Positions 1 to 64,000 of a stretch of DNA of 64,000 nt are shown here, piece after piece. The notes under the pieces were generated by a model. The model was not told the origin of the DNA and searched no databases. It saw nothing but the letters and a program-made list of their open reading frames with translations. Within the stretch, counting starts at the first letter, position 1. The number at the start of each line of letters is the position of its first letter. A program made the position numbers and the translations under genes. Origin of the DNA: Elusimicrobiota bacterium. GTDB lineage: Bacteria; Elusimicrobiota; Elusimicrobia; UBA1565; UBA9628. The stretch is from assembly GCA_026388095.1 (NCBI GenBank), contig JAPLKL010000041.1, forward strand, positions 36,016 to 100,015, written 5' to 3'.

Positions 1-237
1 TCAAGCCTATGATGCCGGCTTTGGTGGCCAGCAGGCCGCCGCTGATCCCCGCGCCCAGCAGGCCGCCCAGGCCCCCGGCTCCGCCGCCGCCGACCGCGCC
101 GAGTCCGGCCGCGCCGCCGCCGGCCTCGGTCCCGATGCCCAAGCGGAACAGGAGCGCCGCCAAGCCGCTGCGCTTCTTCTCTTCCCGGTTCACTTCCGGG
201 TTGATTTTAGGAAGATCGGTTTCTTGGCCCATAGCGT
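1..237 (-). CDS. Small glycine-zipper-like membrane protein. Only the N-terminal ~78 aa lie in the window; the gene continues past position 1.
   Basis: Translating the reverse complement from the ATG at 235-237 gives MGQETDLPKINPEVNREEKKRSGLAALLFRLGIGTEAGGGAAGLGAVGGGGAGGLGGLLGAGISGGLLATKAG... The run of GxxxG-type repeats is typical of glycine-zipper membrane proteins. This ORF is not in the supplied track because it runs off the window edge. Confidence 0.4.
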
Positions 238-247
238 TCTCCCATCG

Positions 248-1297
248 TCAGTGAATTGTCTGTTGACCGTGAGTCGGATCGATCTGGTTCGCCATTGCGG
301 CAGTAGTCGCGCTGTTCGCGGCCCCGCCCGCCACGCCGCCGAAAACGCTGCCGACGACTCCCGTGACCACCCCGCCCACCACCGCGCTGATGACCATCAT
401 CATGATGGCTTTGCGCATCTGCTCGCCTTCGTCAACGGCGGGAGCCGCGAATTTCCCGGGCACGGACTCCATCTTGTTTACGTTGGCGTTGGGATCATTG
501 GCCTTGAGGTTCGCGGGCACGGCGTCAAAGCCCGTGTAGGCCCCGCCCTGGGCCGTGCCCGGGCCGCCGCCGATGGCCGAGCCGCCGCGGCTGCCGTCGA
601 AGCTGGCGCCGGACATGGCCCGTGCCGCGTCGGCGCTCTTGGTCGTGAGCGCGGCCTGGCCCTGGGAGGCCGCCCCCTTCAAGGAGTTCATGATGGGCTT
701 GCCGCCCTGGCCGGCTCCGGAGTCGCCCGGGCCCAAGCCCCGAGTCTGGGCGAAGCCGGTCTTGGCCACGCTCGTGCCGAACGCTCCCGAGACGCTCGGG
801 CCGGAGCTGGCCCCGCTGCCGCCGGATCCCCCCATCCCGGAAAGCGAGCTGAAATTGCCCTTGGGGGGCGTGAAGGGGACCTGGGGCTTGGCGCCGCCCC
901 AGCTCGCCGAGGCTTCGGTCTTGCGGCTGACGTCTTTGAGTGCGTCGGCGAAGGACGCGGAGCCGGTCAGCGGCGCGCCCGGAGCCGCCGCCCCCGTCGC
1001 AGCTTCAGGGGGGGCCTGATAGAGAGAAGACATGGATTCGCCGTCCGCCTTCTTCTTTCCGTAGGCGTTGTCCATGGAGAGGTCCACCGCCTGGCCGGGA
1101 GCGCCGCTGGGGTTGGCCATGCTGTCGAGGCTCTGATTCTCGCTCTTGAGGCCGTGCGCGCGCACGGAGCCGGACCCTACGGAAGTGTCCATCAAAGGCA
1201 TGCAGACCCAGGCTCCGACGCCGGCGAAGCCAAGGAGGATGACCCACCAGTACTTCTTGAACGGGTCATTGCCCTGCTTGATCTTGATGATGTTCAT
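248..1297 (-). CDS. Gly/Ser/Ala-rich low-complexity membrane-anchored protein of unknown function. The track ORF extends to a GTG at 1342.
   Basis: The protein has an N-terminal TM segment (KYWWVILLGFAGVGAWVCM), about 250 aa of G/S/A-rich low-complexity sequence, and a C-terminal hydrophobic segment (MMMVISAVVGGVVTGVVGSVFGGVAGG). The ATG at 1297 (MNIIKIK...) is preferred as start because a sigma70-like promoter sits at 1347-1375 and the 1342 start is a GTG that abuts the -10 element. Confidence 0.45.
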   Translation of the reverse strand: MNIIKIKQGNDPFKKYWWVILLGFAGVGAWVCMPLMDTSVGSGSVRAHGLKSENQSLDSMANPSGAPGQAVDLSMDNAYGKKKADGESMSSLYQAPPEAATGAAAPGAPLTGSASFADALKDVSRKTEASASWGGAKPQVPFTPPKGNFSSLSGMGGSGGSGASSGPSVSGAFGTSVAKTGFAQTRGLGPGDSGAGQGGKPIMNSLKGAASQGQAALTTKSADAARAMSGASFDGSRGGSAIGGGPGTAQGGAYTGFDAVPANLKANDPNANVNKMESVPGKFAAPAVDEGEQMRKAIMMMVISAVVGGVVTGVVGSVFGGVAGGAANSATTAAMANQIDPTHGQQTIH

Positions 1298-1346
1298 AAC
1301 CACCACTGAAGGCGGCCCTGCAAGCGCGCTGAACTCCGACACGCTC

Positions 1347-1375
1347 AGTTTAGCCTCCGGCTATTGTTTTGTCAA
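1347..1375 (-). promoter_or_regulatory. Candidate sigma70-type promoter (TTGACA-N17-TAAACT) between ftsH and the low-complexity protein gene.
   Basis: On the minus strand, TTGACA lies at 1375-1370, followed by a 17-nt spacer and TAAACT at 1352-1347. This is an AT-rich island in a GC-rich background. The predicted TSS near 1340 gives a ~43-nt leader for the ATG at 1297. Confidence 0.3.
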
Positions 1376-1460
1376 GAGAAACCGTTTTCCTTACTCTATT
1401 TTTACCGATTGGCCCCCCCATGAATGGCGCCCGGAAGCCCGGTCCGTCCGGAAGGCGCGC

Positions 1461-3167
1461 TCAGGCGGGCGGCGCGCCCGGGGGGACAGGAAAGGAGGCC
1501 GGGCCTGCGAGCGGCTGAGAGCCGGGCGGCAGAGGGATGGGCCTGGGCGGTTTGCCGTATTCCATGAAAATGCTTACGATCTCGTCATAATCGAGCTCGT
1601 CGCGCCGCACCAGTTCGGCCGCGAAGCGGTCCAGGATGCGCGATTCGGTCCTCAGGACTTGATCGACTTCGACCAGGCACTCATGGAGGATGCGCTGGGT
1701 CTCGATGTTGAGCTTCGCCTTGAGATGCTCGGAGAGCTGGTCTCCCCGCATGCTCTGGCCCGAGGGGATGACGGAGAAGTCCCCGATGAAGCCGTCGCCG
1801 CCCATACCCAGGCTCCAGACCATGTCGTGGGCGAGCGTCATGGCGTTGGAGAAGTCGGCGGAGACCCCGCTGGTGGTCACGCCGTAGCGGATCTTCTCGG
1901 CGGCATAGCCGCCCAAAGAGGTCTTGATATGGCCCAGAATCCGGTTGCGGTCGGAGAGATGGAGCTCCTCGCGCGGGATATGGTGCACCACGCCCAGACT
2001 GCCCGCCCGCTGGATGATCGAGGCCTTGAACACATCGTCCGTGGGATGCAGGAGGTAGAGCACCATCAGGTGGCCGGCCTCGTGGTAGGCCACCATCTCC
2101 CGCTCCCGCGGCGACATGGTCAGGCGGTGGGCCACGCCGAGCTCGATGCGCTCGAGGGCAGTGGAGATATCCTTGTAGTTGATGAGCTCCCGCCGGTCGC
2201 GCAGGGCCACCAAGGCGCCCTCCTTGAGGATGTTCTCGATCTCGGCCGGGGTCTTGAAGACCGCCTTGCGCGCCAGCCGCCCCAGATCCACGGCCGGGTC
2301 GAGATGGACCTTCTTGGCGTAATAGGCGAAGATCTCTTCACGCTCCTGCAGGTTCGGCCGCCCGATGGCGATGGTGCGGTCGAAGCGGCCGGGCCGCATC
2401 AGGGCGGGGTCGAGGACCTCCTCCCGCGCGTTCATGGCGCCGAGGACCACGATGTGGCTCTCGTCGTCGGTGAGGCCGTCCATCTCCACGAGGAGCTGGT
2501 TGAGGGTGCTGTTGGACTCGGAGGAGCCGCCGAAGGCGTCCAGGAACGTGCGCTGCTTGCCCACGACCTCGAGCTCGTCTATGAAGATGAGGCAGGCGCC
2601 GTAAGCCTGGGCGTACTGCCGGGCCTGCTTGAAGAGCTTGCGCACGCGCGAGGCCCCCACGCCCACGAAGACCTCCACGAACTCCGAGCCGGCGGTGGAG
2701 AGGAACGGCACGCCGGCCTCGGTGGCGATGGCCTTGGCCAGCATGGTCTTGCCGCAGCCCGGGGGCCCGACCATGAGCATGCCGTGCAGGATCTTGCCGC
2801 CCACGCGCTTCAAGGCCGCGCGGTCCTTGATGAGCTGGACCATCTCCCAGGCCTCGCGCTTGGCCTCGATGAGGCCGATGACGTCCGTAAAGCGCACCTT
2901 GACCTGGGAGGCGTCGACCTTGGACTTCTTGAGCTGGGCGAAGCCTCCGCCGTACTGCAAGAGATACAGGAAGCCCACGAAGACCAAGGTCTGCAGGATG
3001 CCCCAGGGCAAAGAGGCCACGTTGATGCCCACGATATAGCGCCGGACGCTCTCCTCCATGCCGGACATGTACCAGACCGGGATGATGATGGCCACGATGA
3101 AGCCGACCACGATGGCGACCACCAGCCAGTTGCGCTGCATGAAAAGGCGGATCTTGGCCCAGAGCAT
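1461..3167 (-). CDS. ftsH: ATP-dependent zinc metalloprotease FtsH (AAA+ domain plus M41 peptidase domain).
   Basis: There are two N-terminal TM helices, a Walker A motif (GPPGCGKT), a Walker B motif (IFIDELE), a second region of homology, and the HEAGH zinc-binding motif. The start is MLWAKIRLFMQ at 3167. Confidence 0.9.
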   Translation of the reverse strand: MLWAKIRLFMQRNWLVVAIVVGFIVAIIIPVWYMSGMEESVRRYIVGINVASLPWGILQTLVFVGFLYLLQYGGGFAQLKKSKVDASQVKVRFTDVIGLIEAKREAWEMVQLIKDRAALKRVGGKILHGMLMVGPPGCGKTMLAKAIATEAGVPFLSTAGSEFVEVFVGVGASRVRKLFKQARQYAQAYGACLIFIDELEVVGKQRTFLDAFGGSSESNSTLNQLLVEMDGLTDDESHIVVLGAMNAREEVLDPALMRPGRFDRTIAIGRPNLQEREEIFAYYAKKVHLDPAVDLGRLARKAVFKTPAEIENILKEGALVALRDRRELINYKDISTALERIELGVAHRLTMSPREREMVAYHEAGHLMVLYLLHPTDDVFKASIIQRAGSLGVVHHIPREELHLSDRNRILGHIKTSLGGYAAEKIRYGVTTSGVSADFSNAMTLAHDMVWSLGMGGDGFIGDFSVIPSGQSMRGDQLSEHLKAKLNIETQRILHECLVEVDQVLRTESRILDRFAAELVRRDELDYDEIVSIFMEYGKPPRPIPLPPGSQPLAGPASFPVPPGAPPA

Positions 3168-3221
3168 AGGAATTTTAGTTTAGCATTTAGCGGGCCTGAG
3201 GCGTGGCTGCGGCGATGGCCA

Positions 3222-3698
3222 TCAAGGGCCCAGACCCGGCAGGATGAAGGCGATGGGCCGGTCGCGGTTGGGCACGTACTTCGTCACCTCGAAAGTGAAG
3301 CCCGAGCTCTTGTAGAACGGCATGTTGATGGGATGGGTCTTGACCGTGAGGGTCACCACCTGCCAGACCTGGGTGCGGTTGATGTCGACCTGGGCCGCCT
3401 GCCCCAGCAGGTCGAGGAACGAACCGGCCTTGGTGCCGTAGCCCAGGTACTGGCTGACCTTGGTCTGGATGTCCCCCATGAGCTGGTTGTCCGAACTCAC
3501 GTAGGCCGCGTTGCGGTGCGACTCGAGCTGCCAGCGCCGGGCCGCGTAGAAGGACGCGATCTCGATCTTCTGCACGAGGATGAGCAGGGCGTAGATCTTG
3601 GCGAAGGCGAAGAGGAAGAACATGAACAGGGGGAAGAGCAGGACCGTCTCGGTCATGGCCTGCCCGGGCCGGCGCCTGCGCCAAGGGAATCTGATCAT
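3222..3698 (-). CDS. TadE-like minor pilin (pseudopilin) of the Tad/Flp system.
   Basis: The N-terminus MIRFPWRRRRPGQAMTETVLLFPLFMFFLFAF matches the TadE-like N-terminal domain (basic residues, GQ, hydrophobic helix). It overlaps the stop of the upstream gene by 4 nt (ATGA). Confidence 0.75.
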   Translation of the reverse strand: MIRFPWRRRRPGQAMTETVLLFPLFMFFLFAFAKIYALLILVQKIEIASFYAARRWQLESHRNAAYVSSDNQLMGDIQTKVSQYLGYGTKAGSFLDLLGQAAQVDINRTQVWQVVTLTVKTHPINMPFYKSSGFTFEVTKYVPNRDRPIAFILPGLGP

Positions 3699-4927
3699 GG
3701 GTATGTCCGGACCTGGAACTTGGGCGTCGGGTTGGGCCAGACCGAGGCCTTGGTGCCGGTGCCGTAGCCGTCTATGGCCACGGAGACATGGATCGCGGGG
3801 CCCCCGCCGGGGAAGTCGGTCTGGAAGTCGTGGTTGAAGTAGTTCTTGGAGACGATGAAGTTGTCGCCCGCCCCGCCCCAGAACTGGTTGACCGGGACGC
3901 CCCGGCTCCCATACTGGCTCGAGCTCAGCGCCGCGTTGAGCTTGCCGTCATGGGCGGAGCTGCCGTGGTGCACGCCCGTGATGCCGTCGCTGACCGTCAG
4001 GATCTGGAAAAGGCCGTGGCAGCCGTTGATGGGGCTGGCCATCTGGACCGGGCCGCCGTCAGGCGAATAGACCTGCCAGGGCTGGAACGTGGTGCCCGTC
4101 GGCTTGTTCCCGTAGAAATTGACGTACTGGTAGCAATGGTACTGGAGACTGCTGCCCAGACCCCAGCTGCCCATGCCCGCCTCGAAGAGGTTGGAGGCGG
4201 CGGCCGCCCCGTTGACGTCGGAGCCGGTGTTGAGCCAATAGGATTTCCGGAGGAAGTTGTGCGCCGACGCCAGGCGGTTGAGCACCGAATACTGGGCGTC
4301 CTCGACGGAGCCGAGCAGCTGGTAGATCTGGACGTAGAGCTTGTAGATCTGGTTGGCGTCGTCCCAGTTGAGCCAGTAGGCGTTGGCGTCGTCGTCTTTC
4401 TCCAGGCCCGTCAGGATCGTGATGCAGGGCGACTTGCCGGTGGGCGGACAGGACTCCCCGTCGATGTTCGACGGATCGTCGTTCTTGTCGCGGCCGGGCG
4501 GGCCCCCGTACCTGATGTTCCAGGAACCGTCGCTGTTGCTGAACTTGTCGTCATGCCTCGGCACGCAGTCCCCGTTGCGCTGGGGGAACACGCCCCGCCT
4601 GCAGAGGATCGTCCAAAGCCTCTTGTCCTCGGCGCCCTTGCTGTCGCAGCCGCCCTTCATCGAGCAGTCGAGGGTGGTGTCATAGAACCCCTCGTCGAAG
4701 ATGCGCATGGGGAAAGCGCCGTTGACGTAGGCGGTCCGGTTGAGGAAGTCGGAGTAGTTGGTCATCTCCACGAATACGGCCGCGTCGATGGCGAACTGAT
4801 GGCGGATCTTCTCGCGGGAGAGCTTCGCCGTCTCGTAGATGAGATAGACGAAAAGCATGAGGGTGGGGAACAGGAACAGGGCGGGGATGATGACCTGCCC
4901 CAAACGGCCTCTGCGGCGGGATAGCAT
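3695..4927 (-). CDS. Large TadE/TadG-like pseudopilin (410 aa).
   Basis: From the ATG at 4927 the N-terminus MLSRRRGRLGQVIIPALFLFPTLMLFVYLIYE has the TadE-like signature. It is followed by a Cys-containing periplasmic domain. The arginine-rich upstream extension in the track ORF is spurious. Confidence 0.7.
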   Translation of the reverse strand: MLSRRRGRLGQVIIPALFLFPTLMLFVYLIYETAKLSREKIRHQFAIDAAVFVEMTNYSDFLNRTAYVNGAFPMRIFDEGFYDTTLDCSMKGGCDSKGAEDKRLWTILCRRGVFPQRNGDCVPRHDDKFSNSDGSWNIRYGGPPGRDKNDDPSNIDGESCPPTGKSPCITILTGLEKDDDANAYWLNWDDANQIYKLYVQIYQLLGSVEDAQYSVLNRLASAHNFLRKSYWLNTGSDVNGAAAASNLFEAGMGSWGLGSSLQYHCYQYVNFYGNKPTGTTFQPWQVYSPDGGPVQMASPINGCHGLFQILTVSDGITGVHHGSSAHDGKLNAALSSSQYGSRGVPVNQFWGGAGDNFIVSKNYFNHDFQTDFPGGGPAIHVSVAIDGYGTGTKASVWPNPTPKFQVRTYP

Positions 4928-4997
4928 CCCTAGAAGGTTAGCCCGAGGCCCGTGAAAAATCAAGGCCGGGACGGTAAAAAAGCGGTATCGGCGGGAC

Positions 4998-5987
4998 CTA
5001 GACGACCAGGAACTTGGCGGTCTCTTCGGTGTTGAAGCTGACCTGGGACGCCGCGAAGTCGATGGAGGTCGCGATGTGCTGCTGGAGCATCCCGTCCCTG
5101 CACCGGTTGATGCGCAGCTGGAAGGTCGTGGAGTAGAGCTCCCCGCGCACGCTCTCCACCTCGGCCCAAAGGCCCCGGTCGCCCCAGGGCTTGAGGGTCT
5201 CCGCCATGCCGGCCCGGTAGGCGGCGTAGTCCTCATCGTTCATGCGCCCGGTGGTGGCCATGTTGAAGACCAGCAGGCCCACGTCCTCGTCCGGCGGGAT
5301 GTTCTTGGCGATGAAGCGGGGGGCGTGCTCCGCCGGGCAGGCCACCAGCTGGAGGAAGCTGGCGTCCCGGGAGACCAGGTCCAGGACCACGTCTGCGGCC
5401 TGGTCCATCTCCTCGATGGCGCGCATGTTGTCCGGCGGCACGGCCGCGGTCAGCCAGCGCCTGTGGCTGATGTCCGAGAGCAGGAGCGGCTCAGGGTCCA
5501 GCCCGATGCGAGCCGCCACCAGGTCCGAGGCGAAGTTCTTCTCCGGCCGGACCATGTCCGCACAGAGGTCCAGGCCGGCGCCTGCGTTGACCTCAACCAG
5601 GTAGTACGGCAGCTTGCGGAAGCGCTGGAAGAACAGCAGGGCCGGGACCTTCCAGAGCCCGGTCCGCGCCGCCACGTAGGAGCGGCGGTGCCCGAGGCGC
5701 AGGCGGTGGTAGAACGAGTCCGGCGCGGCTGCCAGGAAACGGTCCAAGGCCGGAGCCGGGTCCGCCTCGGGAGTGCCGCCGCAGGAGGGGAAGTAGCGCA
5801 CCAGCGGGCAGTCCTCGTCGCTCAAAGCCTCGTAGTGCACCGCGCTCAGGAAGAGCTGCCAATCCTCGGTCCAGGCCACGAAGTTGCGCTTCTCCCAGGC
5901 CTTGAGGACCTTGGCCAGCCAAGGCGGGTCCCGCTTGACCGCCTCGGCCAGGTGGCGCACCATGGCGCCGGTCACGGGCAGCTTCAT
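4998..5987 (-). CDS. Hypothetical cytoplasmic protein, possibly with a SAM-methyltransferase-like fold or DUF2332-like; this assignment is weak.
   Basis: The protein has ordinary amino-acid composition from MKLPVTGAMVRHLAEAVKRD onward and contains LVEVNAGAGLDL, which resembles a Rossmann-type motif. The N-terminal ~190 aa of the track ORF are Arg/Gly-rich junk. Alternative TTG starts exist upstream as far as ~6040. Confidence 0.5.
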   Translation of the reverse strand: MKLPVTGAMVRHLAEAVKRDPPWLAKVLKAWEKRNFVAWTEDWQLFLSAVHYEALSDEDCPLVRYFPSCGGTPEADPAPALDRFLAAAPDSFYHRLRLGHRRSYVAARTGLWKVPALLFFQRFRKLPYYLVEVNAGAGLDLCADMVRPEKNFASDLVAARIGLDPEPLLLSDISHRRWLTAAVPPDNMRAIEEMDQAADVVLDLVSRDASFLQLVACPAEHAPRFIAKNIPPDEDVGLLVFNMATTGRMNDEDYAAYRAGMAETLKPWGDRGLWAEVESVRGELYSTTFQLRINRCRDGMLQQHIATSIDFAASQVSFNTEETAKFLVV

Positions 5988-6118
5988 CGTGACCAGGGTC
6001 GCGCGCTCCAACTGGGCGAGGAACTGCTCCTTGGTGATCAAACTTCGTCCCCCCGACGGAACGGCCGCCCCCCGCGGGGGGGCGGCCGGACTCGGCGCCT
6101 TCGGCGCCGAGTTCGAGT

Positions 6119-6790
6119 TCAAGTCTCTTGCGGCGAGATGAGCCCCATCTCGATGCCCTTGACCACGGCCTCCGTGCGGTTGGAGACCTCGAGCTTTTGG
6201 AACACGGCGTTCAAGTGGTTCTTGATGGTCTTGACCGAGCAGTCCATCTTGGCCGCGATCTCCTTGTTGGACATGCCCGAGCCCAGCAGCACCAGCACCC
6301 GGATCTCGGTCTTGGTCAGAGCCACCGGCGAGCCCTGCCCCTCGCCCGAGGCCATCTGGCGCAGCCCGGCGAGGAGCTTGCCCATGACCTGCTGGGGGAT
6401 CATCACGCCGTCGTTGGCGAAGGCCTTCAGGGCGTTGACCAGCTCGGAGGCGGGCAGCATCTTGGAGAGATAGCCGTTGGCGCCGGCCTGGATGGCCTCC
6501 ATCACGTGGGCCTCGTCCTCGTAGCTGGAGAGGATGAGGACGTTGGTGTCCGGGCATTCCTTGCGGATCACCCGCGTGGCCGCGATGCCGTCGATCTGGG
6601 GAAGCTTGATGTCCATGAGGATCACGTCGGGCTTGAGCTTCTTGGCCTGGCGGATGACGTCCTGGCCGTCAACGGCCTCGCCGACCACTTCGACGATCTT
6701 CTCGTTCTCCAGCAGGTCCTTGATCCCTTCGCGGAACAGCGTCTGGTCGTCGGCGATCAGCACTCTGACTCTTTTCTTCGGCGTGGGCAT
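6119..6790 (-). CDS. NarL/FixJ-family response regulator (REC domain plus LuxR-type HTH).
   Basis: From MPTPKKRVRVLIADDQ there is a receiver domain (DVILMDIKLP, conserved K) followed by the C-terminal LuxR helix-turn-helix (TKTEIRVLVLLGSGMSNKEIAAKMDCSVKTIKNHL). Confidence 0.85.
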   Translation of the reverse strand: MPTPKKRVRVLIADDQTLFREGIKDLLENEKIVEVVGEAVDGQDVIRQAKKLKPDVILMDIKLPQIDGIAATRVIRKECPDTNVLILSSYEDEAHVMEAIQAGANGYLSKMLPASELVNALKAFANDGVMIPQQVMGKLLAGLRQMASGEGQGSPVALTKTEIRVLVLLGSGMSNKEIAAKMDCSVKTIKNHLNAVFQKLEVSNRTEAVVKGIEMGLISPQET

Positions 6791-6831
6791 TTCTTTCCCC
6801 CTTGGTCGTGTGTGTGAGTATATCAAAAAAT

Positions 6832-7953
6832 TCAACCGCCGGATTTCGGTATGGGGATCGTGAAATAGAATGTGGACCCCTGGCCCAGGCCCGGGCTCTC
6901 GACCCAGATCCTGCCCTTATGGCTGCCGATGATCTCCTTGGCGATGGACAGGCCGAGCCCGAGACGGCCGCCGCCGGCCTGGCTCTTGGCCTGATTGAAG
7001 CTCTCGAAGATCGTGTCGAGGTTCTCCGGCGCGATGCCTTCGCCCGTGTCCCGGATGGCGAACTGCACGCAGTCGCCGGCCTGGCTCACCAGGACCGCCA
7101 CCTCACCGCCCTTCGTGGTATGCCGGATGGCGTTCTCCAGGAGGTTGTTGAGGACTTGCATGACCCGCCGCTTGTCGCCGCAGACCATAGGCAGTCCCGG
7201 CGAGATCTGCGCCTTCAGAGACAGGCCGCGCGCCGCGGCCCGCCCCTGGGGCCCGAGCAACCCCTCCTCCACCATGGCCCCGGGAGCGAAGAAGCTCATC
7301 TCCAGACGGAACTTGCCCTGCTCGATGCAGGCCCAATCCACCAGGTCTTCGATGAGCCGGGCGAGCTGGCCGATGCCGTTGGAGATATAGACCATGCGCT
7401 TCTTCTGGTCCGCGTCGGGAGTGATGGACTGGGTGAGCATCTCGAAGCTCACCTGCAGGGTCATGAGCGAATTGGAGAGGTCGTGGGAGGACATGGAGAG
7501 GAACTTCGACTTCATCGCATTGAGACGGGTCAGCTGGGCGTTGGTCTCCTTGAGGTCGGCCATGAGGCGGCGGTTCTCGACCTCCAGGCGCAGCTTCTCC
7601 ATGGCCTTGACGATGGAGTGCTTGAGCCGGTCGAAGTCCACGGGCTTGGCCATGAAGTCCGTGACCGATTCCTGGATGGCCTTGACCGCGGTGTCGAGGT
7701 TGGCGTGCGCGGTCAGCATCAGGATCTGGCTCTCGGTGTTCACGGTCCGGATGCGCTTGATGACGTCGATGCCGGTGGCGTCGCCGAGGTTGTAGTCCAT
7801 GAGTATGACGTCGAAGAAGCGCTTCTGCACCGCCGCCAGGGCCTCGGCCCCCGAGGCGGCCTGCGCCACCTCGTAGCCCTCGACCTCGAGGTTGTCGTTG
7901 ATGCTCTCGCGCATGTTCGCGTCGTCGTCCACGATCAGGATGGAACCTTTCAT
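6832..7953 (-). CDS. Hybrid response regulator and histidine kinase (N-terminal REC, then HisKA and HATPase_c).
   Basis: The N-terminus MKGSILIVDDD...DVILMDYNLGDATG is a receiver domain. A coiled-coil region and an H-box (FLSMSSHDLSNSL) follow, and then the N, G1 and G2 boxes (LLENAIRHT, RDTGEGI, GLGLSIAKEI). Confidence 0.85.
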   Translation of the reverse strand: MKGSILIVDDDANMRESINDNLEVEGYEVAQAASGAEALAAVQKRFFDVILMDYNLGDATGIDVIKRIRTVNTESQILMLTAHANLDTAVKAIQESVTDFMAKPVDFDRLKHSIVKAMEKLRLEVENRRLMADLKETNAQLTRLNAMKSKFLSMSSHDLSNSLMTLQVSFEMLTQSITPDADQKKRMVYISNGIGQLARLIEDLVDWACIEQGKFRLEMSFFAPGAMVEEGLLGPQGRAAARGLSLKAQISPGLPMVCGDKRRVMQVLNNLLENAIRHTTKGGEVAVLVSQAGDCVQFAIRDTGEGIAPENLDTIFESFNQAKSQAGGGRLGLGLSIAKEIIGSHKGRIWVESPGLGQGSTFYFTIPIPKSGG

Positions 7954-7965
7954 ATCTATGCCGCC

Positions 7966-9906
7966 TTAGGACATGTGTTGGGGGCCCGCCGCGCCTGCGG
8001 GAGCCCCGCTGGGCGGCGGCGTGCCCGGCTGCGCCACCGGGAGGGTGAGCTTGAAGACCGTGCCCTGGCCGACCACGGACTCGACCTCCACGCCCCCGTT
8101 GTGGCGGTCCAGGACCTTGCGCACGACGGCCAAGCCCAGGCCGGTGCCGCGCGCCTTGGTGGTGAAGAAGGGGGCGAAGATCTTGTCCAGCACGTCCGCC
8201 GGTATGCCGGGGCCCGTGTCGCCGATGAGGATCGCGACCGATTTGCCGTCTGCCGCCATGCGCGTGTGCAGGCTGACCGTGCCCTTCTGGGGCATGACCT
8301 CGATGCCGTTGTTCATCAAGTTGCGGATGGCCTGCTGCACCTCGGTGGTGTCGATGTCCACCAGGGGGTTGGCGGGGTCGAACTGCTTGTCCAAAGCGAT
8401 GTGCGGCGGGAAGGGGTAGACGGAGAGGAGCTCCTCGAGCCAGGCGTTGAGGAGGACCCGCTCGGGCTTGAGCTCGCGCGTGCGGGAGTAGGTCAGGATC
8501 TCGTTGATGATGCCGTTGGCCTGCTTGATCTCCGACTCGATGATCCGGATGTGTTTGTCGATCTTGGGGTCGGTCCCCGCCGGCGCGGTCCCGAGCTTGG
8601 TCTTGATGAAGTAGATGGAGTTGTTGATGACCGCCAGCGGGTTGCGGATCTCATGGCCGACGACGGAAGCCATCTGCCCTATCGCGGCCAGCCGCTCCTT
8701 CTTGATGAGCTCATCCTGGGCCGCCTTGAGCTCCCGGGTTCGCGCCTCGACGCGCTTCTCCAGGAACTTGGTGAACTTCTCCAGCTCCTGCTTGGCGTGG
8801 ATGAGTTCCCCCGTCTTCTCCTTCAAGGACTCGCTCATGGCCAGGAAGGTCTGGGCGAGGTCTCCGATCTCGTCGTTGGTGGTCGTCATCTCGGGCAGGT
8901 CCTCGAACTGCCCCCGGCCCAGCCGAGCCGCGGCCTCGCGCAGGAGGCGGATGGGCTGGGTGATGTGGCCGGCCACGGCCAAGGAGAGCAAGATCGTGAA
9001 GAGCACCACCCAGACCAAGACCCGGAAGATCTGGTTCTTCATCTCCGCCGCGGTCTGATAGGCGTATTCCACCGGCTGCTGCACGTAGACGACCCAGTCC
9101 AGGTCGCGCACGTCGGCGTAGGCCCCCAGCAGGCGCCGGCCGTCGCCCAGGGCCATCTCGCCGCCGCCCTTGGGGGCGGTCTGGGTGGTGATGATCTTGA
9201 GGACCTCGTCGCTCATGCGCGCGTCGGGCTTGAAGACCTCCTTGGGGCTCGAATGCGCGATGAGGAAGCCGTCGCGCTTGTCCACCACGGCCGCGGCGGA
9301 TTTCCCCGTGGCCGGGAACTCCATGCCCAGCATCGAGGAAAGGCCGTTGAGGCTGACCCGCGCCATCAGCACCCCCACGGCCTTGGCCGGCTGCGCCTTC
9401 TGATCGATGACGGCCACGGCGATGGTCGCCGTGGGATAGAGCCCCTGGAAGCGCTCGAGCTTGCCGATGTACTGCCCCCGGCGCATGGCCTCCACGAAGA
9501 ACTCCTCGCCCTCGAAGCTGCGCATCTCCGGCGCGGAGCCCAGGAACCGGCCCGTGCGCATCTGCTCCACGCCCAGGGTGCTGCTGACGGAGAGCTCCAG
9601 GACGGCGAGGTGCACCTGCATGATCCGGTTGAGGTACTGCTGCTGCTTGACGGGGTTCATGGAAGCGAACTCGTCGATGCCGGCGGTCTCGGCCAGGACG
9701 TTGCGGAAGGTGGTCACGTATTTGTAGACCGTGTCGGCGAAGCCCACGGCCAGCGACTCCTGCATGGCCAAGGTCTCCTTGCGCAGGGAGGCCTGGGAGA
9801 TGCCGACGAGGTGATAGCCCACCACCCCCATGGGCGCCAGGGAGATGAGCAGGAACCAGAAGAGGATCTTGTAGGCGAGCTTGCCGCGGCGCGCAGGAGG
9901 CGGCAT
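7966..9906 (-). CDS. Membrane sensor histidine kinase (periplasmic sensor domain, HAMP, HisKA, HATPase_c).
   Basis: TM1 is ILFWFLLISLAPMGVVGY. A periplasmic domain of about 250 aa follows, then TM2, a HAMP region, the H-box VVGHEIRNPLAV, and the ATPase motifs (LMNNGIEVM, GDTGPGI, GTGLGLAVV). Confidence 0.85.
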   Translation of the reverse strand: MPPPARRGKLAYKILFWFLLISLAPMGVVGYHLVGISQASLRKETLAMQESLAVGFADTVYKYVTTFRNVLAETAGIDEFASMNPVKQQQYLNRIMQVHLAVLELSVSSTLGVEQMRTGRFLGSAPEMRSFEGEEFFVEAMRRGQYIGKLERFQGLYPTATIAVAVIDQKAQPAKAVGVLMARVSLNGLSSMLGMEFPATGKSAAAVVDKRDGFLIAHSSPKEVFKPDARMSDEVLKIITTQTAPKGGGEMALGDGRRLLGAYADVRDLDWVVYVQQPVEYAYQTAAEMKNQIFRVLVWVVLFTILLSLAVAGHITQPIRLLREAAARLGRGQFEDLPEMTTTNDEIGDLAQTFLAMSESLKEKTGELIHAKQELEKFTKFLEKRVEARTRELKAAQDELIKKERLAAIGQMASVVGHEIRNPLAVINNSIYFIKTKLGTAPAGTDPKIDKHIRIIESEIKQANGIINEILTYSRTRELKPERVLLNAWLEELLSVYPFPPHIALDKQFDPANPLVDIDTTEVQQAIRNLMNNGIEVMPQKGTVSLHTRMAADGKSVAILIGDTGPGIPADVLDKIFAPFFTTKARGTGLGLAVVRKVLDRHNGGVEVESVVGQGTVFKLTLPVAQPGTPPPSGAPAGAAGPQHMS

Positions 9907-9993
9907 GTCAGATGTCCTCTCGGTTCGTCACGCTAAGGTCCCTCGGGATGTCCGGTCCCGGGCGGGTCCTGCCGCCGGCCACCCGCCCGCAGG

Positions 9994-10371
9994 TCAACCG
10001 CCAGGCGTCCGGCGCGACAGGAGCTGCTTGATGCGGATGGACAGCTCGGCCAAGTCGAAGGGCTTGGTGATGTACTCGTCGGCGCCCAGTTCGAAGCCCT
10101 GCTTCTTCTCCTCAGAGGAAAGGAAGCGTCCGGTCATCATGATGAGGATGGTCTGGCGCGAGCGCTTGCGCAGGGTCTGGCAGATCTGGAAGCCGCTGGA
10201 GTCCGGCAGCTGGATATCCATGATGACGACGTCAGGATCGACCTTCTTGGCCGCCTCGATGCCGGAGTGGGCCGCGCCCGCCTGGGTGCATTCGAATCCC
10301 TCCAGCTCCAGGACCTCGGCGAGGCTCTCGCGCAGGTGCGCGTCGTCGTCGATGATGAGCAGCTTGGCCAT
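9994..10371 (-). CDS. Single-domain CheY-like response regulator.
   Basis: The sequence MAKLLIIDDDAHLRE...DVVIMDIQLPDSSG...ITKPFDLAEL is a canonical receiver domain with no output domain. Confidence 0.85.
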   Translation of the reverse strand: MAKLLIIDDDAHLRESLAEVLELEGFECTQAGAAHSGIEAAKKVDPDVVIMDIQLPDSSGFQICQTLRKRSRQTILIMMTGRFLSSEEKKQGFELGADEYITKPFDLAELSIRIKQLLSRRTPGG

Positions 10372-10372
10372 G

Positions 10373-11173
10373 TTACCTCCGCAGTTCCGTGCCCGGCGGG
10401 ACCAGCTTGTAGCCGACGCAGGGGATGGTGGTGATGAAGCGCGCGGCCGATCCCAGCTTCTCGCGCAGCCGGCGGACGTGAACGTCCACCGTGCGCGGCG
10501 AACCGAAGTAGTTGTAGCCCCAGACGCGCTCGATCAGGTAAGGGCGCGAGAGCACCCGGTTCGACGAGCTCAAGAAGACGTAGAGCAGGTCGAGCTCCTT
10601 CGATGTCAGCGCCACGCGCTTGCCCGAGACGTGCAGGGTGTAGCTCGTCAGGTTGAGCTCGATGGGGCCCATCTTGATGATCTCTTCCGAGGCGTTGACC
10701 TGGGTGCGCCGCAGCACGGCCTTGATGCGAGCCACGCACTCCGCCGCGTCCCAGTTCTGGGACAGGCACTCGTCGGCCCCGGCCTGGAAGAACTCCAGGC
10801 GCAGGGAGGCGCCGCGGGTGCCCGGGGCCGCGATGGCCGGGGAAGGCTGGGACTTGGTGAAATAGCTGGCGTAGGCGGGCCGGACCACCGCAGCCGGCGT
10901 GGATGCGGGGGCGTCGGCGTGCTCCACCAGCGCGATGATGGGGAGCTGCTTCGTCGGCCCGCGGGAGCGCAGGGTCTTGACCATGGACACGCCGTCCTCG
11001 TCGACCAAGCGCTCCCCGATGAGGAGGAGCTCGCAGCTGCGGTTGGCCAGCAGGCCCAGGAGCTCCTTGGACTTCTGGGCCACGGTCACGGAGAGGCCGT
11101 TGGCCGCCATAGCCTCCAGGATGACCGCGGCCCGGTTGGGCTCGCGCGACGCGTAGACGACGTTCACCCGCAT
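10373..11173 (-). CDS. OmpR-family winged-helix regulator with a degenerate (pseudo-)receiver domain.
   Basis: The C-terminal trans_reg_C winged helix is clear (LTSKELDLLYVFLSSSNRVLSRPYLIERVWGYNYFGSPRTVDVHVRRLREKLG...ITTIPCVGYKL). The N-terminal REC-like region lacks the phospho-acceptor Asp (LLLIGERLVDEDG occupies the place of LLDxxMP) and carries a Pro/Ala-rich insertion. Confidence 0.75.
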   Translation of the reverse strand: MRVNVVYASREPNRAAVILEAMAANGLSVTVAQKSKELLGLLANRSCELLLIGERLVDEDGVSMVKTLRSRGPTKQLPIIALVEHADAPASTPAAVVRPAYASYFTKSQPSPAIAAPGTRGASLRLEFFQAGADECLSQNWDAAECVARIKAVLRRTQVNASEEIIKMGPIELNLTSYTLHVSGKRVALTSKELDLLYVFLSSSNRVLSRPYLIERVWGYNYFGSPRTVDVHVRRLREKLGSAARFITTIPCVGYKLVPPGTELRR

Positions 11174-11180
11174 GGTCTTC

Positions 11181-11615
11181 TTATTCCGCGGCGGGCTGGT
11201 CCTCGGCCGCCTCCAGTTCCAGGCGCACGGCGCTCATCCCGAAAGTATCCGAGAAGAGGTTGTAGAGCACGGACAAGACCAGGATGAGCGCGTCCATGAG
11301 GACCATGTAGAAGACCGCGAACATCAGCGTGGCCACCAGCTTGAGAGGCAGGGACATGCCGGCCGCGCTGAGGTTGGGCACGACCACGAAGCTGAGCAGC
11401 CCCCCGGCCAGGCCGAGGGTCCCCAGGACGGCGGAGAGGACCGGCCGGGCCGCGAAGAGGATCGCCAGGGCCGCCACGGCGCCCCCGACCACGGCCAAGA
11501 CGGTCGCCGCCTTGAGGTAGCCGATGAGGGCGAGGATGGCTCCGACCGCGACCCCGGTCGGGATCATCGGGTGGGTGTGCCAATACGGGTCGACGCGCTT
11601 CACTTGCTGGGTCAT
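11181..11615 (-). CDS. Small polytopic membrane protein (144 aa, about 4 TM) of unknown function.
   Basis: The ATG at 11615 is preceded by CAGGAGA 7 nt upstream. Four hydrophobic helices are present. The upstream portion of the track ORF is junk. Confidence 0.5.
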   Translation of the reverse strand: MTQQVKRVDPYWHTHPMIPTGVAVGAILALIGYLKAATVLAVVGGAVAALAILFAARPVLSAVLGTLGLAGGLLSFVVVPNLSAAGMSLPLKLVATLMFAVFYMVLMDALILVLSVLYNLFSDTFGMSAVRLELEAAEDQPAAE

Positions 11616-11709
11616 TTCGCTCTCCTGATAGTATCCTGCGTTAGGAAAGATTAACAATACTAATAAGAGAATACAAGCGGATTGCCGTTGGGGTGGCGAG
11701 CCAGCGCCT

Positions 11710-12822
11710 TCAACCGAAAGCCCGCATGCCGCCCGCCGGGCCGCCCTTGGGCTCGAAGAGGATGAGGGTCCGGCGCAGCTCGCCTTCCTCCTCCAGGTGC
11801 ACGGCCCGGACATGGCAGGATTCGCCGTGGAACATGGTGTCCGCCTCGACCAGCTGGTTGGGCCGGTCCAAGGCCACTCCCACCAGGCGCAGCACGTCCT
11901 GCTGCTGGCTGTCGATGACGTCGAGGAGGTGCATCTTGCCGTCCGCGCCGCCCGCCGCGGTCATGGGAAAATTCGTGAACAGGACCGAGTTGTCCTCGTC
12001 GACCACGATGGCCTTGTGGCTCTTGGCCACCACGGCGCTGAGGATGGACTGCCACCAGCGGGCCTCGGCCACCCCCCGCTGCTTCTCCTTGACCATGGTG
12101 TTGGCCACCTCGGCCTTCACCTTGGAGAGGAAGATGTTGATGACGTTGGCCAGTTCCCCGATCTCGTCGTGCCGCGGCGGGAATTTGAGCTCCAGGTTCT
12201 TGAACAGCGACAGCAGCGGGTTGAGGACGAAATGGTGGAGGAAGAAGTAGAGCGGGATGCCGAGCAGGAAGAGCACCCCCACCGCCCCGACCGCGTATTT
12301 GCTCATGGCCTTGTTGATGACCTTGACCACGCCCTCCCGGCTGATCTGCAGGTCGAGTATGCCCATGACCTCGCCGCGCAGCGCCAGGGGGATGGCGATG
12401 TCGTAGAGCGGCATCCCGGGCACGGCGCGCACCACCGGAGTCTTGGCCAGCGAGGCCTGCTCGATGGCGTCGGTGGGCAAGGACACCTCCTTGACGAACT
12501 GCTCGAAGGTGTAGGTGATCTTGCTGGGGTCGCGGAACCAGCGCACCTCGCCGAACTTATTGAGGTAGAGCAAAGAGGCCACCCGGTCGTCCTTGGAGAA
12601 GCGCATGACCACGTCGTGCTCGTCCATGGAGAGGGCGCTCTGGCTGCGGGCCAGGCCCGTGATCAAGGTGGGCGCGTAGAGGCGCACCATGTCGATGGCC
12701 TCCTGCTTGAGCTTCTCGTCGAAGGTCCACTTGAAGAGGTTGTAGTAGAAGATGCCGCCCAGGACCATGACGTAGATTCCGATCATGGTGAACCACATGA
12801 ACCACTTCGAGGAGAGTCTCAT
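11710..12822 (-). CDS. Membrane protein with a HAMP domain and an unknown C-terminal domain; a signal-transduction protein.
   Basis: The start is MRLSSKWFMWFTMIGIYVMVLGGIFYY (TM1). A periplasmic region follows, then TM2 (VGVLFLLGIPLYFFLHHF) and a HAMP-like amphipathic segment (PLLSLFKNLELKFPPRHDEIGELANVINIFL). No kinase or GGDEF output domain was recognised. Confidence 0.6.
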   Translation of the reverse strand: MRLSSKWFMWFTMIGIYVMVLGGIFYYNLFKWTFDEKLKQEAIDMVRLYAPTLITGLARSQSALSMDEHDVVMRFSKDDRVASLLYLNKFGEVRWFRDPSKITYTFEQFVKEVSLPTDAIEQASLAKTPVVRAVPGMPLYDIAIPLALRGEVMGILDLQISREGVVKVINKAMSKYAVGAVGVLFLLGIPLYFFLHHFVLNPLLSLFKNLELKFPPRHDEIGELANVINIFLSKVKAEVANTMVKEKQRGVAEARWWQSILSAVVAKSHKAIVVDEDNSVLFTNFPMTAAGGADGKMHLLDVIDSQQQDVLRLVGVALDRPNQLVEADTMFHGESCHVRAVHLEEEGELRRTLILFEPKGGPAGGMRAFG

Positions 12823-14171
12823 TGGGGGCTGCCGTAGAGGTTGTTGATGCGTTCCAGGCCAGCCTTGGCGTCGGGGTTGGCCGGGTCGAGCTGCAGGGCG
12901 TGCGTCCACTCGTTGCGCGCTTTCTCGAAGTCGCCCTTGTCGTAATAGATGATGCCGGAGAGGTAATATTGCTGAGACTGGCGCTTGTTCTCCTCGCTGG
13001 TCCCGAGCGCCGCGGCCGTCTGCGTGACATCGGTCTTGGCGGTGCCGGTGCTCGCCGAGATGTTGGTGGCCGCGGCCTTGGCGTCGGCTTCCGCCTTGGC
13101 CTTGGCCTCGGCCTCCACCTTGGCGACTTCCGCGGCCCGCTGCTTCTCCTCATCAGCTTTCAGCTTGGCGATGTCCGCGGCGCGCTTGCGGGCGGCGTCC
13201 TCGCGACGGACCTGCTCTTTGGCCCGGGCGATCAGTTGGTCGGCCGCCCTGGTGTCGTAGCCGTAGCCGACCGCCTTCTTCCATTCCCCCTGAGCCTCGT
13301 CGTATTTGCGCGACTCGTAGAGCTTGCGGCCCGCCACCAGGTGCTGGCTGGCCATCTCGGAGCGGATCTCGGCCTGCAGCTTCTGCGCCTTGGCGTTGCC
13401 CGGTCCCAGGGCCAGCACCTCGTCGAGCATCTTGATGGACTCGTCGATGAGGCCCTGGCTGTAAAGGTTGAGCGCGGTCTGGAGCTTCTCGTTGGCGTCG
13501 GCCTCGCGGGTCTCGGCCTCCACCTTGGCGATCGCCGGGACCAGGCGCGGGTAGCGCGGGTTGAGGACCAGGGCCGCGTACCACTGGTCCAGGCACTCGC
13601 GCAGACGGTGCTGCCGGTAGGCCTTCTGCCCGCGCCGGAAATGGTCGTCCGCCATCTCGCTGCGGGCCTTCTTGAGCCACCAGCGGGCCTTGAGGTTGCT
13701 GGGCGCGAGCTTGACCGCCTCCTCCCAGCGCCCGGTCGCCTCCACCAGGCGCCCCTGGCGGTAGAGCGCCATCCCCTCCTCGAAGCGGTCCTCGATGAGC
13801 TTTTGCTCCGAGGCGTACGGCTTGGGCGAGCCGTTGAGCTCTATGGTGGCGCGCTGCAGGATCGAGGCGTCCTCGTAGGCCGGGTCGATGGCCAGGATCT
13901 TGGAGGTGAGATCCCGCGCCCCGTTGAAGTCGCCCTTCCGATAGAGGTCGAAGGCGTTGTCGTAGACCCCGCCCAGGGTCTTGCGCATCATGCGCGCCTT
14001 CTCCAGCTGGATGGTGTAGATGTACTTCTTCTTGTCCTCCTCCGAGGTGATGGTGCCCAGATTGAGCTTGGCCATGTCCAGAAAGAGCCCGTCGGCGTCC
14101 TTGACCCGGGGGAGGTCCTGCCCCCAGGAAGCCGCCGCGAGCCCGAGCCACAACAGGAGTTGCCCGTGCAT
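12819..14171 (-). CDS. Secreted TPR-repeat protein, TadD-like.
   Basis: The ATG at 14171 overlaps the tadC stop (ATGA). The signal peptide is MHGQLLLWLGLAAASWGQ. Multiple TPR-like repeats follow (for example YRQGRLVEATGRWEEAVKLAPSN and YDKGDFEKARNEWTHALQLDPAN), and the C-terminus is Lys/Ala/Glu-rich coiled coil. The N-terminal ~300 aa of the track ORF are spurious. Confidence 0.75.
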   Translation of the reverse strand: MHGQLLLWLGLAAASWGQDLPRVKDADGLFLDMAKLNLGTITSEEDKKKYIYTIQLEKARMMRKTLGGVYDNAFDLYRKGDFNGARDLTSKILAIDPAYEDASILQRATIELNGSPKPYASEQKLIEDRFEEGMALYRQGRLVEATGRWEEAVKLAPSNLKARWWLKKARSEMADDHFRRGQKAYRQHRLRECLDQWYAALVLNPRYPRLVPAIAKVEAETREADANEKLQTALNLYSQGLIDESIKMLDEVLALGPGNAKAQKLQAEIRSEMASQHLVAGRKLYESRKYDEAQGEWKKAVGYGYDTRAADQLIARAKEQVRREDAARKRAADIAKLKADEEKQRAAEVAKVEAEAKAKAEADAKAAATNISASTGTAKTDVTQTAAALGTSEENKRQSQQYYLSGIIYYDKGDFEKARNEWTHALQLDPANPDAKAGLERINNLYGSPQ

Positions 14172-15082
14172 CAGAATCCCAGGCCTCCCGAGATGAGCGA
14201 CTTCATCATCGGCGCCAGCATCAGGATGAACACCGTGGGGAAGATGAAGATGAAGAGCGGGATGAGCATCTTGGTGGAGGCCTGGGCCGCGAGCTTCTCG
14301 GCCTTGTTGAGCCGGCGGAAGCGCATGTCCGTGGCGTAGTTGCGCAGGAGCTCCACCAGGCTGGTGCCCAGTTCGTCGGATTGGATGATGAGCCCCACGA
14401 AAGAGCGGATCTCCTGCACGCCCGTGCGCATGGCCAGGCGCTTGAGGGCGTCGCGGCGGGAGTAGCCCAGCGAGATCTCGTTGATCATCTTGCCCAGCTC
14501 GACTTCGAGCTCGGTCTTGGCCTTGGCGTTCTTGAGGATGCGGTCGATGGCGGTCATGTAGTCCAGGCCGGCCTCGATGGTGAGCGCGGTCAAGTCCACG
14601 AAGGTCGGGAAGTTGCGCATGATCTCGGTCTGCCGGGCCTTGATCTTTCCGTTGAACAGGGAGTCGGGGATGAAGAAGCCGACCAGGCCGAAGATCCCCA
14701 GGATCGGCGAGCCGGTCATGAAGTAGATGAAGCCGGTCAGTCCGGCGGCCAGCATCTCCTTGAGATGCAGCATATCCAGGGGAGAGGGCTTGTTGGGCCT
14801 GCCCATCATCATGTGCATCTCCTCGAGCTTGACGTCGAGGTGGAAGGTCCTGAGCAGGAAGAGGTCGATGCGGTCGAGCAGGCCGCCTTGCGGGTTGAGG
14901 CCCGAGAAGGCCGAGCTCATGCCCAGGTCCTTCTTGGCCAGCAGGGCCAGGTCGGACTTGTCCACATCGGGCGGCGGGGCCAGCAGCCGATGGATGGAGG
15001 TGTAGGCGGCCACCGACCCCAGCACCCCCACCACCAGGAGCAGGAAATGCACGAACTGGCCGCTCAGCAGGGTGTCGCTCAT
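14171..15082 (-). CDS. tadC: Flp pilus assembly protein TadC (T2SS F-domain inner-membrane platform protein).
   Basis: The protein has a T2SSF-type topology of about 300 aa, with one N-terminal TM and two C-terminal TMs (LIPLFIFIFPTVFILMLAPMM). It overlaps tadB by 4 nt. Confidence 0.85.
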   Translation of the reverse strand: MSDTLLSGQFVHFLLLVVGVLGSVAAYTSIHRLLAPPPDVDKSDLALLAKKDLGMSSAFSGLNPQGGLLDRIDLFLLRTFHLDVKLEEMHMMMGRPNKPSPLDMLHLKEMLAAGLTGFIYFMTGSPILGIFGLVGFFIPDSLFNGKIKARQTEIMRNFPTFVDLTALTIEAGLDYMTAIDRILKNAKAKTELEVELGKMINEISLGYSRRDALKRLAMRTGVQEIRSFVGLIIQSDELGTSLVELLRNYATDMRFRRLNKAEKLAAQASTKMLIPLFIFIFPTVFILMLAPMMKSLISGGLGF

Positions 15083-16590
15083 ACCTGGACATCCCCCAGC
15101 TTATTGACGATCTTCATGCCGATGGCGATCCACATCGTGCAGAACATGAGCACGCAGACCCCCAGCGGCGTGAAGTAGAAATCCTTCATCGGGCCCGGCT
15201 GGAAGGCGAACATGATGAAGAACATGACCCAGGGCATGACCCCCACCACGATGGCCTGGATGCGCTGCTGCGCGGTCATGGCCGCGGTCTTCTCGATGAG
15301 CTTGGTCTCCTCGCGGATGTTCTCCACGATGCGGTCGAAGATCTTGGTGAGGTTGCCCCCGACCTGGCGCTGGATGACCACGGCCTTGATCATGTAGGAG
15401 AGCAGCCGACTCTGCACGCGCTCCTCGACGCCCTCCAGCGCCTTCTCCAGGCTGGTGCCCAGTTGGTAGTTCTTGATGCAGAGCCCGAACTCCTCGGAGA
15501 TGGGCGGCTGCAGGTCCCGGTGCACCAATTCGAGGCATTGCACGAGGTCGATGCCGGATTTGAGGCCGTTGGACATCAGGATCATGGCGTCCATGAGCTG
15601 GGCCTCGCACTTCATGCCCCGCCGCCAGCGGATGTTGCGCAGCAGCCAGCCGGGAAGGATGAGCCCCCCGTATACGCCGAACCCGGTGAAGATCAGGAAG
15701 CCGAAAGGATCGAAGGTCAGCAGGCCGATGAGGACGCCCAGGGCCGCCGGCCCCCCCACCAGATAGTTGACCTTGATGGTGATGAACTGGCGTTCGTAGT
15801 CATGCGCCCACTCCTTGGCCTTGACCTTGTAATCCGCGACGTACTTGGCGATGCGCGGCTCGTTGAGCGAGCCCACGAACCAGAAGGCCGCGAAGAACAG
15901 GGCGATGCCGCCCAGCTTGAAGAGCGTGGCCAGCGCCAGCGCGGTCTTGCGGTCCCCCGGGGGCTCCGGAGGCGCGTAGCCCCGCGGCATGCGGTTGAGC
16001 ACGCGGAAGGCGTTGTCGGTCAGGCCCCCGACGGCCAGGACCGCTTCCCGGTAGCGGTCGGCGTCCGACGAAGTCAACGCGTCTATGACGCTGTCCATCT
16101 CCTTGAGGATGAGGTCGAAATCGGCCATCACCGCCCGGCCGCGGCCGCCCAGAGAGCTGCCCAGATGCGCGCGGTAGAGGCGGTCCAAGGACATCTGGAA
16201 CCGGATGCGGTTGTCGGCGTAGTCGCGGATGAGGGCCCCGGGCTGGAGCAGCTGGCCGCCGTCGGAGGGCAGGAAGGTCTTGCGGGTGAGCTCGAAGAAC
16301 TCGTAGAGCACCGAGACCGGGGCCTGCCAGAGCTGGGCCTCGTTGATGACCCCCTCCTCCGGGTCCTGCCAGACCGGCCTCTTGAGCATGGCATCGAGGG
16401 TCGAGTCGATCCAGGAGGGCACCGGCAGGCCGGGGTCGCGGTCCTTCTTGAAATAGTGATAGATGATCTGGCTCTTGGCCTCGGCCCCGTCGGTCTTGTC
16501 CACCAGGAACTTGACCTCCGCGGGCGAGAAGATCTGCGCGCCCGCGGGCGCGGCCATGAGCCACAGGATGATCCCGAGCCAGGCTCTCAT
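15079..16590 (-). CDS. tadB: TadB-like T2SSF platform protein fused to an N-terminal signal-peptide-bearing periplasmic domain of about 230 aa.
   Basis: The N-terminus [19 protein letters not shown] is a signal peptide and is followed by about 230 aa of unknown sequence. The C-terminal half has the TadB/T2SSF topology (LVGGPAALGVLIGLL..., IVVGVMPWVMFFIMFAF...). Confidence 0.8.
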   Translation of the reverse strand: MRAWLGIILWLMAAPAGAQIFSPAEVKFLVDKTDGAEAKSQIIYHYFKKDRDPGLPVPSWIDSTLDAMLKRPVWQDPEEGVINEAQLWQAPVSVLYEFFELTRKTFLPSDGGQLLQPGALIRDYADNRIRFQMSLDRLYRAHLGSSLGGRGRAVMADFDLILKEMDSVIDALTSSDADRYREAVLAVGGLTDNAFRVLNRMPRGYAPPEPPGDRKTALALATLFKLGGIALFFAAFWFVGSLNEPRIAKYVADYKVKAKEWAHDYERQFITIKVNYLVGGPAALGVLIGLLTFDPFGFLIFTGFGVYGGLILPGWLLRNIRWRRGMKCEAQLMDAMILMSNGLKSGIDLVQCLELVHRDLQPPISEEFGLCIKNYQLGTSLEKALEGVEERVQSRLLSYMIKAVVIQRQVGGNLTKIFDRIVENIREETKLIEKTAAMTAQQRIQAIVVGVMPWVMFFIMFAFQPGPMKDFYFTPLGVCVLMFCTMWIAIGMKIVNKLGDVQV

Positions 16591-18878
16591 TTGGGCGCCG
16601 TCCCCGGCGGCGGGGGGCCTCCGCCGGAACCCTTCTTCTTCTTGGTCTCGTCGCTCTCGTACATCTCGCGCGGCATCTTGATGCCCTTGAGTTTGAACTC
16701 CTCATGGAAGCTCGGGACGTAGTCCTGGCCCGTGTAGTAGCCGACGCTGCGGCCCTGCTCGTCCACGGACACCTGCTTGAACCGGAAGATGTCCTTGGTC
16801 TTGACCTGGTTGCCGTCCTTGCCCGTGATCTCCGTGATGTAGGTGACCCGGCGCTTGCCGTCCGAGAAGCGGGTGATCTGCACGATCATATGGACGGCGC
16901 TGGAGATCATGTCGACCAGGACGCTCATGGGCAGTTCGGTGCCCGAGAACAGGCACATGGCCGAGAGGCGCGAGACGGCGTCGTTGGGGGTGTTGGCGTG
17001 GATGGTGGCCAGCGACCCTTCGTGGCCGGTGTTCATGGCCTGGAGCATGTCCAAGGCCTCGCCGCCGCGGCACTCGCCGACCACGATGCGGTCGGGGCGC
17101 ATGCGCAGGCAGTTCTTGACCAGGTCGCGGATGGTGATCTCGCCCTTGCCCTCGATGTTGGGCGGCCGGCTCTCCAGGCGCACCCAGTGCTCCTGCATGA
17201 GCTTGAGCTCGGCCGTGTCTTCCACCGTGACGATGCGCTCGTCCTCCGGGATGAAGTTGGAGAGCATGTTGAGGAAGGTGGTCTTGCCGGTGCCGGTGCC
17301 CCCCGAGATGATGATGTTCTTGCGCAGCAGCACGCAGTCCTTGAGGAACTCGATCATGTCCGGGGAGACCGAGCCGAAGCCGATGAGCTGCTTGTAGGTG
17401 AAGGGCTTGGCCGAGAAGCGCCGGATGGTCAGGCTGGGCCCGGAGACGGCCAGGGGCGCGATGATGGCGTTGACGCGCGAGCCGTCCTTGAGGCGGGCGT
17501 CCACCAGCGGCACCGACTCGTCGATGCGCCGGCCGATGGGGGCCACGATGCGCTTGATGACCTGGATGACCTGCTCGTCGCTGCGGAAGCGGTTGGGCAG
17601 GAGCACCAGCTTGCCGGCCCGCTCGATGTAGATGTGGTCGAAGGAGTTGACCATGATCTCGTTGACGGTGGGGTCGCGCATGAGGGCCTGCAGGGGCCCC
17701 AGGCCCAGGATCTCGTCGACCAGCTCGCCGACGAACTGCTCGCGCTGCGCGCGCGAGAGCGGCAGGTTCGCCTCCCGCTGCAGGAGGTTCTCGATGATGG
17801 AGGAGACCTTCTTGTGGTTCTCGTCGTTCTGCCCCACGTCGTCCGAGATGCGGATGCGCTCGGTCTCCATGGCGGTCACGACCTGCTTGTGCATCTTGGT
17901 CTTGAGCTCGTCCCAGAACTCCGGGATCCCCGCGGCGGCCGCCGCCCCCGCCCCCGCGGTCTTGTTCGTCTCCGCCGCCGCGGTCTTCGCGGCGGTGCCG
18001 CCGCCCGCGCTGCCCTGGGGCTTCCAGAGGAAGTCGGCGCCCTCGCTGAACTCCTCGGCCGGCATGTAGCTCTCCCAGGACTTCGGGGTGGGCTTGAGCT
18101 CCATGGTCCGGCCCAGGATGATGCGCAGGGTCTTGACCCACTCGCTCTGCAGGTTCTCGACCACGAGGATCTTCTGGGTGTTGGCGTACTCGGGGAGCAG
18201 GTCCTCCCAGGGCATGTAGGCCAGGACCTTCTTCTGCATGGCGCTGAAGAACCGGTCGACCTCCTTGGGCGCCAGCGCCCCGGGGAGGTTCGCCGCGTTG
18301 ACGATGACCTCGAACTTCTCCAGGGGGAAGTGCAGGGCCTTGATCTCCTGGAACATGTTGTAGGTGGCCTCGAAATGGGCGCGTTGGGGCAGACAGACCC
18401 AGTAGATGAGGTCGGCCAAGTCGAAGGAGAAGATCTGCATCGGGAAGAAGGGGTCCACGTCCAGGAACAGGTCGTAGGCCTCGGCGAGCGAGCCCAGGAT
18501 CTGCACCACCAGCTGCGGGGAGAGGCTCAGAATCTCGGAGCGCTTGGCGGCCAGGGGCAGCAGGCCGACCCCCCACTGGGTCATGGGGATGCGGCCCTTG
18601 AGGAGCCTGCCCAGGCCGGTGGGGTTGTCCCCGACGAGCTGCGCCATGCTGGCCACGGTCGGCGGGTTGACCCCGAGCAGGTAGGAGATATCGTTGCGGC
18701 AGAGGGGGTCCATGTGGACGATGATGACCTTCCGGTTCTGGCTGCCGGCCCAGGCCAAGGCCAGGTTGAGGCACAAGGTGGTCTTGCCGACCCCTTCCTT
18801 GGGGCCGGTGAACACGAGCACCCGGCTCGGCTCCTTGGCGAGCCGCCCGGTCTCAGTCTCGGGCTTGACTTCTGCCAT
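16587..18878 (-). CDS. Fusion of a TadZ/CpaE-like ParA/MinD-type ATPase domain with the CpaF/TadA secretion ATPase (VirB11/PilB family).
   Basis: The N-terminal ~280 aa carry a deviant Walker A motif ([17 protein letters not shown]). An Ala/Gly-rich linker follows. The C-terminal half has the CpaF Walker A ([15 protein letters not shown]), Walker B ([12 protein letters not shown]), the Asp box and the His box ([12 protein letters not shown]). Confidence 0.85.
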
Positions 18879-18890
18879 GACGGCGCTCCC

Positions 18891-19643
18891 TTATTTGACG
18901 ATCTCCATGGTGATGAACAGGAACAGCGAGGACTGCGTCTCCACGACGCTCGAGCTGGTGAAGAGCAGTCCCAGAATCGGGATCCGGCCTATATAGGGTA
19001 CGCGCGTCTTGGTCACGTTCTTGGTGCTCGACTTCAGGCCCCCCAAGACCAGCGTCTCGCCGCTCTTGATCTCGACCGAGGTCTGGATCTGGCGGGTGAC
19101 GAAGGACGGCACCGTGGTGTTGCCCACCTGCACGGGCTTGGAGTAGTCCGGGTTGGAGACCTCCAGCTGCAGCTCCGCGCGGATGGTGTCCTTCTTGTTC
19201 GGGTTGATGACCGGCATGATGTTGAGGATGACCCCGTACTTCTTGAGCTCGACTCCCACGCTGCCCGTGGCCCCGGTCACCGGATAGGGCTGCTCGCCGC
19301 CGACCACGAAGTTGGCCTGCGATTGGGCCTGCACGATGACCTTGGGATTGGAGAGCAGCTGCGCCTTGCCTTCGGTCTCCAGCATCTTCAGCGAGGCCTG
19401 CAAGGCGGTCTGCCGGGCGAAGTCCCCGATCTTGTATATGCCGGGGATCTCCTTCTCCGCGAAGTTGATGCCGCTCTGCAAAGGTCCCCATGTGAAACCC
19501 GTGGACACATCCTTGGAGCCGGAAAGCTCCACGATATCCGCCGAGACCGCCACGAGGGAATCCTCGGGCTGGGCCCAGAGCTGCGCGCCGCCCAAAAGCA
19601 GCGCCAGCGAAAGCGACAGACGCCCTGACAGTTGTCTCAGCAT
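18891..19643 (-). CDS. cpaC: Secretin of the CpaC/RcpA family (outer-membrane channel of the Tad pilus); a short form.
   Basis: The signal peptide is MLRQLSGRLSLSLALLLGGAQLWAQP. The secretin C-domain carries hallmark motifs (VVGGEQPYPV, VSNPDYSKPVQVGNTTVPSFVTRQIQTSVEIKSGETLVLGGL, VPYIGRIPILGLLF). Confidence 0.8.
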   Translation of the reverse strand: MLRQLSGRLSLSLALLLGGAQLWAQPEDSLVAVSADIVELSGSKDVSTGFTWGPLQSGINFAEKEIPGIYKIGDFARQTALQASLKMLETEGKAQLLSNPKVIVQAQSQANFVVGGEQPYPVTGATGSVGVELKKYGVILNIMPVINPNKKDTIRAELQLEVSNPDYSKPVQVGNTTVPSFVTRQIQTSVEIKSGETLVLGGLKSSTKNVTKTRVPYIGRIPILGLLFTSSSVVETQSSLFLFITMEIVK

Positions 19644-19688
19644 GATGTCGTACCGTTGCGGCTCGAAACGCCTCTACGTCAGGTCCGG

Positions 19689-20444
19689 CTACTTGAACAG
19701 CTTGCGGAAACTCGCCATCTCCATCGGATGCATCTCCACGTCGCCCAGACCCCGCAGGACCACGGTCGTGTCGCCCTGCTTCATGGCCAAGGACAGGTAC
19801 TGCGCCTCGTTGGGGTTGAGCGCCAGCGCGATCATGGCCTTCTCCGAGAAGGCCGCGGTCTTGTCCTCCTTGTCCGTGGCGACCTTGGCCTGCTTGGCGT
19901 TCATCCCCTGGCCGAGGTTCGTCCCCACCGCGATGACCAGGACGTTCTGCAGGATGGTCGCCGTCACCCGCTCCTTGCGGCCGTCCGCCATCACGGCCTC
20001 GAAGGTCACCAGGACGTCCACGCGGTCGCCCGGCTTGATGAGGGGCTTGAGCTCGTTCTCGATGCCCAGGATGGCGCCGCGATAGCCCGGCGGGATCTTG
20101 ACGCTCAGGCCGGCCTCGGGAGACAGGGAGATCAGCGCCGACTGGCAGATCTGGTTGCCCTTGGGGACACGCACCCGGGTGACCAGGTTGGCGATGAGCT
20201 TGATGTCGGCCGGAGTCTTGACCTCGAAGGCGTCCTGCTCCATGAACTTGCGCGGGACCTGCATCGGCTCGGCCATCTCCTCCTTGAGCACGGTGCGCTC
20301 CGGGATGTCCACGCGGGCGACCAGGACCTGGCCGGTTTCATAGGCCGAGGAAAGCGCCCGCTCCTTGCTCGTGAGCACCATCAAGTAGAAGATGGCGGCC
20401 CCCATGGCCAGCACCATCGGCACCAATATCCCTTTCTTTTCCAT
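19689..20444 (-). CDS. cpaB: Flp pilus assembly protein CpaB/RcpC (SAF domain).
   Basis: There is an N-terminal TM (ILVPMVLAMGAAIFYLMVL), a SAF-like domain (LVARVDIPERTVLKEEM), and a C-terminal RcpC β-domain. Confidence 0.85.
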   Translation of the reverse strand: MEKKGILVPMVLAMGAAIFYLMVLTSKERALSSAYETGQVLVARVDIPERTVLKEEMAEPMQVPRKFMEQDAFEVKTPADIKLIANLVTRVRVPKGNQICQSALISLSPEAGLSVKIPPGYRGAILGIENELKPLIKPGDRVDVLVTFEAVMADGRKERVTATILQNVLVIAVGTNLGQGMNAKQAKVATDKEDKTAAFSEKAMIALALNPNEAQYLSLAMKQGDTTVVLRGLGDVEMHPMEMASFRKLFK

Positions 20445-20447
20445 AGT

Positions 20448-20915
20448 TCAGAAGGCCAGAGGCCTCTCGATGGGCATGCGCACCTCCGCCGAGATTGTGC
20501 ACCAGCCCCCGCCCGGCCCCTGCGGGCAGAGGATCGGCGACGACATCAGGATGCTGCTCAACGGGAAGACGAACTTGATCGGGTTGCTTCCCGTCACCAC
20601 GAGGTCTGCGTTGGTGACCTGCGCCTGAGTGTCCTGGAAGGAGTGGTAGTCCAAGGTGCAGGACACGGTCGCGGACTGGAGGATGCGTTTCATCAGAGGC
20701 ACCAAGCGGCCGCAGTCAGGCAACACCGTGCCGCTGGAGAGGCATTGGGTCATGGCCCCGATGCGGGCCACCTCGTAGGTGGCGTGGTTGAGCAGGATCA
20801 TCTGGAACGACATGTAGCCCATCTCCATGATCGTGAAGACGATGGTCAGGAAAATAGGCAGGACGAGGAGCATCTCCACGAGAACCTGCCCATGTTTCCA
20901 TCCCCTCTTCGACAC
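20448..20915 (-). CDS. TadE-like pseudopilin.
   Basis: The N-terminus MSKRGWKHGQVLVEMLLVLPIFLTIVFTIMEMG is a TadE-family N-terminal domain. Confidence 0.8.
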   Translation of the reverse strand: MSKRGWKHGQVLVEMLLVLPIFLTIVFTIMEMGYMSFQMILLNHATYEVARIGAMTQCLSSGTVLPDCGRLVPLMKRILQSATVSCTLDYHSFQDTQAQVTNADLVVTGSNPIKFVFPLSSILMSSPILCPQGPGGGWCTISAEVRMPIERPLAF

Positions 20916-20983
20916 GACCCCCCCTCGGGGCCCTCGCGGGCCCGCGTCTTTGCGTCAAACGGCGAGGCTGCAGCCTGCGGCTC

Positions 20984-21190
20984 TTAGTTGCCCTGCCCCA
21001 ACGACGTGGCGGCGCCTGAGATCATCTGCTGGATCGAGCTGAACAGACCCGGCATGAACCGCTTGAGCGCCACCCCGGCCACCAGCACGACGCCCACGAC
21101 CACCGTCAGCATCAGCAGATACTCTACGGTGTTCTGACCTTTCCGGCTCTTGAGCCACTTGCGCGCCGCTTCCACTCTCATCGTCATCAT
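20984..21190 (-). CDS. flp: Flp/Fap-family type IVb pilin (prepilin).
   Basis: The sequence MMTMRVEAARKWLKSRKGQNTVEYLLMLTVVVGVVLVAGVAL has a short basic leader, a G/xxxxEY processing motif and a hydrophobic helix. AGGAG lies 10 nt upstream of the ATG at 21190. In-frame ATGs also occur at 21187 and 21181. Confidence 0.75.
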   Translation of the reverse strand: MMTMRVEAARKWLKSRKGQNTVEYLLMLTVVVGVVLVAGVALKRFMPGLFSSIQQMISGAATSLGQGN

Positions 21191-21212
21191 ACGTTTCGCT
21201 CTCCTTGCACGA

Positions 21213-21380
21213 TCAGTAATAGGTCGAAAGAATCTTCTTGCCGGCCAGGATGAACAGCAGCTTCAACTGCCCCTGGATGAACCCGTACATGGCCGCGAAG
21301 CACGTCACCAAGACCATCGTGGTCAGGATGTACTCGACCGCAGCCTGTCCTTTCCGCCATCCCGGCATCTTCAGAGCCAT
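21213..21380 (-). CDS. flp: Second Flp-family pilin (55 aa), not in the ORF track because it is under 60 aa.
   Basis: Manual translation gives MALKMPGWRKGQAAVEYILTTMVLVTCFAAMYGFIQGQLKLLFILAGKKILSTYY*. It has the same leader-GQ-xxVEY-hydrophobic-helix architecture as the adjacent pilin. An alternative in-frame ATG at 21389 would give MTYMALK... Confidence 0.6.
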   Translation of the reverse strand: MALKMPGWRKGQAAVEYILTTMVLVTCFAAMYGFIQGQLKLLFILAGKKILSTYY

Positions 21381-21442
21381 GTACGTCATTGAGTGTATCA
21401 GCCACGGTTTTCCTTGTCAATAACCTTTCCATTAAAAATACA

Positions 21443-22417
21443 TTAAAACTTGACCTTAAAGGAGAATTGGTCGACGGTGCCGAGAGCTCCGTAAGGGACG
21501 TAGGCATAGTCCAGGGCGATGCCGTACCCGAAGGCCCGCGAGGTGAACAGCCCGAAACCGAAGGAAAGACCGGCGGTCCGGTCCATGCGCAGGTTCTTGA
21601 GCGTGCCGTCGAAGCTCTGGCCCAGGGTGTCCGCGTTGTAGTACCCCGCCCGGAACGTGACCTGCCCGACGTCGAGATACTGCTCGGGGAGCATGAATTC
21701 CCCGCCCACGCCGAAATGGGCTCCCGAGTCGGAGGCCTCATTGAGCTCCAGGCCGATATTGAAGAAGTCTCCCAGCCGCAGGGCCGCCCCGCCCCGCGTC
21801 GTGGCGGGGACGTTCTCCTTGTTGGTCCCGAAGTTCTGCACCGCGAATCCCAAGGTCAGCACGCTGTTGGGCTTGAGCAGGACGCCGAAATCGCCGACGA
21901 CCGTGTCGTGCACGCGGCTGGCGAGGTCCTCATGGACCAAGCGCACCGCGCCGCCCAGGAACAGCTTCTCGTACCAGAACGACCGCGCCATGCCGATGGA
22001 GCCGAATCCGTCGCGCACATTGATGTTCTCGCCGGTCTGGGGTACGCCGTTGGCGTCGCGCACGTCGAAGCCCGATACGCTCATGTAGGCGATGTTGGCG
22101 CCCCAGACCGTGCGGCCCATGGGATGGGCGTAGCCCAGATAGAGGGGCGAGTCCGTGTCCTGGACGTAGCGCAGGTAGGAGTAGACCAACTCCTTCTGCT
22201 GGGTCAGGGCCAAGCCGGCGGGGTTCCAGGTCAAGGCGTCGGCGCCCTCGGCCAAGGCCACGTAGGCCTTGCCCAGGGCCTGGGCCCGCGCCGAGCCCTG
22301 CTGGAGCTCCATGAACTGGGCGCCGCTGGTGCCGGCTTGATCGGAGATGGCCCAAGCCGCGGCCGGGCCGCCGAGCAGCCAGACGCATGCGAGCAGGGCC
22401 GTTATCCCGAGTCTCAT
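21443..22417 (-). CDS. Outer-membrane beta-barrel protein, PorV/PorQ/FadL-like.
   Basis: The signal peptide is MRLGITALLACVWLLGGPAAAWA. The conserved N-terminal motif GSARAQALGKAYVALAEGADALTWNPAGLA matches the PorV/PorQ/FadL-like barrel family. Alternating hydrophobic β-strands follow, and the C-terminus is an aromatic residue (FSFKVKF). The start abuts the stop of the giant upstream gene. Confidence 0.65.
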   Translation of the reverse strand: MRLGITALLACVWLLGGPAAAWAISDQAGTSGAQFMELQQGSARAQALGKAYVALAEGADALTWNPAGLALTQQKELVYSYLRYVQDTDSPLYLGYAHPMGRTVWGANIAYMSVSGFDVRDANGVPQTGENINVRDGFGSIGMARSFWYEKLFLGGAVRLVHEDLASRVHDTVVGDFGVLLKPNSVLTLGFAVQNFGTNKENVPATTRGGAALRLGDFFNIGLELNEASDSGAHFGVGGEFMLPEQYLDVGQVTFRAGYYNADTLGQSFDGTLKNLRMDRTAGLSFGFGLFTSRAFGYGIALDYAYVPYGALGTVDQFSFKVKF

Positions 22418-25400
22418 CGCACCAGGAATTTCTTCACCGTCTGCAGGATGTTCCTGCTGCCGTCCGTGGCTTCGGCCCGGAATACCGCGTAGTACAACCC
22501 GCGCGCCACCCGGCGGCCGGCGGAGTTGGAGCGGGTCCAGGCGAAGCACGGGACGCCGCCCGCCGTGGAGCCCCCGCTGACGTAGTTATTGGCCTGCTGC
22601 TCCCCGAAGTCCTTGTCCAGGACCAGCTCGCCGCTCATGGTGTAGAGCTTCATCTTGACGTCGGCCTGGAACGGCGAGAAGATGACGATGTTGGCGCTGT
22701 CGCCGTCCACGGGGTTGGGGTAGATGTAGGTGTTTCGCTCGAAATCCCCTTTGGGATCAGCGGACTGGTTGCGCACCACGGCGACCTCGTCGAGCGGCCG
22801 GTCCTCGGCCAGCTCCAGCGGGAAGATCACGTTGCCCGTCATATTGTCGATGGCGCTCATGTCCGTCGAAGCCACGATGCTGAATTTGTAATTCCCGTCG
22901 GGGGTCGCGCCCAGGCGCAGATCGGTGCCGTCCCAGGTCTCGGTGACCTCCGTGCGGCCCGGCCGCACGCCCACGATGCGCTTGACCAATGACACGGCCT
23001 CGGGCGGCGACGGGTTGCCGTTGCCGTCGAAGACGGTCCCTGGGCGGTAGATCTTGACCGACACCTTCATGGTCGCGGAGACCTGGTAGAGGATGCGCGC
23101 CCCCTCCGAGCCGTTGGTCAGCGGCGCGATGGCCACGTCGTAGATGCGCAGCGGGTCGTAGGCGATGGTCATCTGGGCCGTGGAGGGCTGGTTGAGCTGG
23201 GAGGCCACGTCCTGGGCCACGCCGCGCACCAGGTAGAAGCCGGACGGCGGGAAGTTGCCCTTGTCGTCCCGGCCGTCCCAGACGTCCTCCAGCAGCAGGC
23301 CGCCGTCGCGCACTCCCCCCAAGATGACCGAACGCACGACCTGGTTGGGGACGTTGTTGTTGAGGATCTGGATGGTGACCGAGGATTGGCGGGTGAGTGC
23401 GTAGCTGATGGTGAAGGGGTCCAAAGTGATGCTGGAGCTGGAGTTGAACATCTGCGGCACGGTCGGAGTCACGTTGAAGGTGGTGAAGATGATCGCGCCG
23501 CGGCTGACGGTCACGCTCCCGAAGACCCGGTCCGTGGCGTAGTACTGGGGAGTCGTCGTGGACTGCGCGACCAAGGTGAAGACGTAGCTGCCGTCCGGGA
23601 CCAGCAGTCCGTTGGCGTCCCGGCCGTCCCAGTATTCGGTGATGCGCATGCGGCCGGGCCGCATCCCGTGGTAGCTGATGAGGGGCCCGATCTTGCCGCC
23701 TTGGGAGTCCACGGTGTTGTCGCAGACGGTGGTGGACATGCCGCAGGGCGGCCAGGTGGAGGTGCTGTTCTTGATGACCGTGCCCGGGGAGTAGATGTTC
23801 CACACCACGTTCATGGGCTGGGAGAGTTGATAGTTGAGCGAGACCGAATCCGAGGTCCCGGCCATGAGCGGCGTGGTCACCACGTCCGTGATGCGGAACA
23901 GGTCAACCGGGAAAGACGACGACACCGTCGAGACCTTCATGGTGCACAAAGGGTCCGCGGCGGTCAGCTGGACGATGTAAGTGCCCGAAGTGACCCAACG
24001 GCCGGTGTTGTCCACCGCGTCGCCCCATATCTCCTGGTTGGCGAACAAGCCGGGCCGGACCACGTTTTCGGCGAGGGTCCTGACCAAAGTGGTCCCGTCG
24101 GCCTGGAAGATCTTCACGCTCGCGATGGCGTCGCGGCCGAGCTGATACCGGAACACGAAGGGATTGAGGCCGCTGATGGCCGGGCTGGAGCCGATGACGG
24201 TGGGGCTGGCGGCGATCTGGCTGAGGCCCACGTTGCCCCGCACCACCGGCATGAAGCCAGTCTGGGCCTTGGTCGTCCAGATGCGGCGGTCTTGCACGCT
24301 GCTGATGAAGGGGCTCCCGTTCTGCGAGGGCAGGGCGGCGTAGATCACGAAGACGTAGTCGCCGTCCGTGCAGACCGCGTTGCCGTTCATGTCCCGGCCG
24401 TCCCAGAAGGTCAACGCGGAGCCGCGGCCGGCCTTGATCTCCTCGAAATGGCGCACCAGGGGAGCCGGGGACGAGTTCGGGCCGGTGCAGGCGCCTATGT
24501 AGGGTTTGAAGTCCTTGGGTCCGTGCACCCACTCGAACCCGCCGGAGATGACTGGGCCCGCCCGGTCCAGGTTGACCGGGTCATTGACATTGTTGAGGTT
24601 GCCGCAGAACTGGGTGTTAGGAGGATAGATGTCTATATACACCGTCGCCGGCTCGGTGAGGGTGTAGCTCAAAGTCGCCAAAGACGTCGCTGAGCCCGCC
24701 AGAGGCGCGACCCTGAGGTCCGTGATCTGGAGGGGGTCCAAGCTGATCTGCCGCGTGGTCGGGTAGGACAGGTCGCCCCCGTACTGGTCAACGGCGAAGG
24801 CCTGCAAGGTCGCCAGGAACACCCCGGGGGGCAGGAGATCCCCGTTGTCTGCGCGGCCGTTCCAGGCATCGCCGTTGAGCAAGGTCCCGTTGGGCGTGCC
24901 CTCGCCCACGCGCGCCACGCCCGGCAGCACGGAGCGCAGCACCGCGCCGCTGTCCGGGTCGGTGACGGTGATGTACATCGAGGCGTCCTTGGAGAGCCGG
25001 TAAGTGATGTTGTAGGGCTCCACGTAGACCCCGGCGCTGCCCACCACCGTGGGAGAGGAGCGCACCACGTGCACGTTGGTGACGTCCACCTGCACGGGCT
25101 TCTGCAGGACGAAGAGCGCGTTGGCATCCATGGTGGCTCCCGCCGGATAGGCGCGCTGGGCCGTGATGGTGATGTTGCCGCTGGAGCCGGTCTGGTTGGT
25201 CTGGGCCGTGATGCGGAATCCGTACTGTCCGTTGGTCTTGCCCAACTCGCCCTGGATGCTGACTGCGCCGTCCCAGAGCACGCAGTAGGGTTTCACACCG
25301 CTCGTGGTGGAGTTGGTGTAGGGAGCCAGGACCCCGGGGGCGTCCACGAAGAAGGTGCGGATCGGCGGGGTGGAGCCCGCATCCAGGGGGTTGGCCCCGT

Positions 25401-25911
25401 CCTGGAACTTGAAAATCTCGAACTCCACCATGTCCAGGGCCACGGTGTCGGAGCCCGGGTTGTTGTAGCCGATCCCGGCGCAGAGGAAGACGTCGGAGTT
25501 GCAGATGTTGTTGCCGTTGACTGCGTCGCCGGCAGGGGAGTTGGCGGCGTCGCAGTTGGACAGCACCGTGGAGCTGCGCTGGTCGAACTCGATGTGGGGG
25601 TCGTTGGAGATGTTGCCATTCTGCGGCTGCAATCCCGAGACATCAGTGGGCGAAGTCGGGTTGATGTCCCCGCAATAAGTGGTGCCGCCCAGTTGGCAGT
25701 TGGACGAGCCGTCCAGACAGAAGAAGTGCTTCGTGAACGCATTATAATAGCAGTAGAAGCCGCTGTCCTTGACCACGAAGGACTGATCGATGAAGAGCTG
25801 GACCTGGCCCTGAGCGAAGAGGCGGGAGGGCAGGAGGAGGGACAGGAGGGCGGCGCCGTAGAAAGCCTGCGCCGCCCCCATGCCGCTTCGATGTCGGTTC
25901 ATAGAACGCAT
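22414..25911 (-). CDS. Giant secreted protein (~1165 aa) with six FlgD-Ig-like repeats and a T9SS-type (Por_Secre_tail-like) C-terminal sorting domain.
   Basis: The signal peptide is MRSMNRHRSGMGAAQAFYGAALLSLLLPSRLFAQG, followed by a Cys-rich N-terminal region. Six repeats carry the W(D/N)GRDxxGxxxPxGxYxF motif (TFWDGRDMNGNAVCTDGDYVFVIY, EYWDGRDANGLLVPDGSYVFTLVA, DVWDGRDDKGNFPPSGFYLVRGVA, ETWDGTDLRLGATPDGNYKFSIVA and others). The C-terminal ~90 aa (YIYPNPVDGDSANIVIF...VKMKLYTMSGELV...RGLYYAVFRAE...KKFLVR) match the T9SS sorting-domain consensus. The ATG at 25911 is chosen; a GTG lies at 25914. Confidence 0.8.
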   Translation of the reverse strand: MRSMNRHRSGMGAAQAFYGAALLSLLLPSRLFAQGQVQLFIDQSFVVKDSGFYCYYNAFTKHFFCLDGSSNCQLGGTTYCGDINPTSPTDVSGLQPQNGNISNDPHIEFDQRSSTVLSNCDAANSPAGDAVNGNNICNSDVFLCAGIGYNNPGSDTVALDMVEFEIFKFQDGANPLDAGSTPPIRTFFVDAPGVLAPYTNSTTSGVKPYCVLWDGAVSIQGELGKTNGQYGFRITAQTNQTGSSGNITITAQRAYPAGATMDANALFVLQKPVQVDVTNVHVVRSSPTVVGSAGVYVEPYNITYRLSKDASMYITVTDPDSGAVLRSVLPGVARVGEGTPNGTLLNGDAWNGRADNGDLLPPGVFLATLQAFAVDQYGGDLSYPTTRQISLDPLQITDLRVAPLAGSATSLATLSYTLTEPATVYIDIYPPNTQFCGNLNNVNDPVNLDRAGPVISGGFEWVHGPKDFKPYIGACTGPNSSPAPLVRHFEEIKAGRGSALTFWDGRDMNGNAVCTDGDYVFVIYAALPSQNGSPFISSVQDRRIWTTKAQTGFMPVVRGNVGLSQIAASPTVIGSSPAISGLNPFVFRYQLGRDAIASVKIFQADGTTLVRTLAENVVRPGLFANQEIWGDAVDNTGRWVTSGTYIVQLTAADPLCTMKVSTVSSSFPVDLFRITDVVTTPLMAGTSDSVSLNYQLSQPMNVVWNIYSPGTVIKNSTSTWPPCGMSTTVCDNTVDSQGGKIGPLISYHGMRPGRMRITEYWDGRDANGLLVPDGSYVFTLVAQSTTTPQYYATDRVFGSVTVSRGAIIFTTFNVTPTVPQMFNSSSSITLDPFTISYALTRQSSVTIQILNNNVPNQVVRSVILGGVRDGGLLLEDVWDGRDDKGNFPPSGFYLVRGVAQDVASQLNQPSTAQMTIAYDPLRIYDVAIAPLTNGSEGARILYQVSATMKVSVKIYRPGTVFDGNGNPSPPEAVSLVKRIVGVRPGRTEVTETWDGTDLRLGATPDGNYKFSIVASTDMSAIDNMTGNVIFPLELAEDRPLDEVAVVRNQSADPKGDFERNTYIYPNPVDGDSANIVIFSPFQADVKMKLYTMSGELVLDKDFGEQQANNYVSGGSTAGGVPCFAWTRSNSAGRRVARGLYYAVFRAEATDGSRNILQTVKKFLVR

Positions 25912-25965
25912 CACCCTAGCAGTGCCAAAATAGCCTAAATCTGTTTCCGGAGTATTACCGGCATG

Positions 25966-27975
25966 TTAAAAAATTGTGAAGAGGCGCCAGCCGACTCGGT
26001 AGCGCGCCAGCGCGAAGCCCTGCCGCCGCGCCGACGGCCCCGCGAGCACCAGGATATCCTCGGTCTTCGACCCGGCCCCTGCCCCGTCAGCCTGGGCCGC
26101 CGTCAAGCCGACGACGTTCTCATCCAACGCGACGGCCCAGGCCGGCGCGAAGGCTTCGTTGGCGAGGTCGAACGCCATGAGCCGCCGGCTGCGGGAATCC
26201 CAGAGCCAGAGGCGGCCCCCCAGCCACTGCATGGCGGCGGGCAGGACGTCGGCTTCCAGCGGATAGGCCTTGGCGTCGGTCTCCTCGGCTCCGTGCCGGT
26301 AGAGGCGCTTGTTGAAGGCGTCGTAGGACCACAGGGCCTGGCCGTCCCAGGCGAGCGCCGTGGGCGCGGGCCCGGGCGCCGGCTTGGCGTAGAGCACGGT
26401 CCCGGGGTCATCCGGCTGGTGGCGGACGATGCGGGCCTGGGCGGCGTCCAAGGTGTAGAACCGCTCTCCGCCCAAGGCCAGGGCCACGGGTCGGTAGGCG
26501 CCGATGCCTGAGACGCTCGCGCTGCTCACGGGCGCCCGGAGGTCCGCAGGGTCGAAAGCCTCCAGGGTCCCCTTCCAATCCGACACCCACAGGCGCTTCC
26601 CGTCGGACGCCAGCGCGGTCGGGTGGTCCAGAGCCAGGCCGCGGGTGGTCAGCGGCTTGAGGCTCCATGCGCTCAGCCAGCGTCCCAGAGGCCACGCCGC
26701 GGCCAGGAGCAGGCCCGCCGCGACCGCCGCCGGCCCGAGCCAGCGCCGCCGCGGCGCGGCGGCGCGCAAGGGCGCGCCGTCCCCGGAGGGCTGGCGTTCT
26801 CCGTTCCCGGAGGGGGCCGGGAGCTTGCGCTCCAGCTCGGCGACGCGTTCCATCACCGCGGCCAGCTTCTGGGAAGCGGCCGAAGCCTCGGGCAGGCTGC
26901 GCGCAAGCTGCTCCGCGGGCTTGACCGGGGCTTGGTCTTTGGCCGAAACCTCGGCGCGCGAGGCCTCGCGCTCCTTGCGCAGGCCCTCTTCCCAGGCCGA
27001 CCGTTCCTGGCGCAGGCTCTCATCCCGGGCGGCGAGCTCGAGGCGCCGGGCCTCCCAGGCCTCGCGCTCCTTGCGCAGGTTCTCCTCCCACGCGGCGAGC
27101 TCGAGGCGCCGGGCCTCCCAGGCCTCGCGCTCCTTGCGCAGGTTCTCCTCCCAGGAGGAGAGCTCGAGGCGCCGGGTCTCCCGGGCCGAGCGCTCCTGGT
27201 CCCAGAGCTCGCGCCACTGCCCGCGCTCCTTCTCCCAGACGCGGGAGAGATCCTCGCAGCGCCCTTCCACCTCCGCGATCCTCTTGACCGCCTGGGATTG
27301 CTCGCCTTCGGACTCCTGATGCGCGTGCCGCTCGCGCAGGAGCTCGGCCAGCGTCTTCTCCAGGGCCGCTTGGGTCTGCTCGAGGCCCGTCGAGAGGCGC
27401 GCCGCCGCGTCCTCGGCCCGCTGGGAATCCTCCTGGCGGCGGGCGGCCGCAGCCTGGAGCTCCTGCAGGTCCAGCAGATACTGCTGCTCTTTCTTCTCCC
27501 AGCGCCGCTGCTCCTCTCGCCAGCGGGCGCCTTCGGCTCCGGCCGATTCGCGCGCGGCGTCGACCAGGGCCTTGAGGTCCCGGCGCTCGGCCTCGTGCGC
27601 GGCGCGCTCGTCGGCGAGGGCCTTCTGCGCGGCCTCCAAGCGGGAGCCCACGTCGAGGACCTCGGCGACCACGAGCTCGTCGTCGGCGCGCACCTTCTGG
27701 CGCAGGGAACCCAGCTCGGTCTCCAGCAAGGCTTGGCGTTCCTTCAGGGCGCGCAGCGCCTTTTCCCGGGCCTCCAGGAGCTCGTGCCAGCGGGCTTCCT
27801 GGCGGCGGTACTGGCTCTTGAGCATGGCCACCGTCTCCCAGGCCACTTCGTTGGCCGTGGCCACGGATGCGGCAGGCGTCGGCGCGGGGTCGGCCGGGGC
27901 GGCGGAGGCCGCGCCGACCTTCTCCCAGAGCCGGCTGATCTCCTTGTGCAGGTCGTCCGGAGAGGCTTTTTCCAC
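25966..27975 (-). CDS. Bitopic membrane protein with a long cytoplasmic coiled coil (tandem 21-aa repeats) and a periplasmic beta-propeller-like C-terminal domain.
   Basis: The start is a GTG (MEKASPDDLHK...). The first ~400 aa are charged coiled coil with the repeated unit RRLELAAWEENLRKEREAWEA. A single TM (LGPAAVAAGLLLAAAWPLGRWL) follows. The C-terminal ~200 aa have W-rich repeat motifs (LWVSDW, LWSYDAFNKRLYRH, RLWLWDSRSRRLMAFDL). Confidence 0.65.
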   Translation of the reverse strand: MEKASPDDLHKEISRLWEKVGAASAAPADPAPTPAASVATANEVAWETVAMLKSQYRRQEARWHELLEAREKALRALKERQALLETELGSLRQKVRADDELVVAEVLDVGSRLEAAQKALADERAAHEAERRDLKALVDAARESAGAEGARWREEQRRWEKKEQQYLLDLQELQAAAARRQEDSQRAEDAAARLSTGLEQTQAALEKTLAELLRERHAHQESEGEQSQAVKRIAEVEGRCEDLSRVWEKERGQWRELWDQERSARETRRLELSSWEENLRKEREAWEARRLELAAWEENLRKEREAWEARRLELAARDESLRQERSAWEEGLRKEREASRAEVSAKDQAPVKPAEQLARSLPEASAASQKLAAVMERVAELERKLPAPSGNGERQPSGDGAPLRAAAPRRRWLGPAAVAAGLLLAAAWPLGRWLSAWSLKPLTTRGLALDHPTALASDGKRLWVSDWKGTLEAFDPADLRAPVSSASVSGIGAYRPVALALGGERFYTLDAAQARIVRHQPDDPGTVLYAKPAPGPAPTALAWDGQALWSYDAFNKRLYRHGAEETDAKAYPLEADVLPAAMQWLGGRLWLWDSRSRRLMAFDLANEAFAPAWAVALDENVVGLTAAQADGAGAGSKTEDILVLAGPSARRQGFALARYRVGWRLFTIF
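27034..27222. repeat. In-frame 63-bp tandem repeat array inside the coiled-coil gene: two perfect copies at 27034-27096 and 27097-27159, with degenerate flanking copies.
   Basis: The unit GAGCTCGAGGCGCCGGGCCTCCCAGGCCTCGCGCTCCTTGCGCAGGTTCTCCTCCCACGCGGC repeats exactly twice. Diverged copies lie at about 26971-27033 and 27160-27222. The array encodes the 21-aa unit of the coiled coil. Confidence 0.85.
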
Positions 27976-27997
27976 AGCGCGAACCAGTTTAGCAGAC

Positions 27998-28023
27998 CGG
28001 AATTGGAAGTGGTGTCGGAATTG
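27998..28023. promoter_or_regulatory. Direct repeat CGGAATTG-N10-CGGAATTG in the divergent intergenic region between the coiled-coil gene and the GT-C gene.
   Basis: CGGAATTG occurs at 27998-28005 and again at 28016-28023. The 94-bp intergenic region has divergent starts at 27975 (minus) and 28070 (plus). This is a candidate two-half-site operator for a winged-helix or LuxR-type regulator. Confidence 0.3.
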
Positions 28024-28069
28024 TTAAGCAGAGCCGGGCCTGCGGGCCATTACGGCTCCCTGGGGCGTT

Positions 28070-30004
28070 ATGATATCATGGCCGCTGATGGACCGCGAAG
28101 AATCCTCCCCCTGGAGTTGTCTCATCGCGGCCGCCCTCCTGGCCCAGATGCTCTGGCTCGGGGCCAACACGGCCTACGATCCGGACACTTGGTGGCACCT
28201 CAAGACCGGGCAGCTGGTCTTCCAGACCCATTCCATCCCCACGCGCGACCCCTACTCCTACGTCCTGGCGGGCCGGCCCTGGACCACCTTCGAGTGGCTC
28301 TTCCAGGTCGTCATCTACCTCGCCTACGCCGGGGCCGGCGCGGCCGGCGTGGCCGCGCTGCGCGTGGGCCTGCTGGCCGGAGCATTCCTGCTCCTCCTGC
28401 GCTTGGCGGGCGGCGGGTTCTGGGCCGGCATCCTGACTTCTTTGGCCGCGCTGGCGGCCAGGGATTTCTTCGTGACCAGACCGCAGGTCTTCGACTACCT
28501 CCTGCTCGTATTCTATCTCTCGGTGGTCGACCGCTGCCGCGGCCGGCCGGGCCGCCTGGCCTGGCTGCTGCCCGGCCTGCAGGTCCTCTGGGTCAACCTC
28601 CACGGAGGGGCGGCGCTTCTGGGAGTGGGGTTAGTGGGACTCAGAGCGGCGGTCGCCGCCCTGCCGGGACAGAGGCAAGACAGAGCCCTGGGGCCCTGGC
28701 TGACCCTGACCGGAGCCTGCCTGGCAGCCATGCTCGTCAATCCCCACGGGCCCGGGATATTCACCCATGCCTACGCGACCCTCTTCTTCCCCGGCCAGGA
28801 GCTGATCAACGAATGGCGGCCGGTGGCCTCTCTGCTGAGTTGGCAGGGGGCGTGCCTCGCCGTGGGGGCCGTGGCCGCGGTCTGGTCCTGGGAGTCCGAA
28901 CCGCACCTGGCTCTGACCGCTTTGGTCCTGGGCGTCATGGGCTGCCTCCAGGTGCGGCATGTGTCTTTGGCCATGCTGGCCGCGGCGCCCCTGGCCGCCC
29001 GGCTGCTCGCGCGCCTGCGGCCCGTGCCCATCGGCCGACGCTCGGCCCTGGGCGCCGTCGTGGTGATGGCCGCCTGGTCGGCCCTCTTCATCCATCAGCG
29101 CGTCGGGTACCTGGAGAACGTCGGCGCGGGCCTGGAGGAGCTGCCGGACCGGGCCATCCGGTATCTCGACGACAACGACGTCTCGGGCCGGATGTTCCAC
29201 ACCTACAACATGGGCGGGTATCTCATCTGGAAGACCTGGCCGCGCCGGCAGGTCTTCGTGGACGGCCGCAACGTGGAGTATGGCCCGGACTTCATCGCGC
29301 AGGCTCTGAACTGGACTCGCCCGGAGGTCTGGCCGCGGCTCGACGCCCAGTGGCGGTTCGACTACGCCGTCATCGGGAACTCCCCGGGCTACGTGGCTGA
29401 GGTCCTGGACGACTCGCCGCAATGGGCCCTGGTCTTCTGGGACGACGCGGCCCTGGTGTACCTGAGGCGCACGCCGGCCAACGCCGCCCTCATCCGGCGC
29501 GACGCCTACCGCCTGCTCAAGCCCAACCAACTCACCTTCGCCTATCTCGCCGAGGACCTGCGCGACCGCCGCAAGGCCGCGGCCGTGCTGGCCGAACTCG
29601 ACCGCTCCGTGCGATCTTCGGACCGCAACGTGGACGCCTGCCAGATGCGGGCCTACGTCCTCTCCGAGCTGGGCCGCCCCGCGGACGCCGTCCGGGACCT
29701 GCAGGGCGTCATCCGACGCTTCCCGCGCAAGCCCGGCCCGTACATGTCTCTGGGCTGGTTCCATGAGCGGGCGGGACGTCTTTTGGCGGCGCGGCAGGTC
29801 TACGAGGAAGGGGTGCGCATGGCGAAGTGGAACTCGGACCGGACCTCGCGGGCCTTTCTGGAGAATAACCTCGGATCCATCGAGCTGCGGCTCGGCAACC
29901 GCGAACGCGCCCGCGAGCTGTTCGAGGACTGCTTGGCGCTGGAGCCCAGCCATCCCCAGGCTCGGCGCAACCTCCAGATCTTGGATCAGTCCGCTAAGAA
30001 GTAG
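28070..30004 (+). CDS. Polytopic GT-C-type membrane protein (glycosyltransferase-like) with C-terminal TPR repeats.
   Basis: About 10 predicted TM helices span the first ~330 aa. A periplasmic domain follows (YNMGGYLIWKTWPRRQVFVDGRNVEYGPDF). The C-terminus carries TPR repeats (DACQMRAYVLSELGRPADAVRDLQ..., LENNLGSIELRLGNRERARELFEDCLALEPSHP). Confidence 0.65.
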   Translation: MISWPLMDREESSPWSCLIAAALLAQMLWLGANTAYDPDTWWHLKTGQLVFQTHSIPTRDPYSYVLAGRPWTTFEWLFQVVIYLAYAGAGAAGVAALRVGLLAGAFLLLLRLAGGGFWAGILTSLAALAARDFFVTRPQVFDYLLLVFYLSVVDRCRGRPGRLAWLLPGLQVLWVNLHGGAALLGVGLVGLRAAVAALPGQRQDRALGPWLTLTGACLAAMLVNPHGPGIFTHAYATLFFPGQELINEWRPVASLLSWQGACLAVGAVAAVWSWESEPHLALTALVLGVMGCLQVRHVSLAMLAAAPLAARLLARLRPVPIGRRSALGAVVVMAAWSALFIHQRVGYLENVGAGLEELPDRAIRYLDDNDVSGRMFHTYNMGGYLIWKTWPRRQVFVDGRNVEYGPDFIAQALNWTRPEVWPRLDAQWRFDYAVIGNSPGYVAEVLDDSPQWALVFWDDAALVYLRRTPANAALIRRDAYRLLKPNQLTFAYLAEDLRDRRKAAAVLAELDRSVRSSDRNVDACQMRAYVLSELGRPADAVRDLQGVIRRFPRKPGPYMSLGWFHERAGRLLAARQVYEEGVRMAKWNSDRTSRAFLENNLGSIELRLGNRERARELFEDCLALEPSHPQARRNLQILDQSAKK

Positions 30005-31564
30005 TCAGGGCGCAGGCTCGACCTGGAGACGGTAGTCCTCGGGGTCCAATGCCGCGGCTGTGACATAGTCCCTTTGCGCGCCGGGGTCGCGGCGGGCGTC
30101 GCGCAGCGTCCCGTCGAGGTAATGGGCGAAGGCGTAGCTGAGCAGGATGTCGCGCACGTAGCTCTCCTCCCGTTGCAAGGCCTGGCCGCGCCTGAGCGCG
30201 GAGAATTCCCAGGCCGGGCCTTGGGGCTCGGCGCTCTGGACCAAGCCGGCCGGGTGCAGGCTCTCCTGGCTCATGCCCATGGCCGCCAGGTTGGCCAGAG
30301 AGAGTCCCAGGACGAAGCGCGGCCGGACGCCCGGTTGCGCGTCCTTGTAGAAGACCAGCCTGCGGCCTTGGCCGTCCGGATGCGCCAGGTCGAGGTAGCG
30401 CGAGGCGTAGAGGGCTGTGTCGCCTCCGACCACGGCCGTGCTGCCCGGAGGCAGGGCCCGGCGCAGGTCCTTGGCGTAGTCGTAGGCCGAGAAGTCGTCG
30501 CGGTGGCAGCAGTCGGCCGCGTTCTGCCACAACGAGCCGGCCACGGCGGCCGCGCCCAGCAGCAACCCGGCCGCCTGCTTGCGCCGCATGAGCCACGCCA
30601 GGCCGAAGCCCGAGCAGAGGCAGACCACGACCGCGGGCGCGACCAGGGCCGATTCCATGACGGTGCGCGCCACCCAGCCGCTGAGGTCGAAGCGTGTGGC
30701 CAGGAAGAAGGCCGGGCCGAAGCCCAGGAAGACGAGGAGCAGGCCGGCCGCGAAGCGCCGGCTGATGCGCCAGGCCTGCCAGGCTCCCAGCGCGGCCAGG
30801 CCCAGGACCACGGGGGACATGCCCTGCCAAAGGGCTTTGCAGAAATATCCCAGCAGGCTCGCTGCCAGGGGCAGGCTGAGGGGGCGGCTCAAGCCCGCGG
30901 AGAGCTGGAAGGTCCCGTATTCCTGCCTCGTGAACATGGCCCAGGCGCGGCCCAGGCTGCCCAGGTTCGCCCACAGGAACAGATACGGGGAGAGGCCCAG
31001 CAGGAAGAGCGGCAGGCAGGCCTTGACCAGGAACCGGCGGTTATCAGCGGCGGAAAGTTCCCCCCACCACAGCACGGCCAGGCCGGGCACGGCAAGGACG
31101 AAGGCCTGGTGGTTGGCCAGACCCAGACCGAGGAGCAAGGCGCTTGCGGCCAGGCGCCGCCACCTGGTCGCATCCTCCTGCCCGGGCCCCGGGGCCAGGA
31201 GCAGCAGGAGCGCGAGGCACAAGCCATGCAGAGAGTACATCTCGCAGAGCAGGCTGAACTTCCACAAGGGGGCGCTGAAGGCCAGGGCCAAGGCCGCGGC
31301 CAGGGCGGGCAGGAGGCCGCAGGACCGGGACAGGAGCAGGAACACGGTCGTGGCGCAGCCGGCCCCGGCAGCGGCGGACATGAGGTTGAGCCTGTAGGCC
31401 GGGTCGCCCCAGGGCATAAGGAAGAGCCACGCCTTGCCCAGCAGGACGTAGAGCGGATAGCCGGGAGGATGCGCGGGCATGAAGGCCAGCACCGCGCTGG
31501 CCAGGTCGCCGCTGTCGCGGGGCGCGACGGTGGGATAGGCCGTGTACGCGTAAGTCGCGAACAC
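30005..31564 (-). CDS. DUF2723/TMEM260-like membrane protein (putative protein O-mannosyltransferase-like GT-C enzyme).
   Basis: The N-terminal signature AYPTVAPRDSGDL...AHPPGYPLY is characteristic of DUF2723, and multiple TM helices follow. The track start at 31564 is a GTG. The upstream in-frame sequence (TTAALVFLGVF) looks like a TM segment, so the true start may be an upstream non-ATG codon. Confidence 0.65.
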   Translation of the reverse strand: MFATYAYTAYPTVAPRDSGDLASAVLAFMPAHPPGYPLYVLLGKAWLFLMPWGDPAYRLNLMSAAAGAGCATTVFLLLSRSCGLLPALAAALALAFSAPLWKFSLLCEMYSLHGLCLALLLLLAPGPGQEDATRWRRLAASALLLGLGLANHQAFVLAVPGLAVLWWGELSAADNRRFLVKACLPLFLLGLSPYLFLWANLGSLGRAWAMFTRQEYGTFQLSAGLSRPLSLPLAASLLGYFCKALWQGMSPVVLGLAALGAWQAWRISRRFAAGLLLVFLGFGPAFFLATRFDLSGWVARTVMESALVAPAVVVCLCSGFGLAWLMRRKQAAGLLLGAAAVAGSLWQNAADCCHRDDFSAYDYAKDLRRALPPGSTAVVGGDTALYASRYLDLAHPDGQGRRLVFYKDAQPGVRPRFVLGLSLANLAAMGMSQESLHPAGLVQSAEPQGPAWEFSALRRGQALQREESYVRDILLSYAFAHYLDGTLRDARRDPGAQRDYVTAAALDPEDYRLQVEPAP

Positions 31565-31912
31565 GCCCAGGAAGACCAGCGCCGCCGTCGTCCGGTTAGT
31601 CGTATGAGGAATAACCCCTCTTCACGTTTGCCGGCCCCGAGGGGGCCGGCAAACGGTATGATACAACACACGGAGCCGGGAAAACCGCCGATGCGGCAGC
31701 TTGGAAGCGCGTCTAGGCAGCGCCTGCCCTATGCCGGCTTATCGTGGCCAGGGGGATTGCCCGGCCGGTCGGGCCCGGGACGGGCACGGCGCGGGCCTCC
31801 AGGCCTAGCAAGAGCAACGACAGGACCAGCGCGCCGCGGCAGCTTCGTGTTCTCATGGCGCTCTCCAGGGACGCAGTTCCGGCTATGATATCATAGGCGG
31901 AGAGGTGGGAGA

Positions 31913-34006
31913 TTGAAGGCCGGCGCCTGCAGACTGATCCTCCTGACCGCGGTCTTGGCCGTGGGCGCCGTCGTCCGTCTCGGCGCCGCGGAAGGCGACC
32001 GCCTGATCCCGCTGGGCGAGATCCCGCCGAGCGGAGGGCCGGGCCTGAGCGAGCACGAGCCGGGCCCGGAGGAGCTCAAGGCCCGCGACCAAAGGCTCGA
32101 CGCCTTCGCCCGAATCCTGCGCGCGGCGGTCCAGGTCGCGCACCGCGAGGCGGGGCGTCGCTACGTCGACATCGCGGAACTGCTCCTCGACCCTGCGCCG
32201 CGGGCCGGCCAGGAGTTGGCCACGATCGGTCTGGCCGCTTTCCCCTATTACGGCGGCGATCTGAGCCTGGGTCATGACCTGTCCGGCGCGATCTCGCTGC
32301 CGGTGCTCGTCTCCGAGATGCCGCCCGCGCAGCGCGCCCGGATCGCTGACCTGAGGCGCCGCCAGAACCCGCCGCCCGACGATATCATGCCGTCGGTGTC
32401 CCATCCGCCGCATGTCCTCTCCGTTCGCGGCCGGCTGGCCGGCGACGCCCAGAGCGGGTACCACCTCCAGGCGACCGGATTCCGCGATCTCGGCGCCGTG
32501 CCCCCGAACGGGCACCACTGCCTGAGCGACCTGGTCCTCGGCAGCAAGGCCATGTACCCGGACGACCTCCTGTCCATGCGCGAGAAGCTCCTAAGCGCCC
32601 TGGACGAGCTGAAGAGAGCGGGGACCCATGCGTTCGTGCCGTTCGCAGACCTTATGCTCGACAGCGAGCGCTACCTCGGGCGGGACGTGGCGACCTTCGG
32701 CGCGCCGCAAGGCGTGGAGGCCAATGCCCAGAATTCCTATTTCAGCCTGCGCGACAGCCTCGGCTATCGGTACAGCCTGAAGGTCGTGATGTCGGGCCTG
32801 CCATTGCAGGAGCGCGCCCTGGTGCTGCGATCGGGGTGGTCCAGTCTGCTGATGGTCCAGGGCCGTTTCGCCCGGACGCCGGACGGCGTCTACTATCTCT
32901 CGGCATCCAGCTGCGCCGGCATGGGCGACTCCGACTACCGGAGCTCGACCGAGATCCTGGCGCCGGAGTTGGAGCCCTTGGTGCCTTTCGACGGCAGCAT
33001 CAGAGGCTTCCGGCGCAAGGCCTCGCGGTCCGTGGTGCCCGAGTCCGAGCTCCGCGCCCGGCTCGACGAGTTCGCCGAGAGCCTGCGCGCCTCGGTCGAG
33101 AGCATCAAGAACGACCCGGCGCACGTCTTCGCCGAAGTGGGCGACATCGGTTTCGATCCGCGCGCCTACATGGACCGGCGCCTGGCCGTCCTGGGCGCCC
33201 CCACGGAGGTGGCAGCCCTGGACCCGCGAGCCAATCTCAAGCTGGGCAGCCACGTCATGGGCGGGCTGCGCCTCCCGGTCTCGATCGCGAGGTTCCCGCC
33301 GGAGATGCGCAAGGGGGTCCTGAGAGCCGAAGATCGCCATGTGCTGGTCATCCGAGGCTATCTGCGGCGCAGCGAGGATGGGAGGCATTTCCTCGACGCC
33401 ACGGGCTACGCGGATCTGGGAGGCCCCCCCGCCGGCCTGCTGAAGAAACTGTCGGTGGCGGACCTCATGCGGGGGAGCGCGGCGTTGGTCCTCCCGACCC
33501 TGTCCGCCGCGCGCCAGAAGGTGGCCGAGGCCAAGGTGGAGCTGGAACGGGACCAGGCGCGTCCTTTCGTCGACCTCCTCCGCCTGGCGCAGGAGCCGGC
33601 GGCGCATCTCGACCGCGACGTGGCCACGATCGGCGTCCCCGGGCAGGTCGTGGCCAACACGCGCGGCGCCTACGCCGATGCCTGGTCGACCTTGGATCCG
33701 GACTATGAGAAAACCCTCATCCTCTGCATCTCCCCTCTGCCGCTGCAGGACAAGAAGGAGCTCCTGCGCCTGGCGTCGCCGTGGCACGCGCTCGTGCTCA
33801 GGGGCAAGGTCCGGGCCATGGAGAAAGGGCACTGCCTGGAGCTGACGGGCTATGAGGACATCGGTCCCTTCCCTCGGGTCGTGACGCCTACGGGGAGCCC
33901 CTTCATGCCATGGAAGTCCACGGCCGCATGCCCTCCGGGGAAGACCGCGATCCTCTGCAACTGGCCGTTCCTCGGCGACATGTACTGCGCCGAGCCGAAG
34001 CGCTAG
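31913..34006 (+). CDS. Secreted protein built from four ~150-aa repeats of an uncharacterised domain.
   Basis: The signal peptide is MKAGACRLILLTAVLAVGAVVRLGAAEG. Four repeats share the pattern ...(F/Y)VD(I/L)...L(D/G)RDVAT(F/I)G(A/V)PxxV...LV(L/I)RGxxxRxxDGxxYL(S/D)ATGYxDxGxxP. No known domain was recognised. Confidence 0.6.
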   Translation: MKAGACRLILLTAVLAVGAVVRLGAAEGDRLIPLGEIPPSGGPGLSEHEPGPEELKARDQRLDAFARILRAAVQVAHREAGRRYVDIAELLLDPAPRAGQELATIGLAAFPYYGGDLSLGHDLSGAISLPVLVSEMPPAQRARIADLRRRQNPPPDDIMPSVSHPPHVLSVRGRLAGDAQSGYHLQATGFRDLGAVPPNGHHCLSDLVLGSKAMYPDDLLSMREKLLSALDELKRAGTHAFVPFADLMLDSERYLGRDVATFGAPQGVEANAQNSYFSLRDSLGYRYSLKVVMSGLPLQERALVLRSGWSSLLMVQGRFARTPDGVYYLSASSCAGMGDSDYRSSTEILAPELEPLVPFDGSIRGFRRKASRSVVPESELRARLDEFAESLRASVESIKNDPAHVFAEVGDIGFDPRAYMDRRLAVLGAPTEVAALDPRANLKLGSHVMGGLRLPVSIARFPPEMRKGVLRAEDRHVLVIRGYLRRSEDGRHFLDATGYADLGGPPAGLLKKLSVADLMRGSAALVLPTLSAARQKVAEAKVELERDQARPFVDLLRLAQEPAAHLDRDVATIGVPGQVVANTRGAYADAWSTLDPDYEKTLILCISPLPLQDKKELLRLASPWHALVLRGKVRAMEKGHCLELTGYEDIGPFPRVVTPTGSPFMPWKSTAACPPGKTAILCNWPFLGDMYCAEPKR

Positions 34007-34588
34007 CTAGCGGCTGGAGCAGCAGCTCCAGGATGCCGGAGCATTGCCCATGTCGTCGGGACCCTGGACCGAGACCAGGACGGCCTGGTGCGCCGTCCAG
34101 GTGCGCTTACCGCCCGTCCCGAAGTCCTTGGCCAGGCCGGCCGGCAGGCTTCCCATCCTGGCGCCGCCGCCCAGCCTGCGTCCCCAGTCCGTCCGGTCCC
34201 CGCAGACCTGGCAGCCGCCCGGCGCCATGACGAGCGCAAGGGCGTCCCGCGGGACATCGTTGAACTCAACGGCCGGGACCTCCCGCGACGGAGCCGGCGC
34301 GAGGGGGACCTCTGTTGCGGCCTGCGCCGAAGGCGCAGGTGCCGAAGGCTCAGGTGCGGACGGCCGGGCTGCGGCGGCCGGACGCGCGACCGGGACTGGG
34401 GGCGTCGGCGGCCGGCCGGGTCCGATCCTGAAGGCCACGGCCAGGGCCAAGGCTCCGGCGACGACGATGATGGCCGGCCCCAGCCATCTCCGAACTGAGC
34501 CGGCGTCCGGCTCCCGCCGTATGGGCGCCAGCATCGGCTGCGGGGATGGACGGGACTCCTGGGGGTCGGTTCGCGGGTCAGAGGACAT
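34007..34588 (-). CDS. Small membrane-anchored protein with a Pro/Ala-rich linker and a Cys-containing C-terminal domain; hypothetical.
   Basis: There is an N-terminal TM (LGPAIIVVAGALALAVAF), a proline-rich linker, and a C-terminal CQVCGDRTDWG...CCSS segment. It is convergent with the preceding gene and their stops abut. Coding status is moderately uncertain in this GC-rich DNA. Confidence 0.4.
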   Translation of the reverse strand: MSSDPRTDPQESRPSPQPMLAPIRREPDAGSVRRWLGPAIIVVAGALALAVAFRIGPGRPPTPPVPVARPAAAARPSAPEPSAPAPSAQAATEVPLAPAPSREVPAVEFNDVPRDALALVMAPGGCQVCGDRTDWGRRLGGGARMGSLPAGLAKDFGTGGKRTWTAHQAVLVSVQGPDDMGNAPASWSCCSSR

Positions 34589-34777
34589 TGCGGTAGGGCC
34601 TATGCCGGCCTTGTCTGTGATATTATAGCCGACAGTCGGCTATGAGCGGAGCCCTCTTTACCCTGCTTTCGTCCATAATTCGTATATTTTTTTTCTGTCG
34701 GCAATGGGTCCATACCACCTTCTTGGTAGCATATCACTAGAGCCGGGCCCGGAGAGCCGTATGAGCCCAGAACCGCG

Positions 34778-36361
34778 ATGGGAACAGAGCCGATGCCAAC
34801 GACGACGACCTTGAATCAGGTCGACCCTGGCCCTGACGATCGGGTCCCCCTCGGACCTCGCCGCCTCATGCTCGCGCTGGTCCTGGCCGCCGGAGCCCTC
34901 GCCTGGGGCCTGATGATCCTGCATCGCGGCTACACCTATGATGAGGTCCTGCGGACCCACTCGGTCTGGATGACGTCGCAAGGCCTGCGGCCGTACCACG
35001 ACTTCTTCGAGTGCCATCCGCCCTACTTCGCGCTTCTGGCCCCGCTGGCGCGGGGCCTCAAGGACCCCGCCGCGCTGCTCGTCGCGCTGAGGCTGGTCGC
35101 GCTGGCGGGAAATCTCCTGTTCCTCGCCGGCCTCGCGGCCGCGCTGGCCGGGCCCCCGGGGGTGCTCGCCGCGATCCTGGGGACGGCGCTGGTCGCCTTC
35201 CACCCCGCGGTGCTCGCATTCCTCGCAGAGTTCCGGATCGACGGATGGGGGTACGCGCTGGCCATCTGGAGCATCGTGTGGTTCCTGCGTTCGCGCCGAT
35301 CCTGGCGTGGCGCGGGGCTCGGCGCCGGGACCGGGATCGCGACCCTATTTCTCTGCCCAAAGGTCGCGCTGCTGCCGCCGCTGGTCCTCGCGTTCGAACG
35401 ACTCCGGGCGCGCAGCTCCTGGAGAGACGCGCTATGGGCTGGCGCGACGTACGGAATCGGCATCGCCGCCGCCGGAGGGCTCTTTTGGGTCTGGCTGGCG
35501 GCGAACAGGCTCGGCGCCGGCCAGGTCTTCGCCCTTCTCGTAAGCTACAACTCGCTGAGCAACTTCCATTCGTCCTACGGCCACGGGCTGTGGCGGGAGA
35601 TAGGGGGGTGGCCGACGCTGGGCGTGCCGATCCTGGCCGCCGCCGCGGCCGGCGCGGTCAGCTGCATCCGCGCCAGGACGCTGCCCGCCGCCTATCCGGC
35701 GGCTCTGGCTCTTTGGCTCGCCGCGCAAGCCGCGCTGGTCTCCTTCCCCCACGCGCAGTACTACGGGCCATGGTTCCTCTTCGCCTCGGGCCTCTTCCCC
35801 TTCCTCTATCCTTGGCTGAAGACCTTCCCGGGACGCGCGGCAGCCAGGATGTTCTTCGGGGTGTGCGCTCTGTCGGTAGCGGTGTCCCTCGTCAACGCGC
35901 CCTGGATGGACTCGCGTGAGTCTCGGGATGACGGGGCCATCCGCCGGACCATCAACGAGGTCACGGACCCAGACGACTATATCGTGGCGATGCCGCCATT
36001 CCATCCCATCGACCGCCGTGACACGTTCTTTGCATGGTTCGACACTTTCGACCCGGCCGGGCACGAGACCGAGGAGATCCTGCAAGGGCTGCCGCTGGTC
36101 CGCGGCCTGGTGTCCGAGCAACGGTACCGTGATGAACTGCAGGCGCATCCTCCCGCGCTCGTCGTCCTTTGGTCCGACTCCGCAGGCCGCAAGTATCCTC
36201 GCCGCCAGCAAGCGTTGCTCGAGCAGTTCCTTCAGGAACGCAGATATGTCGTCTTCGAGATCGGCGACGTGCCGGTCGCGGTGCGTCCGGACCGTTTCGA
36301 GCGCTTAGCCCGCCTGCGCCCGCAACTGCTGTATTTGGGCAATTTCCGGCCCCGCGGTTAG
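34778..36361 (+). CDS. GT-C-family membrane glycosyltransferase-like protein (ArnT/PMT-like N-terminal motif).
   Basis: The N-terminal loop motif YTYDEVLRTHSVWMTSQGLRPYHDFFECHPPYFALLAPL resembles the catalytic loop 1 of GT39/GT83 enzymes (DE/YDE...HPP). About 10 TMs follow, and the C-terminus is a soluble domain. It is a paralog of the 56561-58120 gene. Confidence 0.6.
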   Translation: MGTEPMPTTTTLNQVDPGPDDRVPLGPRRLMLALVLAAGALAWGLMILHRGYTYDEVLRTHSVWMTSQGLRPYHDFFECHPPYFALLAPLARGLKDPAALLVALRLVALAGNLLFLAGLAAALAGPPGVLAAILGTALVAFHPAVLAFLAEFRIDGWGYALAIWSIVWFLRSRRSWRGAGLGAGTGIATLFLCPKVALLPPLVLAFERLRARSSWRDALWAGATYGIGIAAAGGLFWVWLAANRLGAGQVFALLVSYNSLSNFHSSYGHGLWREIGGWPTLGVPILAAAAAGAVSCIRARTLPAAYPAALALWLAAQAALVSFPHAQYYGPWFLFASGLFPFLYPWLKTFPGRAAARMFFGVCALSVAVSLVNAPWMDSRESRDDGAIRRTINEVTDPDDYIVAMPPFHPIDRRDTFFAWFDTFDPAGHETEEILQGLPLVRGLVSEQRYRDELQAHPPALVVLWSDSAGRKYPRRQQALLEQFLQERRYVVFEIGDVPVAVRPDRFERLARLRPQLLYLGNFRPRG

Positions 36362-37347
36362 CCGCCCCAATTCTCGAAGCCGAGCCCAGGGTCGCAGCGC
36401 AAAGACCGGCCCACGCGGCGTCTGCGCAGCCGGTGGCTGGCCGCCTGGGCGAGCATGGCCCCGTTATCCGTGCACAGGATCGGCGGCGGGATGCTCACGC
36501 GCAGGCCGCGGCTTGCGGCCGCCTCTGCGAAAGCCTCGCGCAGCCGGGCGTTGGCCGCGACCCCGCCTCCCACCACCACCTGCTTGACCCGGTGGCTCAG
36601 CGCGGCGGCGACGGTCTTCCTGACCAAGGTCTCCACCACAGCCTCCTGGAAGGAGGCGCACAGGTCGGCGGTCTCCTTGCGCGTGGGCTTGCGCTCGAGG
36701 TCCCGCAGGTGGTAGAGCATGGCCGTCTTGATCCCAGCGAAGGAGAAATCCCAAGTCCCGGGCAGGAGCGGCCGGGCGAAAGCCACGGCTTGCGGGTCGC
36801 CTCGACGCGCCAGCCGGTCGATCGCGGGCCCGCCCGGGTAGCCCAGGCCCAGCATGCGCGCCACCTTGTCGTAAGCCTCTCCCGCGGCGTCGTCGCGCGT
36901 GCGGCCCAGGACGCGGTAGCGGCCCGGGGCCCGGCACAGGAGGAGGTCCGTGTGCCCGCCCGAGACGATGAGCGTGACCAGCGGGAAGCGGATCCGGCCG
37001 CTGAGCTCGGCCGCGAAGACATGCCCTTCGAGGTGGTTCACCGCCACGACCGGGCAGCCCAGGGTCTCAGCCGCGGCCAGAGCCGCCATCTTCCCGACCA
37101 AAAGCGGCCCCATGAGCCCCGGACCGCGGGCGAAGGCTACGGCATCCACCTTCCGCCCCGCCAAGGCGGTCTCCACCACCTCGCCGATGCGCTGCAGGTG
37201 CGCGCGCGCTGCCAGCTCCGGCACCACGCCGTGGAAGCGCCGGTGCAGGCGTATCTGGGACGAGACGACATTGGAGAGGATATGGCCGTCCTCGACCACG
37301 GCGGCGGCCGTCTCGTCGCAGGAGGTCTCGATGCCCAGGACTCTCAT
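36358..37347 (-). CDS. tsaD: tRNA N6-adenosine threonylcarbamoyltransferase TsaD (Kae1/YgjD family).
   Basis: The N-terminus MRVLGIETSCDETAAAVV is canonical. The metal-binding motif region (HLEGH) and the C-terminus (GGGVAANARLRE...PPPILCTDNGAM) are present. Confidence 0.9.
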   Translation of the reverse strand: MRVLGIETSCDETAAAVVEDGHILSNVVSSQIRLHRRFHGVVPELAARAHLQRIGEVVETALAGRKVDAVAFARGPGLMGPLLVGKMAALAAAETLGCPVVAVNHLEGHVFAAELSGRIRFPLVTLIVSGGHTDLLLCRAPGRYRVLGRTRDDAAGEAYDKVARMLGLGYPGGPAIDRLARRGDPQAVAFARPLLPGTWDFSFAGIKTAMLYHLRDLERKPTRKETADLCASFQEAVVETLVRKTVAAALSHRVKQVVVGGGVAANARLREAFAEAAASRGLRVSIPPPILCTDNGAMLAQAASHRLRRRRVGRSLRCDPGLGFENWGG

Positions 37348-37356
37348 ATGAGTTCG

Positions 37357-37421
37357 GGGACACAATACTTAATTCCCGTCCTACTGCGCATAGGTATCCC
37401 TTGAATTAAGTATTGTGTCCC
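37357..37421. other. Perfect 19-bp inverted repeat (GGGACACAATACTTAATTC ... GAATTAAGTATTGTGTCCC) with a 27-nt loop, lying between the ctpA stop and the tsaD start.
   Basis: The arms are at 37357-37375 and 37403-37421. It is AT-rich within GC-rich DNA. It begins 7 nt after the ctpA stop and ends 9 nt before the tsaD ATG on the transcribed (minus) strand. There is no U-tract, so it is not a classical intrinsic terminator. It is either an RNA structure or a protein-binding palindrome. Confidence 0.6.
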
Positions 37422-37427
37422 TCAATT

Positions 37428-38816
37428 CTATTTCTCCTTGCCTTTGAGACGCCCCAGCACATCCCCAGACTTGACGATGGCCGCGGCGCGGTCCAGGACC
37501 TCGTCGCGCACGGTCTCGTCCTTCTTGACCGCGGAACGAGGCTTCTTGCCCGGCTCGTAGATCATCTCCCACTGGGAGAAGATCTTCTCCTCCACGTCGC
37601 GGGCGACCGGGACCACGATGTCCGGCGTGATGCCGCCCGTCTTCTTCTTCTCGTCGCGGTGGATCGAGCGGCCGTTGGGCGTGTAGTAGCGCGCGATGGT
37701 CAGTCGCAAGCCGCAGTTGTTCGGCAGGGGGATGACGGACTGCACGCTCGCCTTGCCGTAGGTGCGCTCACCCATGAGCAGGGCGCGGCGATGGTCCTGC
37801 AGGGCTCCGGCGATGATCTCGGAGCCGGAAGCGGAGGCTTCGTTGACCAGGACCACCAAAGGCAGGTCCTGGTACGGCGCCTGGGTCCCGCCGCGGAATT
37901 CCTGATGGCTGTCGGGACGCCGGCCCTGGGTGTAGACGATGAGCTTCCCGTCGCCCAGGAAACTCGCGGCCACATCCACCGCCGAGGCCAGCAGCCCCCC
38001 CGGATTGAAGCGCAGGTCCAGGATGAGGCCGGCGAGCCCATCCTTGGATAGGGCGCGCAGGGCGGCGCGGAAATCATCCGTGGTGCGGGCGCTGAACTCG
38101 GAGATGCGCACATAACCGACCTGGCCGTCGAGCTTGCGGTATTGGACGCTCTCGATCTTGATGTTCTCGCGAGTGAGCCAGAACTCCTTCTCGACCCCGT
38201 CCTCATCGGAGGGCGCCTGGACGACCGTCCCGGAACTGGCCTTGGTCCCGGAGCCGGCGGCGGACTCGGGCCAGCGCATGACGGTGAGCTTGACCTTGGA
38301 GCCCGGCGCGCCGCGCAATTTCTCCATGGCGTCGGCCACTTGGAGCTCCTTGGTGCTCTCGCCGTCGATCTCGATGATGCGGTCGTTGGGCAGGATGCCC
38401 GCGCGGAAGGCCGGGGTGCCGGGCAGAGGAGTCAGAACGGCGAGCCAGTCATCCTTCACGATCATGCGGATGCCGATTCCGCCGAAGGCGCCTTCGGTCT
38501 CCGCCTTGATCTCGCGATGCGCCTGCGGCTCCATGAATTGGGAGAATGGGTCGAGCGCGCGGACCATGCCCGCGGCCGCGCCGTAGACGAGCTTCTGAGT
38601 GTCGGTCGGGTCGACGTAGTTCTCCTGGATGTAGTTGATGACGTCTACAAGGAAGGAGAGTTGCTCGTAGGTCTTGTCGTCGCCCTCCGGGCGGGCCGGG
38701 GCAGAGGCTTTCTTGGGGTCGGCGGCGACCGCCGGCCCGGCCGGGCCCCCCCAGGCCGACGCTCCGAGAGCAGCCAACGACAGGCCGATGAGAGCCAGAC
38801 GCAGAGTGATCCTCAT
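37428..38816 (-). CDS. ctpA: Carboxyl-terminal processing (tail-specific) peptidase, S41 family, with a PDZ domain.
   Basis: The signal peptide is MRITLRLALIGLSLAALGASAWG. A PDZ domain is present (GIGIRMIVKDDWLAVLTPLPGTPAFRAGILPNDRIIEIDG). The S41 catalytic region includes LILDLRFNPGG, the conserved Ser in GASASGSEI, and a Lys in the TYGKAS region. Confidence 0.9.
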   Translation of the reverse strand: MRITLRLALIGLSLAALGASAWGGPAGPAVAADPKKASAPARPEGDDKTYEQLSFLVDVINYIQENYVDPTDTQKLVYGAAAGMVRALDPFSQFMEPQAHREIKAETEGAFGGIGIRMIVKDDWLAVLTPLPGTPAFRAGILPNDRIIEIDGESTKELQVADAMEKLRGAPGSKVKLTVMRWPESAAGSGTKASSGTVVQAPSDEDGVEKEFWLTRENIKIESVQYRKLDGQVGYVRISEFSARTTDDFRAALRALSKDGLAGLILDLRFNPGGLLASAVDVAASFLGDGKLIVYTQGRRPDSHQEFRGGTQAPYQDLPLVVLVNEASASGSEIIAGALQDHRRALLMGERTYGKASVQSVIPLPNNCGLRLTIARYYTPNGRSIHRDEKKKTGGITPDIVVPVARDVEEKIFSQWEMIYEPGKKPRSAVKKDETVRDEVLDRAAAIVKSGDVLGRLKGKEK

Positions 38817-38826
38817 GAGCGATCTC

Positions 38827-39960
38827 CTATGATTTCTTCTGGAGCCAGGACATGGGGTCCAGGGCCTCGGTCCCGCGACGCAGTTCCAGATAGACCACGC
38901 CCTTGCCCGCCTCCCCGCCGGCCGTGCCGACGGCCTCGCCGACTTCGACCGGCGCGCCCTTGGCTTTCTGGATGTCGCCCAGTTCGCCGTAGATGCTGAA
39001 GAACCCGCCGCCATGGTCGACGATGACCACTTTGCCGTAGGACCGGAAGGGCCCGGAGTAGATCACCCGGCCGGCTCCGACCGCGCCCACGGGGGCCCCG
39101 GGCTTCGTCGCGAAGGTGACTCCCTGGCGGATGACCCAGGTGTTGAGTTCCGCATTGCGCTGCCGGCCGAAAGGCCGCGCCACGGTGCCGTCCACCGGCC
39201 AGGGCAGGGAATTGCGGGGCAGCTCCAGGCGGGTGGGGCCCTGCCGGTCATAGCGCTTGGCCGCGCCGAGGCGGGAGAGCAGCTCGGTCAGGGCGCGCTT
39301 GGTCTCCTCGAGCTCCCGGGCGCGCTTCTCGGCCGCCTGCACCTGGCCCCGAGCCGCGGCCACGGCCGCCTGCTTGCGTCCGTACTCCTCCCGGACTTGA
39401 GCGGCCTCCGCCTCGGCCCGGCGGCTACGGCCCCGGAGCTCCACCGCCGAGTGCCGCGCGGCTTCGACGGCGGCCTCGGTCTTGTGGCGGTAGCCCAGGA
39501 GACTGGAGACGATGCGGGCCTTGTCCAGGAGCACCGCGCGACGGAAGGCCTCGGCCCACAGGTCCGCGCCCCCCCAGGCCTCCTCACGGGCGGCCAAGGC
39601 CACGACGTAAGCGCGCAGCTCGCGGTCTCGCGCCGCCGTCCAGAATCCCGAAGCGAGGTTCAGGGCGCCGAGGTGCGATCTGAGCCCCACCCGCCTCTGC
39701 TCGGCTTCGTGGATGTTCCTCCGGATGCCGCCGATGCGGCGGCGGGTGTCCGCGTCGTGGCTCTCCAGCTTATGCAGGTCGCGGTTGAGCGCAGATTCCT
39801 GGCGGCGATACTCATCCAGGTCGGATTTCACCTTCTCATACTCCTTCTGGATGCGGATGAGGTCCCGACGCTTCTCTTCCAGCTGGCCCGACGCGACGCC
39901 CGGGAAAGTCCAGAGCAAGGCCGCGGCCAGGCCCAGGCGCGCCAGAACGATGCGGTCCAT
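38827..39960 (-). CDS. envC: EnvC-like murein hydrolase activator (coiled coil plus degenerate M23/LytM domain).
   Basis: The signal peptide is MDRIVLARLGLAAALLWTFPGVASG. A long coiled coil follows. The C-terminal LytM domain (VIVDHGGGFFSIYGELG) lacks the second HxH metal-binding motif, as in the non-catalytic EnvC. Confidence 0.75.
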   Translation of the reverse strand: MDRIVLARLGLAAALLWTFPGVASGQLEEKRRDLIRIQKEYEKVKSDLDEYRRQESALNRDLHKLESHDADTRRRIGGIRRNIHEAEQRRVGLRSHLGALNLASGFWTAARDRELRAYVVALAAREEAWGGADLWAEAFRRAVLLDKARIVSSLLGYRHKTEAAVEAARHSAVELRGRSRRAEAEAAQVREEYGRKQAAVAAARGQVQAAEKRARELEETKRALTELLSRLGAAKRYDRQGPTRLELPRNSLPWPVDGTVARPFGRQRNAELNTWVIRQGVTFATKPGAPVGAVGAGRVIYSGPFRSYGKVVIVDHGGGFFSIYGELGDIQKAKGAPVEVGEAVGTAGGEAGKGVVYLELRRGTEALDPMSWLQKKS

Positions 39961-39968
39961 GAGCTCGT

Positions 39969-40700
39969 CTAGGGTGGGGAGAAAAGCCCGGCCGCCAGCG
40001 CGGCCGCGGCCCATACGGCGAACTGGGATCCGGCTGCCGGCATCTCCCACCAGGGCAGGTACTGGCGCGCGGGCCAGGCCGCAGCCAGGGCCAAGGCCAA
40101 GCCGACCGCAGCCCCGACTCCGGCCGGAGCCACGGCCGCCGCCGGCCGAGCAGCACCGGGCCAACGCGCCCACCAGAGGACCGCGGCCAGGGCCGCGCAG
40201 GCCAGGCAGAGCAAAGAACTCAAGATGAGGCTCAGGTAATGGCCGTAGAGCTGGGCCTGCAGGATGGCGCGGACTTGGCCCGACCGGTAGCGCAGATCCG
40301 CCCAGTCGGCGACGCCGCGGACGCTCGCCAGCCATTCCTCGAACCGCCCCAAGGCCGCGGGGGCGGGACGCACCTCGAAAGCGGGGCGCAGGGGATTGTC
40401 CCCCATCCAGGTGACGGAGTCCACCAATTCCGGGTCATCCCGGCGCAGGTCCGCCAGAGCGGCGTCGCGGGAGACGAAGCGCGCCTCGCTGACCTCGGAC
40501 AGGCCCAGGAGCTTGTCCTCCAGGATCTTCGCCTGGCTCTCCGGCAAGTCATTCTTAAGGAACATCAAGACCCGGAAATCCTCCCGCAAAAGGTTCTCGA
40601 ATCGGAAGACCTGAGTGCGCACCAGGAGCAGGCTCTCGCCGGCCAGGCCGGCCATGGCCGCGAGGGCGAAGGTCAAAGACCGGCGCAGGGCGGGGTTCAT
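39969..40700 (-). CDS. ftsX: FtsX-like permease-family membrane protein (short form).
   Basis: The order is TM1 (LTFALAAMAGLAGESLLLV), a periplasmic domain of about 100 aa (FENLLREDFRVLMFLKNDLPESQAKILEDKLLGLSEVSEARFVSRDAALADL), then three C-terminal TMs. This matches FtsX topology, and the gene sits next to the envC-like gene. Confidence 0.5.
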   Translation of the reverse strand: MNPALRRSLTFALAAMAGLAGESLLLVRTQVFRFENLLREDFRVLMFLKNDLPESQAKILEDKLLGLSEVSEARFVSRDAALADLRRDDPELVDSVTWMGDNPLRPAFEVRPAPAALGRFEEWLASVRGVADWADLRYRSGQVRAILQAQLYGHYLSLILSSLLCLACAALAAVLWWARWPGAARPAAAVAPAGVGAAVGLALALAAAWPARQYLPWWEMPAAGSQFAVWAAAALAAGLFSPP

Positions 40701-40723
40701 GCAGGAGAAGTATAGTAAAACCG

Positions 40724-41998
40724 TCAGCGGTAAGGCACGAAGACGCGGACCGCGGCGGCCACGCGCGAGCCGACCCAAGGCAGAAGCATGAGCAAAGTCA
40801 GGACCAGCAGCATCGGGTATTGGCCCGCAACGAAAGCCAGGAAGCCGCGCAGCTCGCCCGCGACCCGGCGCTTGGGGTGCTGCGGCGCCGGCGGCGCGGG
40901 CGGGGCCGGCATCATCTTGACCACGTCGCGAAGCGCCATGACCCGCGGCAGGACGCTGATGGGGACCGAGGCCTCGACTACGAGCACGGTCTCGGCGGTC
41001 CCGGGGACCGTCTGGGTGCCGATCGTCCGCCGCACGCGCAGGCCTGGCGTGGCGGGATTGCGCTCCAGGTCGGCTACGACCTCGGCCAAGCTGCGGCCCG
41101 GAGGCACGCGCACGCCCATGAGCATGTCCGTGGCCGTTTGCGGAGCCGGCTGGCGCGCCGCGGGATTGATCTGCAGGCGCGCGACGGTCGGGACCTGCAA
41201 GGCCGCGCCAACGCGGTTGGAAGGAAGCCAGCCCCACAGGGAGATCTGGTCCGGCCCCGCGCCGACCGCGGCGGGCTCGAAGCGGGGATCCTGCCGGAAT
41301 CCCGCCAGGCGGGAGAGGTCCGCGACCGCGTCCTTCAGGGTCGCGTCCGGATGCTTCTTCAGATCGATGTTCAAGGTGACGAACACCTCGGGAGCCTTGC
41401 CGGCCGTAAGGATATCCGTCCGGCCGGCAACTGCGGGACCTGCCGCGACCGCCCCTTGTGCGCGCAGCTGCGCAGGGGGAGCGCCGGCATCTTTCTGACC
41501 GAGGATGTGGGACTCATAGTCCCTGCGTCCCAAGGTGGCCGCTTGGTCTTCGCTGACGCCGTTGATCTTCTGCGCGGAGAGCTCCATGGGCGCCGCCAGC
41601 CCTTCCCAAAGCGAATAGCGGCGCCGGTCGCCGTCCGCCGGGGCGGAAGACTCGGTGCCGGCCGCGTCGGTCCGCGGGCGAGTCACGGCCGGACGCGGGC
41701 GAGTCAGGGCGGGGTGTATCGGCAGAGGCTCCGAGGGACGACCATCGGGGACGGGGACGAGGTCATGATGCGGGAGGGGTCTCGGGACCGGTTGCGCAGT
41801 TGCGCCCGAGGCCCCGCTCTGCTGGGCCCCGGTCTCCATCGCGTCGCTGGCGTCAGGCGGCAGTTGGTTGTAGCCGCCGCCTTCGCCGACGAACTTGAGC
41901 TTGAAGGGCGAGCTTGCGGAAGGGCTCTTAGGCTGGGCGCAGAAGGCGGGGGCTGAAGCGAAACTGAAGATACTCGCCAATATGACAAGGATTCCCAT
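40724..41998 (-). CDS. Hypothetical secreted protein with a signal peptide and a C-terminal membrane anchor.
   Basis: The signal peptide is MGILVILASIFSFASAPAFCAQP. A Pro/Ala-rich periplasmic region follows, and the C-terminus is hydrophobic (FLAFVAGQYPMLLVLTLLMLLPWV). No domain was recognised. Confidence 0.45.
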   Translation of the reverse strand: MGILVILASIFSFASAPAFCAQPKSPSASSPFKLKFVGEGGGYNQLPPDASDAMETGAQQSGASGATAQPVPRPLPHHDLVPVPDGRPSEPLPIHPALTRPRPAVTRPRTDAAGTESSAPADGDRRRYSLWEGLAAPMELSAQKINGVSEDQAATLGRRDYESHILGQKDAGAPPAQLRAQGAVAAGPAVAGRTDILTAGKAPEVFVTLNIDLKKHPDATLKDAVADLSRLAGFRQDPRFEPAAVGAGPDQISLWGWLPSNRVGAALQVPTVARLQINPAARQPAPQTATDMLMGVRVPPGRSLAEVVADLERNPATPGLRVRRTIGTQTVPGTAETVLVVEASVPISVLPRVMALRDVVKMMPAPPAPPAPQHPKRRVAGELRGFLAFVAGQYPMLLVLTLLMLLPWVGSRVAAAVRVFVPYR

Positions 41999-42030
41999 AA
42001 GGCTTGCGCCTCGGCCGACAGCCTATCTTA

Positions 42031-43653
42031 TCACAGTTCCGGTTCTGGGTCAATAGTCCCAGAAGCCGTAGGCCTTTGGGCCCAGCTCTCCCATGCCGCA
42101 TGAGCGATCAGGGCGGCCCCGCCGACGACCAAGCCCGCGGCCAGAACAGCCGCGGTCTGTCCCAAGATCTGCCAAGGAGCGGCCTCGGGCCGGCCCAGCG
42201 CCGCGATGGTCCCGATCGGGAAGAGCAGGCTCAGCCAGAACCAGGGGCGGGGGTCGTCGACCCGGCAATGCGCGGCCTGCGTCCCCTTGGCGTCGAGTTG
42301 ACGCCCGACCAAGTAGAGAGCATGCATCAGCGCGGGCACCCCGACCAGGAACTCGCGCCAGCGCCAGGGCCACCACCAGAGGGACTCGGAAGCGTCCGCA
42401 GCCGCCTGCAGTTGCGGCCATAGCGACGTGCCCGCCAGCACGAGCCGCGGCCGGAACAGCAACGCCGCGCCCAACACCGCAGCCGCGCCCAACAGCAAGT
42501 CCAGGTAGGTCGGCGAGCGGGCCAGCCCCCGGCCCAGCGCCCGCGCCGAGAGCGGATACAAGGCGAATCCGCCGATGACCAGGGGCCAGGCCATGGTCGA
42601 GAAAGCCAGGCTCTCGGGAAGCGCCGCGGCGTCGCCGCCGGCGAGGAGCAATCCGACGATCAGCCCCACAGCGGCGGCCGCGGCCGCGGCGGTCACGACG
42701 CCCAGGACGATCTCGGCGACGGGCGAAGCGAGGGGCCGCCGCGCCTGCACCTGGCCGTGGAAGTGCTTGAAGCCCTTGACGCCGAAGCGCACCGCCGCGA
42801 TCGGGCCGAGGACGGCCAGGCCCCAAGCCAGGAGGTTGCGCCAGGGCGGCGACGAGCCGCGTCGCGAAGCCTCCAGTCCCGTAGCGTCCGAGCCGATGAG
42901 CCCGCGTTCGCGCAAGGGCCGCAGCGCGGCGCGCACACTCGCCAGGTTCTCTTCGGCGTCCGCGGCCGGGTCCAGCCGCAGCAGCAGGACCCGGCCGGGC
43001 TGGCTGTGGATGGCGCGCAGCAAGGTGGGCAGGGGCGCCGGCGCCGGGATGCTGCGCGGCGTACGCAGGGCGACGGGTCCCCGAGCCCCGCTGATCCAGG
43101 CTTGGCCGGAGGGGTCCAGATGGAAAGGGACGAGCTTGAGCGCCGCGGCGAGGGCAAGGTCTTCCGAGGCCACGCCGACCTTCAAGCCCGGGTCCGGCTC
43201 GCGGGTCAACTCGATGGAGCCATGGCCGCCGACCGTCGAGGTGCTGAACACCAGGTTCTGTCCGCGCAGCGTCTCGGCCACGCGGGCGAAGAGCTTGGGG
43301 TCGTTGACCCAGACCAGGTTCGCCTTGAGCGGCGCGTTGGCCGCGATGAGGCCGACGCCCTTCCACTTGGAGATCTCAGACCGGGAGAACACCAAGGCCT
43401 GGCCGGAATCGGCGAGCTCGCCCAAGGTCTGGGTCCGCAGGACCATGGCGCCCACCCCCATGGCCTGCGCCCGGGTCCAGAAGTCGGACAGCGCGGTCCC
43501 GGAGCCCGCGCACGCGGCCGCCGCCTCGCCGGCATCGAGGGCAGCCAGGGACCGGGGGGAGGGCTTCTCCACCGTGCCGGCGGCCCAGGCCAGCAGCAGG
43601 AATCCGGCGGCCGCGAGCCACGGCCTCGCGTTGGATCCGGAAGCGGCAGCCAT
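42031..43653 (-). CDS. Hypothetical membrane protein with an N-terminal periplasmic domain and a C-terminal polytopic region; co-operonic with glgA.
   Basis: The ATG at 43653 overlaps the glgA stop (ATGA). The signal or anchor segment is MAAASGSNARPWLAAAGFLLLAWAAG. A periplasmic domain of about 300 aa follows, and then at least six TM helices. The upstream ~190 aa of the track ORF are spurious. Confidence 0.55.
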   Translation of the reverse strand: MAAASGSNARPWLAAAGFLLLAWAAGTVEKPSPRSLAALDAGEAAAACAGSGTALSDFWTRAQAMGVGAMVLRTQTLGELADSGQALVFSRSEISKWKGVGLIAANAPLKANLVWVNDPKLFARVAETLRGQNLVFSTSTVGGHGSIELTREPDPGLKVGVASEDLALAAALKLVPFHLDPSGQAWISGARGPVALRTPRSIPAPAPLPTLLRAIHSQPGRVLLLRLDPAADAEENLASVRAALRPLRERGLIGSDATGLEASRRGSSPPWRNLLAWGLAVLGPIAAVRFGVKGFKHFHGQVQARRPLASPVAEIVLGVVTAAAAAAAVGLIVGLLLAGGDAAALPESLAFSTMAWPLVIGGFALYPLSARALGRGLARSPTYLDLLLGAAAVLGAALLFRPRLVLAGTSLWPQLQAAADASESLWWWPWRWREFLVGVPALMHALYLVGRQLDAKGTQAAHCRVDDPRPWFWLSLLFPIGTIAALGRPEAAPWQILGQTAAVLAAGLVVGGAALIAHAAWESWAQRPTASGTIDPEPEL

Positions 43654-45086
43654 CACGGCGCCTCCGGCGCGCGGCGCTCCGCCGTGGCACGCTTGAAGAG
43701 ATCCAAGTAACTGCGCACGGAGCGGTTCCAGGAGAAGTCGCCGCTCATCCCCGCTTGCGTGAGCTCGGCCCAGGACGGGCCCGCGCAGGCGTCCAAGGCG
43801 CGGCCCAAGGCCCGGCCGAAGTCCCGCGCATCGCCCGGCTTGGCCGTGAAGCCGTTGAGTCCCTCGGTGACGGTGTCGCGCAGGCCGCCCGTGCGCGTGA
43901 CCACCGGCACGCAGCCGTAGCGCATGGCGATGAGCTGCCCCAGCCCGCAAGGTTCGAAGCGCGAAGGCATGAGCAGGATGTCCGCCGCGGCGTAGAGACG
44001 GTGCGCCAGATCCTCGTCGTAGCCGCAGCGAAAGCGGGCCGCGCCGCTGTGGCGGCGCGCCCAGCCGGCCACGGTCTTGACCAAGGAGGGCTCGCCCTCC
44101 CCCACGCCCACGAAGCGGCACCGCCGCAGACGCGGCGCCAGGGCTTGCAGGGCGATGTCCCAGCCTTTCTGGCGGTCGAGCCGGGCGACCATCCCCACGA
44201 GGGGGACGCCCGCCGCAGCCTTCAGGCCGCAATCGGCCAGGAACCAGTTCTTGCAGGCCGCCTTTCCCTTCCGGTCTCCCAGGGAATAGCGCTGGGCCAG
44301 GCAGGAGTCCCGCTCCGGATTCCAGCAGTCGAGGTCAAGGCCGTTGAGTATGCCGACCAGCCGGTCCCGGCGGCGGCGCAGCAGGCCCTGCAGGCCGTGG
44401 CCTCCGGACGGGGTCTGCAGCTCGCGGGCGTAGGTGGGGCTGACCGTGGTCAGCCAGTCCGCGTCGGCCAGACCGGCTTTGAGGAAGCTGTAGCCCTTCG
44501 CGGTCTTGGCTTTCCGGATGTCCGTCCTCGCGAAGCCAGCCTGGATGAAGCTCCGGGCCGGGAACACGCCTTGGTAGGCGATGTTGTGGATGGTGAGGAC
44601 CGTGGCGGCGGCGGAGAAGAAGGGGTCTTGGGCGTAGAGGGTCTTGAGGTAGGGGGCGATCAGGGCCGTCTGCCAATCGTGGAGGTGGATGACATCCGGC
44701 TTGAAGCCCATGGCTTTGGCGCCTTCGAGCACGGCCCGGCAGAACACGGCGTAGCGCAGGTCGTTGTCCGGGTGGTCGCGGCCGTCCACGCCGTAGAGGC
44801 CGTCGCGGTCGTACAGGGACGGAGAGTCGATGAACTGCACGGAGACCGAGCGCCACTGCATGAAGCGCAGCGCGACCGCCACGGAACTGGCGCCGAAGGG
44901 GACGTCCAGGGGATGAGACATGCCGCCCTGCAGCGCCGCGGACTCCACGACCCGGTACTTGGGCAGGAAGAGCACGACGTCGTGCCCGGCGGCGCCGAGC
45001 TTCTGGCTCAAGGCGCCGACCACGTCCGCCAGCCCGCCGGTCTTGCAGAAGGGGAAGGCCTCGCTGGCGGCCAGGAGTATCTTCAT
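43653..45086 (-). CDS. glgA: Glycogen/starch synthase-like GT5 glycosyltransferase (GlgA family).
   Basis: The N-terminus MKILLAASEAFPFCKTGGLADVV carries the KTGGL motif. The GT-B C-terminal domain (ARLDRQKGWD..., FLMPSRFEPCGLGQLIAMRYGCVPVV) is present. Confidence 0.85.
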   Translation of the reverse strand: MKILLAASEAFPFCKTGGLADVVGALSQKLGAAGHDVVLFLPKYRVVESAALQGGMSHPLDVPFGASSVAVALRFMQWRSVSVQFIDSPSLYDRDGLYGVDGRDHPDNDLRYAVFCRAVLEGAKAMGFKPDVIHLHDWQTALIAPYLKTLYAQDPFFSAAATVLTIHNIAYQGVFPARSFIQAGFARTDIRKAKTAKGYSFLKAGLADADWLTTVSPTYARELQTPSGGHGLQGLLRRRRDRLVGILNGLDLDCWNPERDSCLAQRYSLGDRKGKAACKNWFLADCGLKAAAGVPLVGMVARLDRQKGWDIALQALAPRLRRCRFVGVGEGEPSLVKTVAGWARRHSGAARFRCGYDEDLAHRLYAAADILLMPSRFEPCGLGQLIAMRYGCVPVVTRTGGLRDTVTEGLNGFTAKPGDARDFGRALGRALDACAGPSWAELTQAGMSGDFSWNRSVRSYLDLFKRATAERRAPEAP

Positions 45087-45093
45087 CCCAGGC

Positions 45094-45834
45094 TCACGGC
45101 TCCGGAGCCTTCTCCTGGGGAGGTTCCGACGACGCATCATCCGCAGGCCAGATGGGGGCGGCGGGCTCAGCGGGCGCTTCCGGCTCCGGCTCGGCGACCG
45201 GTTCGGCGGGCTGCGGCTCGGGAGCGGGCTCGCCGGCCTGCGGCTCCGGCACGGGAGCCGCGGCGACCTCGGGGGGAGCAGGATTCTCCGGGGCCTGGAA
45301 ATCGTCGATGGACGGCAGGTCCTCAAGGCTGCGCAAGCCGAAGTGGCGCATGAAGTCGGCCGTGGTCCCGTAGAGCAGCGGCCGCCCCACGCTCTCCTTG
45401 CGTCCCACGACCTTGATGAGGCGCTTCTCCAGGAGCGTCTCCAAGGCCGCGATGACCTCCACCCCGCGGATCTCCTCGATCTCGGCGCGGGTGAGGGGCT
45501 GCTTGTAGGCGATGATGGCCAAGGTCTCGTGCGCCGCGGTGGAAAGGCGCATGGTCATCCTCTCGGCGAAGAGCTTGCGCACCAGGTCGCCGTGGGTCGG
45601 CCGGGTGGCCATCTGGAAGCCTCCGGCGACTTCCAGGACCTGGAGGGCGGACTTCCGGTCCTCCAGGTTCTGACGGATAGCCCCCACCAAAGCGCCCAGG
45701 CGGGCGGTATCCTTGACCTTGGTGAGCTTGCGCAGCTCGTCGAGACTCAGCGGGTGGTCGGTGATGAAGAGCAGGGTCTCGAGCTGGCCCTTGAGCTCAT
45801 CATCCGGCAGGGGCGATGCTGGCGTCTGGGACAT
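45094..45834 (-). CDS. scpB: Segregation and condensation protein B.
   Basis: The protein from MSQTPASPLPDDELKGQLETLLFITDHPLSLDEL onward has the two winged-helix ScpB domains, followed by a Pro/Glu-rich acidic tail. Confidence 0.85.
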   Translation of the reverse strand: MSQTPASPLPDDELKGQLETLLFITDHPLSLDELRKLTKVKDTARLGALVGAIRQNLEDRKSALQVLEVAGGFQMATRPTHGDLVRKLFAERMTMRLSTAAHETLAIIAYKQPLTRAEIEEIRGVEVIAALETLLEKRLIKVVGRKESVGRPLLYGTTADFMRHFGLRSLEDLPSIDDFQAPENPAPPEVAAAPVPEPQAGEPAPEPQPAEPVAEPEPEAPAEPAAPIWPADDASSEPPQEKAPEP

Positions 45835-46537
45835 CGACGCGGACCTCCTTTTTGTAGACCATGATGGGGCCGAGATTCCCCTCTTGGCGCACGAAGACCT
45901 TCTCCATCTTGACGAGTTCGAGCATGGCCAGGAAGCAGGCGAGTATGCCCCGCCGCTTGCGCTCGTCGGAGAAGATCTCCACCCAGCTGAGCGCGGGCCG
46001 GCTCTCGAGGAGGAACATGATCTTGGCCATCTTCTCCTCGATGGGGAACTCCTCGCCGACCACCTCGCGGGTCTCATGCTTGGCGCGCTCGAGGATCTCG
46101 CGGAGGCTGCCGAGCAGGTCGAAGAGGTTCAGGTCCAGATTCTTCTGCGACTCGTCGAAAGTGGGCACGCCCCGGTAGAAGACGTCCTTGAACTCGTCGG
46201 CGCGCTTCTCCAGGAACTTGGCCGCCTCCTTGAACTTCTGGTACTCCAGGAGCTTGGCCTTGAGCTCGGCGGTCGGATCCGGGCCGGTCTCCTCCTCCTC
46301 GCCGGGATGGCTGGGCAGGAGGGCCCGCGCCTTGATGCCGATCAAGGTCGCGGCCATGACCAGGAACTCGCCGGCCAAGTCGAGGTTGAGTTCCTTCATC
46401 AGGTCGATATAGGCCAGGTACTCGTGCGTGATGTGGGCAAGGGGGATGTTGTTGATGTCGAGGTCGTCCCGCTTGACCAGGAACAGGAGCAGGTCGAGCG
46501 GCCCCTCGAACATCTCCAGATGGACTTGGTGGCTCAT
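45800..46537 (-). CDS. scpA: Segregation and condensation protein A (kleisin).
   Basis: The N-terminus MSHQVHLEMFEGPLDLLLFLVKRDDLDINNIPLAHITHEYLAYI is the canonical ScpA N-terminus. The gene overlaps the scpB start by 35 nt. Confidence 0.85.
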   Translation of the reverse strand: MSHQVHLEMFEGPLDLLLFLVKRDDLDINNIPLAHITHEYLAYIDLMKELNLDLAGEFLVMAATLIGIKARALLPSHPGEEEETGPDPTAELKAKLLEYQKFKEAAKFLEKRADEFKDVFYRGVPTFDESQKNLDLNLFDLLGSLREILERAKHETREVVGEEFPIEEKMAKIMFLLESRPALSWVEIFSDERKRRGILACFLAMLELVKMEKVFVRQEGNLGPIMVYKKEVRVDVPDASIAPAG

Positions 46538-47607
46538 CTCAGCCTCATGGCGCGGCGGACCTGCTCCAAAGTGGACTTGGCGACGGCCGAGGCTTTGCGG
46601 GCGCCCTCGGCCAGTATCTCGTCGACTTTCTCGGGCTTGGCGGCGTAGCCTTCCCGGGCCTTGCGGAACTCGGCGAAGGGGCCGTCCAGGGACTGAAGCA
46701 GGCTCTTCTTGTCGGCCACGCAGCCCAAGCGGCCGGCGCGGCATTCCTCGCCAATCTTCTCCCAGTCCTGGGTGTAGAGCTTGTGCAGAGCGTAGACCGC
46801 GCAGCCGGGAGGGTTCTCGGGGCAAGGATCGGGATGGCCGGGAGTGTCCTTGCGGAGCTTCTGCGGGTCCGTGTACATGGACATGACCTTGGCTTTGAGC
46901 GAGTCCGCGGTCTCGTAGATGTTCACGGCGTTGCCGTAGGACTTGGACATCTTGCGGCCGTCGCAGCCAGGGACCTTGGGAGTCTGGGTCAGCAAGGGCT
47001 GGGGCTCGGAGAGCACGGGACCGTAGATGTGGTTGAATTTGCGCGCGATCTCGCGGGAGAGCTCGACATGCGGGAGTTGGTCCTGGCCGACCGGCACGCG
47101 ACCGCCCTTGTAGAGCAGGATGTCCGCGGCCTGCAGGACCGGATAGCCCAAGAAACCGAAGGTGCGGATCTCGGACTTGGCGGCCGCCTCGCCCTCAGAC
47201 GCCTTGTGGTCCTCCCCGTCGGCCGCCTTGCTCAGCTTGGTCTTGGACAGCTCCTGGAGCTGTTCCTTCCATGTGGGATTATTCTCCAGCCAGGACAACG
47301 GGGTCACCATGCCGAGCAGGACCGCGAGCTCCGCGTGCTCGGACACGTCGGACTGCTTGAAGATGACGCATTTGGCGGGATCGAGGCCGGCGGCCAGCCA
47401 ATCGAGCACCATCTCGCGAATATTATCTTGAAGGGCCGAGGTGTCCGAGTAGCCAGTGGTGAGCATGTGCCAGTCCGCCACGAAGAAGTAGCAGTCGTAG
47501 CGGTCTTGCAGGGAGACCCAGTTCTTGAGCGCGCCCCAAGAGTGGCCGATGTGCAGACGGCCGGTGGGCCGCATCCCGGAGACCACGACTTCCCGGCGGT
47601 CTGGCAT
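46534..47607 (-). CDS. trpS: Tryptophan--tRNA ligase.
   Basis: The HIGH-region variant (PTGRLHIGH), the KMSKS motif and an overall class I TrpRS layout are present. The start is MPDRREVVVSGMRPTG. Confidence 0.9.
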   Translation of the reverse strand: MPDRREVVVSGMRPTGRLHIGHSWGALKNWVSLQDRYDCYFFVADWHMLTTGYSDTSALQDNIREMVLDWLAAGLDPAKCVIFKQSDVSEHAELAVLLGMVTPLSWLENNPTWKEQLQELSKTKLSKAADGEDHKASEGEAAAKSEIRTFGFLGYPVLQAADILLYKGGRVPVGQDQLPHVELSREIARKFNHIYGPVLSEPQPLLTQTPKVPGCDGRKMSKSYGNAVNIYETADSLKAKVMSMYTDPQKLRKDTPGHPDPCPENPPGCAVYALHKLYTQDWEKIGEECRAGRLGCVADKKSLLQSLDGPFAEFRKAREGYAAKPEKVDEILAEGARKASAVAKSTLEQVRRAMRLR

Positions 47608-47648
47608 GGGGTGTATCTTAGCGAATTGCCCAGGGGGACACAAGAAAA

Positions 47649-48056
47649 TTAAGCGCCGGGGACCATCCGGAATCCGGCTTTGGCGAAATCCTCGTCAAAA
47701 GCGAAGACCGCGTCCGCTTTGAGCTCCGCCATGAGGGCCATGGAAACGCAGTCCGTGAAGCTCAGCCTCTTGTCCTTGTATCTGCTCATGACCTGGAGCG
47801 CGGCGCGCTCCAGGTCCGCGTCCACATAAGAGATGGAGCAGAGGCGGCTCTTGAGGATGATGTCGGCGAAGGCCAGGGCCGCCTCGCAGCCGACGCAGTA
47901 GCGCAGCCTGGTGATGGTCTCGTCTACCACGTAGTTGCTGGTCAAAAGCCGGTCCGCCGAAGTCAGGGTCTCGTAGAAGCGTTTGGCCCGCGGGTGCAGG
48001 ACGTCCGAGCGGTCTTCCAGGGCGATGAAGGCGCTGGTGTCTACGAAAATCTTCAC
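47649..48056 (-). CDS. vapC: PIN-domain ribonuclease toxin (VapC family).
   Basis: The sequence MKIFVDTSAFIALED...VVDETITRL...FTDCVSMA carries the conserved PIN acidic residues. It overlaps the upstream antitoxin gene by 4 nt. Confidence 0.85.
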   Translation of the reverse strand: MKIFVDTSAFIALEDRSDVLHPRAKRFYETLTSADRLLTSNYVVDETITRLRYCVGCEAALAFADIILKSRLCSISYVDADLERAALQVMSRYKDKRLSFTDCVSMALMAELKADAVFAFDEDFAKAGFRMVPGA

Positions 48057-48307
48057 GCGGCGTCGCCGTAGATGTCCCGGTCATGGCGCACGGCGCCGTC
48101 GGTCAGGCCGCTCTCGCATGCGCCGATCAGCCGTTGGAAGGGGTCCTTTTTGGGGTCCACGGTCTTTTCATCGCACCCGATGTGGTAGGCCAATTCAATG
48201 GCGTCGCGGACCAGCTGGGCCAGGCTCTTGCGCTCCTTGGCGGCCCTGATCTTTAGCGCCTCCAAAGTCTTCTCAGGAAGGCGGATGTTAGTGGCTGTGT
48301 ATTTCAC
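48053..48307 (-). CDS. vapB: Antitoxin of the VapBC pair (ribbon-helix-helix, CopG-like).
   Basis: The sequence MKYTATNIRLPEKTLEALKIRAAKERKSLAQLVRDAIE is an RHH fold (β-strand, helix, helix). The start codon is a GTG at 48307. Confidence 0.7.
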   Translation of the reverse strand: MKYTATNIRLPEKTLEALKIRAAKERKSLAQLVRDAIELAYHIGCDEKTVDPKKDPFQRLIGACESGLTDGAVRHDRDIYGDAA

Positions 48308-48330
48308 GATATCATGATACCATGATATCG
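48307..48330. promoter_or_regulatory. 24-bp near-perfect palindrome (CGATATCATGATACCATGATATCG) overlapping the vapB start; a candidate autoregulatory operator.
   Basis: The 10-bp arms CGATATCATG and CATGATATCG flank a 4-bp centre. The palindrome sits at the 5' end of vapB inside an AT-rich promoter region (48300-48370). Confidence 0.5.
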
Positions 48331-48370
48331 CATGGATTTCAAGCCTTGCAATGAGCTCTTCAGAAGAAAG

Positions 48371-49483
48371 TCAAAGCCTGACACCCAACCAGGCCAGGGC
48401 TTCCGCGCGCGAGCGGATGCGGCCCGTCCATTGCGCGCGCGCGGCCTCATCGAGCATGGCGCGGAACTCCGGGCCCGGCTTCAAGCCTGCGGCCTGAAGG
48501 TCCGAACCTCCCAAGAACAATGGCTGCAAGGCGGTCTTGGGCAGGCGCGGCAAGACCAAAGCCACGAGACGTGCGGCCTCGGGAGAAAGCGCGACCCGGG
48601 GAGACGCCTTCTCCCGGCAAACGCGCAGCGCCTCCTTGATGCGCCGCGCCAAGGAATGCTCCACGGGCAGCCCGGCCAGGAACTCCTCGGCCTTGCCGCC
48701 CAAGGCAAAAGACAACGCGCCTAGCCGCTCCTCGACCGTATCTCCCTTGGCCTTCGCGGGCAGGTCGGGATAGACCAGATCGAGGTAACCCCACTCCCGC
48801 AAGCGCCGCAATGGCGCCTGAGGATTCTCCTCAGCCAGCACGCGCAGGAGCTCCTGCGCGATGCGGTGGCGGGAGAGCCGCCCCGCGATGCAGCCGTAGA
48901 GCGACTGGCGGACCATGATCCCGAAGCCGGGGGCGGGCTGAAGATTCAGGCGGCACAGGAAGCGCGCGGCGCGGAAGACCCGCGTGGGGTCGTCGCGGAA
49001 GCTGGCCTCATGCAGGACGCGCAGCACCCCGGCCTTGAGGTCGCGCAGTCCTCCGTAGGGGTCCACCAGAGCCCCCGCGCCGTCGGGCTCCACGCGCACG
49101 GCCATGGCGTTGATGGTGAAGTCCCGGCGGAACAGGTCGCGCTCCAAGGGCGCGGGCTTGACCTTGGGCAGGCAGGCCGGCTCCGGATACTCCTCCTGCC
49201 GCGAGGCCGCGAAATCGACGCGCAAGTCAGCCCCCTTGACCCGCAGGGTCCCGAAAGCGCCGAAGGCCTCCGCCTTGCCGCCCAACTGCCGGGCGCAGAG
49301 CTTGGCCAGGCCGCCGGGGTCCCCCTCGGTCACGAGGTCAAGGTCCTTGACGTCCTTGCGCCCCAGGATCCAGTCCCGGACGCAGCCGCCCACAGCGTAG
49401 AGGGGCAGGCCTTGGCGGCGGGCGCTCTGCGCGAGCGGGCGCAGGAGCTTCAGCGTTCGAGCCGGGATGCGCGGTCCGGTCAT
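48371..49483 (-). CDS. cca: tRNA nucleotidyltransferase (CCA-adding enzyme) / poly(A) polymerase family protein; head domain only, with no HD domain detected.
   Basis: The Pol-beta-type nucleotidyltransferase motif LYAVGGCVRDWILGRKDVKDLDLV is present, followed by an RNA-binding neck region. Confidence 0.75.
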   Translation of the reverse strand: MTGPRIPARTLKLLRPLAQSARRQGLPLYAVGGCVRDWILGRKDVKDLDLVTEGDPGGLAKLCARQLGGKAEAFGAFGTLRVKGADLRVDFAASRQEEYPEPACLPKVKPAPLERDLFRRDFTINAMAVRVEPDGAGALVDPYGGLRDLKAGVLRVLHEASFRDDPTRVFRAARFLCRLNLQPAPGFGIMVRQSLYGCIAGRLSRHRIAQELLRVLAEENPQAPLRRLREWGYLDLVYPDLPAKAKGDTVEERLGALSFALGGKAEEFLAGLPVEHSLARRIKEALRVCREKASPRVALSPEAARLVALVLPRLPKTALQPLFLGGSDLQAAGLKPGPEFRAMLDEAARAQWTGRIRSRAEALAWLGVRL

Positions 49484-50139
49484 CAGCGTAGGGCCGGAGG
49501 CAGCGCGCCGTCGGCCGCGGTGCGCAAGACGCCGAGATAGGATTGGTAGGCGGTCAGGCGGTCGTTGGCCGCGAGCAGCGTCTCCAGGCCGGCGATCATG
49601 TTGGCGCGGGTGATCCCTGCGCCCTTCCTGGCGGGAGCGTAGGGCAAGGACGCGGGGATGCCCAATCTCCGGGCCAGGCCGGGCCGCACATGATAGAGGG
49701 AGAGGCCCAGTTCCCGCGCCACGAACTCCATCACCTCGACCTCCTCGCCGCGGTAGTCGTCCTCGCTGAGGAGCGCGCCCAAGGTCTCCGGCCCGAAGCA
49801 GATCTCCGGCTCCAGGTCCAACGGCAGCTTATCGCCCATAGCCTTCTTGAACTCCTTGAAATCCTCCGCCATCTTGAGCCGCCAGCGGCTCTCCTCGGCC
49901 TGGAAGGACGCCGGGAAGACGAAGAACAGGATGTCGGCCGCGGGTGCGAAGAAGATGTAGGGCGCGTCCGCGAAGAAGGCGGCGCCGCAGGCGGGGCAGA
50001 TGAGCAGGTTCATCTCCTTGGCCGCCACGGCCTCGCGCAGCTCCGGGCTGCGGTCGCCGTTTATGAAGCTCCAGACCTCGGCCTCGAAGGGCTCGCAGCC
50101 CTGGGGACAGCGCGCCTCGATGACGCCCTTGATCGACAT
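49483..50139 (-). CDS. CpXC-domain protein (zinc-ribbon-like).
   Basis: The motifs CPQGC...CPACG (IEARCPQGCEPFEAEVWSF...LLICPACGAAFFADAPYIFF) match the CpXC domain. Confidence 0.65.
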   Translation of the reverse strand: MSIKGVIEARCPQGCEPFEAEVWSFINGDRSPELREAVAAKEMNLLICPACGAAFFADAPYIFFAPAADILFFVFPASFQAEESRWRLKMAEDFKEFKKAMGDKLPLDLEPEICFGPETLGALLSEDDYRGEEVEVMEFVARELGLSLYHVRPGLARRLGIPASLPYAPARKGAGITRANMIAGLETLLAANDRLTAYQSYLGVLRTAADGALPPALR

Positions 50140-50183
50140 GGCGGCTACATTATAGCTCTTCGCGTCCGGCCCGATGACGCCTC

Positions 50184-51734
50184 TCAGGGCAGACCGGCCT
50201 TGATCTGGGCCGAGAGGCCGAGGACCTTGTCCACGTATTGCTGGGAGTGGTTGTAGCCGTAGATGGAGCGGGACACGTCGCCGGCGTAGCCGTGGCGGTT
50301 GAGGTAGTTGGCCACGGAGAGCACGGAGTCGGGGAAGCTGAAGGGGTCGCGGCCGCCGCCGTCGGCGTCGCGGGCGTAGGCCTCCCAGCTGGTGGGGAGG
50401 AACTGCGGCACGCCCATGGCGCCGGCCCAGGAGCCGCGGACCTGCGTCGGCTTCAAGTCCCCAAGATCCCCTTGGGCCGTCAGCCGCGTCAGGGCGGCCA
50501 GATCGCGCTGGGCTTGGAGGGCGCGGCTGGTGGGGCGCCCGTTGGAACCGAGCTGGCCGGACAGCGTGAGCAAGGTGTCGCGCAGGGGGTGGCCTCCCGT
50601 GTTGTGGCCGAAGCTGGTCTCCACGCCGAGGATGCCCAGGATATGCTGGGGCTGGACGCCGTATTCCTTCAGCGCGCGGTCGAAGACCGTGCGGTTCTTC
50701 TGATAGGCGTCCAGGGCCCCGCGGGGCGGCGGCGCGCGCGGCGCGGGCCGCGGTTCGTCTACGTGCTTGAGGATCTCGGCGCGGGTCGCCGGGTCGGGAG
50801 GATTGGCCACGACCTGCTGCGCGGCCGCGGCGTAGGCGGCGGGCGCGACGGCCGCAGCGGGCGGGATGTCGGCGCGCGCCAAGGCCAGGTCCGCGTCCTC
50901 GTCCTGCGCGCTGCGGCCGCTGGCCTCGAGCACCGCAGCCGCGGCCCGCTGGCGCTCCAGCGGCGTCACCGGCCGGCCGGAGGCCTGCAGCTGCGCCAGC
51001 GCACCGCGCACGCCCTCGTCCACCTTTCGGTCGGCGTCGATCTGCTGCAGGATCGCGGCGGCGAGATGCGGCTCGTCCTGCATGACCTGACCGGAGTCTC
51101 CGACGATCTTCAGGTCCCGCGCCGCGGCCAGCACGCCGGCGACCTTGGCAGACAAACGTTCGTCCTTGGAGAGCCCGGCTGTCTCCGCCTCCAAGGCCAG
51201 ACGCTCGCGGCGGCTGTCCCCCTCACGCGGGGGCTCGCCGGCGTCCCGGGCCGGGGCGGCGGCGCCCCGCGGCACGACGGCGCCTCGTGGGGCGGCGGTT
51301 GGCGCACCCGGGGAAGCTTGGGCCGAGGGTCCCGCCGGGAGATAACGGGCGGAGGAGCCGGCGGTGAAGCCGGAGTCCAAGCCCGCGAGACGAAACGCCG
51401 GAGTTCGGAGGCCGGCCCGGAACGGCCGCCCTTCTCCAGGAGGCGGGGGCTCCAAGGCAGGCGCGTCGACGGCCTCGGGATATCCGACGCGCGGGTCTTC
51501 CCCTGAGGGCGGCACGCTCACGGCGGCGGCCGACGCGCCCGCGCTCCGCGGCTGCGGCCGGCCCTGCGCGACCAACACCGCGCCGATGCCGGGCGGTCCC
51601 AGCCTCCTGGGGCCGCGCTGGGAGTACCAGGCGAGAGCGCTCAAGCCTGCGGCGGCCGCGACCAAGAGCAGGGCCTTGGGGCCCGATCCGGACTCCATGC
51701 CAGTGAGTTTAAGCTGAAAGGCCCCCAGCGTCAA
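50184..51734 (-). CDS. Membrane-anchored lytic murein transglycosylase (MltB/SLT_2-like C-terminal domain) with a long disordered Pro/Ala-rich N-terminal region.
   Basis: The C-terminal region has ILGVETSFG (with the catalytic Glu context), GAMGVPQFLPTSW and DPFSFPDSVLSVANYL. An N-terminal TM (ALLLVAAAAGLSALAWY) is present. The start may be at MESGS (51698) rather than 51734. Confidence 0.75.
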   Translation of the reverse strand: MTLGAFQLKLTGMESGSGPKALLLVAAAAGLSALAWYSQRGPRRLGPPGIGAVLVAQGRPQPRSAGASAAAVSVPPSGEDPRVGYPEAVDAPALEPPPPGEGRPFRAGLRTPAFRLAGLDSGFTAGSSARYLPAGPSAQASPGAPTAAPRGAVVPRGAAAPARDAGEPPREGDSRRERLALEAETAGLSKDERLSAKVAGVLAAARDLKIVGDSGQVMQDEPHLAAAILQQIDADRKVDEGVRGALAQLQASGRPVTPLERQRAAAAVLEASGRSAQDEDADLALARADIPPAAAVAPAAYAAAAQQVVANPPDPATRAEILKHVDEPRPAPRAPPPRGALDAYQKNRTVFDRALKEYGVQPQHILGILGVETSFGHNTGGHPLRDTLLTLSGQLGSNGRPTSRALQAQRDLAALTRLTAQGDLGDLKPTQVRGSWAGAMGVPQFLPTSWEAYARDADGGGRDPFSFPDSVLSVANYLNRHGYAGDVSRSIYGYNHSQQYVDKVLGLSAQIKAGLP

Positions 51735-51740
51735 GGCCGT

Positions 51741-54700
51741 TCACTGCGAGATGCGCTTGAAATACTCCTTGATGACCTCGTCGTAGGAGGCGGGCCGCTT
51801 CTCGCGCAAGGAGCGTTCCAGCTCCTCGCGCAGCTCCTTGGGCGGCAGGTAGTCCTTGGCCTTGGGCAAGGGCACGAACTCGACGCGCGCGCCCATGCCC
51901 CCCCCGCCCGACATCGAGCGCACTCCGCCGGCCGGCTGGGAGAAACCCGCGTTGATGCCGATCTCGATCTGCTTCTGGGCCGCGGCCGAGCGCTGCAGGT
52001 CCTGGCCGCCCTGCTCCAGCAGCTGCAGGGCCTTCTCCTGATGGCTCAGCGCCGAGGCCGAATCGCCCCCGCCCAGGTCTTTCTCGGCTGAGCCTTGCTC
52101 GCCTTGAGCGGCTTCCAGCTTGGCCGCGGCCTCGGGCGGGGCCGCGCCGAGGTCCTCGACCAGGGATTCCAGCTCGTGCTGCAGCCCGGCGGTCTGGCTC
52201 CTCACTTCGGCCTGCCGCCGCGCCGCGGCCGCGGTCTCGTCGTCCGGCCCCGACGGCGGAGGGGAAGCCGGGGCTTCGTCGAGGCGGCGGCCGATCTCCT
52301 CCTGCGCGGAGGCGAAGCTCTGCATGGCCGCGCCGTGGCCGGCCCGGCCCGAGGGCAGCCGTGCCGAGGCGCGCAGCGAGAAGACGGCGGCAGCCACGAG
52401 GCTACCGGCCCGGCTGACGCGTCCGGAAGCGAACTCATCGCGCAGGGCCTTCATCATGGGCGGGACCTCGGCCGGAAAAGCCTCCCCGTAAGCCGCGGCC
52501 GACGAGAGGAGCACGGATTCATCGGCCGCGAGCTTGGCCAGCAGGTCCTTCTGCGCGGCCACGAAACGCTGCCGCCGGCGTTCTTCCAGGCTTTGGCTCT
52601 TCTCCGCCAGGCGGGTCTGGCCCTCGACCACTTCGGACCACCGGGCTTGCAGCCTCTCCAGGCGCGCCGAGCCCTGCCGCGGCGCAGCGCCCGCCGCCCC
52701 CGCGGCGGCCGCCGCCGTGACCGCGTTCTCGATGGCCGCGAGCTGCGCCGCCAGTTCCTTGGCGATGGCCGCGGCCGCGGCGTAGTCGCCCGCGCGCAGG
52801 GCCGCCTGCAATGCGTCGGCCGAAGTCTGGGCCGCCAGCAGGGGCATGCTATAGCTGCGCCGGGACTTGTCTTCGGCTCCGCCGGGCTGGGCCTGGGGCA
52901 GGGCCGCGATGGATTTCTGGAGCCGGTCCATGCGCTCCTGCAGGCTCTTGAGAGCCTCCTGGACCTGCCGCAAGGCCTCCGCCGAGGGCCGCCCCTTGCG
53001 GCTGCCGGACAGCGATTCCAGCTCCGCGGCGAGTTGCTCGCCGTCCTGGCTCATCCGGCCGGCCTGCATGTAGAAATCCTGCAGGTCCTGGAGCGGACGG
53101 CCGTTCTTGAGGAGCCTCTCCGCGCGCCGCGCCGCGGCCGCCAGCCGCGCGTGGCGGGCGCGCGCCGCGGCGGCGTCCGAGACCCGGTCCGCGGCCAAGG
53201 CCGCGGGCAGGTCCCGGCCCGCGCTGTCTTTAAGCCGGTCGGCCAATCCAGACACTTCCTCCCGCAGCCCGGGGTTGGCATAGGCGTCGCGGTCCATGGC
53301 CCGCGCCAGCTCCTCGGCCGCCGCCGCGGCGTCCTTCCAGGCCTCGGGCAGGCCGGAGAGCCTCTGGCGGGCCCCCTCGAATTCGCCGGCCGCATAAAGG
53401 TCGCGCAGCGTCTCCTCTCGGCTGGCCAGCGCGCCGAGGGCCGCCTCGGCTCTGCGCCAGCTCCGCTGGGCCGCCAGGTGCCCGGCCGCGAAGTCGACGA
53501 TCTCCACCAGTCCGGGCTCGGAGAGCCCGGTCTGCGGCGGGACCGCATCGTCATAGGCCTTGATCTGGAAGGCGATCTTGGCCCCGACCGGCAGTCCGGA
53601 GAGCGGCCAGGGGTAGTCCCCGATGGACTCCTTGGGCGCTTCGCGGCCGAAACGCCGCAGGGCCAGCTCCTTGGGCGGCTGCCCCGGGACGCGCACCAGC
53701 AGAGCCACGCGGCTGAGGGCCGAGTCGTCGCGCGCGGCGTACGCGACCGGCAGAGAGTCCGACGGGTCCGCTTGGACCGGCTGGATGGGCGAGAGCAGCT
53801 GCGCGACGGGCGGCTCGTCCGGGACCACCCTGAGAGAATAGACGATCGGCGCCGGGTCCCGGCGGCCGTCCGCGGTCTCCAGATCGAACTGGAAGCTCCC
53901 GTCGTCCTGGGCCGTGAAGCCCGCCTCGCAGGCCGCGGCCGGCGGGCAGTTCATCGGCGCCGGGGCAGGGAGGAAGGCGGCGCGCAAGACCGCCTTGGCC
54001 AGAGGCTGATTGGGCCGGCCGGAGATCCGTACCCAGGTCCCCCGGCGCGCAGCCAGGGGCTCGGCCCCGCTCAAGGGCACGACCGCGGCCAGGCCCGCGA
54101 GCCGGGCCTGCAGCGACTCCAGCTGCGGGACGGACTCGGGCGAAAGCCGGTACACGCGGCTCTCCAGGCCCCGCCAGGTCAGCCGGTACTGCAGGGGCTC
54201 GGCCACGGAGGCCACGGTGAAGGAAGCTCCTTGCGGGAACTGGCGCTCCCAAGGGACCAGGCTCCAGGGGCCCACGGTCCTCAGCCAAAGCCTCGTCTCC
54301 GCGGCGCGGCGCGGCCCTCCGGCCGTCCCCAAGAGGCGCACTGAGACCTCTGCCGGCTGGCCGAGGCTCCAGACCGAATCTCCGGGCTGGACCGAAAGGA
54401 ATGCCTCCAAGGCCACGTCGCGCCACGGCGCCAGGACGCGCGGCCAGGACGCCTTCGCCAGCCAGGGCCAAGTGAGCACGCCCAGCAGGGCGGCAGCGGC
54501 GACGCGGCGCAGGTGCGTAGACGGCCTCCATTGGAAAGCGGGCCGGTCGGGGAGGGCTGCGAGCAGCCTTTCCGTGGCCTCGACGTGGGCCCGGGTGAGT
54601 TGTGGAGAGGTATGGGCCGGAGGCGTTCGCCGCAGCTCCCAGGCCGGGATGAGGTGCTGCCGCAATCCCGGGAACTCCAACGCGGCTCCGTCGAGCACCG

Positions 54701-54944
54701 TCAGCCAGAGATTCAGGCGCCAAGGCCGCCAGAGCAGGACCCAGGCTCCGGCGAGCACGGCCGCGAGGCCCGCCAGCCAGACCACGGCGCGCGCGGCCTG
54801 GGGCAGGAGGATGATCTGGTCGAGCCAGAGCGCCGCGCTCAGGGCCGCCAGGCTCCAGGCCAGCAGCCTGCCGCCGCCTTCGCAGAGCAAGGCCCGGGCG
54901 CGTTGGCCGCGCCAGGCCCGGGCGCGCTCGAGCAGGAGGGACAT
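51741..54944 (-). CDS. Large (~1067 aa) membrane protein with an N-terminal TM pair, a periplasmic region and an extensive Ala/Glu/Arg-rich coiled coil; function unknown.
   Basis: The protein begins at MSLLLERARAWRGQRARALL, and TMs follow (LLAWSLAALSAALWL, AVVWLAGLAAVLAGAWVLLW). The remainder is a long low-complexity coiled coil. The C-terminus reads KELREELERSLREKRPASYDEVIKEYFKRISQ. Confidence 0.55.
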   Translation of the reverse strand: MSLLLERARAWRGQRARALLCEGGGRLLAWSLAALSAALWLDQIILLPQAARAVVWLAGLAAVLAGAWVLLWRPWRLNLWLTVLDGAALEFPGLRQHLIPAWELRRTPPAHTSPQLTRAHVEATERLLAALPDRPAFQWRPSTHLRRVAAAALLGVLTWPWLAKASWPRVLAPWRDVALEAFLSVQPGDSVWSLGQPAEVSVRLLGTAGGPRRAAETRLWLRTVGPWSLVPWERQFPQGASFTVASVAEPLQYRLTWRGLESRVYRLSPESVPQLESLQARLAGLAAVVPLSGAEPLAARRGTWVRISGRPNQPLAKAVLRAAFLPAPAPMNCPPAAACEAGFTAQDDGSFQFDLETADGRRDPAPIVYSLRVVPDEPPVAQLLSPIQPVQADPSDSLPVAYAARDDSALSRVALLVRVPGQPPKELALRRFGREAPKESIGDYPWPLSGLPVGAKIAFQIKAYDDAVPPQTGLSEPGLVEIVDFAAGHLAAQRSWRRAEAALGALASREETLRDLYAAGEFEGARQRLSGLPEAWKDAAAAAEELARAMDRDAYANPGLREEVSGLADRLKDSAGRDLPAALAADRVSDAAAARARHARLAAAARRAERLLKNGRPLQDLQDFYMQAGRMSQDGEQLAAELESLSGSRKGRPSAEALRQVQEALKSLQERMDRLQKSIAALPQAQPGGAEDKSRRSYSMPLLAAQTSADALQAALRAGDYAAAAAIAKELAAQLAAIENAVTAAAAAGAAGAAPRQGSARLERLQARWSEVVEGQTRLAEKSQSLEERRRQRFVAAQKDLLAKLAADESVLLSSAAAYGEAFPAEVPPMMKALRDEFASGRVSRAGSLVAAAVFSLRASARLPSGRAGHGAAMQSFASAQEEIGRRLDEAPASPPPSGPDDETAAAARRQAEVRSQTAGLQHELESLVEDLGAAPPEAAAKLEAAQGEQGSAEKDLGGGDSASALSHQEKALQLLEQGGQDLQRSAAAQKQIEIGINAGFSQPAGGVRSMSGGGGMGARVEFVPLPKAKDYLPPKELREELERSLREKRPASYDEVIKEYFKRISQ

Positions 54945-54963
54945 GCGGGCATTATACAAGAAT

Positions 54964-55050
54964 GGACTTGCCGCGTCGCAGACGCGGCAAGTCCGAGCGA
55001 GTCGCCATAGGCGACTCGCAACCGCCGCCCCCATAGGAGGGGGGCGGCGG
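54964..55050. repeat. Cluster of three consecutive GC-rich hairpins (REP-like) in the intergenic region.
   Basis: Hairpin 1 spans 54964-54994 (GGACTTGCCGCGTC-gca-GACGCGGCAAGTCC). Hairpin 2 spans 54997-55019 (GCGAGTCGCC-ata-GGCGACTCGC). Hairpin 3 spans 55022-55050 (CCGCCGCCCCC-ataggag-GGGGGCGGCGG). Two of the loops contain ATAG. Confidence 0.6.
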
Positions 55051-55077
55051 TTCCGTCGGGGGTGGTTAGACTTGCCC

Positions 55078-55431
55078 TTAGCTGGGCACGATGTCCGATT
55101 CCGTGATCGCGTTGGCCGGGCGGGCCATGGACAACTGGGTCTCTATGGCGTCGAGCTCCCGGAACTGGCGCCGGCGGAAGTCCACGATGCGGCTATTGAA
55201 ATCCGGAGCGTTCTGCTTCTCGGCCTCGAGCATGATGTCTTCGGCGCGGACGTTCTCCACGAGCCCGCCCTTGCCTGAGCAGCTCACCATGACGCGCTGC
55301 GAGATATCATTGAAGGCGTCCCACTCCTCGAAGATGGTCTCCAGGAGCACCTTCATCACGGCTCCCAGTCCGATGAGGCCGAAGGCCAAGGTGCTGATGA
55401 ACCTCACGTAGAGTTCCATGATCGTCTCCAC
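55078..55431 (-). CDS. Small hypothetical membrane protein (117 aa).
   Basis: One TM is present (FISTLAFGLIGLGAVMKVLL), followed by a charged C-terminal domain. Composition is ordinary and there is no database-type signature. Confidence 0.45.
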   Translation of the reverse strand: METIMELYVRFISTLAFGLIGLGAVMKVLLETIFEEWDAFNDISQRVMVSCSGKGGLVENVRAEDIMLEAEKQNAPDFNSRIVDFRRRQFRELDAIETQLSMARPANAITESDIVPS

Positions 55432-55479
55432 TTCTATTTTAGGCCGCGCCGGCCGCGATATGCAGGGCCCCTTGGGCCC

Positions 55480-56487
55480 CTACAATTGGACAAAGGTCCC
55501 AGGCGTTGATAGGCCTTTGGGCCCAGGAGCCCGCGAGCACAAAATCGAGGCCTGGTCGATGAACCCCAAGGACTTGGGCGAGAGGGTCTTGAGCGCGAGG
55601 TCTTCACGGAGCTGCATGAGGCTGCTGGCGCCCACGACCGCGGCGGCGATGCCGGGCCGGGAGAGCACCCAAGACAGGGCCGCGGCCGAAGGCGTCGTCG
55701 CCTCCTGCTTGGCCACGGTGATGAGCACCCGGACCACGCCGCCGTATCGTTTCTCGTCCAAGGGCGGGAAGGCCTTGGACGGATCCTGCCTGCGGCCCTT
55801 GGGACGTTGGCCCGGCTCAAGATACTTGCCGGTGAGGTAGCCGCCGGCCAAGGGGCTCCAAGCGATGACCGAGACTTTCTCGGCCCCGGCCACGGGCAGG
55901 ACGTCGCCGTCGGCTGAGCGCGCCACGAGACTGTACTCCACTTGATCGCATTCGCAACGCGGCCAAGCCTTGGCCGCGGAAGCGGCCAGGGCTTGGCGCC
56001 ACTGGGCGCCGGGGAAATTCGAGCAGCCCAGGACTTTGACCTTGCCGGCCTTGACCGCGGCGGCCAAGGCTCCCAAGGTCTCCTCCAACGGCACCCTGTT
56101 GTCCGGGGCATGGGGCATGTAGATGTCCAGATAGTCGGTCTTGAGGCGCTTGAGGCTGGCGTCGAGGGCGGCTCTGATGCGCCTCTTGGAAAGGCCTCCG
56201 GAGGCGGGGTTGTCCGGATCCATCTGCCAGCGGACCTTGGTCGCCAGGAGGACTCTCTGGCGCCTCTTGCCGAGGATGCGGCCGAGCATGGTCTCGGCCG
56301 CGCCGTAGCCGTAGATGTCCGCGGTGTCGATGAGGTTGACGCCGGAGTCGAGCGCGAAGTCGAGCAGGCTGCGCGCGGTCTTCTCATCTACGGGGGTGGA
56401 GCCCATCCAGTCCGAGCCCCAGCCCATGGTGCCCAAGGCCAGCACGCCGATTTCAAGACCCGAGCTGCCTAAAGCCCGCTTCTCCAT
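55480..56487 (-). CDS. Aldo/keto reductase family oxidoreductase.
   Basis: The N-terminus MEKRALGSSGLEIGVLALGTMGWG and motifs such as LIDTADIYGYGAAETMLG and YLDIYMPHAPD, together with the AKR (α/β)8 pattern, support the call. Confidence 0.85.
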   Translation of the reverse strand: MEKRALGSSGLEIGVLALGTMGWGSDWMGSTPVDEKTARSLLDFALDSGVNLIDTADIYGYGAAETMLGRILGKRRQRVLLATKVRWQMDPDNPASGGLSKRRIRAALDASLKRLKTDYLDIYMPHAPDNRVPLEETLGALAAAVKAGKVKVLGCSNFPGAQWRQALAASAAKAWPRCECDQVEYSLVARSADGDVLPVAGAEKVSVIAWSPLAGGYLTGKYLEPGQRPKGRRQDPSKAFPPLDEKRYGGVVRVLITVAKQEATTPSAAALSWVLSRPGIAAAVVGASSLMQLREDLALKTLSPKSLGFIDQASILCSRAPGPKGLSTPGTFVQL

Positions 56488-56560
56488 GCCCAAATCTTAT
56501 ATCTTTTTGGACTCCGAATTAAGTATGGTGTCCCCGCATTCTTTTCTACAATATGGCCGG

Positions 56561-58120
56561 ATGAAAAAGCAGGACTGGCTAGCCCTGGCCGCCGTCCTCC
56601 TCCTGGGCCTGGGCCTGCGCGCTCCCATCGCGGGCATCTTCCTGGAGCGCGACGAGGGCGAATACGCCTACATCGCCCAACGCTGGCTCAAAGGCGAAGT
56701 CCCCTACCGGGACAGCTTCGACCAGAAGCCCCCGGGCGTCTTCGCCGCCTACGCCGCCATCGAGCGCCTGTCCAGCGGGAGTCCGGCGGCCATCCACTGG
56801 GGCGCGCAGCTCTACACGCTCCTGACCCTCTGCCTGGTCTTCCTCATCGGCCGCCGCCTCTTCGGCCCGGAGGCCGGCTGCGCGGCCGGAGCCTTGGCCG
56901 CCTTCATGACCGTGGACCACAGTCTCCTGGGCAACGCGGCCCACTGCGAACTCTTCATGCTCCTGCCTCTGGCCGCCGCTTTCCTGGCCGCGCTGCTGGC
57001 CGCGGAGCGCGACTCCTGGCGCTGGGCCCTGGTCAGCGGAGCCTGCGCGGGCGCAAGCCTGCTCTTCAAGCAGGTCGCCGCGACCGATGCCGCTTTCTAC
57101 CTGGTCTTCCTGCTCTGCGCCCCCCGCATCAGCCGCAAGGTCCTCACGGCCGCGGCCTTCGCCGCGGGAGCGGTCGCGGTCTGGATCCCGGTGGCGCTCT
57201 ACTTCGCGGCGACGGGCGCCTGGGCCCCGTTCTACGACTGCGTGCTGGGCTACAACCTCTCCTACGCCGGAGGCATCCCGCTCTCCGATTACGTAAGGAA
57301 CTTCTGGACCACCTTCTCGCGGACTCTCCCCGGCCTCCTGCCGATCTACCTCCTGGCCCTGGCCGGCGCCATCTGGCAGGCCGGGCCCGCGGCGCCCTGG
57401 GTCATCGGCTGGCTGGCCTGCTCTTTGCTGGGCGTCTGCGCCGGCGGCTTCTTCCGGGCGCACTACTACCAGCAGGCCGTCCCGGCCCTGGCCGTCCTGG
57501 CCGGCTCCGCGCTCTCGGGCTTGTCCCAGCGCTGGCGCCTGCCGCGTCCGGCGCCCTACGCGGCCGCGGCCGCGGTGCTCCTCTTCGGCGTGCTCAGCGC
57601 CGCATGGTACTATGGGCCGGGCTCGGCCGTGGTGAAATGCCGACGGCTCTACCAGGACAACCCCTTCCCCGAAGCCACGGGCGTGGCGCACGTCATCGAC
57701 GAGCGCACCACGGAACAGGACCGCATCTTCGTCTTCGGCTCCGAGCCGGAGATTCTCTACTATGCCAGCCGAAAGAGCGCCACGCGCTATATCTTCCTTT
57801 ATCCCCTCTTCCTGGCTTCCCCGGACGCGGCCGCGCGCCAGCAGGAGGTGCTCGCCGAGGTGCGCAGCGTCAAGCCCAAGACCATCGTCACGGTCTTCGT
57901 GCGCAAATCCTTCCTGCCGTCCAGCGCCTCTCCGCTGGAGATATTCGGGGAGGTCAAGAGCCTTCTGAAGGACTATCACATCCAGGCCGTGGTGCTGTCC
58001 AATCCCAAGAACCCGACCGAACTGTTCGTGGACCAGGCGGCGCGGAAGCTTTGGCAGAAGTACCCCATGTGGTACGACCGGCCGTTCTGGGGGACCTTGG
58101 CGGTCTGGGAACGCGACTGA
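56561..58120 (+). CDS. GT-C-family glycosyltransferase (ArnT/PMT-like, PMT_2-type).
   Basis: The N-terminus is MKKQDWLALAAVLLLGLGL. The extracytoplasmic catalytic loop ERDEGEYAYIAQRWLKGEVPYRDSFDQKPPG matches the GT39/GT83 DE-motif loop. About 11 TMs follow, and then a C-terminal soluble domain. Confidence 0.75.
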   Translation: MKKQDWLALAAVLLLGLGLRAPIAGIFLERDEGEYAYIAQRWLKGEVPYRDSFDQKPPGVFAAYAAIERLSSGSPAAIHWGAQLYTLLTLCLVFLIGRRLFGPEAGCAAGALAAFMTVDHSLLGNAAHCELFMLLPLAAAFLAALLAAERDSWRWALVSGACAGASLLFKQVAATDAAFYLVFLLCAPRISRKVLTAAAFAAGAVAVWIPVALYFAATGAWAPFYDCVLGYNLSYAGGIPLSDYVRNFWTTFSRTLPGLLPIYLLALAGAIWQAGPAAPWVIGWLACSLLGVCAGGFFRAHYYQQAVPALAVLAGSALSGLSQRWRLPRPAPYAAAAAVLLFGVLSAAWYYGPGSAVVKCRRLYQDNPFPEATGVAHVIDERTTEQDRIFVFGSEPEILYYASRKSATRYIFLYPLFLASPDAAARQQEVLAEVRSVKPKTIVTVFVRKSFLPSSASPLEIFGEVKSLLKDYHIQAVVLSNPKNPTELFVDQAARKLWQKYPMWYDRPFWGTLAVWERD

Positions 58121-59721
58121 TGAGGAAGCCCGACCGCTGGGCGTTGGCCGTGGCCGCGGCCGTGTTCATCGCGTTCGTGTGCGTGCTCAGGCACCAGTTC
58201 GTGAGCTGGGACGACGACGGCTTCCTCTACCTCAACTTCCACTTCAGAGGCCTAGGCTGGACCCAGTTGCGCTGGATGTTCACGACCTTCCTAAAAGGTC
58301 CCTATCAGCCCATCGTTTGGATGAGCTACGCGCTGGACTATCTCCTCTGGGGAATGGACCCCGCCGGGTTCCATCTGACCAACCTGCTCTGGCACTGCGC
58401 CAACGCCGCCTTGCTCTTCGTGTTCTCCCGCAGGCTTTTCCAGGCCGCGGCGCCGGGGACCGCGGAGGCGCCCCGCTGCTGGGCCGCGGCCGGCGCGGCT
58501 CTGATCTTCGCCCTGCATCCCCTGCGCGTGGAGCCCGTGGCCTGGGCTGCGGCGCGGCGCGACCTCATGTGCGGTTTCTTCTTCCTCTGCGCATTGCTCT
58601 GCCACCTCAAGGGGCGCGAGGAGCCGGCCCGAGAGAGGTTCTGGCGCGGCGCCACCGTGGCCTGCTACTGCCTCTGCCTCCTGTCCAAAGCCATGGGCAT
58701 CGGCCTGCCCTTGGTCCTGGCCGTCCTGGATTCGACGATTCTTAGGCGGCGCGTGCGCTGGTCGGACCTGCTCCCTTACGCGGTCCCGGCCGCGCTGGCC
58801 GCTGCCCTGGCCTGGTACGGCCAGGCTGTGACCGGCGCGCTGGCCGCGGGCGCGGGCTTCGGGTGGCAACGGCGTCTCGCCCAGGCCTGCTACGGGCACG
58901 CCTTCTACTTGGTCCGGACCCTCTGGCCTTCGGGGCTGGCGCCCATGTACGGAACGGCCCTGAACATCGACCCGCTCGCCCCGAGGTTCTTGGCGAGCGC
59001 GGCTCTGGACTTGGCTGTGGCCGGCTCGGCCTTCGCCCTGCGCCGGCGCTGGCCGGCCCTGTGGGCGGCCTGGCTCTGCTACCTCTTGCTCCTGGCCCCG
59101 GTGCTGGGCGCGGTCAAGTTCGGCCTGCAGCTCGTGGCCGACCGCTACTCCTACCTGCCCTGCCTGTCTGTGAGCCTCCTGGCCGCGGCCGGGCTCCTGG
59201 AACTGGCTCGCCGCAGACCGGGCCAAGGGCGTCCGCTGATCCTCTGCGGCACGGCCTTGGTCTCTTTGCTCTGGGGCCTGTGCGCCCAGCAGCTCTACTA
59301 TTGGCGGGACTCGGAGACCCTCTACTTCCGCATACTCGACGTCGACCCCGGCCAAGCCATGGCCCGCAACAACCTGGGCTTGGTCTACGCAGGCCAGGGC
59401 CGCGGAGCGGATGCCGTGGAGCAGTTCCACTTGGCGCTCAAGCTGAGGCCGCGCTTCGCCGCCGCGCACAACAACCTGGGCTCCGCCATGCTCAAGCTGG
59501 GGCGCCTGCAGGAGGCCGAGGCCGAGTTCCGCGCGGCCATGGCCAGCGACCCGGGCCTGGCGGAGAGCTACAACAACATCGGCCTGCTCCTGGCTCATCG
59601 CAAGCGCTACGACGAGGCCCTGGCCATGTTCGACACCGCGCTGAGCCTCAACCCGGATTCCGGCCTGACCGCGCAGAACCGCGCGCTCTGCCTGCGCCAG
59701 AAGCAGGCCATGGCCCGCTGA
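58121..59721 (+). CDS. TMTC-like GT-C protein (DUF1736-type polytopic domain plus C-terminal TPR repeats); putative protein O-mannosyltransferase.
   Basis: The ATG follows the upstream stop immediately (TGATG). The HLTNLLWHCANAALLF motif and about 10 TMs are present. The C-terminal TPRs include ARNNLGLVYAGQGRGADAVEQFHLALKLRPRFAAAHNNLGSAMLKLGRLQEAEAEFRAAMASDPG. Confidence 0.75.
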
Positions 59722-59728
59722 GCTTCCC

Positions 59729-61759
<2,031 letters not shown>

Positions 61760-61777
61760 TCAGGAGTGGCGCGCTCG

Positions 61778-62401
61778 CTATCGCCGAAGAGGCTGCGCCG
61801 CCGCAGTGGTGAACGGCCGGTCCTTGGTGAGCGGCAGGCGCCCGGTCAGGGCCGCGGCCGCGGTCAGCAGCGTGGGCAGGCAGGTGATGACGGCCAGCGC
61901 TTGCACATGCTCCTCGTCCATGGGCAGCCCGCAGAAGATCACGATGATGCTGACCAGGGCGTATGCGAAGAGGGCGTAACAGACGGCGGCAACGCCCTTG
62001 CGGATGAGGTTGGCGGTCTGGATCTGGGAGCCGATGAGGGAATGGTAGGCGAAGGCGGCGCGCGTCGCCTGGACGGCGCAGACCGCCACCAACAAAGAGG
62101 GCGTCAGAGCGGCCATGTTCCGCATGCCGGCTTCGGGCGAGGTCATCATGACGATGAAGAAGGAGCCTGATGCTTCCCAGAACAGGGCTATGGCTGCGGC
62201 GCGGCTGCGGTAGCGTCCCAGGCCGTAGCCGAGGAAGATGTGGGCCATCCCGCTGAAGAGCCCTGGGAATCCAAGGCAGCCAAGGATGAATTCCAGGGCG
62301 CCGATGAAGTAGCAGATGCCGGATGTGAGAGTCAGGATGGTTGCGGCCTGCTCGACTGAGCGGGGCGATGAGAAGTAGTCCTCCCAGGAACTTTCCTTCA
62401 T
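61778..62401 (-). CDS. Hypothetical polytopic membrane protein (about 6 TM).
   Basis: The sequence is hydrophobic throughout and has no recognisable motif. Confidence 0.45.
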   Translation of the reverse strand: MKESSWEDYFSSPRSVEQAATILTLTSGICYFIGALEFILGCLGFPGLFSGMAHIFLGYGLGRYRSRAAAIALFWEASGSFFIVMMTSPEAGMRNMAALTPSLLVAVCAVQATRAAFAYHSLIGSQIQTANLIRKGVAAVCYALFAYALVSIIVIFCGLPMDEEHVQALAVITCLPTLLTAAAALTGRLPLTKDRPFTTAAAQPLRR

Positions 62402-62497
62402 GCAGGGATTATAGAGAGGTATCCACGATATTGCAATGGCCGGCGGGGTATGGGTACAATACCGCGGCTGTCAGGCAGCTGCCAGGAGGGTCCAATA

Positions 62498-63298
62498 ATG
62501 AAGAACTTCATCTGCGCCTCGGTCGCGCTGCTGTTGCAGGTTCCGGCCTCGGCGGCCGGCGCTGCCGGCTCGGCCAAGGCGGCGCGTCCGGCGTCGGATG
62601 CCGCCATTCTGCAGGAGGCTCGCAAGAATGTGGTGGCGGCCTTCGCCCGCATCGACTCCGCGCTCTCGCAGGCGGTGCCCAAGGTCTCCTCCGATCCCGC
62701 CGGGACGCTGGAAGGACTCTGCAAGACCCTCTCCGTCGCCAGCTGCGCGGTCATAGACAAGCAGGGGAAGATCACCGCGATGGCCCCGAAGGAGAACGAG
62801 CGCTTCGTGGGGATGGACATCTCGAAACAGGACCATGCGGCCAAGCTGCTCAAACACCACCAGCCGGTCATGGGGGACGTCTTCACCGCGCTTGAGGGTT
62901 ATTCGGGCGTGGGCATCTACCACCCCCTCTTCTCGGACAAAGGGCAGTTCTCCGGCGGCGTCGGAGTGCTGGTCAAGCCGGAAGAGCTGCTGGCAGGCGC
63001 GCTGACCCCGCTGGAGGGGAAGGACGGGCCGCAGTTCTCGGTGATCGATACCTACGGGAGGCTGCTCTATGACTCCGACAAGTCGCAAGTCGGCAAGATG
63101 CTTTTCAGCGATCCCCTCTACAGCCCGCATGAGGATCTGCTGGCGTTGGGCAGGCGCATCGTCGCCCGCACCAAGGGCAAAGGCGAGTACAAGTTCTTCA
63201 GAAATGGCAGCAAGGAACTGGTGACCAAGTCAGCGCTCTGGGACACCGCAGGTCTTCATGGAGCGCGCTGGCGGCTGGTGCTGGTGCAGCCGAAATAG
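62498..63298 (+). CDS. Secreted periplasmic protein with a Cache-like (PAS-fold) ligand-binding domain; it has no transmembrane or output domain.
   Basis: AGGAGG lies 8 nt upstream of the ATG. The signal peptide is MKNFICASVALLLQVPASAAGA. The domain pattern ...VIDKQGKITAMAPKENERFVGMDIS...GDVFTALEGYSGVGIYHPLFSDKGQFSGGVGVLV... resembles Cache domains. Confidence 0.5.
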   Translation: MKNFICASVALLLQVPASAAGAAGSAKAARPASDAAILQEARKNVVAAFARIDSALSQAVPKVSSDPAGTLEGLCKTLSVASCAVIDKQGKITAMAPKENERFVGMDISKQDHAAKLLKHHQPVMGDVFTALEGYSGVGIYHPLFSDKGQFSGGVGVLVKPEELLAGALTPLEGKDGPQFSVIDTYGRLLYDSDKSQVGKMLFSDPLYSPHEDLLALGRRIVARTKGKGEYKFFRNGSKELVTKSALWDTAGLHGARWRLVLVQPK

Positions 63299-63369
63299 CC
63301 TGTAAGCCGATCCACGGCCAAGCGTCCGGTCGTTTTGCTACCATCTCGGGCGTCACGCAGGAGGACCAT

Positions 63370-64000
63370 GTCCGATAACACCTTCATGCAGGTCACGCCC
63401 GAAGGGGCCCTGCGCCGCTGCTCCGGAGCCGCGGAGGCCCTGGCCGCACCGGGCGGCGGCTACGTCTGGCTCGACTACATCGACCCGTCGCGCGCCGACC
63501 TGGAGGCGCTGGTCTCCCCTCTGGGCATCCATCCCCTCTCGGTCGAGGACTGCCTGGACGAGCAGCAGATCCCCAAGATCGAGGACTTCCCCGGCAGCTC
63601 ATTCCTGCTCCTCAACACCTTCACTTTGGAGGAACGGCAGGCCCGCATCGACGAGGTGGATTTTATCATCGGGCCCCGCTTTTTGGTCAGCGTGAGCGGG
63701 CACACGGGCCACAGCCCGCGCTTCACGGAGGCCCTGGAGAGATCGCTGCGCCTGGACTCGGGCAGCATCCGCCAGGGACCGGACTTCCTCCTACACGTGC
63801 TGCTCGACTTCGTGGTGGACGGCAAGGCCAAGGCCATCGACGCCGTGCAGTCCGAGATCGAGTCAGCGGAGGAGACGATCCTCAAGAACCTCTCCGGGTT
63901 CAGCCTCGCCGGACTGGCGCGCCAGCGCCGACAGCTCCTGGCCCTGCGCAAGAGCCTGTTCCACGAGCGGGAGGTCCTGGTCAAGATCTGCCGGCGCGAC
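63370..64000 (+). CDS. corA: Magnesium/cobalt transporter CorA; N-terminal cytoplasmic domain only, truncated by the window end.
   Basis: AGGAGG lies upstream. The translation MSDNTFMQVTPEGAL...YVWLDYIDPSRADLEALVSPLGIHPLSVEDCLDEQQIPKIEDF matches the CorA N-terminus. The ORF is not in the track because it has no stop codon inside the window. Confidence 0.8.

Follow-up and report, generated by a model that had tools for sequence, protein, structure and literature searches.

REPINs and REP sequences are reportedly mobilised by RAYTs (Nunvar 2010; Bertels & Rainey 2011; TnpA_REP structure 4ER8). Among the systems described around Y1 transposases, the TIRtrons of Di Nocera, De Gregorio & Rocco 2013 (PMC3733652) are presented in the available text of that paper as Y1 genes flanked by long TIRs that share GGGGWSAS, with TIR copies that in some genomes stand singly, as dimers or in groups. 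In the available text of Quentin et al. 2018 (PMC6006769), TnpAY1 subclass 2.1 is characterised by the motifs NHVH and YIELNP, a length of about 238 aa and a C-terminal HTH-like domain. There it is the second-largest subclass, is equated with RAYT Group 1 (Bertels) and with the TIRYTs (Di Nocera), and is reported to have no REP-like sequences next to its genes. The accessible sections of Bertels et al. 2017 (PMC5581495) give Group 1 as the most widely distributed group (21 classes), with flanking 16-mers that are moderately abundant only.

The window analysed here, 64,000 nucleotides of DNA from an Elusimicrobiota bacterium, carries a hairpin between ctpA and tsaD that is very probably a non-autonomous TIR doublet of the TIRYT/TnpAY1 subclass 2.1/RAYT Group 1 type, inserted between the two genes. 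A further arm of this TIR family stands alone at 56516. The doublet has the topology of the gene-carrying unit, with the gene swapped for a short spacer, and so corresponds among TIRYTs to what a REPIN or MITE is elsewhere. The outer end of the repeat, GGGGACAC (37356-37363; complement 56528-56535), fits GGGGWSAS. Other points in common with the TIRYTs are a Y1/HUH gene whose product of about 220-240 aa has NHVH, YxELNP and a C-terminal extension, long non-palindromic TIRs, a downstream TIR that overlaps the 3' end of the gene, and extra copies present as singles, dimers and groups. A trait seen here in addition is the 20-nt core, near-invariant in at least 12 phyla even as protein identity falls to about 50%. 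The finding of Quentin et al. that REP-like sequences are missing beside subclass 2.1 genes counts against the assignment. No published description of the TIR sequence or of its 14-mers was found in a literature search that covered text, sequences given only in figures lying outside it.

As in REPINs, two inverted short repeats form a hairpin in an intergenic, non-autonomous unit, the Y1 transposase is usually single-copy and flanked by the same repeats, and the unit is kept at orthologous sites. By this analogy the TIR doublet probably works as a REPIN does. The arm GAATTAAGTATNGTGTCCCC, however, has no GT[AG]G tag and no internal stem and is not itself a palindrome; the sole possible pairing within an arm, between GAATT and the AATTC tail, is lost in genomes with other tails. 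With arms that are neither self-complementary nor tagged by GT[AG]G, the REPIN mechanism is not simply transferable. The family also differs from REP systems in that its protein scores just under the NCBIfam cutoff for REP transposases and belongs to a different subclass, and in that REPs are lineage-specific whereas the TIR core is common to many phyla. The doublet resembles the MITEs derived from DDE insertion sequences in being a short non-coding intergenic unit that has the terminal inverted repeats of an autonomous element at its ends, but the parent gene of the TIR encodes a Y1/HUH enzyme rather than a DDE transposase, and a regular short target-site duplication is absent.

The ctpA-tsaD hairpin and other copies in the window

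The spacer between the stop codon of the ctpA-like gene (37428-37430, minus strand) and the tsaD ATG (37347-37345) is occupied entirely by the hairpin (Table 1). The preliminary description had given it as a 19-bp perfect inverted repeat with a 27-nt loop filling the spacer, and this was borne out, with perfect arms of 19-20 nt (37356-37375 and 37403-37421/22) and a gap of 27 nt. Pairing extends imperfectly (88%) to arms of 26 nt (37350-37375/37403-37428). The tsaD-proximal arm, said to end 9 nt before the start codon, stops 8-9 nt short of the ATG by our measurement. In arm 1 the core GGGGACACAATACTTAATTC occupies 37356-37375 and the outer tail 37350-37355; in arm 2 the core GAATTAAGTATTGTGTCCC(T) occupies 37403-37422 and is followed by the tail CAATTCT. 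Arm 2 reaches 1-2 nt into the stop codon of ctpA (37428-37430). The stem is AT-rich in a window whose GC content ranges from 62 to 74%, so that the earlier figure of 70% GC was approximately right.

Folding of the RNA, proposed earlier as a check, predicted a strong hairpin on the transcribed strand (-39.5 kcal/mol, z -6.0), and the DNA strand was predicted to fold at -18.8 kcal/mol (z -7.6). A Shine-Dalgarno sequence is not obvious at the tsaD AUG. The terminator scan did not call the hairpin, whose loop is 27 nt and which is followed on the transcribed strand by GAACUCAUAUG; it lacks a U-tract and is therefore not an intrinsic (Rho-independent) terminator. Scanning both repeat sites (ctpA-tsaD and 56516) for sigma-70-like promoters and for terminators gave no call on the repeat, and Rfam 15 gave no match at gathering score across the whole window. 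Pfam agreed with the gene labels (S41/PDZ peptidase, TsaD, PMT_2, PIN/vapC and Trp/Tyr-tRNA synthetase).

Table 1. Positions of the repeat copies and adjoining genes in the window.
Feature	Position	Strand	Remarks
tsaD	36358..37347	-	Pfam; ATG 37347 backed by the homologous start MRVLGIETSC in relatives
Arm 1 (TIR copy, '-' orientation)	37350..37375	-	PWM 37.7 bits; adjoins tsaD start
Spacer (hairpin loop, 27 nt)	37376..37402	.	Not conserved; unrelated 86-nt spacer in the syntenic relative L120
Arm 2 (TIR copy, '+' orientation)	37403..37429	+	PWM 40.4 bits
ctpA-like C-terminal processing peptidase gene (S41 + PDZ)	37428..39014	-	Pfam; upstream gene on the transcribed strand
Aldo/keto reductase (AKR) gene	55480-56487	-	Borders the spacer with the solo copy
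Solo TIR copy, GAATTAAGTATGGTGTCCCC + tail GCATTCT	56515..56542	+	PWM 38.2 bits
PMT_2 glycosyltransferase gene	56561-58120	+	Borders the spacer with the solo copy

Arm matches in the window numbered 3, against 0 expected from 100 shuffles, and amount to one doublet and one solo copy within the 64 kb. The solo copy had been described as a sense-orientation copy of the arm before the GT-C gene, correctly so: the arm is seen again at 56516-56535 with 1 mismatch, 25 nt 5' of the ATG of the PMT_2/GT-C gene. It lies in the 73-nt divergent spacer between the AKR and PMT_2 genes, adjoined by a conserved TACAAT. Its position is matched in three relatives. Two of these (L211 and L212, with AKR proteins 84% and 83% identical to that of the window) hold a solo copy at the same place, and the third (L213, AKR 78%) holds a doublet with a 13-nt spacer at the AKR/PMT_2 site. 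L213 and L205 belong to one genome, in which the ctpA-tsaD site, represented by L205, is empty.

A position-weight matrix (PWM) derived from 357 copies of the repeat gave the three real window copies scores of 38-40 bits, whereas no other site in the window exceeded 5 bits, a value within the shuffle null. A weaker copy had also been proposed at 47635-47654, upstream of trpS. This site has only GGGGACACAA in common with the arm and is not found by the PWM, and we rejected it as a decayed copy. No Y1_Tnp gene was found within the 64-kb window by tblastn.

A dispersed repeat beside a Y1 transposase gene

Exact matches to the pattern GAATTAAGTATNGTGTCCC were collected from 185,579 species-representative genomes (596 Gb). 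They comprised at least 120 loci in at least 12 phyla, with about 100 assemblies among the matches listed; if uniform base composition is assumed, about 17 chance matches are expected for 18 specified bases in 596 Gb. The matches listed came from Planctomycetota, Omnitrophota, Desulfobacterota, Nitrospirota, Nitrospinota, Acidobacteriota (including Aminicenantes) and Elusimicrobiota, as well as from Alpha- and Gammaproteobacteria, Actinomycetota, Bacillota, Bacteroidota and WOR-3, and the local GC content around the motif ranged among them from 33 to 71%. The matches include chromosome-level assemblies such as OY970194.1 and OY764159.1, and the doublet architecture is also seen in JGI, ENA and Logan contigs. 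In the related MAG JACRDS01, copies of the motif were present on at least 2 contigs.

Conservation continued outside the search pattern, with C at +19 in 86% of the matches listed and AATT at +22 to +25 in 66-91%. Because positions beyond the pattern are also conserved, the copies are homologous and did not arise by chance. The consensus unit is GAATTAAGTAT-N-GTGTCCCC-nn-AAYT(c), without any conservation on the GAATT side, and the TIR of ~28 nt consists of the core GAATTAAGTATNGTGTCCCC and an 8-nt lineage-specific tail, nnAAYTnn. The possibility that coding constraint preserves the motif was considered and rejected, as just 1 of 6 third-codon positions was variable. A phage vehicle was likewise rejected: a single exact match was obtained from 2.9 million viral contigs, and the repeat is therefore not phage-borne.

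Neighbouring copies no more than 150 nt apart among the matches listed were arranged '-+' (tail-out) in 58 cases, '+-' in 2 and in tandem in 25. The window hairpin has the '-+' topology, with its tails pointing outward as in the gene-carrying unit, and the matches listed mostly take this form. Spacers in the 58 doublets measured 2 to 110 nt, most often 35-36 nt, again among the matches listed. The core has only one variable position, which was identical in both arms in 53/58 of these doublets. This agreement points to copying of the whole doublet at once or to selection for pairing.

ORF clustering showed that an ORF of ~220 aa recurs in 10/120 loci among the matches listed, abutting the motif. 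Its stop codon lies within the motif GAATTAAG (…AAT TAA G…), and an inverted copy of the motif is found on its 5' flank, so that the gene-carrying unit reads GGGGACAC..TTAATTC [gene] GAATTAAG..GTGTCCCC. The protein matched Pfam Y1_Tnp (IS200-like) with an E-value of 3e-16 and scored 75 bits, with a cutoff of 80, against the NCBIfam family of REP-associated tyrosine transposases. The nearest solved structure is E. coli TnpA_REP (4ER8). In an alignment of the Y1 proteins (216-233 aa), N59-H60-V61-H62, Y119, E121, N123 and P124 were invariant (NHVH, YVELNP). A Pfam search of the C-terminal part of the transposase for an HTH domain gave no match.

The association was also found in the reverse direction, starting from 80 metagenome loci fetched by protein similarity alone with an alignment of seven of these Y1 proteins, a motif being counted at up to 4 mismatches in 19. 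A '-' motif was present upstream in 37/80 loci, typically 36 nt before the start, and a '+' motif downstream in 34/80, 3-40 nt past the end of the protein match. Both flanks carried the motif in 24/80 loci, chance being about 4e-4 per flank. Y1 homologues below about 50% identity were accompanied by graded variants of the TIR, e.g. AATTAAGTGCACTGTCACCGTAATT, and the repeat therefore co-evolves with the protein.

The near-invariance of the core, the 58:2 bias towards tail-out doublets, the matched variable position and the nested re-duplications described below go unmentioned in the available text of PMC3733652, PMC6006769 and PMC5581495. We treat the near-invariant core, the strict tail-out form and the re-duplications as leads and not as established novelties.

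Origin of the hairpin and alternative explanations

TsaD of the window is 100% identical to P0001, which is encoded on a 122-kb NCBI contig of an Elusimicrobia MAG. The junction was compared among Elusimicrobia relatives, for which percentages refer to identity of TsaD to the window protein. Genes ctpA and tsaD abut (TGAgATG) in L204/L205 (88%), overlap by 4 nt (ATGA) in L206 (81%) and overlap (TTGA) in L210 (88%), in each case without the repeat; on the contig with P0006 (89%) the genes as called overlap by 4 nt. In the syntenic MAG L120 (88%) the junction holds a doublet with an unrelated 86-nt spacer, and the 5' end of tsaD is duplicated alongside. L207 (93%) has a 5' remnant of tsaD, an inserted gene for a 610-aa membrane protein and a solo arm 9 nt before the ATG; L203 (89%) has the remnant and a homologous 636-aa gene without the arm, and L209 (90%) has a different upstream gene and no repeat. 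Since ctpA and tsaD abut or overlap without the hairpin in close relatives, the element is an insertion. Judged from these sequence comparisons, the junction is a polymorphic insertion site at which, ancestrally, the two genes were translationally coupled.

The arms of the window and of L120 agreed at 36/39 positions, compared with 60% identity at the 4-fold degenerate sites of tsaD (P about 8e-6). The variable position had changed on both arms together (A/T vs C/G). Possible causes of this slow evolution of the arms are selection, homogenisation or re-insertion. Such strong conservation at orthologous sites might stem from a host function instead of competence for transposition, which counts against the mobile reading. 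The flanks of the insert also differ: in L120 some 19 nt of the tsaD 5' end are duplicated beside it, which is unusual, and the window has no duplication.

Three functions had been offered in the preliminary description for the repeated arm: a shared operator, a promoter element for a particular sigma factor, or a small dispersed repeat. Of these, only the dispersed repeat is supported, as the 19-20 nt sequence is found beside unrelated genes and on the flanks of an IS200-like Y1 gene. A cis-regulatory device, either an operator or a promoter element common to tsaD, the GT-C gene and trpS, would explain why copies lie near start codons (8-9 nt for tsaD, 25 nt for PMT_2) and why the solo copy in the AKR/PMT_2 spacer is kept in three relatives beside the conserved TACAAT. 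A C-terminal HTH-like domain is reported for TIRYTs in the available text of PMC6006769, and the repeats could therefore be protein-binding sites on double-stranded DNA. Nevertheless the neighbouring genes are unrelated across at least 12 phyla, several close relatives have no copy at the ctpA-tsaD junction, the trpS site is not a copy at all, and a sigma-70-like promoter was predicted at neither of the two real sites. The enrichment in 5' regions that had been proposed as a check did not appear: gene contexts among the matches listed comprised 46 co-directional, 32 convergent and 18 divergent spacers. These counts rest on crude longest-ORF calls, in which most of the 30 'intragenic' cases reflect ORFs that are spurious or extended too far, and because the calls are crude only the ratio of convergent to divergent spacers is used. 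The spacing of the arms, from 2 to 110 nt, is in addition ill-suited to a dimeric operator. Taken with the insertion polymorphism, these results make a dedicated regulatory site highly improbable.

A mobile insertion may instead have been co-opted later, so that the hairpin protects the 3' end of the ctpA mRNA, attenuates read-through or gates tsaD translation, and is under selection. In E. coli, REP elements make the mRNA that precedes them more stable, and the translation of the gene before them can be affected. In the window, the RNA hairpin is predicted to be very stable (-39.5 kcal/mol), and its foot touches the ctpA stop and lies 8 nt away from the AUG of tsaD. Comparison of the window with L120 shows arms better conserved than synonymous sites and a variable position that changes on the two arms together. 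We consider co-option improbable, however. The U-tract is absent, and the arm conservation is equally explicable by re-insertion by the transposase or by homogenisation. The junctions of near relatives are empty, hold a doublet with another spacer, hold a solo arm with the 610-aa gene, or are armless, and so highly polymorphic a junction argues against a fixed, needed function. A chance palindrome or a MAG assembly artefact would fit the origin of the window as a MAG contig, and the contig of one relative breaks 2 nt before tsaD, which indicates that assemblers struggle at this locus. This explanation is effectively refuted, as 0 window matches were expected by chance and the same doublet architecture recurs in about 100 independent assemblies among the matches listed, chromosome-level assemblies included. 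The ctpA-tsaD hairpin belongs to a known, though little-studied, class of genomic parasites or passengers and is no dedicated tsaD regulator.

Proposed mobilisation of the doublet and its possible consequences

As an inserted TIR doublet, the hairpin would be mobilised in trans by a TIRYT encoded elsewhere in the genome. As a HUH/Y1 enzyme, the TIRYT probably has as its substrate the hairpin into which the doublet folds when the DNA is single-stranded, with a nick probably placed about 8 nt outside the GGGG/CCCC end. On arrival, the 79-nt insert would part two formerly coupled genes and set a strong hairpin 8 nt from the tsaD AUG. In the ctpA-tsaD mRNA this hairpin may sequester the tsaD initiation region. 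Such occlusion is structurally plausible in the folding model and, if real, would be a side effect of the insertion and not a designed regulator. One might speculate that a ribosome terminating at the ctpA stop codon, at the foot of the stem, melts the 5' arm and frees the tsaD start; opening of this kind, driven by the ribosome, could preserve the translational coupling of ctpA and tsaD.

For annotation, a conspicuous AT-rich hairpin of this kind in GC-rich Elusimicrobia DNA is to be labelled a TIRYT-type repeat and not a regulatory site. Among RAYT groups, Group 1 (subclass 2.1) is the largest and has the widest distribution; we know of no experimentally known substrate for it, and one survey reported that it has no associated repeats. 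The highly conserved 28-nt TIR, with its probable nick about 8 nt outside GGGG, is a candidate substrate. Together with the REPIN-like non-autonomous form and the natural filled and empty sites, it makes biochemical tests of the group easy to design.

A further reading concerns the family as a whole. The core GAATTAAGTATNGTGTCCCC might be the nearly universal recognition sequence of a domesticated Y1 family, held constant in at least 12 phyla as the proteins drifted apart to about 50% identity, and the doublets a pan-bacterial, vertically persisting, REPIN-like population that hosts retain under selection because it serves them and is more than a parasite. We regard this as doubtful. Observations cited for it are the slow evolution of the arms relative to synonymous sites, the compensatory change at the variable position and retention at orthologous sites. 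Were it true, roles such as translational coupling, mRNA processing or replication-associated DNA transactions would come into view, and the nested re-duplications would record a rolling-circle-like, one-ended mode of copying that is undescribed for RAYT-type enzymes.

The tail was re-duplicated outward in 36/240 copies, compared with 4/240 in an inner-side control, among the matches listed. The re-duplications are nested and 5'-truncated and have a common end boundary, as in the example …GTGTCCCCGAATTACC|CTCCCCGAATTACC|CCCGAATTACC|CCGAATTACC. That they end at one boundary suggests a nick at a constant place and a second junction that varies, as would result from one-ended or rolling-circle-like copying.

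Because intergenic hairpins and regular tandem copies occur (the latter in L001 and L072), an integron attC site, a CRISPR repeat and a dif/Xer site were also considered. They were rejected, since RYYYAAC/GTTRRRY attC boxes are absent and the copies flank a Y1 gene. The tandem units in L001 and L072 are made up of the duplicated 3' end of the transposase gene together with the TIR.

Fixed boundaries of the TIR and its transposase gene

The outer ends of the terminal inverted repeats (TIRs) carried nested, 5'-truncated tandem re-duplications in 36 of 240 copies, versus 4 of 240 in the inner-side control. All of these re-duplications shared an endpoint ~8 nt past CCCC (for example …CCCCGAATTACC / CTCCCCGAATTACC / CCCGAATTACC / CCGAATTACC), and besides the five tabulated loci they were found at ~30 others. 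This fixed boundary may mark the nick site of TIRYT, the IS200-like Y1 transposase that the TIRs flank, and a one-ended copying mode.

The TIRYT stop codon falls within the downstream TIR (…AAT TAA G…), and the distance from the end of the upstream TIR to the start codon is near-constant (~36 nt); the expression signals of the gene are probably carried by its TIRs. A more distant TIRYT homologue (locus L169) lies between 48-nt TIRs, each a perfect palindrome (TAGGGACAGTCACCTGACTGTCCCCGGGACAGTCAGGTGACTGTCCCC), and each end of this element is a fused doublet, that is, two inverted TIR copies. Across the viral contigs of IMG/VR (2.9 million), the exact TIR motif occurred just once (L214).

Features and their coordinates (locus handles denote sequences outside the window).
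Feature	Locus	Positions	Strand
TIRYT stop codon within downstream TIR	L023	1967-1990	
TIRYT stop codon within downstream TIR	L109	5215-5235	
TIRYT stop codon within downstream TIR	L039	6985-7014	
TIRYT stop codon within downstream TIR	L047	885-916	
Palindromic 48-nt TIRs	L169	2440-2500 and 3075-3125	
Outer-end re-duplications	L023	2713-2830	
Outer-end re-duplications	L024	about 2050-2200	minus
Outer-end re-duplications	L105	3997-4070	
Outer-end re-duplications	L006	7350-7420	
Outer-end re-duplications	L025	7861-7900	
Exact TIR motif in viral contig	L214	7560-7578	
Duplicated tsaD 5' end	L120	5789-5810 and 5958-5980	
Membrane protein gene	L207	4069-5901	
Membrane protein gene	L203	90-2000	
Contig end before tsaD	L208	1-3	
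TTCTTTTCTACAAT and PMT_2 side of spacer	window	56543-56560	
AAAAAGATATAAGAT and aldo/keto reductase side of spacer	window	56488-56514	
vapBC-type pair	window	47649-48307	
PIN domain	window	47649-48056	minus
RHH antitoxin	window	48053-48307	minus
Trp/Tyr-tRNA synthetase gene	window	46534-47607	

The ctpA-tsaD junction in relatives

In a syntenic Elusimicrobia MAG (L120), ~19 nt of the tsaD 5' end are directly duplicated on both sides of the TIR doublet (ATGCGGGTCCTGGGCATCG … ATGAAGATCCTGGGGATCG), whereas target-site duplications of the usual kind are much shorter. This tsaD 5' remnant also lies downstream of ctpA in two close relatives, L203 and L207, where a gene for a multi-pass membrane protein (610-636 aa, no match in Pfam) stands between ctpA and tsaD, in the exact position of the window hairpin. 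In L207, a GGGGGCACC stretch stands ahead of this gene and a solo TIR arm comes after it. The membrane protein gene may have entered the doublet by insertion, or else have been carried between TIRs. The contig of another relative (L208, TsaD identity 92%) stops 2 nt ahead of the tsaD start, which fits an assembly break where a repeat lies at this junction.

Intergenic spacers in the window

Inside a 73-nt divergent spacer, the solo TIR is flanked by TTCTTTTCTACAAT, which stands 8 nt ahead of the PMT_2 ATG, and by AAAAAGATATAAGAT, ahead of the aldo/keto reductase ATG. Both are kept in relatives (L211-L213 or L211-L212) and are likely the core promoters of the two divergent genes; the solo TIR would thus be positioned between or over their -35 regions.

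The 10-mer GGGGACACAA, in the 41-nt spacer by the Trp/Tyr-tRNA synthetase gene, was rejected as a TIR copy. A vapBC-type toxin-antitoxin pair is located immediately upstream of this gene. The GC content of the window steps from about 0.62-0.67 (1-26000) to about 0.69-0.74 (26001-56000).
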